A DNA stretch of 64,000 nucleotides from Blastocystis sp. Blastoise (taxonomy: Eukaryota; Protista; Bigyra: Opalinata), in assembly GCA_039096225.1 (NCBI GenBank), contig JBBPEB010000024.1, positions 124,001 to 188,000 on the forward strand, written 5' to 3'. A program made the translations under genes and the position numbers. Shown piece by piece: positions 1-64,000 of this stretch; within the stretch, counting starts at the first letter, position 1; each line of letters starts with the position of its first letter. A model generated the notes under the pieces. The model was not told where the DNA came from and made no database searches. It worked only from the letters and a program-made list of their open reading frames with translations.

Positions 1-639
1 TAAAAAGAAGAGTTATTACTGTTACTACATATATATACATAATTAACTATAAACAAATTATATTATAAAATGATAATACATAATATAGTTATAGAAAGAA
101 AAAGTGATATAAAAGAATAAAATAGAAGAATAGTTGAGATAAAATTATATATACAAATAATATTACCTTTTGTGTCAATTATAAAAAATGTATTATATAT
201 ATAATAAGATAAAAAGACTATATACTTAAAAACTCATGAGAAAAATAAAAGGATAACTGATATATTACTATATATAAGTCTATAAGTTTATATTTATATA
301 ATAAGTATATATAAAAGTATATATATAATATATTTATATATACCTTAAATACATAAAAATAATGTAGTAATAGAACTAAAGACCACTATATATAGATAAT
401 TCTTCATTATTCTATTTATATATAACTTTGACTTTGATAAATAATATATATATATATATATAAAGTTTAAGAATAAACAATTGATATGAACTGATTCTAG
501 TATATATTATCAACTTCCAAAATAAAACATATATCAATTTTCTAAAGAGTATATATTTGGTAAATATATCTGTGAATATGTTATATAGAGAGAAAAATGT
601 ATAAAATAATAATATAAAAAGAATACAATAAAAGTCTAT

Positions 640-726
<87 letters not shown>

Positions 727-2140
727 TTCTTCAACTAAAGCAACATTCGTATATTTATATAACACCTATATAATATATATATGTAATTACAGTTTTACTA
801 GTTATATTTTTATATAACTAATAAAACTATAGAGACATGAATAACAGAAATATAAACAATAGGATATTATTAGTAATTATAGGTACATAATATAAATTAT
901 ATAAAAAAAATAAAAAATTATTGTACGGAAAATAGAATAATATATAAAAATAATGTGAAACAATATACTACAATAAAACAATTACTTACATATAAAAACT
1001 ATATACCTTAGATATAAAAATTGATGACCATGAAGTTTATAACATAAGGGAAACGTCACATTCTCTATATAAAAATACTAGTTAATATATAAATATATAT
1101 ATATATATATTAAGAAGTAATAGAAAATAATATGCTAATAATTAAATATATATATAATATACCTAGTCACATAATAGTATTGATGTAGAGAAGCTAATGA
1201 GTACATAGCTTAATAATACTATATATATGAATAAGAATAAAATATATCGAAAATAAATAATACATATATATATATATAAACTATAATAAAAGAATGATAA
1301 TTAATAGTCCTATATAGAAAAATAATATAATAAATTAATAAAATATTAAGAATTTATAAATAATAAAAATATATATATATATATTTGAACCATATATCAA
1401 TGTTAGAGCCTCAGTTATAACAAAAATAAATAACTACAATATACAAATTTAATTAAACAAATATATATAATTTTAATAATATAAAAATAAAAAAATATAT
1501 ACTTTTTAGCCATATTCTTCTAGTATTTTTTTTTGTATATATAACCATATCAATTTACTCCATATATCTATAGAAAAAAATAATTATTTAATATATTTAT
1601 ATACTTTTAAGGACTCGATAATTGTGCTGAAATCGAAAAGTTACAAAAATTCCAAAACAATAATCACTTGCCATTTCTATATAATTAGATACAATATAGC
1701 ATTAATAACATAAATATATACTTCTGATAAAAAAATAAAATAATAAAAATCAAAAGAAGGACCTAGACATCAATTTTCTTAGTAGATGGAGACCAATTAC
1801 TTTTTTCTTTTGAATTTCCTAAATAAATAATTAAATATACAAACAAAAAACAAAATAATATACCACTAGAACATACACCAAAGAATATTCTTAAAGAGAG
1901 AAATTCCGATCATTGCGTTTTCTTCCAATATTGTAGCCAACTCCACCGGGCTCTCTAAATCATGTTTCTAAACCTATATAAATAATGGTAAATCAAATAA
2001 GTATATACGTGAAAGAATGAATCACTAATTGGTTTATTATCTGGATTCATTTCAAGCCTAATCTATAATAATCTACCTAATAAAATATAATATAAATATA
2101 AATAATAAAATAACCTTCTAAATAAGCAAATAATCCATAT
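1..2140 (-). pseudogene. Intron-rich gene of unknown function, probably decayed, running off the left edge of the window
   Basis: A regular series of plus-strand ac|...|ct blocks (minus-strand GT-AG introns) separates more GC-rich exons, e.g. IRLEMNPDNKPISDSFFH and NVTFPLCYKLHGHQFLY. The spliced frame contains in-frame TAG/TGA. No family recognised. Confidence 0.35.
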
Positions 2141-2169
2141 AATAATATTTAAAAAATATTCTTTTTTAG

Positions 2170-3120
2170 GAGTTCATTTAAGCCGTAGCTGAATACGGTT
2201 TTCCAAAGATTTAAGTGATTCTGAAAGACTCCAAGAATAGGGACCATATCAAAGAAGACTTTTTATACCATACTTTGAATCTCTAGAAATTATTTTTAAA
2301 ACTTGTTCACTGAAACCCAAAAAAGTTTCTATAGAAGAGATTAATTCCGCTATTTAGGCTGTTTTTCCTCTGTTTCCATCCTCAGAATGGTTATTTCTTG
2401 AAAATCAAATATTGATTTATTTCATATATTTTCATTATAAGCATATAAAATGAATCTATGTATGTTTTCTAGTTATAAATATATATATTATATAGTTTAC
2501 TCTCTTCAAATATTTAATTTTATATAGTAATCAGTTGATCAATGGGTTATTTCTTGTTTATATGCTCAAAACAAACTTCATCTGGTTTCAGATCAATTCA
2601 AAAGGTCTTGGTAAACAATACTGATGAATCTAAGGTATATAGATATTTTTCATTTTTCTCATTTTGTTTATTTTTTGCTATATCTATTTCTTGTCTATGC
2701 TATTAATACATCACTATCATTCTAATAGCATCCCTATCTTTTTTTAATTTTATATTATACTTTTTATAATTGAATTAGCTCCTATTTTTCTATCTTGTTG
2801 TTTTTCTAATATGTTTATACTTTAATTAATTTTATTAATTTATTCTACGTATTTATTTATAGAATCTTAGCGTATTTAAGCACAACTTGGGAATCAGATT
2901 GCGATGATTCAAGTCTTTATTAAGGTATATATGTATTTAATAATATAGTTAGTTTGTTTTAACTGACTATTAATAATATATATGTTATTTTTTTCTTTAT
3001 ATTATAATTATTAATATTCTATTTTTATAATATTATATATTCTTTAGACCTAGTGGTATTTTTATTGTTTCTTCTATAAAACAAAAAATTGATTACAAAT
3101 ATTATTAGTCTATTAGGAAA
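2170..3120 (+). pseudogene. Decayed multi-exon coding remnant, unknown product
   Basis: Exon-like blocks flanked by ttag| and |gtat, e.g. RFSKDLSDSERLQE*GPYQRRLFIPYFESLEIIFKTCSLKPKK, with several in-frame stops. Confidence 0.25.
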
Positions 3121-3169
3121 GTTGCAATTTATTATTCTTTTATTTATTAAATTTTTTGGTTTACAAAAT

Positions 3170-6100
3170 TTCATTCTTCATTCTTCATTCTTCATTCTTC
3201 ATTCTTCATTCTTCATTCTTCATTCTAATACACTTCTTACTACATCTTTTTCTTCTTTTTTGTATAGATATTAATTTTTCTTTATTTGTTTTCATAACTA
3301 TTACCTCTTCACGAATTCTACTATTATATTTTATTATTATACTTCTAATTATCCTTTCCTTTTCATTCTTCTTCTTCTTCTTCTTATCCTTCTTCTTATC
3401 CTTTCATTCTTATTCTTATTCTTCTTACTTTACGTCTACTACTTATTCTTCTTCACCTGTACATCTTATTCTACTTCTCCTTATTCTCCTTCTTCACTTA
3501 TGTTTCCTTTCTTTTTTTTTCTCCTTGTAAATTTACTTCTCCTTGTTATTGTCATCTTCTTTTTATTATTCTTAGATATATTTCTCTTATTCTTATTTTT
3601 CTTCTCCTTCTTCAACTTCTTCAACTTCTTCTTTTTCATATATTGTTGTTACTTCTTTTTTTACTTCTTTTTTTACTTCTTATTTTACTTAATATTTTGT
3701 TTCTTATTTAGTTTTTCCATATATCTCACTTTCTCCTTCTTATTCCACGTCTCCTTATTTTTTAATTTCTCTTTCTTATTTTTATTACTATCCTCGTGCT
3801 ACTTCTCGCTTTCCTTCATATGCGACTTTCTCATTCTCCTTTCCCTTCATCATACTATTCATATTTTCATTCTGCTTATCTAGTTACTTTTACTTATTTT
3901 TTTTATTGTAATTTCTATTTTACTTCTCATTCCTATTTTCCTTCTTTTAATTGATATTATTCTTTAATTATTATTATTTTTACGCTTATTCTCGTTCTGC
4001 TTCGCCTTCTACTTATTCTTGTCTCCTGTTAATTCTTCTTCTACTTCAGCATTTCATTCTTAATTTCCTTCTTATTCTAATTCTACTTCTTATTTCTGGT
4101 GTTATTCCTTTGTTTTCATTTCATAAGCCTTAGTGTCTACTTTCCATTTCTCTTTACTATTCACTCAACTTTTACTACTTCTTCATCTTCCACATTTTAT
4201 TCTTATTCACCTTATTTTTACACTCTTATTCTACTTCTATTTCTGCTTGTATTTCTACTTCATTTTTTATTCTTATTCTTATTCATGATATCTTTCTCTT
4301 CTTATTCATGATATCTTTCTCTTCTTATTCATGATATCTTTCTCTTCTTACTTTACTTATACTTCCTAATCATTTCTCTTCTTATTCTACTTCTATTTCT
4401 TGTTCTACAATCTTATTATCATTATCTTTATACTATTCTGCTTCTAGTTAGCCTTAACTTTTTTTCATTCTTCTCCTCCTCCTTTTGTATCTTCTTTTTC
4501 TTATTATTATTATTAGTATTGTCCTTCCATTTCTCATTCTTTTTATTCACTTCTGCTTATCATACTCCTTATTCGTATTCTTCATTTTCTTATTATTTAT
4601 TCTAATTCTTCATCTTATCACTTTCCTTCTTCTTCCTTCTTTTCTTATACTTTTCTATCTTCAATTTATTCTATTATTCTTATTTTCATTCTTATTAAAC
4701 TTATTTTTTATTTCTCCTTCTACTTATTATTATTCTCCTTTATATCTTCTTTCTTCTCCTTCTATTTTCATTTCTCCTTTTTATTCTTCTTATTCCTATT
4801 CTTATTCACTTCATTCTTATTTTTATTGTACTCCTTCCACTTCTAAACTTTCTCTCCTTAATATTCTTCTTTTTATTCTACTATTTATCTCATTTTCCTT
4901 CTACTAACACTTCATATTGTCATCTTTCTTATTTTATTCTTATTCTCATTATACTTATACATATGGTTCTACTCATACTTATTGTTCTCCTTCTACTTCA
5001 TTTATACTTTTACATCTATTCATACTTCTCTTATGGTTCTACTACTACTCTCTTAGTCATATTCTTATTCTTATTGTTCTCCAAATTCTTCTTTTACTTG
5101 TATCTACTTTCTTGTCTAGTTCTCCTTACTCTGCTGGTATACTTCTCACTTTTTATTTATATATATTCTTCTACTTTTGCGTATTCTATTTTCACCAAAT
5201 TCTTCTCACTATCCTTCTATATCTTATTCTAATTCTTACTTTTTCTCCTATTATCTTTCTTTTTTAAACTTCTACTTTTCCTTCTCTTTGTTCTAGTTCT
5301 AGCTTTGGTTCTTCTTCTTCTTCTTCTTCTTCTACTTTTTATCTTCTTCTTATTCCCTATCTTCTCATTCTTTTATATCATCTTTTTTCTCTATATTTTC
5401 TTTTTCTTCTTCTTATTTGTATCGTCATTCTATTTCTTATTCTCATTCCTCTCTTTTTCCTACTATTCTCATCCTATTTCTTCTTTTTCAAATTCTCTGT
5501 CATGTATTCTCAGTTTAAGTCTACTCATTTTCCTTCTGCTTCTCCTTTTTTCATATACTTATTATTTTACATCAAATTCTTCTTTTCCTTTTGTTTCTCC
5601 TTATGTGGTTTATTATTATTCTCCAACATGTTTTTCTTCAACATCATCATCTCCTTTTGCTTCTACTTCTTCTCTTCATTTTCCTTTCTCTTCGTTGTAC
5701 TTCTACTTATCCTTTTTATTCTTATTCCTATTATCTTTCATATTTTCCTTTTTCTTCTCATTCTCACTCTCTTTTTGATATTCTCCTTCTCCTTCTATTT
5801 CTTATTATCGTTCTATTTATATTAGTTCTTGTTCTTCTTATTTTACTTCTCATTCTCTTTCTAATTATATAGTCTCTCTTCCTTTTCTTTATTCTTCTCC
5901 TTCTTTTCACGTTTTTACATCATTATTATTATTTTCATTCCTTTTTTATTCTGTTCTTATTCTATTCCTTATACTTCGTCTTCTTCAGTTTTTTTTCATT
6001 CATTACTTTATTCTTCTATTTCTACTTGTACTTATACTTTTTGTTTACTTGTACTTATATTATTACTTACTTTCATTCTTATTCCAATTTCTACTACTAC

Positions 6101-7840
6101 TACTAGTTCTATTACTACTTGTTATTATTCTTATTCCTATTTCTTTCTACTAGTATTTATTCTTATTCTAATTCTACTTATCATTGTACTCGTGCTTCTA
6201 TTCTTACTTTTATTTATACATGCACGTCTACTTCTACTTTCTTTTCTACTTCTAGTTCTACTTATACTTTCTAGTTTTCCTTCTTCTTCTTCTTCTTGTT
6301 CTTTACTTCTACTACCACTACTTATGACTATTTCTCCTTCTACGTTCACTTCTCCTTTTACATGTACTCGTACTACTATTAATTCTTATTCTTCAATTTG
6401 AACTTCTACTCTTTTTCGTCTACTTTTTATTTTAGTTCTATTATAATTCGATTTCTTCTACTTCTACTTATTCTTCTACTTCTAGTACTTCTTGTTTATC
6501 AACTTATATTCATCATTTTACATCTACTTATACTAGTATAACTTCTTTTTATTATTATTTATATTAGACTCTTTTAATTCTACTCCTTATTCCTATTATA
6601 TTTTTCTTCTATTTCTTCTATTTCTTCTTCTATTTGTACTTATAATTATACTTCATCTATTCTTATTCATATTCTCTTTCTCATTCTTCTATTTATATTT
6701 ATAATTATACTTCATCTATTCGCCTTTTCTTTTTCCTATTTTACTTATACTTTGTTTCTTCTATTTATACATACATAATTGTGCTTCTCCTTCTGCTTCT
6801 AAGTCTAAGTCTAAGTCTATTTACACTACTACTACTTCTACTACTTCTAGTACTTTCTCAGTCAGTTTTTATTCCATTCTTATTCTTATTCTTATTCTTA
6901 TTCTATTCTTATTCTTGTTTTTTCCAGATTCTTCTTTTTTTGCCTTTCTTCTACAGGCTTGTCTATTTCTCATTATTCTACTTGTATGCTTCTCATTTTT
7001 TATTCTTCATATTCTTCTAATTTAACGTATTCTGTTTTATTCTAAATTCGTCTCATTTTGCTTCAATTTTTCTTCTACATCTTATTTATATATTCCTATT
7101 TTCTTACTTATTTTCATTCTACTTTTCATTTCCCTTTATTCTGTTTCTCGATCTACTTCTTCTTCTACTTTATCTTCTTCTTCTCCTTATTCACTATCTT
7201 CTGCTTCTTCTATATCATTTTTTACTCTATATTTTGTCTTCCTCAGTATTCTTTTTATTTGTAGTATCTTTCTTTTTATTTTTGTGATTCCTCTTCTTGT
7301 TCTTATTCTTCTTATTATATTTCTTCTTTTTCAAATTCTTCCTCTCCTCATTTTCATTTAGTTCTTCTTGTTTTCCTTCTGCTTCTTTTTATTTTTGTTA
7401 TTCTTATTTTACTTCACACTCTCGTTTTCCTTCTATTTCTTTTATCTTTCTTATTATCATCCTTTCTATTTTTCTTCAACCTTAGCTTCTCCTTCTGCTT
7501 CTACTCCTTATCTCCATTTTCTTTATACTCCTCCTTATACTTCTACTTATTCTTCTTATTCTCATTCCTATTATCTTTCATGCTTTCCTTTTTCTTATCA
7601 TTTTCAATCTCTTTATTCTATTTCTCATTATTTTTCTTTTTCTTTTTCTTCTATCCATACTTATTAAAGTTTGTTTTTTATTATTCTTTTACTTCTCGTT
7701 CTATTTCTCAATATTTTACTTCTTTTTACTTTTCTTTATTCATCTCATTTCCTCTTCCTCCTTATTCTTCTGTTTCTTCTTTTTTACTACTTCTCCTTAC
7801 TATTATTATTATTATTCTTATATTTACCTTCTTTTCCTTA

Positions 7841-7873
<33 letters not shown>

Positions 7874-9520
7874 TATTTACCTTCTTTTCCTTATACTTCT
7901 TCTACTTCAGCTTCTTTCCTTCTTTCCTTTATTCTTCTATTTATACTTGTTCTTCTACTCATATTTCTACTACTACTACTTACTGTTATTTTTTTCTTCC
8001 ATTTCGACTTCTACACTATTACTAATACTACTTCTCATTCTTCTACTTATATTTCTACTTATATTTCTATTCTACTTCGCTTGTACTCCAACTTCAACTC
8101 TTACTCCTACTTTTGCTTCTACTACTTTTTTATGCTTCTACATCCATTTCTATTACAACTACTTCTTGTTCTTCTTTTTCTATTTCTCTTTCTTCTTCTT
8201 TTTTTTTCATTTTCATTCCATTATTGCTATTCTTCTATTTCTTCTTCTTATTCTCATTCACATTCGTATTATTAGTATTATTTTTTCTTCTTCTACTTCT
8301 TTCATTCTTGTTTCTTCTATTTCATTTCTATATTCTATTTCTCATTCTTCTTCTTCTCTTTCTCATTTTCTTCTTCTTCTTCTTCTTCTTCTACTGATTC
8401 TCATTTTCCTTTTCCATCTATTTCTACCTATTTCTACTTCTGTTTCTACTACCATACTTTTATTTCTTCTTCTTTCTCATTTTATCTCAACTTATTCGTC
8501 TACTTCTCTATCTCCTTTTCAATATTCTTCTTCTCATACTTTTTCTTCTATTGATTCTTTTACTTTTACTTTTACCTTATTCTTGTCCTTATTCTCTTTC
8601 TCCTTTTTCTCTTTTCTTTTCCTTCTTCTACTTCTATAATTTCTTTCTTCTCCCCCTTTTCTTTGTGGTTCTTCTCTTTCTCTTTCTTCTTCTACTTTTT
8701 CTTCTTATAATTTTATTTTTTCATCTTCTTCTCCTTCCTCCTTCTCCTTCTTTTGATTCCTCCTTTTCCTTCTTCTCCTTCTTCTTAATCTTTCTTCTTC
8801 TCCTTCTTCTATAATTTTTCTTCTTCTCCTCCTTCTATAATTTGTCTTCTTCTCCTTTTTCCTTTTGCCATTCTTGTCATTCTTGTTTTTTTTTGTCATT
8901 CTCCTTCCTATTCTTTTTCTTCTCATTCTTCTCCTCCTTCTCTTTCTTCTTCTGTTTATTTTTTCCTTCTTCTCTTTCTCGTTCTTTCTTTCTTATTCTC
9001 CTTCTCTTTGTCATTCTTATCCTTCTTATCCTTCTCCTTCTTATTCATATTTTGATCCTCTCCTTCTATTCTCTTTTTAGTTTCTTCTTTTTCCATTTTT
9101 ATTCACATGCTTTTTCTTCTACTCCCACATATGCTTCTCTTTCTCCGTCTTCTTCGTATTATTATTCTTATGCTTCTACTTCTAATCATTCTCATTCTAC
9201 TTATCCTTACCTTCTATTGATGTTTTCCTTATTATGTTTATTCTTGGTTTATTCTTATTTTCCTTCTTGTTCTCCTTCTCCTTCTCCTTCTTTTTCTTTT
9301 ATTTCTGCCATTCTCTTTTTTTATCGTTCTTCTTGTCATTTCTTTCTCCTATCCTTATCCTTATCTTTGTCCTTTTTATCCTTCTCCTTCTACTTCTTCT
9401 TCTTATCCTTATCCTTATCCTTCTTCTTATCTTTATCCTATCCTTCTTCTTCTGCTCCTTGTCCTTGTCCTTGTCCTTCTCCTTCTCCTTCTTATTCTTG
9501 TCCTCTTTCATTTATTTGCA
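3170..9520. repeat. ~6.3-kb pyrimidine-rich cryptically simple tract (TTC/TTA/CTA/CTC triplet-hexamer mosaic)
   Basis: The plus strand is nearly all T/C/A with very little G. It opens with (TTCATTC)n and contains (TTC)n, (TCCTTA)n, (TCCTTG)n runs. The F/L/S/Y-rich ORFs in all plus frames are compositional artefacts. Confidence 0.9.
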
Positions 9521-9813
9521 TATGCAATAATTTGTAATACATATTACTCTAGCTGGTTTCATTTTGGATTTATATCCGTTGATGAGTATTCTTTTTTATT
9601 AGTCTTAGTCTCTTTAATATGAATATCTGCAATATCAACGACATATATGATATTATATTTGAATCAATAACAAAACAATGATCTTATAAATAAGAAGACA
9701 TTTATATTAAATATGATTAATTAAAAATATTTTATATTATTAGGAATGTAAAAAAATTAATATGTATTATAGATTATAATAAGTATATACATAGACTTAT
9801 CATTTAAAAAATA

Positions 9814-12085
9814 CTACTTTCTTCTCTTCGAACTATATTCTGATGATTCTACATCTTCAAGTGTAGGAATTGAGGCAATATCAGTTTCTTCATATTTCTC
9901 TTTTTCAGCTTCAACTGCACACTCATTCAAACACTCCAAAGCTGGAATACTGTTCTTTATTTTCCAATACTTATTTTTCAGATAATAAGATGTTATATGA
10001 GAATAGTTAAACTTAGATGGTCGACCTGATTTACGAATTGGATTATTTGGTCCTGTAATATTTATGTGACTTTCTTCTTTCAAGCATGAATCATCTATTC
10101 TTCTATATATAACAAAAAAAAATATTTATATAATATGTATTATATATATCATTACCTATCTACATAATAATTATAATAAGTATTCATATGGTTCTTATAT
10201 GGAATGAAGTATTTGGCAATAGTATTGAAATCGTCAATTCCTTGTTGATTATACGAAACACTGCTATTATACTTTTTATATAGAAGAATAGCATGTATAC
10301 AAGGATAACCTTGGTATTGAAAAATTGAACAAGAACATGTATTCTGTTCAAAATTAATTATGTATTCACGGTTTTCTTCTTCCATTACTAGTCTATATAA
10401 ACCCTTATTTATACTCTTATATGATATCACATTAGAAACAAATATATCAGCCATATCAAACTCTTTTTGAAAGTAAGGAAGAAAGAATGATATATGAGGT
10501 GCCTCTTTTATTTTCAGTTGATAATTAATTGCATGATTATAGATTTCAAACAATACCTTCTGTATAGACATTCCTCTTATGTCACTAATAAGATTATTAA
10601 ATGACTCGGCCAAACTTGAGGCAATGTATCCATATCTGGATACATGAGGTGGTAGATCTATATTATACATATTCTTTCCCCTTTGTGAGAGTATTTGCTT
10701 CTTCTGGTTCTCTGTTATTGAAGAATCATTAATAAGCTTATAGAATTCTTCTTCATCATCAATTAGAATGAGTTGTGATATTAGTCCTATTATTCTTGAA
10801 TTCACATTTGTCATCTTCTTTAGAATATGAAATGCACATGATATATATGTGCATTCAGGAAAGACTACTCCTAGGCTTCCTTTGAGACCTTTGTCCATAT
10901 CTGAGAAAAATGTTATGTTTGTAGTTTTACATGACATGAGTTCAAGTGCTTTTTTCAGATTAGTTTGGAAATCACTCCAGGTAGCTAAACACTCTACAGC
11001 ATATATACCATAAGCAAGAAGAAGTATTTGTCTATTAATAGTAATGGATATAGCAGTTAATATGATATGATCATTCATATACATATGAGTTCCATCCATA
11101 AAGATTACTGCTTTATTTCCCTTCTTATATAATGCTATATTTGATTTAATAGATACAAAAGAATATAGAAACTCATGACTTATTACTTTATTATTCCCTA
11201 CTGCTTTGTTTAATTCTCTATCCATGTTTATTTCTTCATGTATATTCATATTGGAATTATTTCCACTACAAACTGAATCATTTTCAGAATAATTCAGAAC
11301 ACTATCTTCCAAGTTTACTCTGAAAGTTTCATCTTGTTCTAAATGATTATCTACTATATTCTCATCTATATTAGATTGAATATAAGAAGAAGAAGGATAA
11401 GCATTAATATTCTTATATGTATATCCTGGAGGGAGGCAACCATATATAGCATAATTTTCTTTGCTTATTATACTTTTTATAATACATGGTATTTTACTAT
11501 AGTCATTAGTTGACTTAATACCTAATTCTCTTAAGGCGTTTCTTGCTATTTCATATGAAACACTGATATTCTTCTTCTCCAGGAATTGTTTTAACTGAGA
11601 TATTGATTTGAAATACTTGGCTAGATTATTTTCCTTTAAATAACTCACAACATCATTTGAGCTTATATCTTGATTGTATTTATGTGACTTATATTGAATA
11701 AATATACATTTATCAGAAATATCTTTAAATATATTATTAAATCTATCTTCTGTAATTCCTTCATTTTGTTCTTCATAAGAAAACACATTATCTATTGATG
11801 TATCTTCAATATTCAATTCTATATCAATTGTTCTACTTTCTTCATCTTCATGATTATTATCCTTTGATTTATTTATATCTTCTATGACCATTTCAGAATT
11901 TTTACTAGATATGAATGGATCTTCTAAGATAGGAAGAGTTTGGGTATTTGTAGGATTAGAATTAGCATCTGAGCTCCGAGAATTGTGTGTAAAATTGATA
12001 GTTTCATGTATCTCAGCTTCATCTTCATGATTTTGATCATTACTATTACTAGCATCTTTTGATAGAATCATTGGATTAAGACTTA

Positions 12086-12144
<59 letters not shown>

Positions 12145-13168
12145 TTCTTTGCTTCTTTCTATGCATCTCTCTCTATCTCTTCCATCTCTTACTCTCTCAA
12201 TATATATATATATATTAGATATTTTTTTCTATCGCTTTCTCTCTCTCTCTCTATATATATATATCTGTCGTTCTCTCTTTATATATTCATAAATGTTTCT
12301 TTCTTTCATTCTTACTATATATATAATAGAATTTTTCTTTCTTTCTTTCTCTCTGTATATATTATATAATCTTCCTTTCTCTATATATATAGGTGGATAT
12401 TTCTTCTATTACTCTCATACATTGAATTAATATATAACACTTTTCACATACATATACTACTGTATTTCATTTTTTTCTCTCTATATATTTATTTTCCTCT
12501 TTTTCCTTCTTTATTCAATGTATAGATTTCTCTCTCACAATTTATATATTGATATATATATATACCTTATATTAAATTGATGATTTTTAATTCGATTTTT
12601 TATCACTGTATATAATAGAATATTATATACATTATATATTATATTTATATTTAGTTACTTGTCTTAATAATTTGATAATCTATTTTATTTTGTTTGTTAA
12701 GCTTAATGTAAATCATATTAAAACGATTGCATTTCTATATTAATAATAAGTATAAACTATAATAATTAATTAAATAACATACAGTTGAGTCATGATGACA
12801 GTATCTTTTCATTATCCATCCAGAAACGTCGTCACCTTGGAAATGAAGCATAAACGGGCAATCGGAAACACAACATTTGTAAATAATTCTTCCTTTTTCT
12901 GATTTTTGAACCTTAATTGGATATCCTAGCTTTTGCATTTGAATTGAGACATCACTTTTGAGTTTAGACTTATTTTCGTACATAATTTGTACTCCATATG
13001 TTTCTTCATTTTCAAATTTCTTAATTTCTTCACTATTTTTGAAGTCACTGTAATCAACCTTATTCATACAAAAACGATTTTCCACATCTTCTTGTGGCTG
13101 ACTTGAATCAATTGTCTAATTATTAAAAAATAATAATGAAAATGTGTTTTTCGTCTATATACAGACAT
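9814..13168 (-). CDS. Mutator/MULE transposase, 6 exons, apparently intact (~890 aa)
   Basis: Exons 13163-13168, 12783-13115, 12659-12734, ~12567-12605, 10156-12090 and 9814-10102 join in frame through GT-AG introns. Domains seen: N-terminal MuDR/FAR1-type CCHH finger (YKCCVSDCPF...HHD), MULE DDE core (FMDGTH, FFSDMDKGL, CAFH, AESFN), SWIM finger (CSCSIFQYQGYPCIH) and an AT-hook-like KSGRPSK near the C-terminus. Confidence 0.9.
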
Positions 13169-13682
13169 AGTTGCCGACAATTTGTAGTAATTAACTTTTT
13201 AGTCGTGTAGATATAGTGAAAAATAAATAAATGTATTTTTTGGTGATTTATAACTGCAAATATTATTTTTATAGAGGAAAATCACCAAAAAATCAGGAAA
13301 ATTAGCATTGTTGTTTTCTAAATGCTTTATTTGAGAGCAGTACTATATATTATTACATTATAAATGACTCCAGTCAATTGATAAAAGTATCTGAAATATT
13401 TATATTATATTTAGTTTAAAAATTCTAGCAATTATATAAAATATGTAAAATGAAATGCTGGTTTTAACTTAGATAGTTATTTTTCTTCATTATTATGAGA
13501 ATTTATTAAATTTTTTTAATGTCTTACATAGTATAAGCTTCACTTGTGAAATATAATAAATCAAATATAAAAATATTCTGGAGTTTTTTTTCTAATTCTA
13601 ACAAAATAAAGAAAAAGAATTTTAATTGGTTATTAAGAAATTTGTGTTTTCAAAGTACCAATCGTTTAGAGTCTTGAAAAAG

Positions 13683-13827
13683 TTTTGGGTATTTCTAACA
13701 ATTTTGTAAAATTTTTGGGTATTTTAACAAAAATTTTGAATATTTTTGGGTATTTCTAACAATTCGTTTTTTTTTTGGGTAGGTTAAAATAATTATGGTA
13801 TTTTTTGGGTATTTCTAACAATGCCTC
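13683..13827 (-). mobile_element. Probable 5' terminus (TIR region) of the MULE, with subterminal repeats
   Basis: Five spaced copies of TTTGGGTA(TTTCTAACAA) end at GCCTC, so the minus strand begins GAGGCATTGTTAGAAATACCC, ~650 bp upstream of the transposase ATG. No matching opposite end was found. Confidence 0.5.
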
Positions 13828-14230
13828 ATGTATAATACGTATGATAGTGGAGAAGAACAGCAAACTCATCTTATTAAAGCATTAAACTATATTTAAATTG
13901 GTCCTTTTATATGAGTGAAAAACTCCAGACAATAACTTGACTATTTTTCAACTCCAGACAACAAAATAAAAAGCAATCGTAATTAACGTGGAAAAGATGA
14001 CATTTTGACAGAATATTTAAAATAAGATTTAAAATATTTTAAATAAAGACTGACTATTTTATTATATATATAAACAAACGTTATATAAGCTTCATATATA
14101 GACATAATGTTAAAAAAATACGAATACATGTTTAAAGAACAAGATTTCTTTAATATTTTCTCAACATTAGGTCGCATTATATATTGTAAATATCATTTAT
14201 ACACATTAGTTAATTTAAAAACACTTATAG

Positions 14231-14893
14231 GCGTCTGATCATAGTGATAGACTAACAAACCTATTAACATCTACTACTCTTACAGGATTCCAATATACAG
14301 ATGAAAGCTTAAAAACAAAAATAGATGATTCAAACAGTTGCAATGGATTCTATAGAGTCAATGATATTCCTAAATACATTCTATACAAAAACTTAGTATT
14401 CGCCCAAATGAATGGGATTCCCAATGTGATAAACTCCTTAGACGAAGTGGAGATCTTTATACGTAAGTACAGTCATGATACGGGCTACTCATTACGAGTG
14501 ATTAGAAGTTCAAGTACTTATATCGTTTATGGATGCCCAATCAAGATGTGTAATTTTGTTTGTAAGTACAGATGCGAAGAAGATTCCTTTCGTTTAGTCA
14601 AGTATCATATACATGATATAAATGTATATATATATATATATATATCCATTTAATATTTATTATTACTTTATTTATATTTATATATAATATAATTAATATG
14701 AATTATATAAATATATTTTTATATAGTAATATATATATATTGTTATGCTAATATATGTATTTATTCTTTTCATCTCTAGAGATGCTCAAGGTTTCAGTCA
14801 AAACTATTATTTTTAATAAAAAACGGAAATGCCCCGAAAAAGATATACAATACATATTGTAGAATGAATAATAGTCGTATTAATCACTATGAG
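14231..14893 (+). pseudogene. 5' fragment of a second MULE-type gene (MuDR-type Zn-finger DNA-binding exon)
   Basis: YSLRVIRSSSTYIVYGCPIKMCNFVCKY...KYHIHD is followed by an intron and RCSRF. This parallels PIKVQKSEKGRIIYKCCVSDCPF...HHD|KCNRF of the 9814-13168 gene. The sequence breaks off at ~14893. Confidence 0.65.
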
Positions 14894-15435
14894 GCAGGGT
14901 GGCCTATTTAAGAGTTTTGGTTGGTTAATTTTTAAAATAGTCCAATAATTTGTCTTTAAAAATTTGACCTTCTAAAAAAGTGGTTTAGAGAAGGAATTTT
15001 TCTAAAAAACAAGAAAAAATAATTCTAAGTCGATATTATTTTTCTATTTTTCTTTATTCTTCTCATATAGAGTTAATATGAGGTTTTTGACATTATATTC
15101 AATCAATAGGGTCTTTATTTGACAAACAGAGCTGCTTTTTATGTTTGTTTTCTTAACATTAGTGGTTTGGAAATGTTGACTTATTTTCAATAAAAATTGC
15201 TAAACGGTGTTCAATAGACCATCTAGACTCATAATATAAAGAAAAAAAACTTGTTTTATGATGTTTATAAAAAAGAGTCAAAAACAAAAATTCAGACAGT
15301 CAAATTTTGTAATACACGGTAATTTTTTTCATTTCAAAAAAAAAGCAAAATTTGAAACTTGGTCTTTTGTTTATTTTTTTGCTCAACTTGACGTATAATT
15401 ATATATTTACTTTAATTACATTATTTCTTATTTAG

Positions 15436-16912
15436 TTACAGTGTTCTCTTTTCAAATTTATTGTATTATTTCTATTTTATTTTACTTAATTCATTAGTTT
15501 ATTTAGGAATCTGGTCGTTCACAGATTAAGCAACTCTCTGGGTCGTGAAACAATGTTCTGTGCCATCCCTGATGGTCTAACTTGGTCAGAAAGTGCTTTC
15601 TGTATATAATTATATTTTACAATTAGTTTAATTTATTTAATTTATCTTTATTCTATAGTATAGAGTGATTCCTGGTTCTCCAACGTGTTTCTTGTGTCTT
15701 CTATGTCAGTTTGGTAAGTTTATTTATTAATTATATTATAATTACTTTTATTATTATTATTTTTATTTTATTTATTTATTTTTATATTTATTTAATATAT
15801 TAATTGATTTAATTTATTTATTTCCTTTTTAACTATTATTTTTATAATATTTTTGATATAATAAATTATATATATTTAGATATAGTATTTAAGACTTTAA
15901 TTACGTGACCCAACTTTTTAAATTTAATTTATTCTTCTCAGTTCTTTTATACATAAAAAGAAGAGTATTATATATATATGTATTATTATTATTATTATTA
16001 TTATTATGTTTTTATCATCCCCTATCTCTAGATACTCTACGCCTATTCTGCACGGATAACTACTTTATCGGAAGCACTAGTATCTCTCACTCGAATGGAT
16101 CCATCCTATGTGTGTACATTAGTCTATATTAGGCATTCATTGATCACATCACAAAAAAAAACTGAACTCGTAACTATATATATATATATATATATATTCA
16201 TTATTCTATTTATATGAATATCTATTATATATATAATAGACTCTATTTATTCTCAATTTACTGGCTGCTATTCAAGTATATTTATTTCTGGCTATTTCTC
16301 TTTGTACGTAACTCTATCACCTCGTCATTTCTGCTATCAAATATATTGATGTCAACACACCTGATCTAGCATCACCACGATTACTTGATTATATTTCTGC
16401 TTCTCCTATTGTCCTGAACTTCATGGTATATTGATTATTTTATAATCAGTGACTTCCAAAAGGCCCTTTTTTTTTGCGGTGCCGCAATTGTCACAGAAAA
16501 ATGTGACACTTTTGTTAATTTTTGACAGTGTAAAAATATTTATTATTATATTAAGTCATATTAAGTCTGACTTAAAGCGACTTTATGTGACTGTCAAAAA
16601 AAGTCACCGCAAGTGTCACAAAAAGTCGGGAAGGCACTGTTTATAATATTATATATATATATCCTTATATATAGATCATACTTCATTTTTCTGTTCTCTT
16701 GATGAACGAAAGGAATGGGCTACTGCTGTATATATATATATATTCTGATTATTATTATTATTATTAAATTATGTTATAATTATATAGCTCTTAAAGAAGT
16801 TCTGTTCCTTTATATTACGTGGTGTAGTGAGCAGTTCCACGTCATTCGACGCGTCATCGTTCAACGCGTCATCGGATCCCTAACTGAAACTGAGTATAAA
16901 GTTTAGCTCATC

Positions 16913-16947
<35 letters not shown>

Positions 16948-17245
16948 CTATCTCTATGTAATTTATAACTATATATAACTATAATTATTTCTATATAGTG
17001 AAGTTAGTTATCTTTCTCTCCCTAATACTACTAGTAGTCTCTTCCAAATGAACCCCTTCTTCCAATATATATATATCTCACCTATCCTGAACCTTATCTG
17101 CTTTATGTCAAGGAACACATCGAAGAAGTGAACGATATATTCACGGGAATCGACCCATTAACAGCCCCTCTACTGATATTCACAAGATTATTTTGAAATA
17201 TACAAATAATATTCATAGCATGGAAGCTTCATTCTATTTCAATAA
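15436..17245 (+). pseudogene. Multi-exon host-type gene of unknown function, interrupted by a hAT MITE and the Helitron; continues at 29767
   Basis: GT-AG-bounded exons include NLVVHRLSNSLGRETMFCAIPDGLTWSESAF, LYHLVISAIKYIDVNTPDLASPRLLDY and ALKEVLFLYITWCSEQFHVIRRVIVQRVIG. The last exon ...MEASFYFN(aa) joins in frame to (a)LDLPASLVDSF at 29767 once the Helitron is removed. Confidence 0.55.
16447..16639 (+). mobile_element. hAT-type MITE (193 bp) in an intron
   Basis: TIRs CAGTGACTTCC / GGAAGGCACTG, 8-bp TSD TTTATAAT on both sides, and a near-identical copy at 43864-44056. Confidence 0.9.
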
Positions 17246-17569
17246 GTATATATATATATTATTACTGTTAGTATATATTTGTTATTATTATATTTATTAA
17301 ATACTAGCGGGTGGCATCGGCTTCGCCGATGCTATGTATCTGTTAAGTCTTTGTCTATAATTTAATTTTTTTGCGACACATTTTTATTCAAAAATAAATG
17401 TTTTAAACTAAACAATATGATTGGTAAGAATTATTTAATAACATAAAAAATAAACAAATAAATCATTAAAAATTGAAAATTAAAAACAAATATTCATAAA
17501 CAATAAGACAAAATAAGAAAATTTAAAAACATAAAAAAACATATAACAAAATGCAACAACAAAAATAAA

Positions 17570-20500
17570 TTACAATACTCCATTAAATACACAATTTTTC
17601 GTAAACCATTCATTACTATTTCTGATTAATTGACCTTGATTAATATTATCATTCTTTATAAACATTTTTATACCATGAAAAGAACGTACTCTACTTAAAG
17701 CAACATATAATTGACCATGACTAAATACAGGTCTTTCTAAATAAATACCTACATTTTGAAATGTTTGACCTTGTGATTTATTAATAGTCATAGCAAAAGC
17801 TAATCTGACAGGAAATTGTTTTCTACTTAACTTACATGGTAAATCACTATCATCTACTATAAATTTAATTCTTGGAATCAATACTATATCTTGTCCTTCT
17901 AACATATTATCAGTTCTTACTAATAATTGACTTCTTATTACATTTGGTTTTGTATCTAATACTACTAATCTCGTTCCATTACATAATCCTCTCTTTATAT
18001 CTAAATTTCTTAATAACATAATAACTGAACCTCTTTTCAATTCTAAATTATGAGGTGGACATCCTTGAGGAATTAAACTATTTAAATATTCTGTACTATA
18101 AGCATCTCTTTCATCTATATCTTCTACTTCTTCTGCTAATTCATCATGACTATAATAATGATGAGAACTTGATCTTATCATATTTTGAATTCTTTCATTA
18201 ATTAAATATGCTTGTTCATTTGTTGCACATAATATACAATTTGAAGCTAATTTCTGTCTATATATATCTGTATTTGAATCATTAATAAATTCATGAAATA
18301 TCTCTTCACCTATATTCTCATCACAAATACATTCTCTTGGAATATGTACTTTATCTTTTGATAATAATCTTAATTTATTATTACATCTCTCACCATTTCC
18401 TATCTTCAATAAGAATTCTTTAAATTCTATTTCATTTGCATTTGCTCTCATATTTTCTGTCAATTGAAATTGATTAAATTCATTCCAAATATCTAAATAT
18501 TTAATACATAAAGGAACTATATCAGCTTCTTTTCCATGAGCTACTACTGGTAAACATTGTCTAAAATCTCCACCTAATACTATTGTTTTACCTGCAAATG
18601 GAATATCTATCTCATCATTATATAAGAATCTTAATAATCGATCAACTACTTTTAAAGCATATTTAGAAGCCATAGGAGCTTCATCCCATATTATTATTTT
18701 ACATTTCTTAATTTGTTCTGCTCTTGGAGATCCTCTTGAAATAGAAGAAGAAGAAGATTCATTTAATTCAAAAGGTAATCCAAATTGTGAATGAGATGTT
18801 TTTCCTCCACATAATAAAGTAGCTGCAATACCTGTCCATGCAACTGCTATCACATCATCTATATTATTTCTTATTGATTTAATTATTGTATTATAAAGAA
18901 ATGTTTTTCCAGTTCCTCCTGGTCCATCTATAAAAAACATATTATTTCTATGAGGTTCATTATTATTCACTGATTCCATTATTGATTCATATACTCTTCT
19001 TTGTCCTTCATTCAATAAACTTATATTTCTTTCTGCTATTCTATGATCTTCTTCAAAATTAATTCCTTCGGATTCATAATCTATCATATTAGTATTATTA
19101 TCAAATTGTGGTAAATTAGTACTTTGATATCCTCCATTATGTTTATTTGTATCTATAACACTTCTTATATGATTTAATGCTCTAGGTATACAATATTCTT
19201 CTATTATTCTATTCACTTCATTATCTTCTGAATCTAATACATATGCATCTTGTCTATCTATACTTATATATTCATTTATATATTGATGAAAGAAATCATC
19301 TATCATATCATTCCTATAAGTATTCCAAATAGATAATGGATCAGTAATAGGATAATAAGAACAAAGTAAACCAAATAATTGTCTTAATTGCCAAGGAGTA
19401 GCATCTATTACTTCATTTGCAAGAATATCATAATATTCTGTATCATCTACTAATAATCCTCTTGCTATACAGGATTCTCTATATGTATTATATATTTGAC
19501 CTTCATAACATTTTAAATCATCAAAACTTAATGGACGACTTACATGTAATAAAAGTATTCTTAAACAAAATAAATTATCATTTGTAGGATCCATATAAGG
19601 AAGTCTTCCTATTACTTTATTATTTCTTCTTCTATGATTCCATTTCTTTAATTTTGAATCATATGTATAATATTTAGGAAATTCTATATAAGTTAAAATA
19701 GAGGGTTCATCCATTGTTCCTCTTGATTCTTCATTTATATATAAATCATTCATTTTAAAATATGCTGTTAACATTGTATCTTGATTCATTATTCTATCTA
19801 AAGCTCTTTCTTCATCTCCTTCCACATAATATACAGTTCTATCATTCTCATCATGAATATCTAAAGTAATTACACTCACATTACAATATTTTATTGGAAA
19901 GCCATATATTCTCCACATAGCTTCAGGAGCTGATAAATATCTTCCTTTTAAATAAGATTTCATTTCATTTGGTATTTCTATTTCATTTATATTTGAATTA
20001 TTTGGATTATTATTATTAGTATTATTATTAGTATCTTCTCTTGCTATTTCTGCATTAATAGAATCATGTCCTTTAAAAGCATATTTAAATATATATTTAG
20101 GACTTCTTACTGAAGAACATACTTCTACATTAATATGGCAACCTATTCTTAATGATAAATATGGATTATATGGAACTACCCATCTATTATCTAAAGTATT
20201 ATTTACATTTGATTGTCTACCTATTACATATACTCTACCATTATCTCTTCTTCTATAATTTGGATATCCATCTTCATTTATTGTAGTTTCATTTCTATAA
20301 TCTTTTGGAAATTTCTTTGAACAATATTGTTGACCATTTATTTCTTTCATACATTGAGATGTTCTTGTATGAGGACCATGCATATTCATTGAAGTAATAA
20401 TTTCATATAATCTTGGATTCTTTATAGGATCAGGAATTTCTGCACATATATAGGAATCTATATCTTCAGGAGTTCTTAATTTATATTCATTCTCTAAAGT

Positions 20501-23500
20501 AATTAAAATATGTGCATGAGGCATTCCTCTCTTCTGATATTCTATTGAATAACATAAACATTTTACTTCTCCAAATACTTTAAAATTTGTTATCAAATGA
20601 GTTAAGATTTTCAATTTTATATAAAATACTCTATCTACTATATCAGGTCTCATCCAAGGTTGTTGACCTTCTTCTAATGATTCTAAGATTTCTGGTCAAT
20701 TTGGATTGCAAGTCATGGTTATAAATAAATCTGGTTTACCATAAGCTCTTACAATAGCCATTGTTTCTAAATAGGAATTCTTCATATATCGAGGACCACC
20801 TACAAAACTTGATGGAATAATAACTGCTTTTCCCATTCTACTTCTTATATATTCATCACTAAATCCATTTCGTATCATCTCATTCACTGTATCTCGAAAT
20901 ACAGAATATTTCTCTGATCTTAATTTTGTTTGATTATTTGCTATAAATAATAATCTTGAATATTCTATTTTTGTAGCTGCATCAACCATAAATTGTAATA
21001 ATAATTTTTCAAATAATAATAAATAATTCTTATGATTAGGATGTCTTGCATATAATAAATAAGAATAGAATTCTCTTAATGAAATAGTAGGTATAGTATA
21101 AAATTCATTTCCTAAAATATCTAATGGAAATCCTCTTTCTGATCTATTTCTAAAAATTGGAATAATTCTCATAGATTTTGAATCATCTCCATTACTATCA
21201 TTATTCTCTGTATGATTACTATTTATTCTATAATTATTTCTATTATTTAATTCATTTTCTACTTCTTTTATTATTTCATTCTCATTATTATTATTATTAG
21301 TTGTTGTTCTTGTAGAAATATTTCTATTATTATTATTATTATTATTTTGACGATTTAAATGTAATTCAGAATTATGTATAATATTAGAAGTAGATTCTAA
21401 ACTCCATAATGGTAATCCATAAGGAAACATTAATGGATATATTAAAGGATCACAAAAAGGATTATTATAGCTAAGATTTGTTATTTGTTGTTCTGATATA
21501 TTTTCATTATTATTTTCATTTTCATTATTATTTTCATTATTATTTTCATTATTATTATCATTTCTTCTTCTTCTTCTTGGATAACATGAAAGATTAATAT
21601 TTGGTAAACCTTCATCATTTTGTTTTGGTATAATCATAGCTATTTCATTTGTTGTAGTAGGAGCATTAAATCTTCTCCTATCATCATAATTACTTATTTT
21701 AAATTGTAATTTTAAATTTACTTGTGAATAAGTAGTATTATTTATTCTTCTTGATTCTGTTACTTGTTCATGTAATGTTTTAAAAGATTCATAAATTTTA
21801 TTATTATTTCTTATCATAGAATCAATACTTAATAATAAATCAGAAGATAATTCTGAAAACATACTATTTCCATTTCGAATATGAAGAGCTTCTTCTTCAT
21901 CATAAATATATATTTGATTAAAAGAAGGAGGAGAATTATCAGAAGGATATAAATCACTCATAGAATGATATACATTACCATGAACTCTATAAAAATATGG
22001 TCATGGACCATTCATTCTTGTTACTACATTAGAACATGACATAGAAGCAAAAGCAAAAGCATTATTATATCTTCTTATCTCATTTCTAAATAATTTATTA
22101 TTTGTTGTCTGACTCTTTAATTGATTTAATAATTCATTTGGAAGATTTATAGGTGATTCTACTTTCACTTTCCCATTATTACAACACATTGTATAATTTG
22201 AATTTCTTGTAATGATATAATCATGATCTCCTTCATAAAAATAAAATGAATTTCGTGCTCTAGAAGACTCTGTATTATACTGTAAGTGTGAAACATATTT
22301 ATTAAAATTATAGTTTGCTCTTTCTGCTTCAAAATGAATAGCTTCACAATGAATACAAACATGATTCATTTTACCTATATTATAATATTCATATTTATTA
22401 TTTCTATGAATATCTCTTTCATTCTCTTCTATTATTTGTTCTCCATTTCCTATACATAATATAATAATAGTTTTATTATCATAATGAAAGAATTATAATG
22501 ATAATATAATATTAAGCATACTTAATTTAATACATGCTTCACAATTTTCAAATCTTATTACAATAGGAATATTGTTATTATTTTCTCCATTATTATTTTC
22601 ATTTTGATTATCTATATCTATATCGTTATTATTTGTAGAGTTTATTGGCTGTATTTGCAAAATAGGATTATTAGTAGTATTAGGAGGAATAATAGGTGTG
22701 AAATCACTATCTGAACTTGAATCATTATCTGAAGTAGAAGAATCAAAATTAATTCTTCTTCTATGATTATTTATTTTTGCTGATAATAAATTATTATTAT
22801 TAGGATTTTGAATAGGAGATATTTGATAATAATTTAATATATCTAATATTGATGATCTTGGTAGAGGAGGAATAATAGAATTATTATTATTATTATTATG
22901 AGAAGAAGAAGAAGAATTAATAATTCTTGAATCAAGAGGAGATAATCTAGGAGGTGTTATAATAGGTGATAATCTAGGAGGTGTTATAATGAGAGAAGTA
23001 GAAGGAAATACTATTTGATTATTTGTATTAGAATTTGGTGTATTATGTATAGATGGAGTATGATTATTATTGCTATTATTATCTGATAGAATATCATTAT
23101 TGTGTTGATTATGTAAAGGAGTTATAGGATTATTTAATATAGTAGGTTGTGTATTATCATTTGTATCATTATTTTCAAAAACAAAAGTAGAATTAAAACT
23201 ATCATCAACTATTGATTGAGACATATTTTCATTGTTGTTATTATTTATGTCAGTTTCTATAAAATCTGTTTCATTAATTAATGTTTGAGCAATATTTTCA
23301 TTATTTAAATTTGTATAATTATTTAAATTTGATTCAATAAAATTTGTTTCACTAATTAATGTGCCGATTGCATTATTAATAGATAAGTTTGTATAATTAT
23401 TTTGAGTTGAAGTAACACTTGAAATTAGAGAAGAAGAAGATATAGTTTCTATATAGTTTTGTTGTATTTGATGTTGTTCACTTATTTGATATACATTATT

Positions 23501-23658
23501 TAATGAATTATTTGTATTGAATAATGAATTATCTTGATTTAAATCATTTTGACTTTCGTCTAATATTTGATTATTTCTCTTTTTTGATTTGTGAGTATTC
23601 AAAAAATTTCCAAATATATCTCTTCTTTTAAGAGAATTAGATTGTTTTCGTTTTATCC
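17570..23658 (-). pseudogene. Helitron RepHel (HUH replication initiator + Pif1-family SF1B helicase) with two in-frame TGA codons
   Basis: Motifs seen: Zn finger CIHC...CC, Helitron-like N domain, HUH (EYQKRGMPHAHIL), Y2 (KYIFKYAFKG), and helicase motifs GPGGTGKT, IWDEAPM, GDFRQCLP, GLCNGTRL, FAMTINKSQGQT, HGQLYVALSR. The four ORF pieces form one frame via intron 22450-22521 and TGAs at 22001-22003 and 20696-20698. Start codon unresolved. Confidence 0.92.
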
Positions 23659-23860
23659 CTATAGTATTACATATAATTAGTTTATATAAGAATGTAATTA
23701 AATATGTATTATTATCTTAAAAATATATACATATTTAAATTATTATCTTCATTATATTTATATAAAAAAATATTTAACCAAACAAAAAGTAAGTTTAAAA
23801 AGAAAAAAAAGTAAATAACAATACAAATCTAACAAAATATAAAATAACAAAACAAAGCTC

Positions 23861-24980
23861 TTAATAATAATCAAGAGGAGATAAAGGACAAATAGGTGAA
23901 GTAGGAGGTGAAACCTCTCTATCACTATAAGGAGGACTTGATAGATCCTCTTCATCCTCTTCTTTATCATTTTTATTATTATTTGATAAAAGAACTATTA
24001 TAATATTTTAATTTATATATATATTACATACCTGAGTGTTTTTCTTTATTACTGGATAATTCTTTAGTTTTATTTGCAAATAGAGTTGTATTATCTTTGT
24101 ATATAAATCTATTAATAACTTCTGAGTCATCGTTACCTATTTATATAAACTATTTCTATTAAAAATCATACTATCACAATTAACCGAGAATAGTTTACTC
24201 TCAAAGAATTGTTTTTCAATATTATTACTAAAATGACTATTTTCTAAATAAAAATATATTAAAAATAGTTAATATTAAAATGTACCTTCGCTTCCTTTAT
24301 AATTTAAACAAAAGCAAGAAGAGTGAAATTCGAATATGTTCTCTATTCTCTTGTACTCTATGTATATAAGAAAATATAAAACGTTTAGTCAAATTGAAAC
24401 AAACATAATACAAAAAATAATAATAGCATAGCATCACTCTTAGTGATATGCTATTATGGAAAAGAAACAAAATATATAATAATAAGTTTCTAATCAATAT
24501 CAAATAAATATTTATTTATATCGTTGATATATATTAAATTTTTCTAACCTTAGACTATACTGAATACTCAATATTATAAATAGATGAGATTCTTATTATA
24601 TAGGTTAATATTTAATACATAACACAAAATAATAAATAAATAAATGATATCAAGTATAACAAATTATTATATATTTAAAAACAGAAAAAAATTAAAAAAC
24701 TCAAGTAAAACAAAAATAAAATTAAATAAAATACTTTTACAATTTATATTAAACATTGCAGATTCTTTCCTGCATTTTTCACACTTAGTGAGACAACATT
24801 CATCCTCTTCTTTACCTAATATATATATAGATATAATTGAATTTAGTACTATATACTTTTTACTAATGCAGTTTCATTTGAATTATTTCTATTTTTCATA
24901 GAACGAATTTCTAAATATATAATTATAAGTAATATTAATACATACTTTGATTTAAATAATGTTTTGACCTTTTAGAATCT

Positions 24981-25027
<47 letters not shown>

Positions 25028-25871
25028 TTGAACAGATTTCAGTATCTGCTATATCGTCTATATTGTATATTAGTAAATAAAATGATTATATACTATTCAT
25101 TATTGATAAATCAACATCTATATATATATATATGTATTATAATATAATCATAATATATAAATATATAAGTAATATAATTTAGAATGATATGATATGTACC
25201 AACTGGATTTGAAAGAATAGAAGAAGCAACTATATATGTAATGATTATTATATATTACGGCATATATTATAATATTTGTACCAAAAATATATAATATAAT
25301 AAAAAATCATACCATTTGGTATTGATTGAATAGAAGAAGTACCTAGATAAAAGAATTTTTATTTTATATTATATTTTAATACATATTATAATATAAAAAC
25401 TATATATATAATATATATTTACTGTTTAATGAATTAGGGATCAATGAGGAGTCTATAAATAGAAAAAGAATAAGTATATATATAGCATATATAATATATA
25501 TAATATGTATATGTACTATTCATAGAATTAGGTATCAATGAGGAGTCTATAAATAAATAATAAATTAGTATATATAGTATACATATAATATGTATATAAA
25601 ATGTATAATTACTGTTTGTGGAATTAGGTATCGATGAGAAGTCTATATATAAATGAGATAAGATATTGCAGTATAATATTTAATAAATATTTTATAATAT
25701 ATAAAATATAATATTTTATATATACTATTTAATGAAGAAGCGCTCGATGAAGGGTCTATATATATAATAATATATACATTATAACGTAATATTAAATATA
25801 TATATAAATTATATATATATGTACTATTAAGGAAAAAAGGTTATTTAAAGAACATATTTGTAGTAATGAAT

Positions 25872-25907
<36 letters not shown>

Positions 25908-26600
25908 TTTATAGAATATATTGTCGATAAAGAATCTATAAAAGAAAGATATCATTATATATTATAAAATAATATTTAAATAATATTTATAATATATATA
26001 TACCTCCCAAAAAAGAAGGAATATTTGAATAATCTACATATATAAAATAATTATTACTCATAAGATATAATATATATAATATGTATATGTACTATTCATG
26101 GAATTCGGAATCGAACTGGAGTCTATAGAAATATAGAATAGTATATATAATATATATAGTATATATATGTTTGATTAACATTATTCATATATAGATTCTT
26201 ACTCAAATTATGTACAAAAATAATAATTTAATATTGTAATAATATTATATTTTAAAGAGTTGAAAACGAAAATCAAAAATAATATATATATTTAATTTAG
26301 AAAATATAAACTGTTTAAAAATTCAATTATCTTGTGTTAAAATAAAGAATTATATAATAATAGAAAAAGAAATATTAATTTTTAATCAATTAAAAGATAA
26401 ACCAATTATTAATAAAAATATATTATATTACTAAATATAATAATAATATAAATGTATATCTACCTTCTTGATTGTATTGTGACAACAAAGACAATAACGG
26501 GCATTCCATATCTAAACTTGAGTCTAAATAATTAAAAAAATCTCAATAAAATTAATAATATACCATCGTGACTATTATAATTTCTTTTGGATCTAGTCAT
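23861..26600 (-). CDS. 20-exon micro-exon gene inside the Helitron (~324 aa: Ser/Asn-rich 10-aa repeats, Cys/His cluster, acidic Ser/Pro tail)
   Basis: ATG at 26600. Exons (plus coordinates): 26564-26600, 26464-26523, 26093-26122, 26004-26033, 25906-25935, 25726-25755, 25613-25642, 25517-25546, 25423-25452, 25313-25342, 25200-25229, 25094-25117, 25028-25057, 24946-24981, 24857-24910, 24735-24815, 24286-24357, 24172-24243, 24032-24136, 23861-23994. All introns are GT-AG and phase 1, and the frame is open to TAA at 23861-23863. Confidence 0.75.
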
Positions 26601-29600
26601 CCTTTTTTGAGAAGCAACTCTATAACAGGAAATAAAATAAAAATGAGACCATTCCCATTATGACTTTTGTCTCAAGAATCTTCAAAATTCTGAATCTTCG
26701 AGATATTTTGAGATTTTTGAGATTTTTTGAGATTTTATGGGACACAAAAAATGAACAGCCAATTATTATACTTTTCATATTTTGACTTTTTTATTTGTGT
26801 TTCTAAAAAAATAAAATTTATAAAAATTATAAATAATTCTATTGGTTGATAAAATAAGCCAATTGTTTTATTTCTTTGTATTTTCTATTATTAAAAAAAT
26901 AATTAAAAACAGAAGTTTGTGTTTTGTTTATACTTTATATATTACCTTTCTATTTTTTATATAAACACAACAGTTTTTTTAATAAATATATAAATAAAAT
27001 AAATATTCTTTTCTGACTATTAAATTTTTATTTAAAAGGATTCTGACAACAAATTGACAAAAATATTTTTAATAGACTTTTAATAATGGCTTAAAAACAT
27101 ATCAGTGGCCATTTCACTCAAGAAAACAGCAACTGTTTGAAAGATTGAACACAACAATGTAATTCACTCATTTTTTGATACTATTAATTTTTACTGTTTT
27201 AATAACTAATGCCTCTAAAAGACTTACCATTATTAGAAAAACACTTTAGTAACATGTTTGTAAAACATATTACAAAGAATGGGTCAGAATGTCAAACTAT
27301 TTTTATTTTTTAATTGATTTGAATAGATATATTTAATATATATGTTGTTTTAAAAACATTTAGTAAAAAAAATTTATAACTATTACTTTACAATTCAACA
27401 ATTAAAAAAAAACAATTCAAGTTGACTCTTTAAAATAATTTTTAAAACTAACTATCAACAGTTTAACAAATTATTTTGGTTTTGATTAGAATCATCTAGT
27501 TATGAAAGACTTTTAAGAGACTTTACCATTTTGAAATGTTTTGCATCAAGATGAAATCGTCTATAATTTTGTCATTCAGTAATATTTGTTATACACAGTT
27601 ACTAATAATCAAAATTGACTTGAATCTCTACTATGTAAAAATTAATTGTAAATGAATTCACTCTTCAAAACAAATATTGAAAAATAGGTTTAATTTCTTT
27701 ATTTATATTTCATTATAAAACTATATTTTATCATTTTCAATTGAATTTAAAAAACATAGAGTCAGAATGGAGACATATCTTCAAAATACAAAACTATTTT
27801 AAAACTAATTTTTAATTATAAATATCTATATAACAGTATCCAACTCATTTTTACACTTAATGTTTAAAATTAATAGTGATAAGTCACAATTATACTGTTT
27901 TCAACTTTTCTATATAAATATAACCAACACTTGTTTAAAGTCTTATATTATACATGTATCTAGTAATTGAATGTTAACCTGTAAAATAACTCATCAAAGT
28001 ATGTTTACATCAGCCAATCTGTTTGTTAACTGTCTTTTAAAAAGCCAATATTTATATATTATATGTCCAAAGTCTTAATGTATTTGTAAATAGTACTTAT
28101 ATATTTTAAAATATTCTCATTCAACTCAAAATTAAATAAAAAAACAAAAAACAAAAACAAAAAACTCTAAAAAAGACATAATATTTATTCATTTAATAAC
28201 TCTGTCAATTTTTAATTAATTAAATTTTTTTTCATATACTTTTAATAAGAATAGCATAACATATATAAATTCTATTATATTTTAACTATATATTATAAAT
28301 TGATGACCGAAATCGGCCTGAGTTAAAACAATAAAAACACAATTTTTGAAAAACTATGAAATTTGTTTCTCATTTTTGACCCCGAGATTCAACGATATTT
28401 TATATTTTGATTTGATATATGTATACAATGATATATTATCTATTTATATAAGTTTAAAAAAGTGTGTTAGGAGGACTTTTTTTGGTGTAAAGCCACAATT
28501 AACTTTTTTTGACCTTTTTCAAAAAGTCTTTAAAGACAAAAAAAATCATAGTGTAACATATATCGCATCCTTACACCAAATATGAAGTCCAGAGTCGAAA
28601 TTAAAGTGGTCGAAATCTGCCGATACACCAACTTTGTTGTTAAAAATATACGATAATGGCATATTTGTGTATAGTCCAGGTTACTATATTATATAATAAA
28701 GTCAGAATTTGATTTAGAAAAACTTCACTGGATACATATCCAGTCATCTTTGCTTTAAAGTTATAAAAGTGTGTTGTATGAGTGGCGATTTTTGTCTAAA
28801 CATAAAATATAAAGTCAGATAGTCTTTAGAAAGAGTTGAATGATTTCGATATGTTTTTGACCTCAGTTATTTTGTAATCTGTTCATATATTTCAAGAGGT
28901 GTCATGTAGTCATACAAATAAATGAAGTCTAGAATTGAAATAAAAGAAAATTATTGGCAGAACACACAATTGAAGTTTTTTGTTACTTTTTCAACATGCT
29001 AAAAACTGGTTTTAATCACTTTTAGGATGTTTTCATGACTAATAATGATGACTGGAGTTGTTTCTATAAAATTTGAAAGGGGTCAAAAGAGAATGTGCTC
29101 GATATCTCAAAACTTTGTGGATGAAATTTTTTAAACTCTTTATACTTATTGGTTATACGACTCATTCTATGTATATAGGTTGATTATACGTTGTTAAAGT
29201 CACTTTTAAAAATGATTATTTGTTTAATTGTCTTTTCAAAATCTAAAAGTAGTTTATTTGTTTAACCTGATATTTAAAATATATAAAAATTATTTTATTA
29301 AAAATATATATGTTCTTATGTAAACAAACAAATAAAATAAAATAAATAAAAAAAATTAATAAAATTCATTAAATGAAAAAATTTCTTTTGTAAAATTATT
29401 ATAAAAAAAGAAATTTTCTATAAAATAAAATTTATAAGAAAAAGTAAATTTTTAGAAACAATTTAAAATTCTATAAAGAATGAAAGAATTCTATAAAGTG
29501 TACGACAGTTTTTATTGGATAAAAACTCAAATTTTGAATTTTATTGCATTTTAGTGGCCCAGTCGGTTAAGTCACTTCTTTGTAGGACCGTTTTAGGCCT

Positions 29601-29766
29601 TTAGACGTGGAATTTTTGAAAATTTTAAAAGCGCGTCATAATACGTTTTTTATCTAGATTCTAAATCTTTTATCAGTGTAACATAGATACGTGACACAAA
29701 AAAGTAATCGGTCTATTTATATCAGTACAATTTCGTGCTTACTTATCCCTTTTATATATAAGATAG

Positions 29767-29976
29767 ATTGGATCTACCTGCTTCACTCGTTGATTCTTTT
29801 GTTCATATTTTCTGTGAATACTTATGAATGATAATAAACAATATTCAGAATTTACAGAAGAATATTTTGATACATATTTATATAAAGAAAACCCTAGTCT
29901 TCAAAGTTCTAATTATATATACACTTCTCCCGCGGGAATAAGCCCATTTTCATCCTCTAATGAAAATGAAAAATAA
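29767..29976 (+). pseudogene. Downstream exon of the Helitron-interrupted host gene (contains a 1-nt frameshift)
   Basis: Reads LDLPASLVDSFVHIFCEY, then shifts frame to MNDNKQYSEFTEEYFDTYLYKENPSLQSS...NENEK*. Confidence 0.45.
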
Positions 29977-30197
29977 AAAACAATTCACAATACTGTCAAA
30001 GTACCATTTAATCCCAATAATCTAAGTGTATATATATATATATATATGTTATTATTATTATTATATATTATTATATATTATTATATATATAGATTACTTA
30101 TGCCCATATACATGTTTCTACTATCTATACTTTCAGCAATTCGTTCAAGTATTTTATATTAATATATATAAATCAATGCTTGTAAATATTCAAAATA

Positions 30198-30248
<51 letters not shown>

Positions 30249-31757
30249 ACTTAAGTAGTTGGAAAATAAAATTCGTATTCTTCATTATGTATATAAAATA
30301 TATAGTATATTATTATAGTATTATTATATATATAGAGATGCAAAGTCTCAGACTTGTAAATCTAATGGTAAAGATGGTTATTTTGATTCAAAAAAATAAC
30401 TTAATATTCAGGTAGAGATGGGTAAATATATATAATAATTATTTATTATTATTATATTGATTATAAAGACTACTTTAGTTATGTATAAAACTATATAACT
30501 ATATATATAGTTCTCTTGATTTATGGCCTGGTTTTGAATGTACTTCTGTGAATTTCAATAATAAATGGTTCTTACAAATAAATAAGAAGAATAAAACTCT
30601 TCATCACAATACAGTATTAGAAGAATTCCAACTGTTTAATAAGGATGAAATTATGGGTGAATTACCTTTCTCTATTGTCACTACTTATTCTCATGAATCT
30701 TACAGAATCGAAGATATTGACTGGTATATATTTATATAGTGCTAGATGTATATGGTTGTTTTGTTTCTTTTTTATGTTTTATTTTTTTTTATTTTGTTTC
30801 TTTTCTATATTATATTTTATATTATATTATCCTTATTATTATATTATACTTATTATTCTCTATTATATCTCCTTATTATTCTATATTTTATTCTCTGTTT
30901 TATTCTATATTACATTCTATATTACATTCTATATTACATTCTCTATTATATTCTCCTTATTATTCTATATTACATTCTCCATTATATTCTCCTTATTATT
31001 CTATATTCTATTCTATAGGTCCTTAACTCCCGAGAGCACATTTAAGCGCCGTGTAAAAGGCGGGGAACCCATTCAAATTTCTTATTTAGATTATTATCGT
31101 AATGGACCTTATGGTATAAGTATACGAGATAAAAGACAACTCTTACTTATCTGTAACTATGTATATATATATTAATAATATATTGTGATTCTATATCTTA
31201 TAATGATAATAATTTTATATATATAATAATAATAAAAAGTATATTCTTTATTCTATTATATACTATAGTATAAGAATGGTAAGAAAAGTTGTGAATTAGA
31301 TAATCGTATTTATTTAATTCCCGAGTTATGTGTACGTATTGGAATTACCGATAGAATGAGGGCTGATGGAAAAATAACCAGGGGAATGATCGATAACTCA
31401 AAAATATCTCCTGAACAACTTTTAAATGAATTATATTTATTATTCTATTTATTATTCTATTTATTATTTATTTATTATATAATTAAATAGTTTAATTAGC
31501 AATCTTTCTATTACTGGTCAAAAATGTTGACACTTTCTCACTTATTTTTTTATATATCTATTTATTCTTATTATTCTTTATTATTATACTTATTATACTT
31601 ATTATGCTTAGTATTCTTTATTAATATTTATAATAATGAATATATGCTTTGGCCTCTTCAAATTCCCGCTAATCATATGGAAAACCAATCTCTGTGTTTC
31701 CCTAATACTTCTATTCCCGTAGATATGAATTCAGTTAATTGGAGAAATGTCTATAAA

Positions 31758-31790
<33 letters not shown>

Positions 31791-32193
31791 TATATATATA
31801 TATAGATATATATATATATATAAGGTGATGTTAAATTTGTACCTACAACATTAGCTAATAATCAATGGATTATTTTATTTGGAGGGCAAAATCGAGATGA
31901 TGCGAATTATGCGTATGAAGATTTCGCTAAAGCGGGTAGCAGTCTTGTATATATAGTATTATATATTATTATTATTTTATTATTATTTTTATTATAATTA
32001 TTATATATTATTATATGTATTATTATATATATTATTATTATTATATATATAGAATATTCGTGTAGAGAGACCTCGTATTGAGGGTGTGAATGGGAACCCA
32101 AATAAAGCATATTCATGGGTTAATGCATTTAGAGATTATATTCGCTGGAATGAAGAACTTGTTCTTTATGTTGTCCCTTCTCAAGATAAACGA
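29977..32193 (+). pseudogene. piwi: Piwi-clade Argonaute pseudogene fragment (end of N domain, L1, PAZ, L2, start of MID; no PIWI domain)
   Basis: Exons: 30511-30723 (LDLWPGF...TVLEEF...YRIEDIDW), 31019-31160 (LTPESTF...ISYLDYY...IRDKRQLLL), 31269-31427 (YLIPELCVRIGITDRMRAD...ISPEQ), 31612-31757, 31825-31946 (NQWIILF) and 32053-32193 (LVLYVVPSQDKR). These match Piwi-subfamily signatures. Lesions: GA donor at 31428, phase mismatch at 31757/31825, frameshifts upstream of 30511. The 5' limit is uncertain. Confidence 0.85.
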
Positions 32194-32196
32194 GTA

Positions 32197-32524
<328 letters not shown>

Positions 32525-33579
32525 GGATAATGCACAATGATTTAGATCTCTTAGATCAAATTACTTATAAAGATTTAATAGATATAAAGAGTATTATATT
32601 ATAGAAGGTATATATATATATTATTAGTATTATATATGTTATATAGGCTAATTTAATTGAATATATATTTAATCTATTGTGATAACTTCTTCAAAAGAAA
32701 CTTCAATTCATTATTCTTTATATGATTAATTATCTTCTTTTTAGTCTACTCTTTGAATTCTTTTAATATATCATAAGAAGGAGCCTATATAGAAATAACA
32801 TATTATGTAGTAACTACTCTTTTTCCTCCTTCTATTACTATATATATATTTCTTCTATTATTATAATATTATTATTTATTTAAATCATTATATGTTTTGT
32901 TCAAAATTGATTTATATGCAACTGTATGATAAATAAATGCTATTACTTAATTTTCTAATATAAATATAGTATTTATTATTATTTATTATTCTTGATAGAT
33001 TTTTTGTTAAACAATCTAAATTATATTTATTATTTATTTAAATTATTCATACAAGCATATTTCTACTCTTATAAACAAGAAAAAATAATTATTTTTTAAA
33101 GAATGTACTAATTATATAAACATAAAGCAATGTAAATTGTCTTATTTTATGCATCACTCTGTTCTTATCAATTAAATCACGAAAATATATCAATAGAACC
33201 TGTACATAAACATAATTAAGACTTCATTCTCAAAAAAGTAAAAATTGTTTTGCCAGTGGTCTTTAAATGTCATTACAAACAATAAATAAACGTATACAAC
33301 TCATTTAATACTTTATTAATAGACTTTTGTTTAACAAAGACTTTTTAGTATAAAAAAAGAGAAAAACAAACATTTTCATCTATCTCCTGGATTTAAATCA
33401 AATTTTAATGAAATTTTTATATATAAATAAAAAGATTCTCTTTTACCCCCACCCCTGTTATTTTTTTTTTTATAATTTTCAATCTTTACATAAATATTTT
33501 TTTATTCATATTTCAAAAATAGATAATAAAGGTTCTATAAAATGTATTTTTATTATTTTATACATATAATAGTATATAG

Positions 33580-36500
33580 GTTTCTCTATATCATTCAAAT
33601 AATACACAAATGAATACGATTATGGATAAGGTATGTATATAATTATTCTTTTACTTATTCTATAGGTTTATTATATCATTATGAAATCAGAATATCAAAA
33701 ACAACTTCAATTGGAAAGGTATGTTTTTACTCATTTTTTTATAATTATATTCTAGTCATCCAAAATATAGTATCTAGTTCAACTGCAGTCCTTTACAAAA
33801 GCTATCGTAGAAGGTATATACTTATATTTCTCTCTTTATGTTTACATTCTTACTTTCCTTTTATATAGGTATAAAATGAAACAAAGCTGCTTGTTGGGGA
33901 TGTCAATATGTGTCCAGTTACTCGATATAAAACATAAATAGTTTCTTTTCTTCTTCTTTTCTTTCATTTTCTTTTTTTCTCTTTTATTTTTCTTTTATTT
34001 GTTCTTTTCGTTATTCTCTTTTGAAAATTAATGCTTAAAAGATTAGCCAATCGTTTTGTTTATTTTAAATATGTTTTATTGGACTATATCAAATAAATCA
34101 GCTTTTTTATTGGATCATTAATAAAGAATTTTTATATATTCCCGTGAATTTATCAAATATATTAAGGTTATTCCCCGTGTTTATAACTAAGCTGAAAGGG
34201 TTCTGATTCAGTCTGATATACAAATCTTCATTTTGGAGAGATTTTGCAAAAGAAAACTGCCTCATAGTGAATGAGGAAACTACGATACCTAGTAATACTG
34301 GAAAAGAAAATGAACTCTCCTTATATATTAGCAAAACAAATAACGAAGACGAATCATCAAATTGTTCGATAAACGAAATTGAATTTCTCTTAGTGAATGA
34401 AAGCATATCTAATAATGAAACAATAGATGTTGAAGAAGTATACTTAATGGATGTTAGTGATTCAGAAGTAACTTCTGAAGAAAAATATATGATTGAAACG
34501 TTAATAGCAAATAATACTTCTAATTGAAATAATGGTCTTCCTAATAAAATAAATGAAATGAGAACTTTAAATACTAATACTAGTTCTAATATAGAAGTCG
34601 CAAACAGTATTAGTGAAGAGCAATTAGTAGATAAGAATATAACAAGTTCATTTATGGAATTACTTCACTCCGAGTCTGATGTCACTATAGATGCCTTTTT
34701 AAATGATATTAATAATGATAAGAATAGTTACTCCTTCATTTCTTATCAAAACCGAAAATTATTTAATGATCATATGAATATTGTCTTCCTTAATAGGTAT
34801 TTACACCTTAATAAAGGCTTCTTCTTAAATAAGCAAATTAATAGTATTAGAGGTATCATAGAAGATACATTTCCTTCAGTAAAAACAAATTATATATATA
34901 AGGCTTCAAAGACTTTCCTATCAACTAATAATAGCTCCACTTCATATATACCTTCGATCATTCAAGAAATTAATCGTCTAAATTCAAATAATAAGACATT
35001 TTATATGTTATGCCCCCAAAAGACAACTGACTACTCAAAACACTTCTCAAAAAATATATATGAGCAAATCCTATCTGAAAAATACTTGGTAAAGGATTCA
35101 TCGCTTATATATTGTGGAACAATAATTTATGAAAATATTCCTCTTATAGCAAAAGGGACATATGTATTATTTCTGGATGGCATGTTTTTAAGTATAGGAA
35201 CAATGGTAACTTTAGTAATAACAAGTATATATATATATATATTTATATATGTTTCTATATATATTTCTATATATTTTTCTATATATTTTTCTATATATGT
35301 TTCTATATATATATATTTCAATATATATTCTATATATGTTTCTATATATATGTTTCTTTATATATGTACATTTATATATATATATTTCTATATATGTTTC
35401 TATAGCTGTTTCTATATATATATTTCTATAGCCGCTTCTATATATATATATATCTATATATGTTTCTATAGTTGTTTCTATATCCATATATATTTCTATA
35501 TATATTTCTATATATGTTCTATATATATTTCTATAGCCGTCTCTATATCTATATTTATGTTCCTATATATGTTTCTATAGATGTTCTATATCTATATATA
35601 TTTCTATATATATATTTCTATCAATATATTTCAATTTATATTCTATATGTGTTTCCATAGTTGTTTCTATAGTTGTTTCTATATCTATATATATTTCTAT
35701 ATATATGTTTCTCTATACGTGTTTCCATATATATTTCAATATATATTCTATACATATTTCTAGAGCTGTTTTAATATCAATATATATTTATACATATATA
35801 TTCCAATATATATATGTATTCATTTCTTTATATATTTATATGTGTTTATATATGTATTTCTATATATATTTCTATATATTTTTTTATATACATGTTATGC
35901 TTATATTTGTTCTAAATACATTTCTATACATATCTATGCTTATATATTTGCATATTTGAATATATTTAACTATATATATCTATGTTTCTGTCTATTTGTT
36001 TATATATGTTTATGTTTTTATATTTCTATGTATATATGTCTATTTCTAAGTATAAATTTCTATGAATATAGGTGTTAATATCAACCACGAGAGCATATGC
36101 TTAGCATATGGCTTCTTCCAGTCTGAAAGTGAAACTTCTTGGAGTTTTTTATTAAAAAGATTTCTTGGAGCATTAAACACTTATTTTGAAACTACTCCTA
36201 CCTTTACTATAATCTCAGATCAGGTAAAAGAGATCTCATCAGCTGTAGTCACTGTTTCCCGTTATGGCCCCATATCTTCTGTTTATTCCATCTACTTCAA
36301 GATTTTAATATAATGAGACCCTTTGAGAAATTATAATGTAAAGAAGCTTATCAATGTCAAACAAAAAAAGAGCTGGAAAGCAATTGAAAAACATAAAAAA
36401 TACTCAAACAAGAAATAAGATAGACAAGATATAGCAATATAATTATTCTCAAATAATTAGATGTAAGTCTTCAATATGTGAATGGAATGTAGCATCAAGT

Positions 36501-36930
36501 GTAGCAGAGAGTTATAATAGGCTACTGAAAAAATATAGGTCCCTTCCCATTCATTTAATTATGATATTTATATATAATCAAACGCTTATAAAACAGATGA
36601 AAATAGCAGATAGAATAAATCCTGGCTTAAAATATCTTCCTTTTTTACAAAAATGGTCACTAAATCCCTCAATAAAACACATGAAGTCGTGTATAAAGAA
36701 GATAAGGGATATGTATCTTTTCAAGATGGAAAAATATACACTGTCGATTTGAATAGAAAGACTTGTACTTGTAATTCATTCCAAAATCTCCTTATGCCAT
36801 GTAAACATGCTTCCTTACTTATTAACTACTTTCTTGACAAAAATATTATTATGGAAAGCGATATATATCAATTATGCTCTGGTTCCCTGAACAATACCTA
36901 TTATGAGACTTATTTCAATTATAAGCCACA
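33580..36930 (+). pseudogene. Decayed MULE transposase of a divergent family; last exon missing
   Basis: VLFLDGMFL...|GVNINHESICLAYGFFQSESETSWSFLL...IISDQVKEI, AESYN, and SWIM finger CTCNSFQNLLMPCKH. Contains stops and frameshifts and an 846-nt simple-repeat intron (35226-36071). Ends at a donor at 36931, followed by (TA)n and a Helitron. Confidence 0.85.
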
Positions 36931-36959
36931 GTACATACATATATATATACATATATATA

Positions 36960-39150
36960 TATATATATGAGAATAGGCAAAAAAAATCCCATTGGTCAGT
37001 TTTTGGAAAATGCATTTGATTGGCTAATGTATACTCAAGTTTGTGTACACAACTCCTCTAAACTTACGGGGAGTTAACTTTTGGTTGAAACACAGTTCAA
37101 TACGATATAACGTGTAGTTTTGCACCGTATATTTGGTTAAGCGATATTATTAATAATTAAAAAATTATTAATAAAAAAACAGAAAACATGATTTTTGAGT
37201 CGTTTTTGATTGGCTCTTTGGGATCATAAAGATAAAAATTGTTGACCAGACAATTGAAAAATAAACATGGGGTAAACTTGATTTTTTCTCAATCCCACAA
37301 TATACGTTATCCATGTTTATTCTTTATATTTATCTATTTTTTAATACTTTTTCATATTGAACACGTGAGGACTTAACGGTCAAATTTATAATCTCAATTT
37401 GACATGATATTCTGATTCAGGAGGTCGAAAAACCTAGGTGTAGCGATTTTGAGCTTCTGAGGACTATTTTTGAGTGATCGATATTTTCTTTGATCTTCTT
37501 ATAATTGACTAATATTGTAGTATTGTAATCAATAGGTCATAAAACTACTATAGTAGAAACAAAGTTTTTAAATAACGAGTTTAAAAGTGACAATTTTGAA
37601 AAATGTGAATTAAGTGGTCTTAGAGTGAGAGATTCAATATAATGACTTTTATTTAATAAACTATAGTTATAACTCCATACTATGTTAAAAGGAGAGTCAA
37701 AATTATGAAGGTCAAAGTGTATGGGCAAATGACAAAATGTGTCTTAAAAAGTAAAATGGCTTCTATATGTGTTTAGAATCATATATTAAGTCTATTTTAT
37801 GAATAAGAAACTTAAATAAATAGTTTAAGGTTGTCAAATTCAAAAGAATGTATAAAACATAGCCTTAAACTGTGAATAAAAAATTTAGAGATATTAATTA
37901 GTGTACAGCTGTAGTAGCTCTACAACATATCAAAAGTACAGTTAAAATAATTTTTAGAGAGTGGATGTGTGAAGGGTTGTGACTATTATTTAAAATTTAT
38001 TTTTACTTCAGTTTGTTTAAAATCGTGAATTTCGTGCACTGTAGAAAAATTGAGTCAAAAGGTCAACTCTAAGGGTCTTAAATTTAAAAAAATGTAAAAA
38101 TGAGTGACTTAGAGGACGAGATTCAAAATAAGAGTGTTTATTCATTAAACTAGAGTGTATGATCTATATTATGTTAAAAGAAGGGACGAAATTATTTTGG
38201 TCGAAGTAAATGAGCAAATGCAAAAGGTTTATGAAATGTCTTAAAGTGATGACTAATGTGTAGCTATGGCCTTATTAAGTAAAGTGTGTAAATATTAGCA
38301 TTTAAAAATGAGTTTAAGTGTGTAAACTTTTCATAATGTGTCAAAAAGGGTCTTTAAGAAAGAGATTCAAAACATTTACTTTTATTTAATAAATGGTATA
38401 ATAAACTCTATACTATATCAAAAGACTGACGGAAATTATTTTGATACAGTGGATCTTGAATGGGTAAAGTCTCTTTAAAAGTTACATTTTTGAGTTATTT
38501 GTGTTTAAAATCATTAGTTGAGATTAATATAAAAATATTAGCTTTTTAAGAAATGTTTTAGTTGTCAAAGTTAGAATGAATGTTGACTTTGTTATACTTA
38601 AAACTTCAAAATTCTTTTAAAAAGTATTAAAATGAGTTTAAATCTTTATATTATGTTATTTAAATGAATTTTATAAATTAAAAATACTCAAGAGTACTTC
38701 ACATTGTGACTCATTTCTGAAGTTATTGACTTTAAAAACTCACAAAATGTTTAAAACAGTTGTTTAATTATTACTAAATACAAAATATATATTTAAAAAT
38801 AAATTGTTGTGATGAATATAACTCAAGATGTTATTTTTTATTAATAAATAACTTTTTTTCTTTTTTCATTTCTTATTTAAAAAGTCTAAAATAATCTTAT
38901 ATCAGGAATTGAACCTGATCACAATCACTTACTGATTGTAACTCTCCATATAGACTATAAGAAATTTATAATATATAATATATAATATAAAATAGATAAT
39001 TGATAATAAATAATACATAATAAATCATAAATAATAAATAATAAATAATATATAATATATAATATATAAGATAATAAAAAACTCTTTATATACTCTTTAT
39101 GCAGCCGCGGTCCGGTGCCGTTAGGCACTGGACCTGTGACGTGACCCTAG
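36960..39150 (+). mobile_element. Non-autonomous Helitron, copy 1 (~2.2 kb; 5' TC end lost in (TA)n)
   Basis: 3' hairpin GGTCCGGTGCC-GTTA-GGCACTGGACC (39109-39134) followed by ...GACCCTAG. Near-identical to 51663-53916 (inverted) and similar to 56109-58370. Confidence 0.85.
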
Positions 39151-39237
39151 CATATATATATATATATGTATATATAAATATATATAATAGTATCTATCTT
39201 TTTTATATGATATAATGCATAGTATTGTATATATTAC

Positions 39238-39286
<49 letters not shown>

Positions 39287-39340
39287 TATTATATATAATT
39301 TTATTTATATGATATACATCCTATTTATATAGCTATATAC

Positions 39341-39861
39341 AAGAACCTTCACAGTTTTCAGAATTACAACTTCTACGATTTATCGATATATTTCTGTCCA
39401 TATTAAAGTCCATTATTTTTTTGCATTCTTCACACCAAAAGACGTTTATTCTCAAAGACATACATTCATTTGCCGTGGACAATTTCCTAATTAAATCTTC
39501 TCCCCTTTTGGGTATTTTTAATGCGGGTATTGTTGATACTTTTTTAGGACGTTTTTCCCTAGTTTAATTAATTCAATTACAGATTCCTGGCCGACATTCA
39601 ATTTCTTCCAGCATACAAAGATTTCGTCCATTAATGAATCTTCTATGTATGAATTTATATTTTTTCTTTTAGGTTATACATATTATTTGTATTATACACT
39701 ATTATATACTACTTAAACTAGTTTATATATAAATAGATTACTTCATGGTTTATAATTTTGTTCATAATATCGTTTATAATAGATTCATGAGAATCAGGAA
39801 GAGTATCGTCAATGCTAAATTGTCTCATTTCATCATTAAAGAAACTAGTCTCCTTGTTCAT
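39341..39861 (-). pseudogene. 5' exons of a CACTA/CMC-like transposase (Zn-finger exon), truncated
   Basis: WKKLNVGQESVIELIK...LKIPKRGEDLIRKL...VFWCEECKK...CNSENCEG|gt resembles YKIPKNGQNLIRRY...IYSCSKC...CLNPNCNR|gt at the start of the 46880-49370 transposase, with the intron at the same position. Confidence 0.6.
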
Positions 39862-40096
39862 TTTTAAAATGTGAGGATCATCATGTATATTTTTATGATT
39901 AAGATATAAGCTTCATTAGAATGCTTACTTTCAGGCTTTTTATAACCGTTATGAAATAGTCTGTGTCCAACAATTTGGAAATATTAATAAAATATTATGG
40001 ATTTTCTCTGTATTTCTATTTTATATGTATTTTTTCCTTTTTTACATCTCTTATAGATAATATAAAAATATTTTCTGTTTGCTATTTTTTAGAGAA

Positions 40097-40870
40097 ATGG
40101 GTGATAATATTGAAAAATGGAATGATTTTAAAGTATATATGATAGGCTGCCTTAATGAATTCATTGACTTACAGATTGATAAAAGAAATGTTGGTATTCT
40201 CTTCAATATATATCGTTTTATTATTTATAGATGAATAACTACACTATCTTGATTCTAATTTGGAAACATTCCTAAGGCATAAAGCCCTTGAACATGGATT
40301 ACCAATTAATTATACTAGATCTGCTACTATAACAATTAGTGTGTATATATATATGTATTTAGTATCATATTATATTATTAGAACGCTCTTCATTATATCC
40401 CGTTTGTGCTATCTGTAAATAATAAAATGGAAGCCTTTAATTTATTTAAAATAGAAGAAGGGTCTGTAAAATTCAGAAACAATAGTAATTTATTCAAAAA
40501 AATATGTGAATTATGTTTTAAATTTGTTATAAAGTTGGACAGGCCATGGACCTGAGATTAGATGATATAAAAACAATAGTTAGGTAAATACTGGTTAATA
40601 AAAGAATTAATAGAACGCTAGTTGCTTATTTTGGATTCAAACCAAAAGATGTTTCGCTCCAAGAATATAGAAGAGCATTTAAACTTGACAAAAATTATAT
40701 ATTTGTATGTAAATATCATATATAAATCATTTATATCTATATTTAAAAATTTATAAGACCGATTGGATATTAATAAAGGATTTTAATTGTATACGACAAT
40801 CAAGATATAAAAAACACAAGAATATTCTAGAAAATTTTAAAAATCTATATGAGGAATTTTAGCAATTATA
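40097..40870 (+). pseudogene. Unknown partner gene (copy A), divergent from the CACTA-like transposase; CxxC...CxxC exon
   Basis: Reads MGDNIEKWNDFKVYMIGCLNEFID...|...LHYLDSNLETFLRHKALEHGLPI...|ERSSLYPVCAIC...KKICELC, with in-frame stops. Similar to 45383-46358 and 50104-50678. Confidence 0.45.
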
Positions 40871-43863
40871 AAATCAAGTTTTACTATAATTAGTATATAA
40901 TTATTATTAAATTTATTATCACTAAACATATTTTTTTATAGCCATTCACTCTGTATCTTTATTATTTGTGGTTACTTTAATTTTAGAATATCGACATATT
41001 TTTATTTATTTTTAGTTAATTATGTATTTATTTATATACATACATGATAATGTAATATTTATATATATTTATATTATTTATAGGAGTTGTTTCTTTTCGC
41101 AGACAACAATTTTATTATATATTGTATGTTTTTAATTGATACGTATTTAAAAAAGGTTTAGGTTAATCTTATCTTATTTGAACTGATTATTCTGGTAATT
41201 AATGAATTAAGAATAATTCTTGTATGTATTTAATTTATTATTATTTTTTATAATTACTATAGTTGCATATTTTTTGAAGAATTATGGATTTCAAAAAGTA
41301 ATTACTATTCATAAAATTATTTATTTTTATTAGAATTATTATAGAATACATATTATATATATTAATTTAGCAGCCTAACTGAGCCGTTTCAAAAATTTCA
41401 AATGGCTGTAACTTTGGTGCATTTTATTGTAACGGCAAGATTTTTTGTAATTTACAAGATACTTATGACAAAAATTGATACTCAAAATTTGATTGGTCAA
41501 TTTTGAAAATCCAAGGAGAAAAACGACTTTTAAGAAAAAAGAATATTCGACATAAACAGTTTTGTGGAGCCATTAAAAATTGTGTTTTGGTGCATCCAAT
41601 TATATTTATCTTACTTTTTCATTCATTATACTTAGTTTTGTGATTTATAATTTATATTGATAAAAGAGTCCTTTTTATATTTATTTTATTTATTACTCAT
41701 CTATATTAGTTAAACTCGATTCATAATTTTTTTTTTGCAAAAATAATAAATTTTGACGAAGTTATTAAAATAAAAGTAAAAAACATAAAAATAAAATGAA
41801 AAAATCAACATATTTATTTTTGTGATTCGTCGTTCTCACTCATTAATAACTTTTAAATTAAAATAAATTTATTTTTGTATTAATATGATGTTAAACTAAA
41901 TTCATTTTTTTTATTTTGTCAAAACTCACACTTTTAATAATTGGATGTGTAACTTTTGTTCTTATTTTCTTTTAAAACGGTATTTATGAGTATTATATAA
42001 GTATAATATCTAGATTAGAACAAGAATTTCTTAATATAAATTCAAGGTCACCGTATGTTGTTACAGATTTGTTTTTTATTTTGTTAAATAACATGATACT
42101 TGAATGTAATGACTCTTAATATAGTCATAAAAGTTGTATTTTTAATTTTTAAATCTTTTTAAACCCACTTTACAAATAATTCCTTTTTTTCGTTTATTTA
42201 AAATAAGCGATTCAATATATTAAGTACATTCTATTACACTACTGACACAATAGTATAACATATCAAAACAACAGAAGAAATAAAAAAGGTCGAGTATATC
42301 TCGAAATGTTAAAGTCTATTTAAACAATTTGATTTTGTATTATTTCTGTATATATAGCTATTTAATACTCAAATATAAAATATTGGTCTTAAATAGTGAT
42401 ATTATTTTTTATAATGTGAAAAAACACCAAATAATATCAACTCAATAAACTTTAAAATGTTTCAATTACTATATATAAACATTCATAAACACTATACATC
42501 ACTCATTCACAAAAGTTAAGACAACATGTTAAACTGTTACTGACAATGTTTGCTAAAAAGTTAGTTATGAGTCACTATGAGTATGAAATGTTATAAATAA
42601 GCTTTAAATAAATAAATTTGTTTTTAATTGTCTTTAATTAGTGAAATAAATCGTTTAAAAAAAGAAAACATTTTTGACACTATAGTTTATTTTGACAATT
42701 TTTCCATCAATATTAATTTTTAAAAAATAAATAAAACTTATATATAAACTAGACAACCTATAGTTTATATATTTATAAAAATATTATCAAAATATAAAAT
42801 AACTTTTGAGAAAAAAAATTATATATGCAAAACATAAAAAAATTATTTTTTGAAAAAAGGGTATAGTTTATCGTTTTAATTTCTCAGTTAATATTTAATT
42901 ATTTTATATATTTTTAACAAATAAATATAGAGAATAAACTATATTAACAATATAAATTTTAATATTTGAAATTAATAAAAAAATGAGTTCAGTAGAGTCA
43001 ATAGTGTAACATGTTAAAAAACTGAAAATTGAAAAATCATTTTTCTAAAAATTTTCCAAAAGTTGACAAATCAAATTAATATTTTACAACTATTTTTTAT
43101 ATATTTGAAGACTAGGCCTTATATGTATTGCATATCTCAAAATAATGGTCAAAATTGGGTTAGACGAGTGTATGAGTATATGCACATGTTGACTCATAAT
43201 TTTGTAAAAAGTAGTTAAATGTGTCCTAAATCACATATTAGGACAATTCTATAAATATTATTACTTTATAATGAGTTTAAAGGGTAACATAATTTTGAAT
43301 TGTCTGTTTTACTGTCTTAAGTGAAGAAATTCAATATACTTTTTGTAAAAATGAGTACTAGAGTCGATAATACTTTTATATGTCAAAGAATTATTTGAAA
43401 TAAAGGTGGTTGTGTGTTTGCCAAAATGTTAAAATGAGTCTATTTTTTTAAAATGGTTGTAATAAGTATGCATTGAGTGTTTTTTGAATGTTTTATATAA
43501 AAATCTACAACAAATAAATAATTTAAGTTGTTTAAAAAATTATTTTTTTAGAATTACAATAGTTAAGTCAAGAGATTCAAGTCACTTTTTATAATAATAA
43601 TAAATAGACTTATTATAGAATATAAAATATTAAAAATTAGTTTAATTAAATGTGATTGACTGTTTGATAGGAATGTTAAAATGGGTAAAAAGATTTTAAT
43701 TGTTTCTAAAACAGTATAATACGTTTTTTTGTCACTAAATACAAAATTATTATAGTTTAAAGAATGTTTTTTGTCTTTCAAAAGAACTCATTCTTTGTAA
43801 TTATGACTTTAAATAAAAGAGATTCAAGCTATTCTTTATAAATTAAAATAATAAATTCAATAT

Positions 43864-44056
43864 CAGTGCCTTCCCGACTTTTTGTGACACTTGCGGTGAC
43901 TTTTTTTGACAGTCACATAAAGTCGCTTTAAGTCAGGCTTAATATGACTTAATATAATAATAAATATTTTTACACTGTCAAAAATTAACAAAAGTGTCAC
44001 ATTTTTCTGTGACAATTGCGGCACCGCAAAAAAAAAGGGCCTTTTGGAAGTCACTG
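43864..44056 (-). mobile_element. hAT-type MITE (193 bp)
   Basis: Reverse complement of 16447-16639, near-identical, with its own 8-bp TSD TTCAATAT. Confidence 0.9.
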
Positions 44057-44629
44057 TTCAATATATATGTATATTAGCATAAAATTAGTTAAAATAAAAG
44101 TGGATATGTGTGTTTCAAAATGTTAAAGTCTTTTAGAGTTTTTTTAAAATAACTTATTTGTTTTATAAACGATATTTTATATACAATAATAAAAGTTCTC
44201 AAAGTACTAAATATATTTATTTATGAAATGTAGTGTATTCTTTGATTAATATTTTAGTTTTTAGTTTTTATTTAATGAAATAGTCATTAATGTTATTATT
44301 AAATTTTAATTTATTATGAACTATTAATTTAAAATAATGAAAAGATATTTTTTTATAAAACTATTTTTTTATTCTTATCTAGAATCAAGCGTAGGCTGGC
44401 GTAGCCAGTCGTGAAACGCTTGTGTTTCTTATATACGTATCTTGTGCTTTCAATTATAGATTTTTTATTATAATATCATAAATTTTTATTCATTTCCCTT
44501 TTTATTTTATTTATTTTTTGATTTATGATTCTTTACGGCTACAAATATTTAATTGAATATTCTTTTAGTTTTGTTTATAATAAATAAATTATTGAAACTA
44601 CTATTAGAAGAATGAAAATATATATAGAC

Positions 44630-44810
44630 CAGTGTCTTCCCTGTCACTGGACGAAATTGCCACGTGGCAATTGTCACCAAAATTTGTGACAAAATATTTA
44701 TTTTTGACAGTGTAATTTTATATTTTTATGACTAAGTCAATTTAAGTCTGGCTGAAAGTGACAGTCAGCTATTGTCATGGCAATTGTCACAAAAGTCAGG
44801 GAAGACATTG
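44630..44810 (+). mobile_element. hAT-type MITE, related subfamily (181 bp)
   Basis: TIRs CAGTGTCTTCCCTG / CAGGGAAGACATTG, 8-bp TSD ATATAGAC, and internal TGTCAC/GTGACA motifs shared with the 193-bp family. Confidence 0.88.
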
Positions 44811-45382
44811 ATATAGACTTCTTTAATATTCTTTTATAAATGAAAAAATGAGCCAATAATTAAGTTTACATGAAACCAAATTAACGTAATGATTGGATAT
44901 ATATGCTATTTTGTCCACTGAAATTGTTTTTATATGTTTTAGGGTCGAATAACATTGTTACAAAAAATAAGTTGAAAATATCTGAATCAATCTGAACCGT
45001 TCAAAGCTTATGGATCAAACTCTTTGATTCACGGGAATGCCTAACAGTGTTTTATTTATTAATTACTAATTTATACTATAGTACTAATATTTTTGCTAAT
45101 TATACTAATTTCTATATATATTTTTTTCAATTTTTTTATAATTACTTTTATTTATTATATATATTTGTTATCACACATTGTTTTGTTTAACAATTAAGAA
45201 GAAAAAACTGATTTCCATGTTTTTTATTTTTTTTAACTGTAATAAAATAAATTCCCGAGAATTACATTTTTTAGAAAAAGTGTCACCTTGATACAGGAGT
45301 AGTCTGTTTCAGGTACTTTATTGGCATCTTTAAAATACCTAAATTAGTTCTATTCATTTGTCTAAGTATTTTCATATATATT

Positions 45383-46358
45383 TTAAATAATAAATAGATA
45401 TACATTCAATTTGTAAAACAAAATATGACTTTTTAAACAAAACAAAATACAAAAAGAGTCAGTACTAAAAACATGAGACGTAGTATAGAAATATATTTTA
45501 TCCAATAAGATCATTATATTTTTAAGGGCTGAATTTCGCTTTTCCAGAATATTCTTATGATTCATAAGGAAATTCTTTATATAATTCAATGAAATGATTA
45601 ATGATTGACTTATTTCTTTTGTATGTAATAGTTTCATTGTTGATAAAATCTTTTGAAAAAATCTAATCGCAAGTTCTTATAATAAGAATTATTATAAAAT
45701 TATATATATGATAATAATTACAATTTGAGAGTTTAATTTATTTTAATTTATACGATTATGACTTTCATTATTACATTTAACTAGAAAGCCAAAATATTCA
45801 GAAAAAGAACCTTTCAAGCGACGATTTGATAAACTTTCTTTAATGGTGATAATCAGAGTTTTATCATCAATAATAATTTTTTTTTTCAAATTCATTTATT
45901 ATATATTTAATTAGAGTACATATATATACATATATATACAGATATATATAACTTATTATTAGATTTAAATTGAATATGATTATTAACTATTTGAAACATT
46001 AGTTTAGACTCTCTTCTGATATTCTCAGGAAGACAAAAAAGGAACATATCTTATTAAAGACTAAATTTGTAATAGAATATAATACATTATTATATCTTTA
46101 TTTTTATTGTAGAAATTTTTTGATTACGGAAAGGCAAATTTCTCTCTATTGATATATGTCTTAAAACTTTTCAATCAAAATATATAATGAAGGATTATCA
46201 ATGTTTATTGTGTAATATATATAAAAGACTAATGAAATACTGGTAAGATTATGACCAATAACATCGTTAAAGAAATAGTTTACATAATTTATGACTTCAT
46301 GACGTACATCATCTATTCGTTGGACTTCTTCGTTTGACAAATATTCAGAATCCATCAT
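45383..46358 (-). pseudogene. Unknown partner gene (copy B), divergent from the CACTA-like transposase
   Basis: MMDSEYLSNEEVQRIDDVRHEVINYVNYFF aligns by eye with KEDIIRRIDLFKANIHRGVDYYF (50600-50665, minus). Further decayed exons lie downstream. Confidence 0.4.
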
Positions 46359-46879
46359 AATATAATTGCAAATATAATTTTTTCACGGTTTTTATTAAAA
46401 TAAAGCCACTCATTTTTAGATAAATTTTATAATAATAAATACAGAAAGAGTTAATACATATTATATTTAAAATAGAGTTCAACATATTACATTTCTAATA
46501 GATTTAATTTTGCAATTTAACTCAAAATGAATAATAGTTTACCTTATAATATTTCTAACAAAAAATCTTCAATTGATCGTATACATATTACATTTCAATA
46601 TTAGTTTTATAATAAATAGCTCATTTAATACTTCTCAATAAACACAATAATCAAAATACTAATAATGATATTCAAAATAGTATAAATATCAATGATAATG
46701 ACTTTTCAACAAATGAAAATATAATTAGAAATATAGTTCAAACATTTATGAAGAGCAATGTATACATATATACTCATAATTAATATGAGATTACTTATAA
46801 AACATCATTACTCTCATTATAAAATACAATTAGTATCTCTTATTTACTTTTTAAATAAACATATTTATAGTCTAGTTAC

Positions 46880-49370
46880 CAAATAAAGAAGCTAAATCTT
46901 TACTGCAATTGATAGAAGACGATATATTCTATTGTTGATCAATACTAGGTATAAGTGGTAGAAAATTGTACACATATATAATCTTATTAATAAGATAATG
47001 AAAAGGCTTAATGCTAATATTGAATTGTATAAAATTCCTAAGAATGGACAGAATCTAATACGAAGGTATGTTACAAAGTAAAATAATAAAATTAAGAGTA
47101 TTAACATCTATTCATGTAGCAAATGTTTCAATATTGGAACATACAATACAAAGAAGACTTACCATTATATTCTGACATTCAATGTCTTAATCCAAACTGT
47201 AATAGAAGTATATGTATGTAAAATATATATTTATCAATATATCAGCATATTCTTGTTATTAATCATTAAGCTATCATTACACATATATCAACTACATATA
47301 ATTTCCTTAGGTACCAAACAAATCATAATTCCACTCATACCAAGAATAATGAGTCTTTTTTCTTCATCTAAACTAGTATCAGAAATAGAGTATCATCGTA
47401 AAGAAGAAATTTTAGATTTTCTGAATATGATATATTCTTTGGATGGTAATATAAATAATACTAGTAATATACCTGTTTATATGCTTGGCAATAATTACAA
47501 ATCATATATTCAACAAGTATTAAATAAAGGAGATATCTTTTTGTCAATTAACATTACAACAGATGGAATTTTCATCTTTAATCAATAGTTACAAGTCAAA
47601 ATTGTTCTACTAATCCAGTCTTAATTGAACTTCTAAATTATAAAATGAAAAGAATAATTGATACCAGGAAATAATATATGTACTCATATGTCGAAGAGAA
47701 TAGGATACATATTTGTTTAGATATTATTTCTAAAGAACTAAGACTATTAAGTTAAGGTATTATTATGGATGTTTTTATTAATGGATCCTAACAGAAGAAA
47801 AAAAGGTTGTCGAATTATTAATAAACTTCTTTGGGGATACGGCAGCTCTAGCACACGTTGGTAAGTTTCTAGGTCCTGCATCAACATATACCTGCAGATT
47901 CTTGGATTTGGTTGTGACAAACACAAAAGAAAATTTCATAAAGGTATGAATTGATCATTTAATCAGATTTCAAATAGTATTAAAGATACTACATTAAATT
48001 CAAAGTTATATATATACCATGTTAAAAATCACAAATAAATGGATCAGTCCTGATGTATCAATGATAAATAATAAGACAATGGTTAGATATGACAATATTT
48101 CATCGAAAAATGAACATAACAATGATGTATTCCAAAATAATGTTTATAAAGAATATACTAAAGAGATAATAGATAATATAAGAGAAGGAAATCCAGATAG
48201 TATATTTGTAAAAGGTATTAAGATTACTAAATCTTCATTTGACCAATTATTATATTTCGATTCATCAAAATCTTTTTCTTTAGATATAATGCACTTATTC
48301 GGTAACATTTGCAATACATTATTACCATTACTCTTTGAATTTTCTAAAGATGATACAGAAAAAGTTCAATCACATGATAAAGAAAACTCAAAATCTAAAT
48401 TGTACAAAGTACAGAATCTAAATCTAAAAGGAAGAAAGAATTAAAACCTCAAAAGAAGAAAGAATTAAAAACCTCAAAAGAAGAAAGGATCAAAATCAAA
48501 AAAGAAAAATATATCTAAAAAGAAAGAGGAATCAAAAGAGAACAATAAAACAACATCTAATCCAATACATCATGATGAACATTCTGAAGAAATTGATTAT
48601 TCATTATTTACACTTGATGCTGAAAATTTAAATATAGTAGCAACAAGACTTTCACACTTTAATAGCCTTTATGGGAACTCTGAATACCAAAACAGGTATA
48701 TAATGGATGAAAAAAAATTAGTAAATTGAGTACATACATAAAAGTATTTTTCATTTCAAAAGTACTTCCATTACTCATATTTGACTTCTCAATGAAAAAT
48801 AGTTATATTATTCCACTTATAGAGATTCTTGCATCAATAATTCATGATGTTTATGTTTATTCAGCTTCTGATATAGAAGAATTGGAAATATTGAAGGCTA
48901 AGTGCTACTCATTCACCTTTTTATGTGAATTACTATTACCAAACAAATTGATGACTTAACAAACCCATTGTTTACAGCATATTTCAAGATGTATTCAAGA
49001 TGCAGGTAGTTTATCAGTTACAGCTACATGGAGTTCAGAGGCATATTACTCAAGAATAAAACAAGTTCTCACAGTAGAAACGAATTTAATATATCATGTT
49101 GTTTATCTACAATCACAAACGAAACAATCATTCTTTGCAAAAATTTATCTAGTAATATAAATAATATTCAAAAATCAATAAGTAACTGTAATTCAGAAAA
49201 CAATAATCTAATACTTCTTTCTTCAGTTATTAATATTAGTGTTCCTGAAATGAAATCAAGAAACAAAACTAGTATAAATCCTTCTATTCAATCAGTATAG
49301 GGAGTTGATATAGTTCCATCAATAGAACTAGAAGATGATACTCTAAAATGTCTTTTTACTACATTTTTTT
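46880..49370 (+). pseudogene. CACTA/EnSpm (CMC)-like DDE transposase pseudogene
   Basis: A Zn-finger exon is followed by LSINITTDGIFIF, GDTAALAHVGKFLGPASTYTCRF, SLDIMHLFGN and THCLQHISRCIQDAGSL. This is the motif order of CACTA Transposase_21/TnpD-type proteins. Many stops and frameshifts. Cut at the 3' end by the foldback element. Confidence 0.75.
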
Positions 49371-49383
49371 CAAGGTAAAAATG

Positions 49384-50075
49384 AGGGTTAAATCTCGATA
49401 GTCAAGTTTTCAGACATTCATATTATGGGTTGACATTTTTGTCTTAATTATTTACGTGTTGACATTTATGATTAAATTATTTACAAGTTGAAAATTATGA
49501 TTTTATTATTTACAAGTTGACAACTATGATTTTATTATTTACAAGTTGACAATTATGATTTAATTATTTGCGTGTTAATAGTTATGATTTATTTTTTAAG
49601 TGTTCTTTAAAGAAAAATCATGTCTTTTCTGGTTTTCTTTGTTTAAATTATTATGAAAAGTATAAGAAAAAACAACAATAAATTAATCATGATGGTCAAC
49701 TTGAAAATAATTAAATTCAGTTCCTTCCCAACAATTTGTGATACTTTCGGCGACTATTTGTTATAATCCCTTTAAGTCTGATTTAATATGACTAAATATA
49801 TAAATAAATAATTTGTTATCGTCAAAATTTATCAAAAGTGTCACCGTTTTTTGTAACAATTGCTTCATCATAAAAAAAACCTGTTAGAAATCACTGATTA
49901 TGTCATAATTGTCAACTCGTAAATAATTAAATCATAATTGTCAACTCGTAAAAAAATAAGACACAAATGTCACTCGTAAATAATTAAGGCAAAAATGTCA
50001 ACTCGTAAAAAATTAAGGCACAAATATCAATTCGTAAATGAATGTCTGAAAACTTGACTATTGGTATTTAACCCT
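49384..50075. mobile_element. Non-autonomous foldback/MULE-like element with long TIRs built from ~30-nt tandem units
   Basis: Both ends read AGGGTTAAAT....ATAGTCAAGTTTTCAGACATTCA in inverted orientation, followed by repeats of GTTGACAATTATGATTTAATTATTTAC-like units. No TSD is visible. Confidence 0.75.
49718..49896 (-). mobile_element. Older hAT-type MITE nested in the foldback element
   Basis: CAGTTCCTTCCC...GAAATCACTG, colinear with 43864-44056 but diverged. TSD only partly retained (ATTA). Confidence 0.75.
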
Positions 50076-50103
50076 TTTTTTATAATTATCATTTAGAATT
50101 TCA

Positions 50104-50678
50104 TTAGAGGAACATACATATAAAGCCATAAAAAGACATAAGAGTACGTTCATTTTTTCTATTAACAATAGTTACCTTTACTGATTTCATAATTTTAATA
50201 TTTTTAATAGAAGAATCATCTAGAAACATTTTATTGTATTCAATAAGAATCAAGTAAATACACCTATATAAAGAATTCTTAGGATTAAACATAACACTTT
50301 GTGAATTCATTTTAAACAATGAGCGACCTTTTGATCTGATTTCAACAGGTACACAAAAATGCACATATTTTAAGATTCTCTATATATATGAATTTTAAAA
50401 AGCAATAAAAATATACTTTTATCTCTTCTATATCATTTTTTGTGGGTAAAACTGGAATATTAAGACTAATATATTCTTTTCTTAAGAATATTTCCATTTC
50501 ATCTGCTAATAGTAATCTATCTTTTACTAATATTATAGCATTACTAAATAACATAATAGATCATAAAATTAGCAGAATTTGATAATAAACAACCAAAGTA
50601 ATAATCAACTCCTCTATGAATGTTTGCCTTGAATAAATCAATTCTTCGAATGATATCTTCTTTTTCACAATTATTCAT
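50104..50678 (-). pseudogene. Unknown partner gene (copy C), divergent from the CACTA-like 5' exons
   Basis: KEDIIRRIDLFKANIHRGVDYYF...|...LLLADEMEIFLRKEYISLNIPV resembles LHYLDSNLETFLRHKALEHGLPI of copy A, with a similar intron placement. Confidence 0.45.
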
Positions 50679-50886
50679 TTATAGAAAAGTATGAAAAGAA
50701 TTGAAATCAAATTTATGAAGAGAATATTCTAGAAACATTTTTTTAGCCACTAATTATCATTTTAGTAGATTATGATTACCTAATGATTTGTAAATAAGTC
50801 ATTAATCGTGAATATATTTTTAAAAGATTATTAAAAATAGATATATTCGTTATTGCTTAGCATAGAATAAATTTTATATTATAATA

Positions 50887-51621
50887 ATGAGTGAACATTT
50901 CTACTTTTTTGATGAAGATAACTTATGAAACACTTTAGAATGTATTTTTATCTATTTAGACATATCTAATTAACATATTTTATTATTCAATAAACATAAT
51001 TATCATTTATTTCTATTTAACTACTTTTTCATTGCTTTAATAGATTTATTGAAGGATAATAATACGACAGAAACAGTAGACAATATTTGTAGTATTGAAG
51101 TAGATTCAGATGAGCAAGAGCAAGACAATATATCTAAAAATTAAACTTTCAGAAACCAATCTATAATTGACGATATAATTGATACAATTAATAGAAATGA
51201 CGTAAATATATATATATATGTATATTTCTAACTCATCTCATTTTTTTACTAATTAATATGTAATATGAATATATACTAATAGCCTCAAAGTATACGTTTC
51301 ACATTTAATAACCAGGGAATTGAAAAATACATATATCAATAATGGTCGATGCTTAACATTAGTAAGCAAAAAAATACTATTTTCTTTGAATTTGCTTACA
51401 GGATAATTGAAAAGGTGAATCTATCATATACATTATTAAAAGTTACAAGTAAAGGACAAGACGGTCTCAGAAAATTTATTAATAATATGAATCATCAAAT
51501 TGCTTGTGGAAGTATTTATCTTAGTAACAATTGCCATAGTATTCTTTCATTCAATTTGACAGACAGATAACCAACAACAGATGGAATAGCATGAAACGAT
51601 AGTAATGTATATCAGGAGAAA
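50887..51621 (+). pseudogene. 5' exons of a third CACTA/CMC-like transposase, truncated
   Basis: NQSIIDDIIDTINRND|gt matches HESIINDIMNKIINHE|gt (39740 region). WSMLNISKQK...LKVTSKGQDGLRKF matches WKKLNVGQES...LKIPKRGEDLIRKL. Ends at the equivalent intron donor, 51622. Confidence 0.55.
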
Positions 51622-51662
51622 GTATACAAATATGAATATATACATATATATATATATATATG

Positions 51663-53916
51663 CTAGGGTCACGTCACAGGTCCAGTGCCTAACGGCACTA
51701 GACCACGGCTGCATAAAGATATATATAAAGAGTTTTTTATTATCTTATATATTATATATTATATATTATTTTTAATTTATTATTTATTTTTAATTATTTA
51801 CTATTTATTATTTATTATTTATTATTTATTATTTATTATTAATTATTTATTATTAATGTCTATCATATATTATATATTATTAATTATTTATTATATATTA
51901 TAAATTTCTTATACTCTATATGGAGAGTTACAATCAGTAAGTGATTGTAATCAGGTTCAATTCCTGATATAAGATTATTTTAGACTTTTTAAATAAGAAA
52001 TGAAAAAAGAAAAAAAGTTATTTATTAATAAAAAATAACATCTTGAGTTATATTCATCACAAAAAATTATTTTTAAATATATATTTTGTATTTATAAATA
52101 ATTAAACAACTGTTTTAAACATTTTGTGAGTTTTTAAAGTCAATAACTTCAGAAATGAGTCACAATGTGAAGTACTCTTGAGTATTTTTAATTTATAAAA
52201 TTCATTTAAATAACATAATATAAAGATTTAAACTCATTTTAATACTTTTTAAAAGAATTTTGAAGTTTTAAGTATAACAAAGTCAACATTCATTGTCACT
52301 TTGACAACTAAAACATTTCTTAAAAAGCTAATATTTTTATATTAATCTCAACTAATGATTTTAAACACAAATAACTCAAAAATGTAACTTTTAAAGAGAC
52401 TTTACCCATTCAAGATCCACTGTATCAAAATAATTTCCGTCAGTCTTTTGATATAGTATAGAGTTTATTATACCATTTATTAAATAAAAGTAAATGTTTT
52501 GAATCTCTTTCTTAAAGACCCTTTTTGACACATTATGAAAAGTTTACACACTTAAACTCATTTTTAAATGCTAATATTTACACACTTTACTTAATAAGGC
52601 CATAGCTACACATTAGTCATCACTTTAAGACATTTCATAAACCTTTTGCATTTGCTCATTTACTTCGACCAAAATAATTTCGTCCCTTCTTTTAACATAA
52701 TATAGATCATACACTCTAGTTTAATGAATAAACACTCTTATTTTGAATCTCGTCCTCTAAGTCACTCATTTTTACATTTTTTTAAATTTAAGACCCTTAG
52801 AGTTGACCTTTTGACTCAATTTTTCTACAGTGCACGAAATTCACGATTTTAAACAAACTGAAGTAAAAATAAATTTTAAATAATAGTCACAACCCTTCAC
52901 ACATCCACTCTCTAAAAATTATTTTAACTGTACTTTTGATATGTTGTAGAGCTACTACAGCTGTACACTAATTAATATCTCTAAATTTTTTATTCACAGT
53001 TTAAGGCTATGTTTTATACATTCTTTTGAATTTGACAACCTTAAACTATTTATTTAAGTTTCTTATTCATAAAATAGACTTAATATATGATTCTAAACAC
53101 ATATATAAACCATTTTACTATTTAAGACACATTTTGTCATTTGGTCATACACTTTGACTTTCATAATTTTGACTCTTCTTTTAATATAGTATGGAGTTAT
53201 AACTATAGTTTATTAAATAAAAGTCATTATATTGAATCTCTCACTCTAAGACCACTTAATTCACATTTTTCAAAATTGTCACTTTTAAACTCGTTATTTA
53301 AAAACTTTGTTTCTACTATAGTAGTTTTATGACCTATTGATTACAATACTACAATATTAGTCAATTATAAGAAGATCAAAGAAAATATCGATCACTCAAA
53401 AATAGTCCTCAGAAGCTGAAAATTGGTACACCTAGGTTTTCTGACCTCCTGAATCAGAATATCATGTCAAATTGACAATCTAAATTTGACCGTTAAGGCC
53501 TCACGTGTTCAATATGAAAAAGTATTAAAAAATAGATAAATATAAAGAATAAACATGGATAACGTATATTGTGGGATTGATAAAAAATCAAGTTTACCCC
53601 ATGTTTATTTTTCAATTGTCTGGTCAACAATTTTTATCTTTATGATCCCAAAGAGCCAATCAAAAACGACTCAAAAATCATGTTTTCTGTTTTTTTATTA
53701 ATAATTTTTTAATTATTAATAATATCGCTTAACCAAATATACGGTGCAAAACTACACGTTATATCGTATTGAACTGTGTTTCAACCAAAAGTTAACTCCC
53801 CGTAAGTTTAGAGGAGTTGTGTACACAAACTTGAGTATACATTAGCCAATCAAATGCATTTTCCAAAAACTGACCAATGGGAATTTTTTTGCCTATTCTC
53901 ATATATATAGTAATGA
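51663..53916 (-). mobile_element. Non-autonomous Helitron, copy 2
   Basis: Minus strand starts A|TCATTACTATATATATGAGAATAGGC and ends with the hairpin plus GTGACCCTAG. Inverted near-identical copy of 36960-39150. Confidence 0.9.
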
Positions 53917-53949
53917 TATTATGTATATTACTATATAATATATACATAC

Positions 53950-54337
53950 CTATCGATATAACCATTATAATATATATCTCTTGTTCTATATGAGTAAAGC
54001 TGCTTAAATGTATTGAAAACATTGAATATAGTAGATGCTTGTCTTTTATTATTATGAACATCATCAAGCATCTTTCTAAATAATACTATTGCATGAAAAC
54101 ATTGGGTATTCCTTGAATTGATAGATACCACAATTACATGTTTATTTCTATAATTTACTATATATTCATCATCGAGCATAACTCTTCCTTGCATATTATT
54201 ATCATCATAATGATAATGATTTACTTCTGATATAGCTTTTCCTCCAAAGTCATAATTTTCTTGAAAATAATTCAGAAACGTTTTATCGCTGTTTTGTTTA
54301 ATAATAATAGATAATTGATAAGAATGGCTATAATATA
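53950..54337 (-). pseudogene. MULE transposase C-terminal (SWIM) region, cut by Tc1 and Helitron insertions
   Basis: YYSHSYQLSII...FLNYFQENYD...EYIVNY...CFHAIVLF...IYYNGYIDR|gt aligns with YNHAINYQLKI...FLPYFQKEFD...EYIINF...CIHAILLY...TYYNYYVDR|gt of the 9814-13168 gene. Confidence 0.8.
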
Positions 54338-55902
<1,565 letters not shown>

Positions 55903-56108
55903 GAATAATAAGAATACATAATAAGAATGAATATATCATTACTATTATAAACCAAATTATATATAATGAATATATCTATATAACAAATAATAAGAATGAA
56001 TATATATAGAATGAATAATAGGAATGAATATATAATAATGAATAGTAAGAATGAATATATAATAATAATGAATAGTAAGAATGTTTATATATATAGAAAT
56101 GATATTAA

Positions 56109-58370
56109 TCATTACTATTATAAAGCAAATAGGCAAAAAAAATCCCATTGGTCAGTTTTTGGAAAATTCATTTGATTGGCTACTATATACTCAAGTTTGT
56201 GTACACAACTCCTCTAAACTTACGGGGAGTTAACTTTTGGTTGAAACACAGTTCAATACGATATAACGTGTAGTTTTGCAACATATATTTGGTTAAGCGA
56301 TATTATTTATAATTAAAAAGTTATTAATAAAAGAACAGAAAACATGATTTTTGAGTCGTTTTTGATTGACTCTTTGGGATCATAAAGATAAAAATTGTTG
56401 ACCAGACAATTGAAAAATAAACATGGGGTAAACTTGATTTTTTATCAATCCCACAATATACGTTATCCATGTTTATTCTTTATATTTATCTATTTTTTAA
56501 TACTTTTTCATATTGAACACGTGAGGCCTTAACGGTCAAATTTAGATTCTCAATTTGACATGATATTCTGATTCAGGAGGTCCAAAAACCTAGGTGTACC
56601 AATTTTGAGCTCCTGAGGACGATTTTTGAGTGATCGATATTTTCTTTGATCTTCTTATAATTGACTAATATTGTAGTATTGTAATCAATAGGTCATAAAA
56701 CTACTATAGTAGAAACAAAGTTTTTAAATAACGAGTTTAAAAGTGACAATTTTGAAAAGTGTGAATTAAGTGGTCTTAGAGTGAGAGATTCAATATAATG
56801 AGTTTTATTTAATAAACTAGACTTATAACTCTATACTATATTAAAAGGAGAGTCAAAATTATGAAAGTCAAAGTGTATGACCAAATGACAAAATGTGTCT
56901 TAAATAGTAAAATGGTTTATATATGTGTTTAGAATCATGTATTAAGTATATTCTATGAATAAGAGCTTTAAATAAATAGTTTAAGGTTGTCAAATTTAAA
57001 AGAATGTGTAAAACATAGTCTTAAACTATGAATAAAAAATTTAGAGATATTAATTAGTGTACAGTTGTAGTAGCTCTACAACATATCAAAAGTACAGTTA
57101 AAATAATTTTTAGAGAGTGGATGTGTGAAGGGTTGTGACTATTATTTAAAATTTATTTTTACTTCAGTTTGTTTAAAATCGTGAATTTCGTGCACTGTAG
57201 AAAAATTGAGTCAAAAGGTCAACTCTAAGGGTCTTAAATTTAAAAAAATGTAAAAATGAGTGACTTAGAGGACGAGATTCAAAATTCTCTCTCACTTTCA
57301 TATAACTAGAGCACACAGTCTATATTATGTCAAAAGAAGGGACGAAAATATTTTGGTCAAAATAAATGAGCAAATGCAAAAGGTTTATAAAATGTCTTAA
57401 AGTGATGACTAATGTGTAGCTATGGTCATATTAAGTAAAGTGTGTAAATATTAGCATTTAAAAATGAGTTTAAGTGTCTTAACTTTTCATAATGTGTCAA
57501 AAAGAGTCTTTAAGAAAGAGATTCAAAACATTTACTTTTATTTAATAAATAGTGTGATTAACTCTATACTATATCAAAAGACTAAAGAAAATTATTTTGA
57601 TACAGTGGATCTTGAATGGGTAAAGTCTCTTTAAAAGTTACTTTTTCGAGTCATTTATGATTAAAATAAGTATTTGAGACAACTGAAGAAATATTAACTT
57701 TTTAAACCATGTTTTATTAGTCAAAGTTAGAATGAATGCTGACTTTGTTATGATTAAAGCTTTCTAATTCTTTTAAAAAGTATGAAAATGAGTTTAAATC
57801 ATTATATTACGTTTATTTAAATAAATTTTATGACTTAAAAATACTTGAGAGTACTTCACATTGTGACTCATTTCTGAAGTTGTTGACTTTAAAAACTCAC
57901 AAAATGTTTAAAACAGTTGTTTAATTATTTATAAATACAAAATATATTTTTAAAATAATAAATAATATATAATAATACAAATTTCGTTTTTAGTATCTAA
58001 GAAATTCTTTTAGTTTTTTACATATTATAAAAAAAAATCTAAAATAATCTTATATCAGGAATTGAACCTGATTACAATCATTTACTGATTGTAACTCTCC
58101 ATATAGAGTATAAGAAATGTAATAAATAATAGATAATAAATAATAATATACAGTAAATTAAAAATAATAGATAATAGATAATAAATAATAATAGATAATA
58201 GATAATAAATAATAATAGATAATAGATAATAGATACCAAAATATAATAAATGATAAATAATAAATAGCAATAGATAATAAATGATAAAAGATACAAAAAG
58301 CCAAATATATATGATTTTATGCAGCCGCGGTCCGGGGCCGTTAGGCACTGGACCTGCGGCGTGACCCTAG
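56109..58370 (+). mobile_element. Non-autonomous Helitron, copy 3, with exact ends
   Basis: A|TCATTACTATT ... hairpin ... GTGACCCTAG|T. Joining the flanks gives GAAATGATATTAA^TAAATAGAAAGA, which recurs uninterrupted at ~58410-58435 and confirms an A^T insertion without TSD. Confidence 0.92.
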
Positions 58371-58573
58371 TAAATAGAAAGAAAAGAAGAATATATATAT
58401 ATATATATAGAAATGATATTAATAAATAGAAAGAAGAAAAGAATATATATATATAGAAATGATATAGAAAGAAATTATATGAAGCTCTACATGTGTAAAA
58501 CATAATATATTACTAATAGATAAAAAAAATGATTTTGAAGATTATATTATATATTGAAGGCATATATATATAC

Positions 58574-59060
58574 CTTTCGGTATTGAATTAATATCAATTT
58601 TGTTTTCTTTATTTAGAGGAATATAAATACTGTTGTTTCTATTACATATCTAATATATATATAGAAAAGAGAAAATTATATACTTGGCTTTTGTGCTTTC
58701 TGTATTTCTTCAAAACATATCCTTTTACATTATTTCCTAGATAATGAAGTAGGAAATTGCAATCGTTTATGGGACAAATGATGTCTATTTCTTTCTTATT
58801 TGATTTTTTGACTTCATAGGAGAATCTAGAATCATGAAGTTTTCTATTTATGTCTTTAATTAATTCTTGTTTGGTTTTATAAAATGTTTGTATTGAATAA
58901 ATATGATTTTTTCAAATTGTAAAATGCCTTCACGACTTGAGAATTCATCGTATTTAGCAGAAATAATAGTGTCAACAGACTCATCGTTAGAATTATCAAT
59001 CTAATCAATATCAAGAGAAATATAATAATTATATAAATATATTTGATCTTGGTTATCCAT
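58574..59060 (-). pseudogene. MULE transposase 5' exons (Zn-finger DNA-binding domain); probably the same element as 53950-54337, with the DDE core deleted
   Basis: FYKTKQELIKDINRKL...EVKKSNKKEIDIICPINDCNFLLHYLGNNVKGYVLKKYRKH|ICNRNNSIYIPLNKENKID aligns with exons 2-3 of the 9814-13168 gene. Confidence 0.8.
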
Positions 59061-59849
59061 GAAATTATTGGTTTTATAAACAATCACAACATAATAAAGT
59101 CAAAATTAATATTATTTTTTTTAATTAAAAAGGTTGTTTTTTATACAATTTTAAAGAGAACAGTTAAGTTTTAAAAGTTTATTCTTTTAATTTAATAAAA
59201 AAGCAATTAATAATGAAGTATTTTTTAATTTTAAAATGTTTTGCCTATATTGTATGAATTGATTTCATATAAAACAATCTGTAACACGATTTAGTTTATA
59301 AGAATAACAAATAATAGCTCATTTTTCTATTAAATAACATAAAATATAATAATTTAAACACTAAATATCGAAAAATTATAGTTTTAGCAAGTCGATATTT
59401 TATACTAAAGTTTTTGTCTTTTCTATAATTGAATATTTCCCATACTAAACATACTTAACTATTCATAAACTAGTTACATGTGTGATACATTTTGGATATA
59501 TGAATAAATGATGATATACGATTGTTTAATTTGTATAAAACATGACTAACGTTATTTAATTACATAATTAATTATATAATAGCCAGTTTGATCAAAACAC
59601 ATTACAAAACAAGCATATAATATTTATTTTGTAGTTATTTGCAATAAAAATTATTATTTTGTTCTTTTTTAAATATATTGCCAATCAAATACCTGTTCAT
59701 TATATAATCCAATAGAATTGCTACTTAATTTCATTTATACTATTGTATTCTAAAAGTCAAGGTTAAATACCCATTTTTAGAAAAAATCAGATGAATTTAG
59801 TCAAAAAAAATTTTTATCAGTTTAACAAGAAAAAACGACATTTTTGAAA

Positions 59850-61282
59850 ATGTGGATATAAAAATAGATATGTATGTCAGATGAATTCTCTTTTAAGACA
59901 TTTTTATCAGAACCTCTTATTATATATACGTATAAGTAATTATCCTAAAATATATTATGTAGATGCATTTGCTATTAACTCTACCACACTTTATAAAAAT
60001 AAAGAAGAAAAAAAAAGGTAAAATTGATATTGATATGTCCTTAGAAGATAAAGATGATGATGGTATATGATATATAATGCTATATTATAAATTATTTTAG
60101 AAAATGATTTCACGGAAAGACTCTATTCTCGAGCACATGTATTTTTTTTCTATAATTATATACGATATATATGAAATATTAAACATTACTACTCCAGCAC
60201 CTAGTCATACTCATGATGCATACTTAAACGATTTCATTATTGACATATGTTCATATTCATTCTGGAAAGACTATAAAATACGTGCTAAAGTTGATGTAAG
60301 AAAGCCAATAGTTTATATTGTGAATTTTTTTGATAGAGTACAAATTGATAAAAAAAAGCTTATTCATTAAAAGCAGTAAGTGTTTTAATTATCTGTACTA
60401 TTTAAATTATATGAATATATATAGTATAAGTCATTATTACAACGAATTGCTCATAATAAAACGGATATTATTTTGATTCTATATGTTCAGTATCTAATAA
60501 ATATATATATATTTATTTATATGATACGATTATATATATAGATATTCACATTGGTCACTTTATTTATTATATATTAATACTACTATTTATAACATAAATA
60601 AATTACGTATGATAATTCTTATTCACTCATGATTTTTTTGGATGTAAATCTAATACAATTTATATAGGTTACAATAAAGAGAATTCAACTGATTTGATTC
60701 CTGTATATTTATATATATATCATTAATTGATGAATATTGAATATATATAGATTTTTATCGAGAGTTATGATTCATTAGACTCATTTGGAATTAAACAGAA
60801 CTCATCAATATATCTGTATGTTAATTTTGTAGTATTTTTATTTATTTTCATGTATAGTTTTATTTGTGACCTATTAGAGATGTATTATTGTTGTCCAAAA
60901 TTAATTGATGTTTCTTCCGTGGAAAAAACACCAAAAATCTCTGATCTTTTATCTCCATACATTCACATCATGGTATTTTCGATGATTTATTAATTAGTTT
61001 TATTGATTTAGAACTCTCCACAACAAACAAATTCATATGATTGCGGCTACTTCTTATTATGTAACATTAAGTACATACTTAATAATATATCTATATGGAT
61101 GCTAAAACATTCTTTTTCGTACTCATTTGATAAAACTATGTGTAGAACCGAATTAATAGGTATTATAACTTACATGTCAACCTCAAAAGAATATGATGCT
61201 GTTAAAAGCTGTATATATTATTTATGTCATATACTTGTAATATCATCTATATATCTTTCTATATTACTTTCTGTATAACTTT

Positions 61283-61342
<60 letters not shown>

Positions 61343-61450
61343 TTTTAATACGGCTAGTACTACTATTAATATTAATAATGGAAATAATTATACCAATGAT
61401 ACTATTATAATCCCAAATGTTATACAAAAAAAATTCAACTTGAAAGAATA
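59850..61450 (+). pseudogene. Ulp1/SENP-like cysteine protease (peptidase C48), multi-exon, probably decayed
   Basis: Motifs in the expected order: YLNDFIID (~60220), SHWSLY (~60546), SYDSL (~60765), PQQTNSYDCGYFL (61015-61055). In-frame stops in two exons. Confidence 0.75.
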
Positions 61451-62789
61451 GACAAGTATATATATATGATTGTTTCTTGATTCTAATATATTTATTATTT
61501 ACTTTTATTATATTTCTTTTTTTTTATTATAAAAATTTTTTATTCAGGTATACATACTTCTATTATATAAAACTGATTACTATATGTATTATCTTAATAA
61601 ATATATATATATAGTGATAATTATTCAAAAAGTATGAAAGAGTCTCTTTTTTATTAAATATGAATAGGCATAGACTATATAAGAAAATACGCAAGTCAAA
61701 TGTAAAAATAAACAAGAAGTGTTCTATGAAATTCCTTGTGGATCCAAATGGAAAAAGGACAAAGAAACCTTCACGTTTCAGAATAAGAAAGATTCACAGA
61801 ACCTCTCGTCTGATTAGTTCGAAAATGTATTATTGACAAGGTTAGTATCATTTAGATCTGACGACTTCATAGAATTATTCAATAAAAGTGTGTTAAGAGT
61901 AAGAATGTAAATGGATGAGTCATTAAAGTGTTGTTGATTTTGATAATATTATGCATGGTATGTTGAGTGAACGTTGTTTAGTGAAAGAATTTATAAAAAT
62001 ATCGTGTTGTTCGTTTTGTTGTTCAGCATTGTGTCTGGGTTAGTTAAAAAATGTTTATATTTGAAATCACAATAGTCTTCTATTGCATTAAAACTGCTTA
62101 AAATATTCTGAATAAAGAAACAAAATTACATTATAACATTTACTTTTTTAAAAGATAGTAATAAATTTAGTAGAACTATAATAATTGTCAGTCACATTGA
62201 TAAAACGTTGTATCGACACTAACGGTTATACTCATATAGATAAATATTGAAAAAAAAGTAAAAACTCAACATTGTGTGAATTATTAGAAATTTCATTAAT
62301 ATAAAATATATTTTTATGACATATGTTTGTATTGAAATGACATATAATACATTAAATCAATTTAATATAAATATATAATAAAATTACAACGATATATTAA
62401 AAAAAACTCTTTAAATAAAGTCGTCCCCGAATTCTTTTAGAACTTTAATAAACCGTCCACTCATTATTTTTTTTCGTCCCTTGAAGTTCAAATATTAAGC
62501 AAATTTCATCAAAAATTTGCGGACGACTGTGTTTCCAGAAAAATATGGAAACTTTAAAATGAAACGAGACTACTTAGTCTCTCATTGGATTTATAAAATA
62601 AAAAAATATGTTGAAAAAATGTTAAATCACAAATTTTTGGAATAACTGTGACATTACTAAAACAAAAGCAGGTCTCAGGGTAGGGACTGATTCATGTAAC
62701 TAGTATTAAAAAAGCATTTTAAACAAAAAATAAAACAATATTTAAAAAAAAACAATATTCATGAAAATATTATGATGTTGAACTTTAAA

Positions 62790-62976
62790 AACGTAAATTC
62801 TCCTGGGAATACAAGCTTTTTCAAAAAGTGTCACTTTGGTTCAGGTACTTTAATTATGAAAAAAAATAAAATAGTTTTAGAAAAAAACGAAAAATTATGA
62901 AAAAATTCCAAAATTTCTGAAAAAATTACTAAAAGTTTTGAAATTTTTGTGAAAAATTATGGAAAACACAGTAGTG
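62790..62976 (-). mobile_element. Probable CACTA terminus
   Basis: The plus strand ends ...GGAAAACACAGTAGTG at 62976 (minus strand CACTACTGTGTTTTCC), exactly where the adjacent MULE coding sequence is cut. The subterminal motif AAAAAGTGTCAC...TCAGGTACTTTA also occurs at ~45275-45320, near the CACTA-like transposase locus. Confidence 0.55.
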
Positions 62977-64000
62977 ATTGCGACTACAGCTAGAAGTATC
63001 TGTTTTGATCACGTTATATGCGTACCATCTAGAAATATAATTGACTAATCTATCTTCTTATATAGTTCTATGTTGGATTTAAGACTCACAAAATAGTATA
63101 AGAATGATGAACTTTCTGGTTCCTTAGTAATTTCTTCGTTAGAAGTTGTTTGATTATTTTCCATGGATATACTAGAGCCCAATAAGTCCTCATCAAATTT
63201 ATCGTTAGTATCAAATGATATATTATTAGATCTATGTATATCATTATTATGTGTATCAACTATTCCATGTGGAGATTCTATTTCCTTACTAAAACTATCA
63301 AAATCAATACTATTAAATGCTTCTTCTGATTTATAAGAAATGGATGAAGGTAGAACTCCATAAGAAACATGATTTCCTTTCTTCTTTAATACTTCTAGTA
63401 TACCAAGTATAAGATTGTACTTGTTATCACTTTTGGTACCAATAGATTTTAAAGCAGAACGGCAGACACTATTGGTTATATTCATACCTTGTGTATTCAG
63501 ATATCTTTCTAATTGAACAGAAGATTTAAAATAATTAGCCAAATTCTTCTCTCTTAAGTATTCAACAACGGATGTAGATGACATTTGGCTTTTAATAAAA
63601 CGTAGATTCTTCTAATGAAAAACTATATTAATACTTAGTTTTGTACATATTTCATTAAAATGTTCTAAAGTGATTCCATTCGGAAGTTCGTCATTTGAAA
63701 ATATCCTTACAGACGGTTCATTATCGCCACTTGTAGCTATTCCAATAGATTCGTCTATTTTCAGCATTTCCTCAATAGTTATTAATTGCTGATTATCAGT
63801 ACTAGACGGATTAATATGCTTTAAAATAATATCATCTAGAACAGCTATATAAAGAAGTTATAGAAATAATATATACATAATAAATTATAATATATGGTAA
63901 AACGAATTAAAAAAATGAATAATAAGACACTATGAATATATATACCTTTTGGAATAGATTTAATATCTATTTTGTTTAGATATATATATTATTATTCTTA
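62977..64000 (-). pseudogene. MULE transposase pseudogene (close paralogue of 9814-13168), truncated at 62977 and running off the right edge
   Basis: SSTSVVEYLREKNLANYFKSSVQLERYL matches SSNDVVSYLKENNLAKYFKSISQLKQFL. FLYYFVSLKSNIELYKKID*SIIFLDGTHIT*SKQILLAVVAI matches FLYSFVSIKSNIALYKKGNKAVIFMDGTHMYMNDHIILTAISI. Confidence 0.88.

What the first reader, a model, noticed from the sequence alone, without database searches (positions are those of the whole stretch)
23861..26600. Helitron-borne micro-exon gene: ten 30-nt symmetric exons, all 19 introns in phase 1
Seen: upstream of RepHel, on the same strand, lies a gene the ORF track cannot show. Between 25028 and 26122 are ten exons of exactly 30 nt plus one of 24 nt, several being mutual repeats (xSSSIPNSMN, xFSSIPNSTN, xSSLIPNSMN, xSSLIPNSLN, xTSSIQSIPN). 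A decayed extra unit sits at ~25825-25854. Every other internal exon (36, 54, 60, 72, 72, 81, 105 nt) is also a multiple of 3, so almost any skipping pattern keeps the frame. The spliced product is open from ATG to TAA (~324 aa): Ser/Asn repeats, a Cys/His cluster (CCLTKCEKC...NC...FHSSCFC) and an acidic Ser/Pro tail, with no signal peptide. Established: tandem symmetric micro-exons that generate isoform diversity define schistosome MEG genes, and Helitrons capture and carry genes. Inference: a transposon-carried combinatorial-splicing module built by exon-plus-intron tandem duplication, possibly a tunable disordered linker on a Zn-finger accessory or anti-silencing protein. I am not aware of this architecture in a Helitron but cannot search the literature.
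Basis: partly seen in the sequence, partly recalled or inferred. Interest (0 to 1): 0.82.

Follow-up and report, generated by a model that had tools for sequence, protein, structure and literature searches.

The report
Micro-exon leader of a Helitron transposase
In a gut protist of tortoises, a rolling-circle transposon opens with a string of tiny, frame-preserving exons whose number grows and shrinks from copy to copy, and these exons most likely supply the start of the transposase itself as well as a shorter protein, an unusual gene layout whose splicing still has to be shown with RNA.

Summary
An unconstrained parser rebuilds the 20 exons, 19 phase-1 introns and 324 aa. Host chaperonin genes have 25% phase-1 introns, so this is not genome background. 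The genome is Blastocystis sp. Blastoise. The gene lies inside an HLE1 Helitron (17304-29763) and was found only in that family (15 places). Non-repeat exons show dN/dS 0.2-0.3. Three subfamilies expanded different units (30, 30 and 27 nt; 10-25 copies); length and splice sites are kept, and in the 27-nt type amino acids are not. Revision: this is probably not a stand-alone gene. The transposase frame begins at a conserved phase-1 acceptor with no conserved ATG, and two other Helitron families splice similar all-phase-1 exon runs into RepHel. Best reading: one transcript, giving a short protein (terminal exon 20) and a long RepHel with a disordered, length-variable N-terminus. The Cys cluster is not conserved, so no zinc finger. 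It is not a MEG: no signal peptide, purifying selection. No RNA run was listed, so splicing and skipping are unshown; precise intron losses in a sister family support splicing. The scan noted the same architecture on other Helitron copies of this genome.

The parts
17304..29763 (-). HLE1 Helitron, family 1 of this genome (16 RepHel copies at 98-100% identity)
29745..29763 (-). 5' TC terminus, preceded by A of the target site
   Evidence: flank differs from the C4 copy
17304..17330 (-). 3' hairpin and CTAG, followed by T of the target site; identical in 11 loci with different flanks
26564..26600 (-). exon 1 with ATG; inferred start of both products
26464..26523 (-). exon 2 (60 nt), conserved in types A, B and C
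25028..26122 (-). exons 3-13: ten 30-nt and one 24-nt symmetric phase-1 micro-exons (26122-26093, 26033-26004, 25935-25906, 25755-25726, 25642-25613, 25546-25517, 25452-25423, 25342-25313, 25229-25200, 25117-25094, 25057-25028); Ser/Asn/Pro-rich
25825..25854 (-). decayed unit: donor left, no AG, in-frame stop
24946..24981 (-). exon 14 (36 nt, basic); acceptor disturbed in this copy by a private T>G at 24984
24735..24910 (-). exons 15-16 (54 and 81 nt); basic; the Cys cluster is specific to type A
24032..24357 (-). exons 17-19 (72, 72, 105 nt): the conserved part, probably a small folded domain of unknown type; exon 19 ends in a canonical phase-1 donor
23861..23994 (-). exon 20: terminal exon of the short product (acidic, Ser/Pro tail, conserved TAA); holds one weak phase-1 GT conserved in types A, B and C
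23781..23860 (-). T/TG-rich tract like the one after the RepHel stop; putative 3'-end signal inside the long intron
22522..23658 (-). exon 21 (1137 nt, phase 1 to phase 1): first RepHel coding exon; conserved acceptor at 23660-23659, no conserved ATG
17570..22449 (-). last RepHel exon (Helitron_like_N, PIF1); two premature stops in this copy

Best explanation
The micro-exons are the 5' part of the Helitron's transcription unit. A transcript starting at exon 1 either ends in exon 20, giving a 324-aa protein here (380-600 aa in other subfamilies), or splices from a phase-1 donor (exon 19's canonical donor, or the weak GT inside exon 20) to the acceptor at 23659. That second route gives RepHel (about 2290 aa) its start codon and a long, mostly disordered N-terminus with basic patches and one small conserved domain. 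Exon-plus-intron units of about 80-100 nt expand and contract like a minisatellite, by slippage or unequal exchange helped by TA-repeat introns. Only symmetric exons of the resident phase survive, because they leave the frame intact whether duplicated, skipped or silenced. The symmetry therefore most likely gives tolerance to copy-number change and mis-splicing, not a repertoire. The short product is most likely a nuclear regulator or helper of transposition, by analogy (from memory) with the P-element repressor/transposase and CACTA TnpA/TnpD splice pairs. Shown: anatomy, element limits, coding selection, unit turnover, absence of a RepHel ATG. Inferred: the splice into RepHel, the two products, every protein function.
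For: The RepHel exon 21 acceptor is conserved in all 15 copies read. In-frame Met positions differ among copies (145, 26, 147, 196), and in two type-B copies there is none before the next intron. No ATG-bearing phase-1 exon lies within 230 nt upstream. pN is below pS from the first codons (0.058 against 0.443 over the first 25 codons, A vs B), and all indels are multiples of 3. Family 2 (53% RepHel identity) parses as 23 consecutive phase-1 introns running into the RepHel N-terminal exon with canonical donors. Family 3 has the same layout, with a canonical phase-1 donor and acceptor read by eye. NCBI models WA158_003519 and WA158_003494 fuse these exons to RepHel, while WA158_006929 and WA158_006970 end at exon 20 (these are predictions, not proof). 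The tail after exon 20 matches the tail after the RepHel stop (T 0.66 vs 0.68; 6 vs 7 TGT per 80 nt; host introns 0.57 and 1.7). Unit turnover: type C has 113 units, all 27 nt, 108 with GT and 110 with AG, spacers 36-136 nt; substitutions are 6 synonymous/15 non-synonymous against 20/44 possible; units that lost the donor carry extra changes. Type B has 25 units in 4 variants. One type-A copy has three extra units of exon 3. Family-2 copies lack 5 and 3 introns exactly at GT..AG.
Against: No RNA run was listed, so no junction is observed. The only conserved donor inside exon 20 is weak, and skipping a terminal exon has not been seen. RepHel could start from its own promoter at a non-AUG codon or at the Met in the last exon. 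Cross-family homology of exons 16-19 is only suggestive: colinear exon pairs score p 0.001-0.03 among 221 shuffled comparisons, but hhalign gives 0.1%. No functional evidence exists for either product.
Confidence: 0.62

Rival explanations
1. A stand-alone accessory gene upstream of a separately transcribed RepHel, as the first reader modelled it (like the cap genes of Pleurotus Helitrons).
For: Conserved TAA and 3'-end-like tract after exon 20; two NCBI models end there; in several type-C copies the array is interrupted by other sequence while RepHel stays open.
Against: RepHel exon 21 is under coding selection upstream of any ATG and begins at a conserved acceptor; families 2 and 3 run into RepHel.
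Confidence: 0.15
2. A MEG-like device: selection keeps the symmetric micro-exons in order to produce many isoforms by combinatorial skipping, for example to tune linker length or escape host recognition.
For: All exons are skippable in frame; 37-54% of the short coding sequence lies in exons of 36 nt or less; three independent expansions; type-A units differ in sequence.
Against: Type B units are near-identical and type C units show neither constraint nor excess amino-acid change; no signal peptide; long exons of 72-1137 nt are symmetric too; symmetric exons in disordered proteins arise commonly by tandem duplication (PMC3632108).
Confidence: 0.13
3. A captured host gene carried passively.
For: Helitrons capture genes (PMC11417382); earlier scan notes report host BTB/LRR-like families with phase-1 symmetric exons (not tested here).
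Against: Exon searches hit 15 places, all in family-1 Helitrons; no relative among 1.84 billion representatives except models from this genome; continued purifying selection inside the element.
Confidence: 0.06
4. A mere non-coding minisatellite that mimics exons.
For: Type B arrays are near-perfect 83-nt tandem repeats in which spacer and exon are equally conserved.
Against: In types A and C the spacers vary freely while unit length and GT/AG stay; 2 of 113 type-C units have a stop in the coding frame against 112 in another frame; flanking exons have dN/dS 0.2-0.3.
Confidence: 0.04

Closest known systems
HLE1 (canonical) Helitrons with RepHel (PMC11417382)
   Same: [quoted passage not shown]
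   Different: RepHel is preceded by, and probably spliced to, about 20-45 all-phase-1 symmetric exons with expanding micro-exon arrays. No RPA, OTU or EN domain. No paper holding this architecture was found in the library.
Schistosome micro-exon genes (MEGs; PMC8293314)
   Same: Runs of symmetric exons of 36 nt or less, exon duplication, transposon-rich setting.
   Different: No signal peptide, purifying rather than elevated dN/dS, carried by a transposon, no homology, skipping unshown.
Disordered proteins assembled from tandemly duplicated symmetric exons (PMC3632108)
   Same: Low-complexity protein, symmetric exons, internal tandem duplication. This is the general rule the locus follows.
   Different: Described for human host genes; here it is inside a mobile element, with turnover visible between near-identical copies.
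Pleurotus HELPO1 cap genes (PMC4289320)
   Same: Helitron-restricted genes of unknown origin with no copy outside the element; introns in RepHel.
   Different: The cap genes lie downstream of RepHel, are separate genes, and have no micro-exon arrays reported.
P element repressor/transposase and CACTA TnpA/TnpD (from memory, not tested)
   Same: One transposon transcript giving a short and a long product by alternative processing.
   Different: Unrelated transposases; the regulatory role of the short product here is only an analogy.

Membership tests
HLE1 Helitron | 5' TC terminus | tested here: met
   29763; shared start and different flank in the C4 copy
HLE1 Helitron | 3' hairpin plus CTRR, followed by T | tested here: met
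   identical in 11 loci
HLE1 Helitron | RepHel (Helitron_like_N plus PIF1) | tested here: met
   broken by two stops in this copy, open in most others
Schistosome-type MEG | composed mainly of symmetric exons of 36 nt or less | tested here: inconclusive
   37% (A), 48% (C) and 54% (B) of the short coding sequence
Schistosome-type MEG | signal peptide, secreted or surface protein | tested here: not met
   highest 19-residue hydropathy in the first 35 aa is -0.15
Schistosome-type MEG | elevated dN/dS | tested here: not met
   0.2-0.3 in non-repeat exons; about neutral in type-C units
Schistosome-type MEG | isoform diversity by exon skipping | not testable with these tools
   no RNA run was listed
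PHD/RING zinc finger | conserved set of eight Cys/His ligands | tested here: not met
   the exon-16 Cys cluster is absent in types B and C; no Pfam hit
Captured host gene | homologue outside the element | tested here: not met
   short, low-complexity queries limit the sensitivity

The most novel reading that the evidence does not exclude
Helitrons of this lineage control their own transposase through a splice choice at the end of a cassette of symmetric micro-exons (short regulator versus full RepHel), and regulated skipping plus array expansion tunes the length of a disordered N-terminus under selection, for example against host silencing. This would be a transposon-encoded combinatorial-splicing module.
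Probability: 0.15. Interest if true: 0.85.

Novelty: new variant of a known kind. Interest (0 to 1): 0.6.

Why it matters
Helitron transposase genes are usually treated as one long ORF, and HELIANO looks for extra domains with plain ORF calling (PMC11417382), which cannot see exons of 27-30 nt. Here three Helitron families carry 10-45 same-phase exons in front of RepHel. Near-identical copies catch exon birth (tandem exon-plus-intron duplication), exon death (donor loss, then decay) and precise intron loss in progress. That makes a compact natural test bed for the symmetric-exon model of gene growth. If the splice into RepHel is confirmed, it also gives a candidate autoregulatory switch for Helitrons. 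The ingredients are each known; their combination in a Helitron was not found in the papers searched.

Tried and rejected
RNA evidence: the look-up of sequencing runs listed none. Exons were searched one by one by reference, and public NCBI records that already join some exons (P0077, P0125) were searched by id. The fold of the full joined type-A domain was therefore left out. Pfam, word search, the exhaustive search and the ESM Atlas gave no relative outside this genome. AlphaFold models were poor (pLDDT 35 and 56) and fold searches uninformative. The profile test of family 1 against family 2 homology failed. Rejected: a genome-wide phase-1 bias; a parser artefact; a zinc finger; reading the T-rich tract as the Blastocystis DGE motif, which PMC10690189 finds not enriched in tortoise isolates. 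The first DNA request was over size; smaller ones worked, but only parts of some copies were read.

Full report
Setting. The window is G000:C23:124001-188000 of a 33.3-Mb, 34-contig assembly. RepHel hits named Blastocystis sp. Blastoise lie on contigs of 1,380,664 and 1,322,594 nt, the lengths of C14 and C15. Size and N50 match the Russian-tortoise isolate Rus-B (33.3 Mb, N50 1323 kb; PMC10690189). The finding lies inside a canonical HLE1 Helitron on the minus strand, 29763 to 17304, with a TC start and a hairpin plus CTAG end that is identical in 11 loci with different flanks. Sixteen RepHel copies are 98-100% identical (family 1); two more families are at about 53% and 42%.

Observation. A parser with no phase constraint recovers the same 20 exons, 19 phase-1 introns and 324 aa. 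It gives mixed phases on 32 other tiles of the window and 43/17/8 introns in phases 0/1/2 for nine host chaperonin genes. The pattern is therefore neither an artefact nor genome background. This copy is decaying: a private T>G at 24984 puts a TAG 2 nt before the exon-14 acceptor, and RepHel has two premature stops.

Distribution and variants. Exon-by-exon searches find 15 places, all in family-1 Helitrons. There are three types. Type A (four copies) has ten diverged 30-nt units, thirteen in one copy through a fresh triplication. Type B (two copies) has 25 near-identical 30-nt units on an 83-nt period, plus several other short exons. Type C (nine copies) has 17-25 units of 27 nt where the array was read whole and is interrupted by other sequence in five copies. 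The RepHel core is 97.5% identical between types, while the 5' coding region is 65-81%.

Selection. Non-repeat exons have dN/dS about 0.2-0.3, with bootstrap pN/pS 0.28-0.54 for A against B or C, so the gene is coding in the phase-1 frame. The repeat units behave differently. In type C all 113 units are 27 nt, 108 keep GT and 110 keep AG, and spacers vary from 36 to 136 nt. Only 2 units have a stop in the coding frame against 112 in another frame, but substitutions are near neutral at the protein level (6 synonymous and 15 non-synonymous, against 20 and 44 possible). Units that lost the donor carry extra changes. Length and frame are kept; sequence is not.

The main revision. Downstream of exon 20, the RepHel frame starts at an acceptor (23660-23659, phase 1, with a branch-point-like motif in most copies) that is conserved in all 15 copies read. 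The exon is 1137 nt and symmetric. Its first codons are under purifying selection and its indels are multiples of 3, yet in-frame Met positions differ among copies and are absent in two type-B copies, and no ATG-bearing phase-1 exon lies in the 230 nt upstream. RepHel therefore needs a start from further upstream, and every donor of the micro-exon gene fits. Family 2 parses as 23 consecutive phase-1 introns leading into the RepHel N-terminal exon, and family 3 shows the same layout with a canonical donor. Exon 20 nevertheless looks like a real terminal exon: its TAA is conserved and it is followed by a T/TG-rich tract like the one after the RepHel stop. Public gene models show both forms, but they are predictions. 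The simplest reading is one transcription unit with a short and a long product.

Evidence for splicing. None is direct. Indirectly, a family-2 copy on C16 lacks five introns exactly at GT..AG, with 3 mismatches in 3876 aligned bases. A copy on C20 lacks three, two of them shared, and most copies keep them. Whether this is cDNA-templated loss in the cell or a polishing artefact from RNA reads (the methods name DNA polishing plus one unspecified short-read round), it implies that those introns are spliced. It concerns the sister family, not this gene.

Protein. It is Ser/Asn-rich, with basic patches in exons 14-16 and at the start of exon 21, no signal peptide and no Pfam match. The Cys cluster is specific to type A, so a PHD/RING finger is rejected. 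Exons 17-19 are the conserved core and may match the last exons before RepHel in family 2 (same order, sizes 72/72/99-105 against 72/75/117, shuffle p 0.001-0.03 for the first and third pair, not significant for the middle one; not confirmed by hhalign). The low-confidence model is strand-helix-hairpin with no useful fold match. No relative was found outside this genome. My joined spliced model was not searched or folded.

Mechanism. Shown: tandem exon-plus-intron units are gained and lost between copies, and only symmetric phase-1 exons persist. Inferred: symmetry is the filter that lets an unstable, TA-microsatellite-rich array sit upstream of a transposase without breaking its frame; the choice between exon 20 and the 23659 acceptor sets the ratio of a short nuclear regulator to RepHel. 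Combinatorial skipping remains possible but is not needed, and would yield little sequence diversity in types B and C.

Comparison and verdict. The element is an HLE1 Helitron (all features tested were met; PMC11417382). The gene resembles a schistosome MEG only in exon geometry and fails two defining features (PMC8293314). It follows the known link between disorder, exon symmetry and tandem duplication (PMC3632108). No paper with this architecture in a Helitron was found, within the limits of the library. First-stage readers of this scan noted the same architecture on other Helitron copies of this genome; those notes are not independent evidence. Verdict: a real, coding, new variant of Helitron gene organisation; interest 0.6, higher if RNA confirms the splice switch.

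Noticed in passing
L038 (C16:795900-802900) and L056 (C20:34300-37600) against L036: Family-2 Helitron copies lack five and three introns precisely; scan notes report the same between other near-identical duplicates in this genome, so it is either frequent cDNA-templated intron loss or an assembly artefact.
   Followed up: partly
L004/L006 (C15, about 562110-562205): A 96-nt insertion in exon 17 of one type-A copy has CACTA-like terminal inverted repeats and a 3-nt target duplication: a small CACTA-type MITE.
   Followed up: partly
window 24734-24358 and L035 about 5520-5985: Intron 16 is long (377-473 nt) and T-rich at its start, and holds hairpins (-14.5 kcal/mol at 24470-24400 in type A; different ones in type C). 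It could be a second 3'-end site or a structured element.
   Followed up: partly
L051, L052, L053, L054, L055: Five of nine type-C copies have the micro-exon array interrupted or cut by other sequence, probably nested elements, while RepHel stays open in several.
   Followed up: partly
L015, L016, L017, L008: Mosaic copies: type-C arrays combined with type-B-like exons 15-16 or exon 21, which points to recombination between subfamilies.
   Followed up: no
L049 about 1395: One 27-nt unit with intact splice sites carries an in-frame stop, so that copy must skip it or is dead.
   Followed up: no
window 26015; L002, L005: A 1-nt difference in a T run of exon 4 does not follow the copy tree; probably a homopolymer assembly error.
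   Followed up: no
L037 about 1450-2150: The family-3 Helitron has a tandem repeat of about 60 nt inside the 1.4-kb intron between its micro-exon run and RepHel.
   Followed up: no
window 10152-13085: MULE transposase with SWIM finger; the window is a nest of transposons (MULE, Tc1-like, others).
   Followed up: no
window 3170-9520: 6-kb strand-asymmetric pyrimidine tract, unexplained.
   Followed up: no
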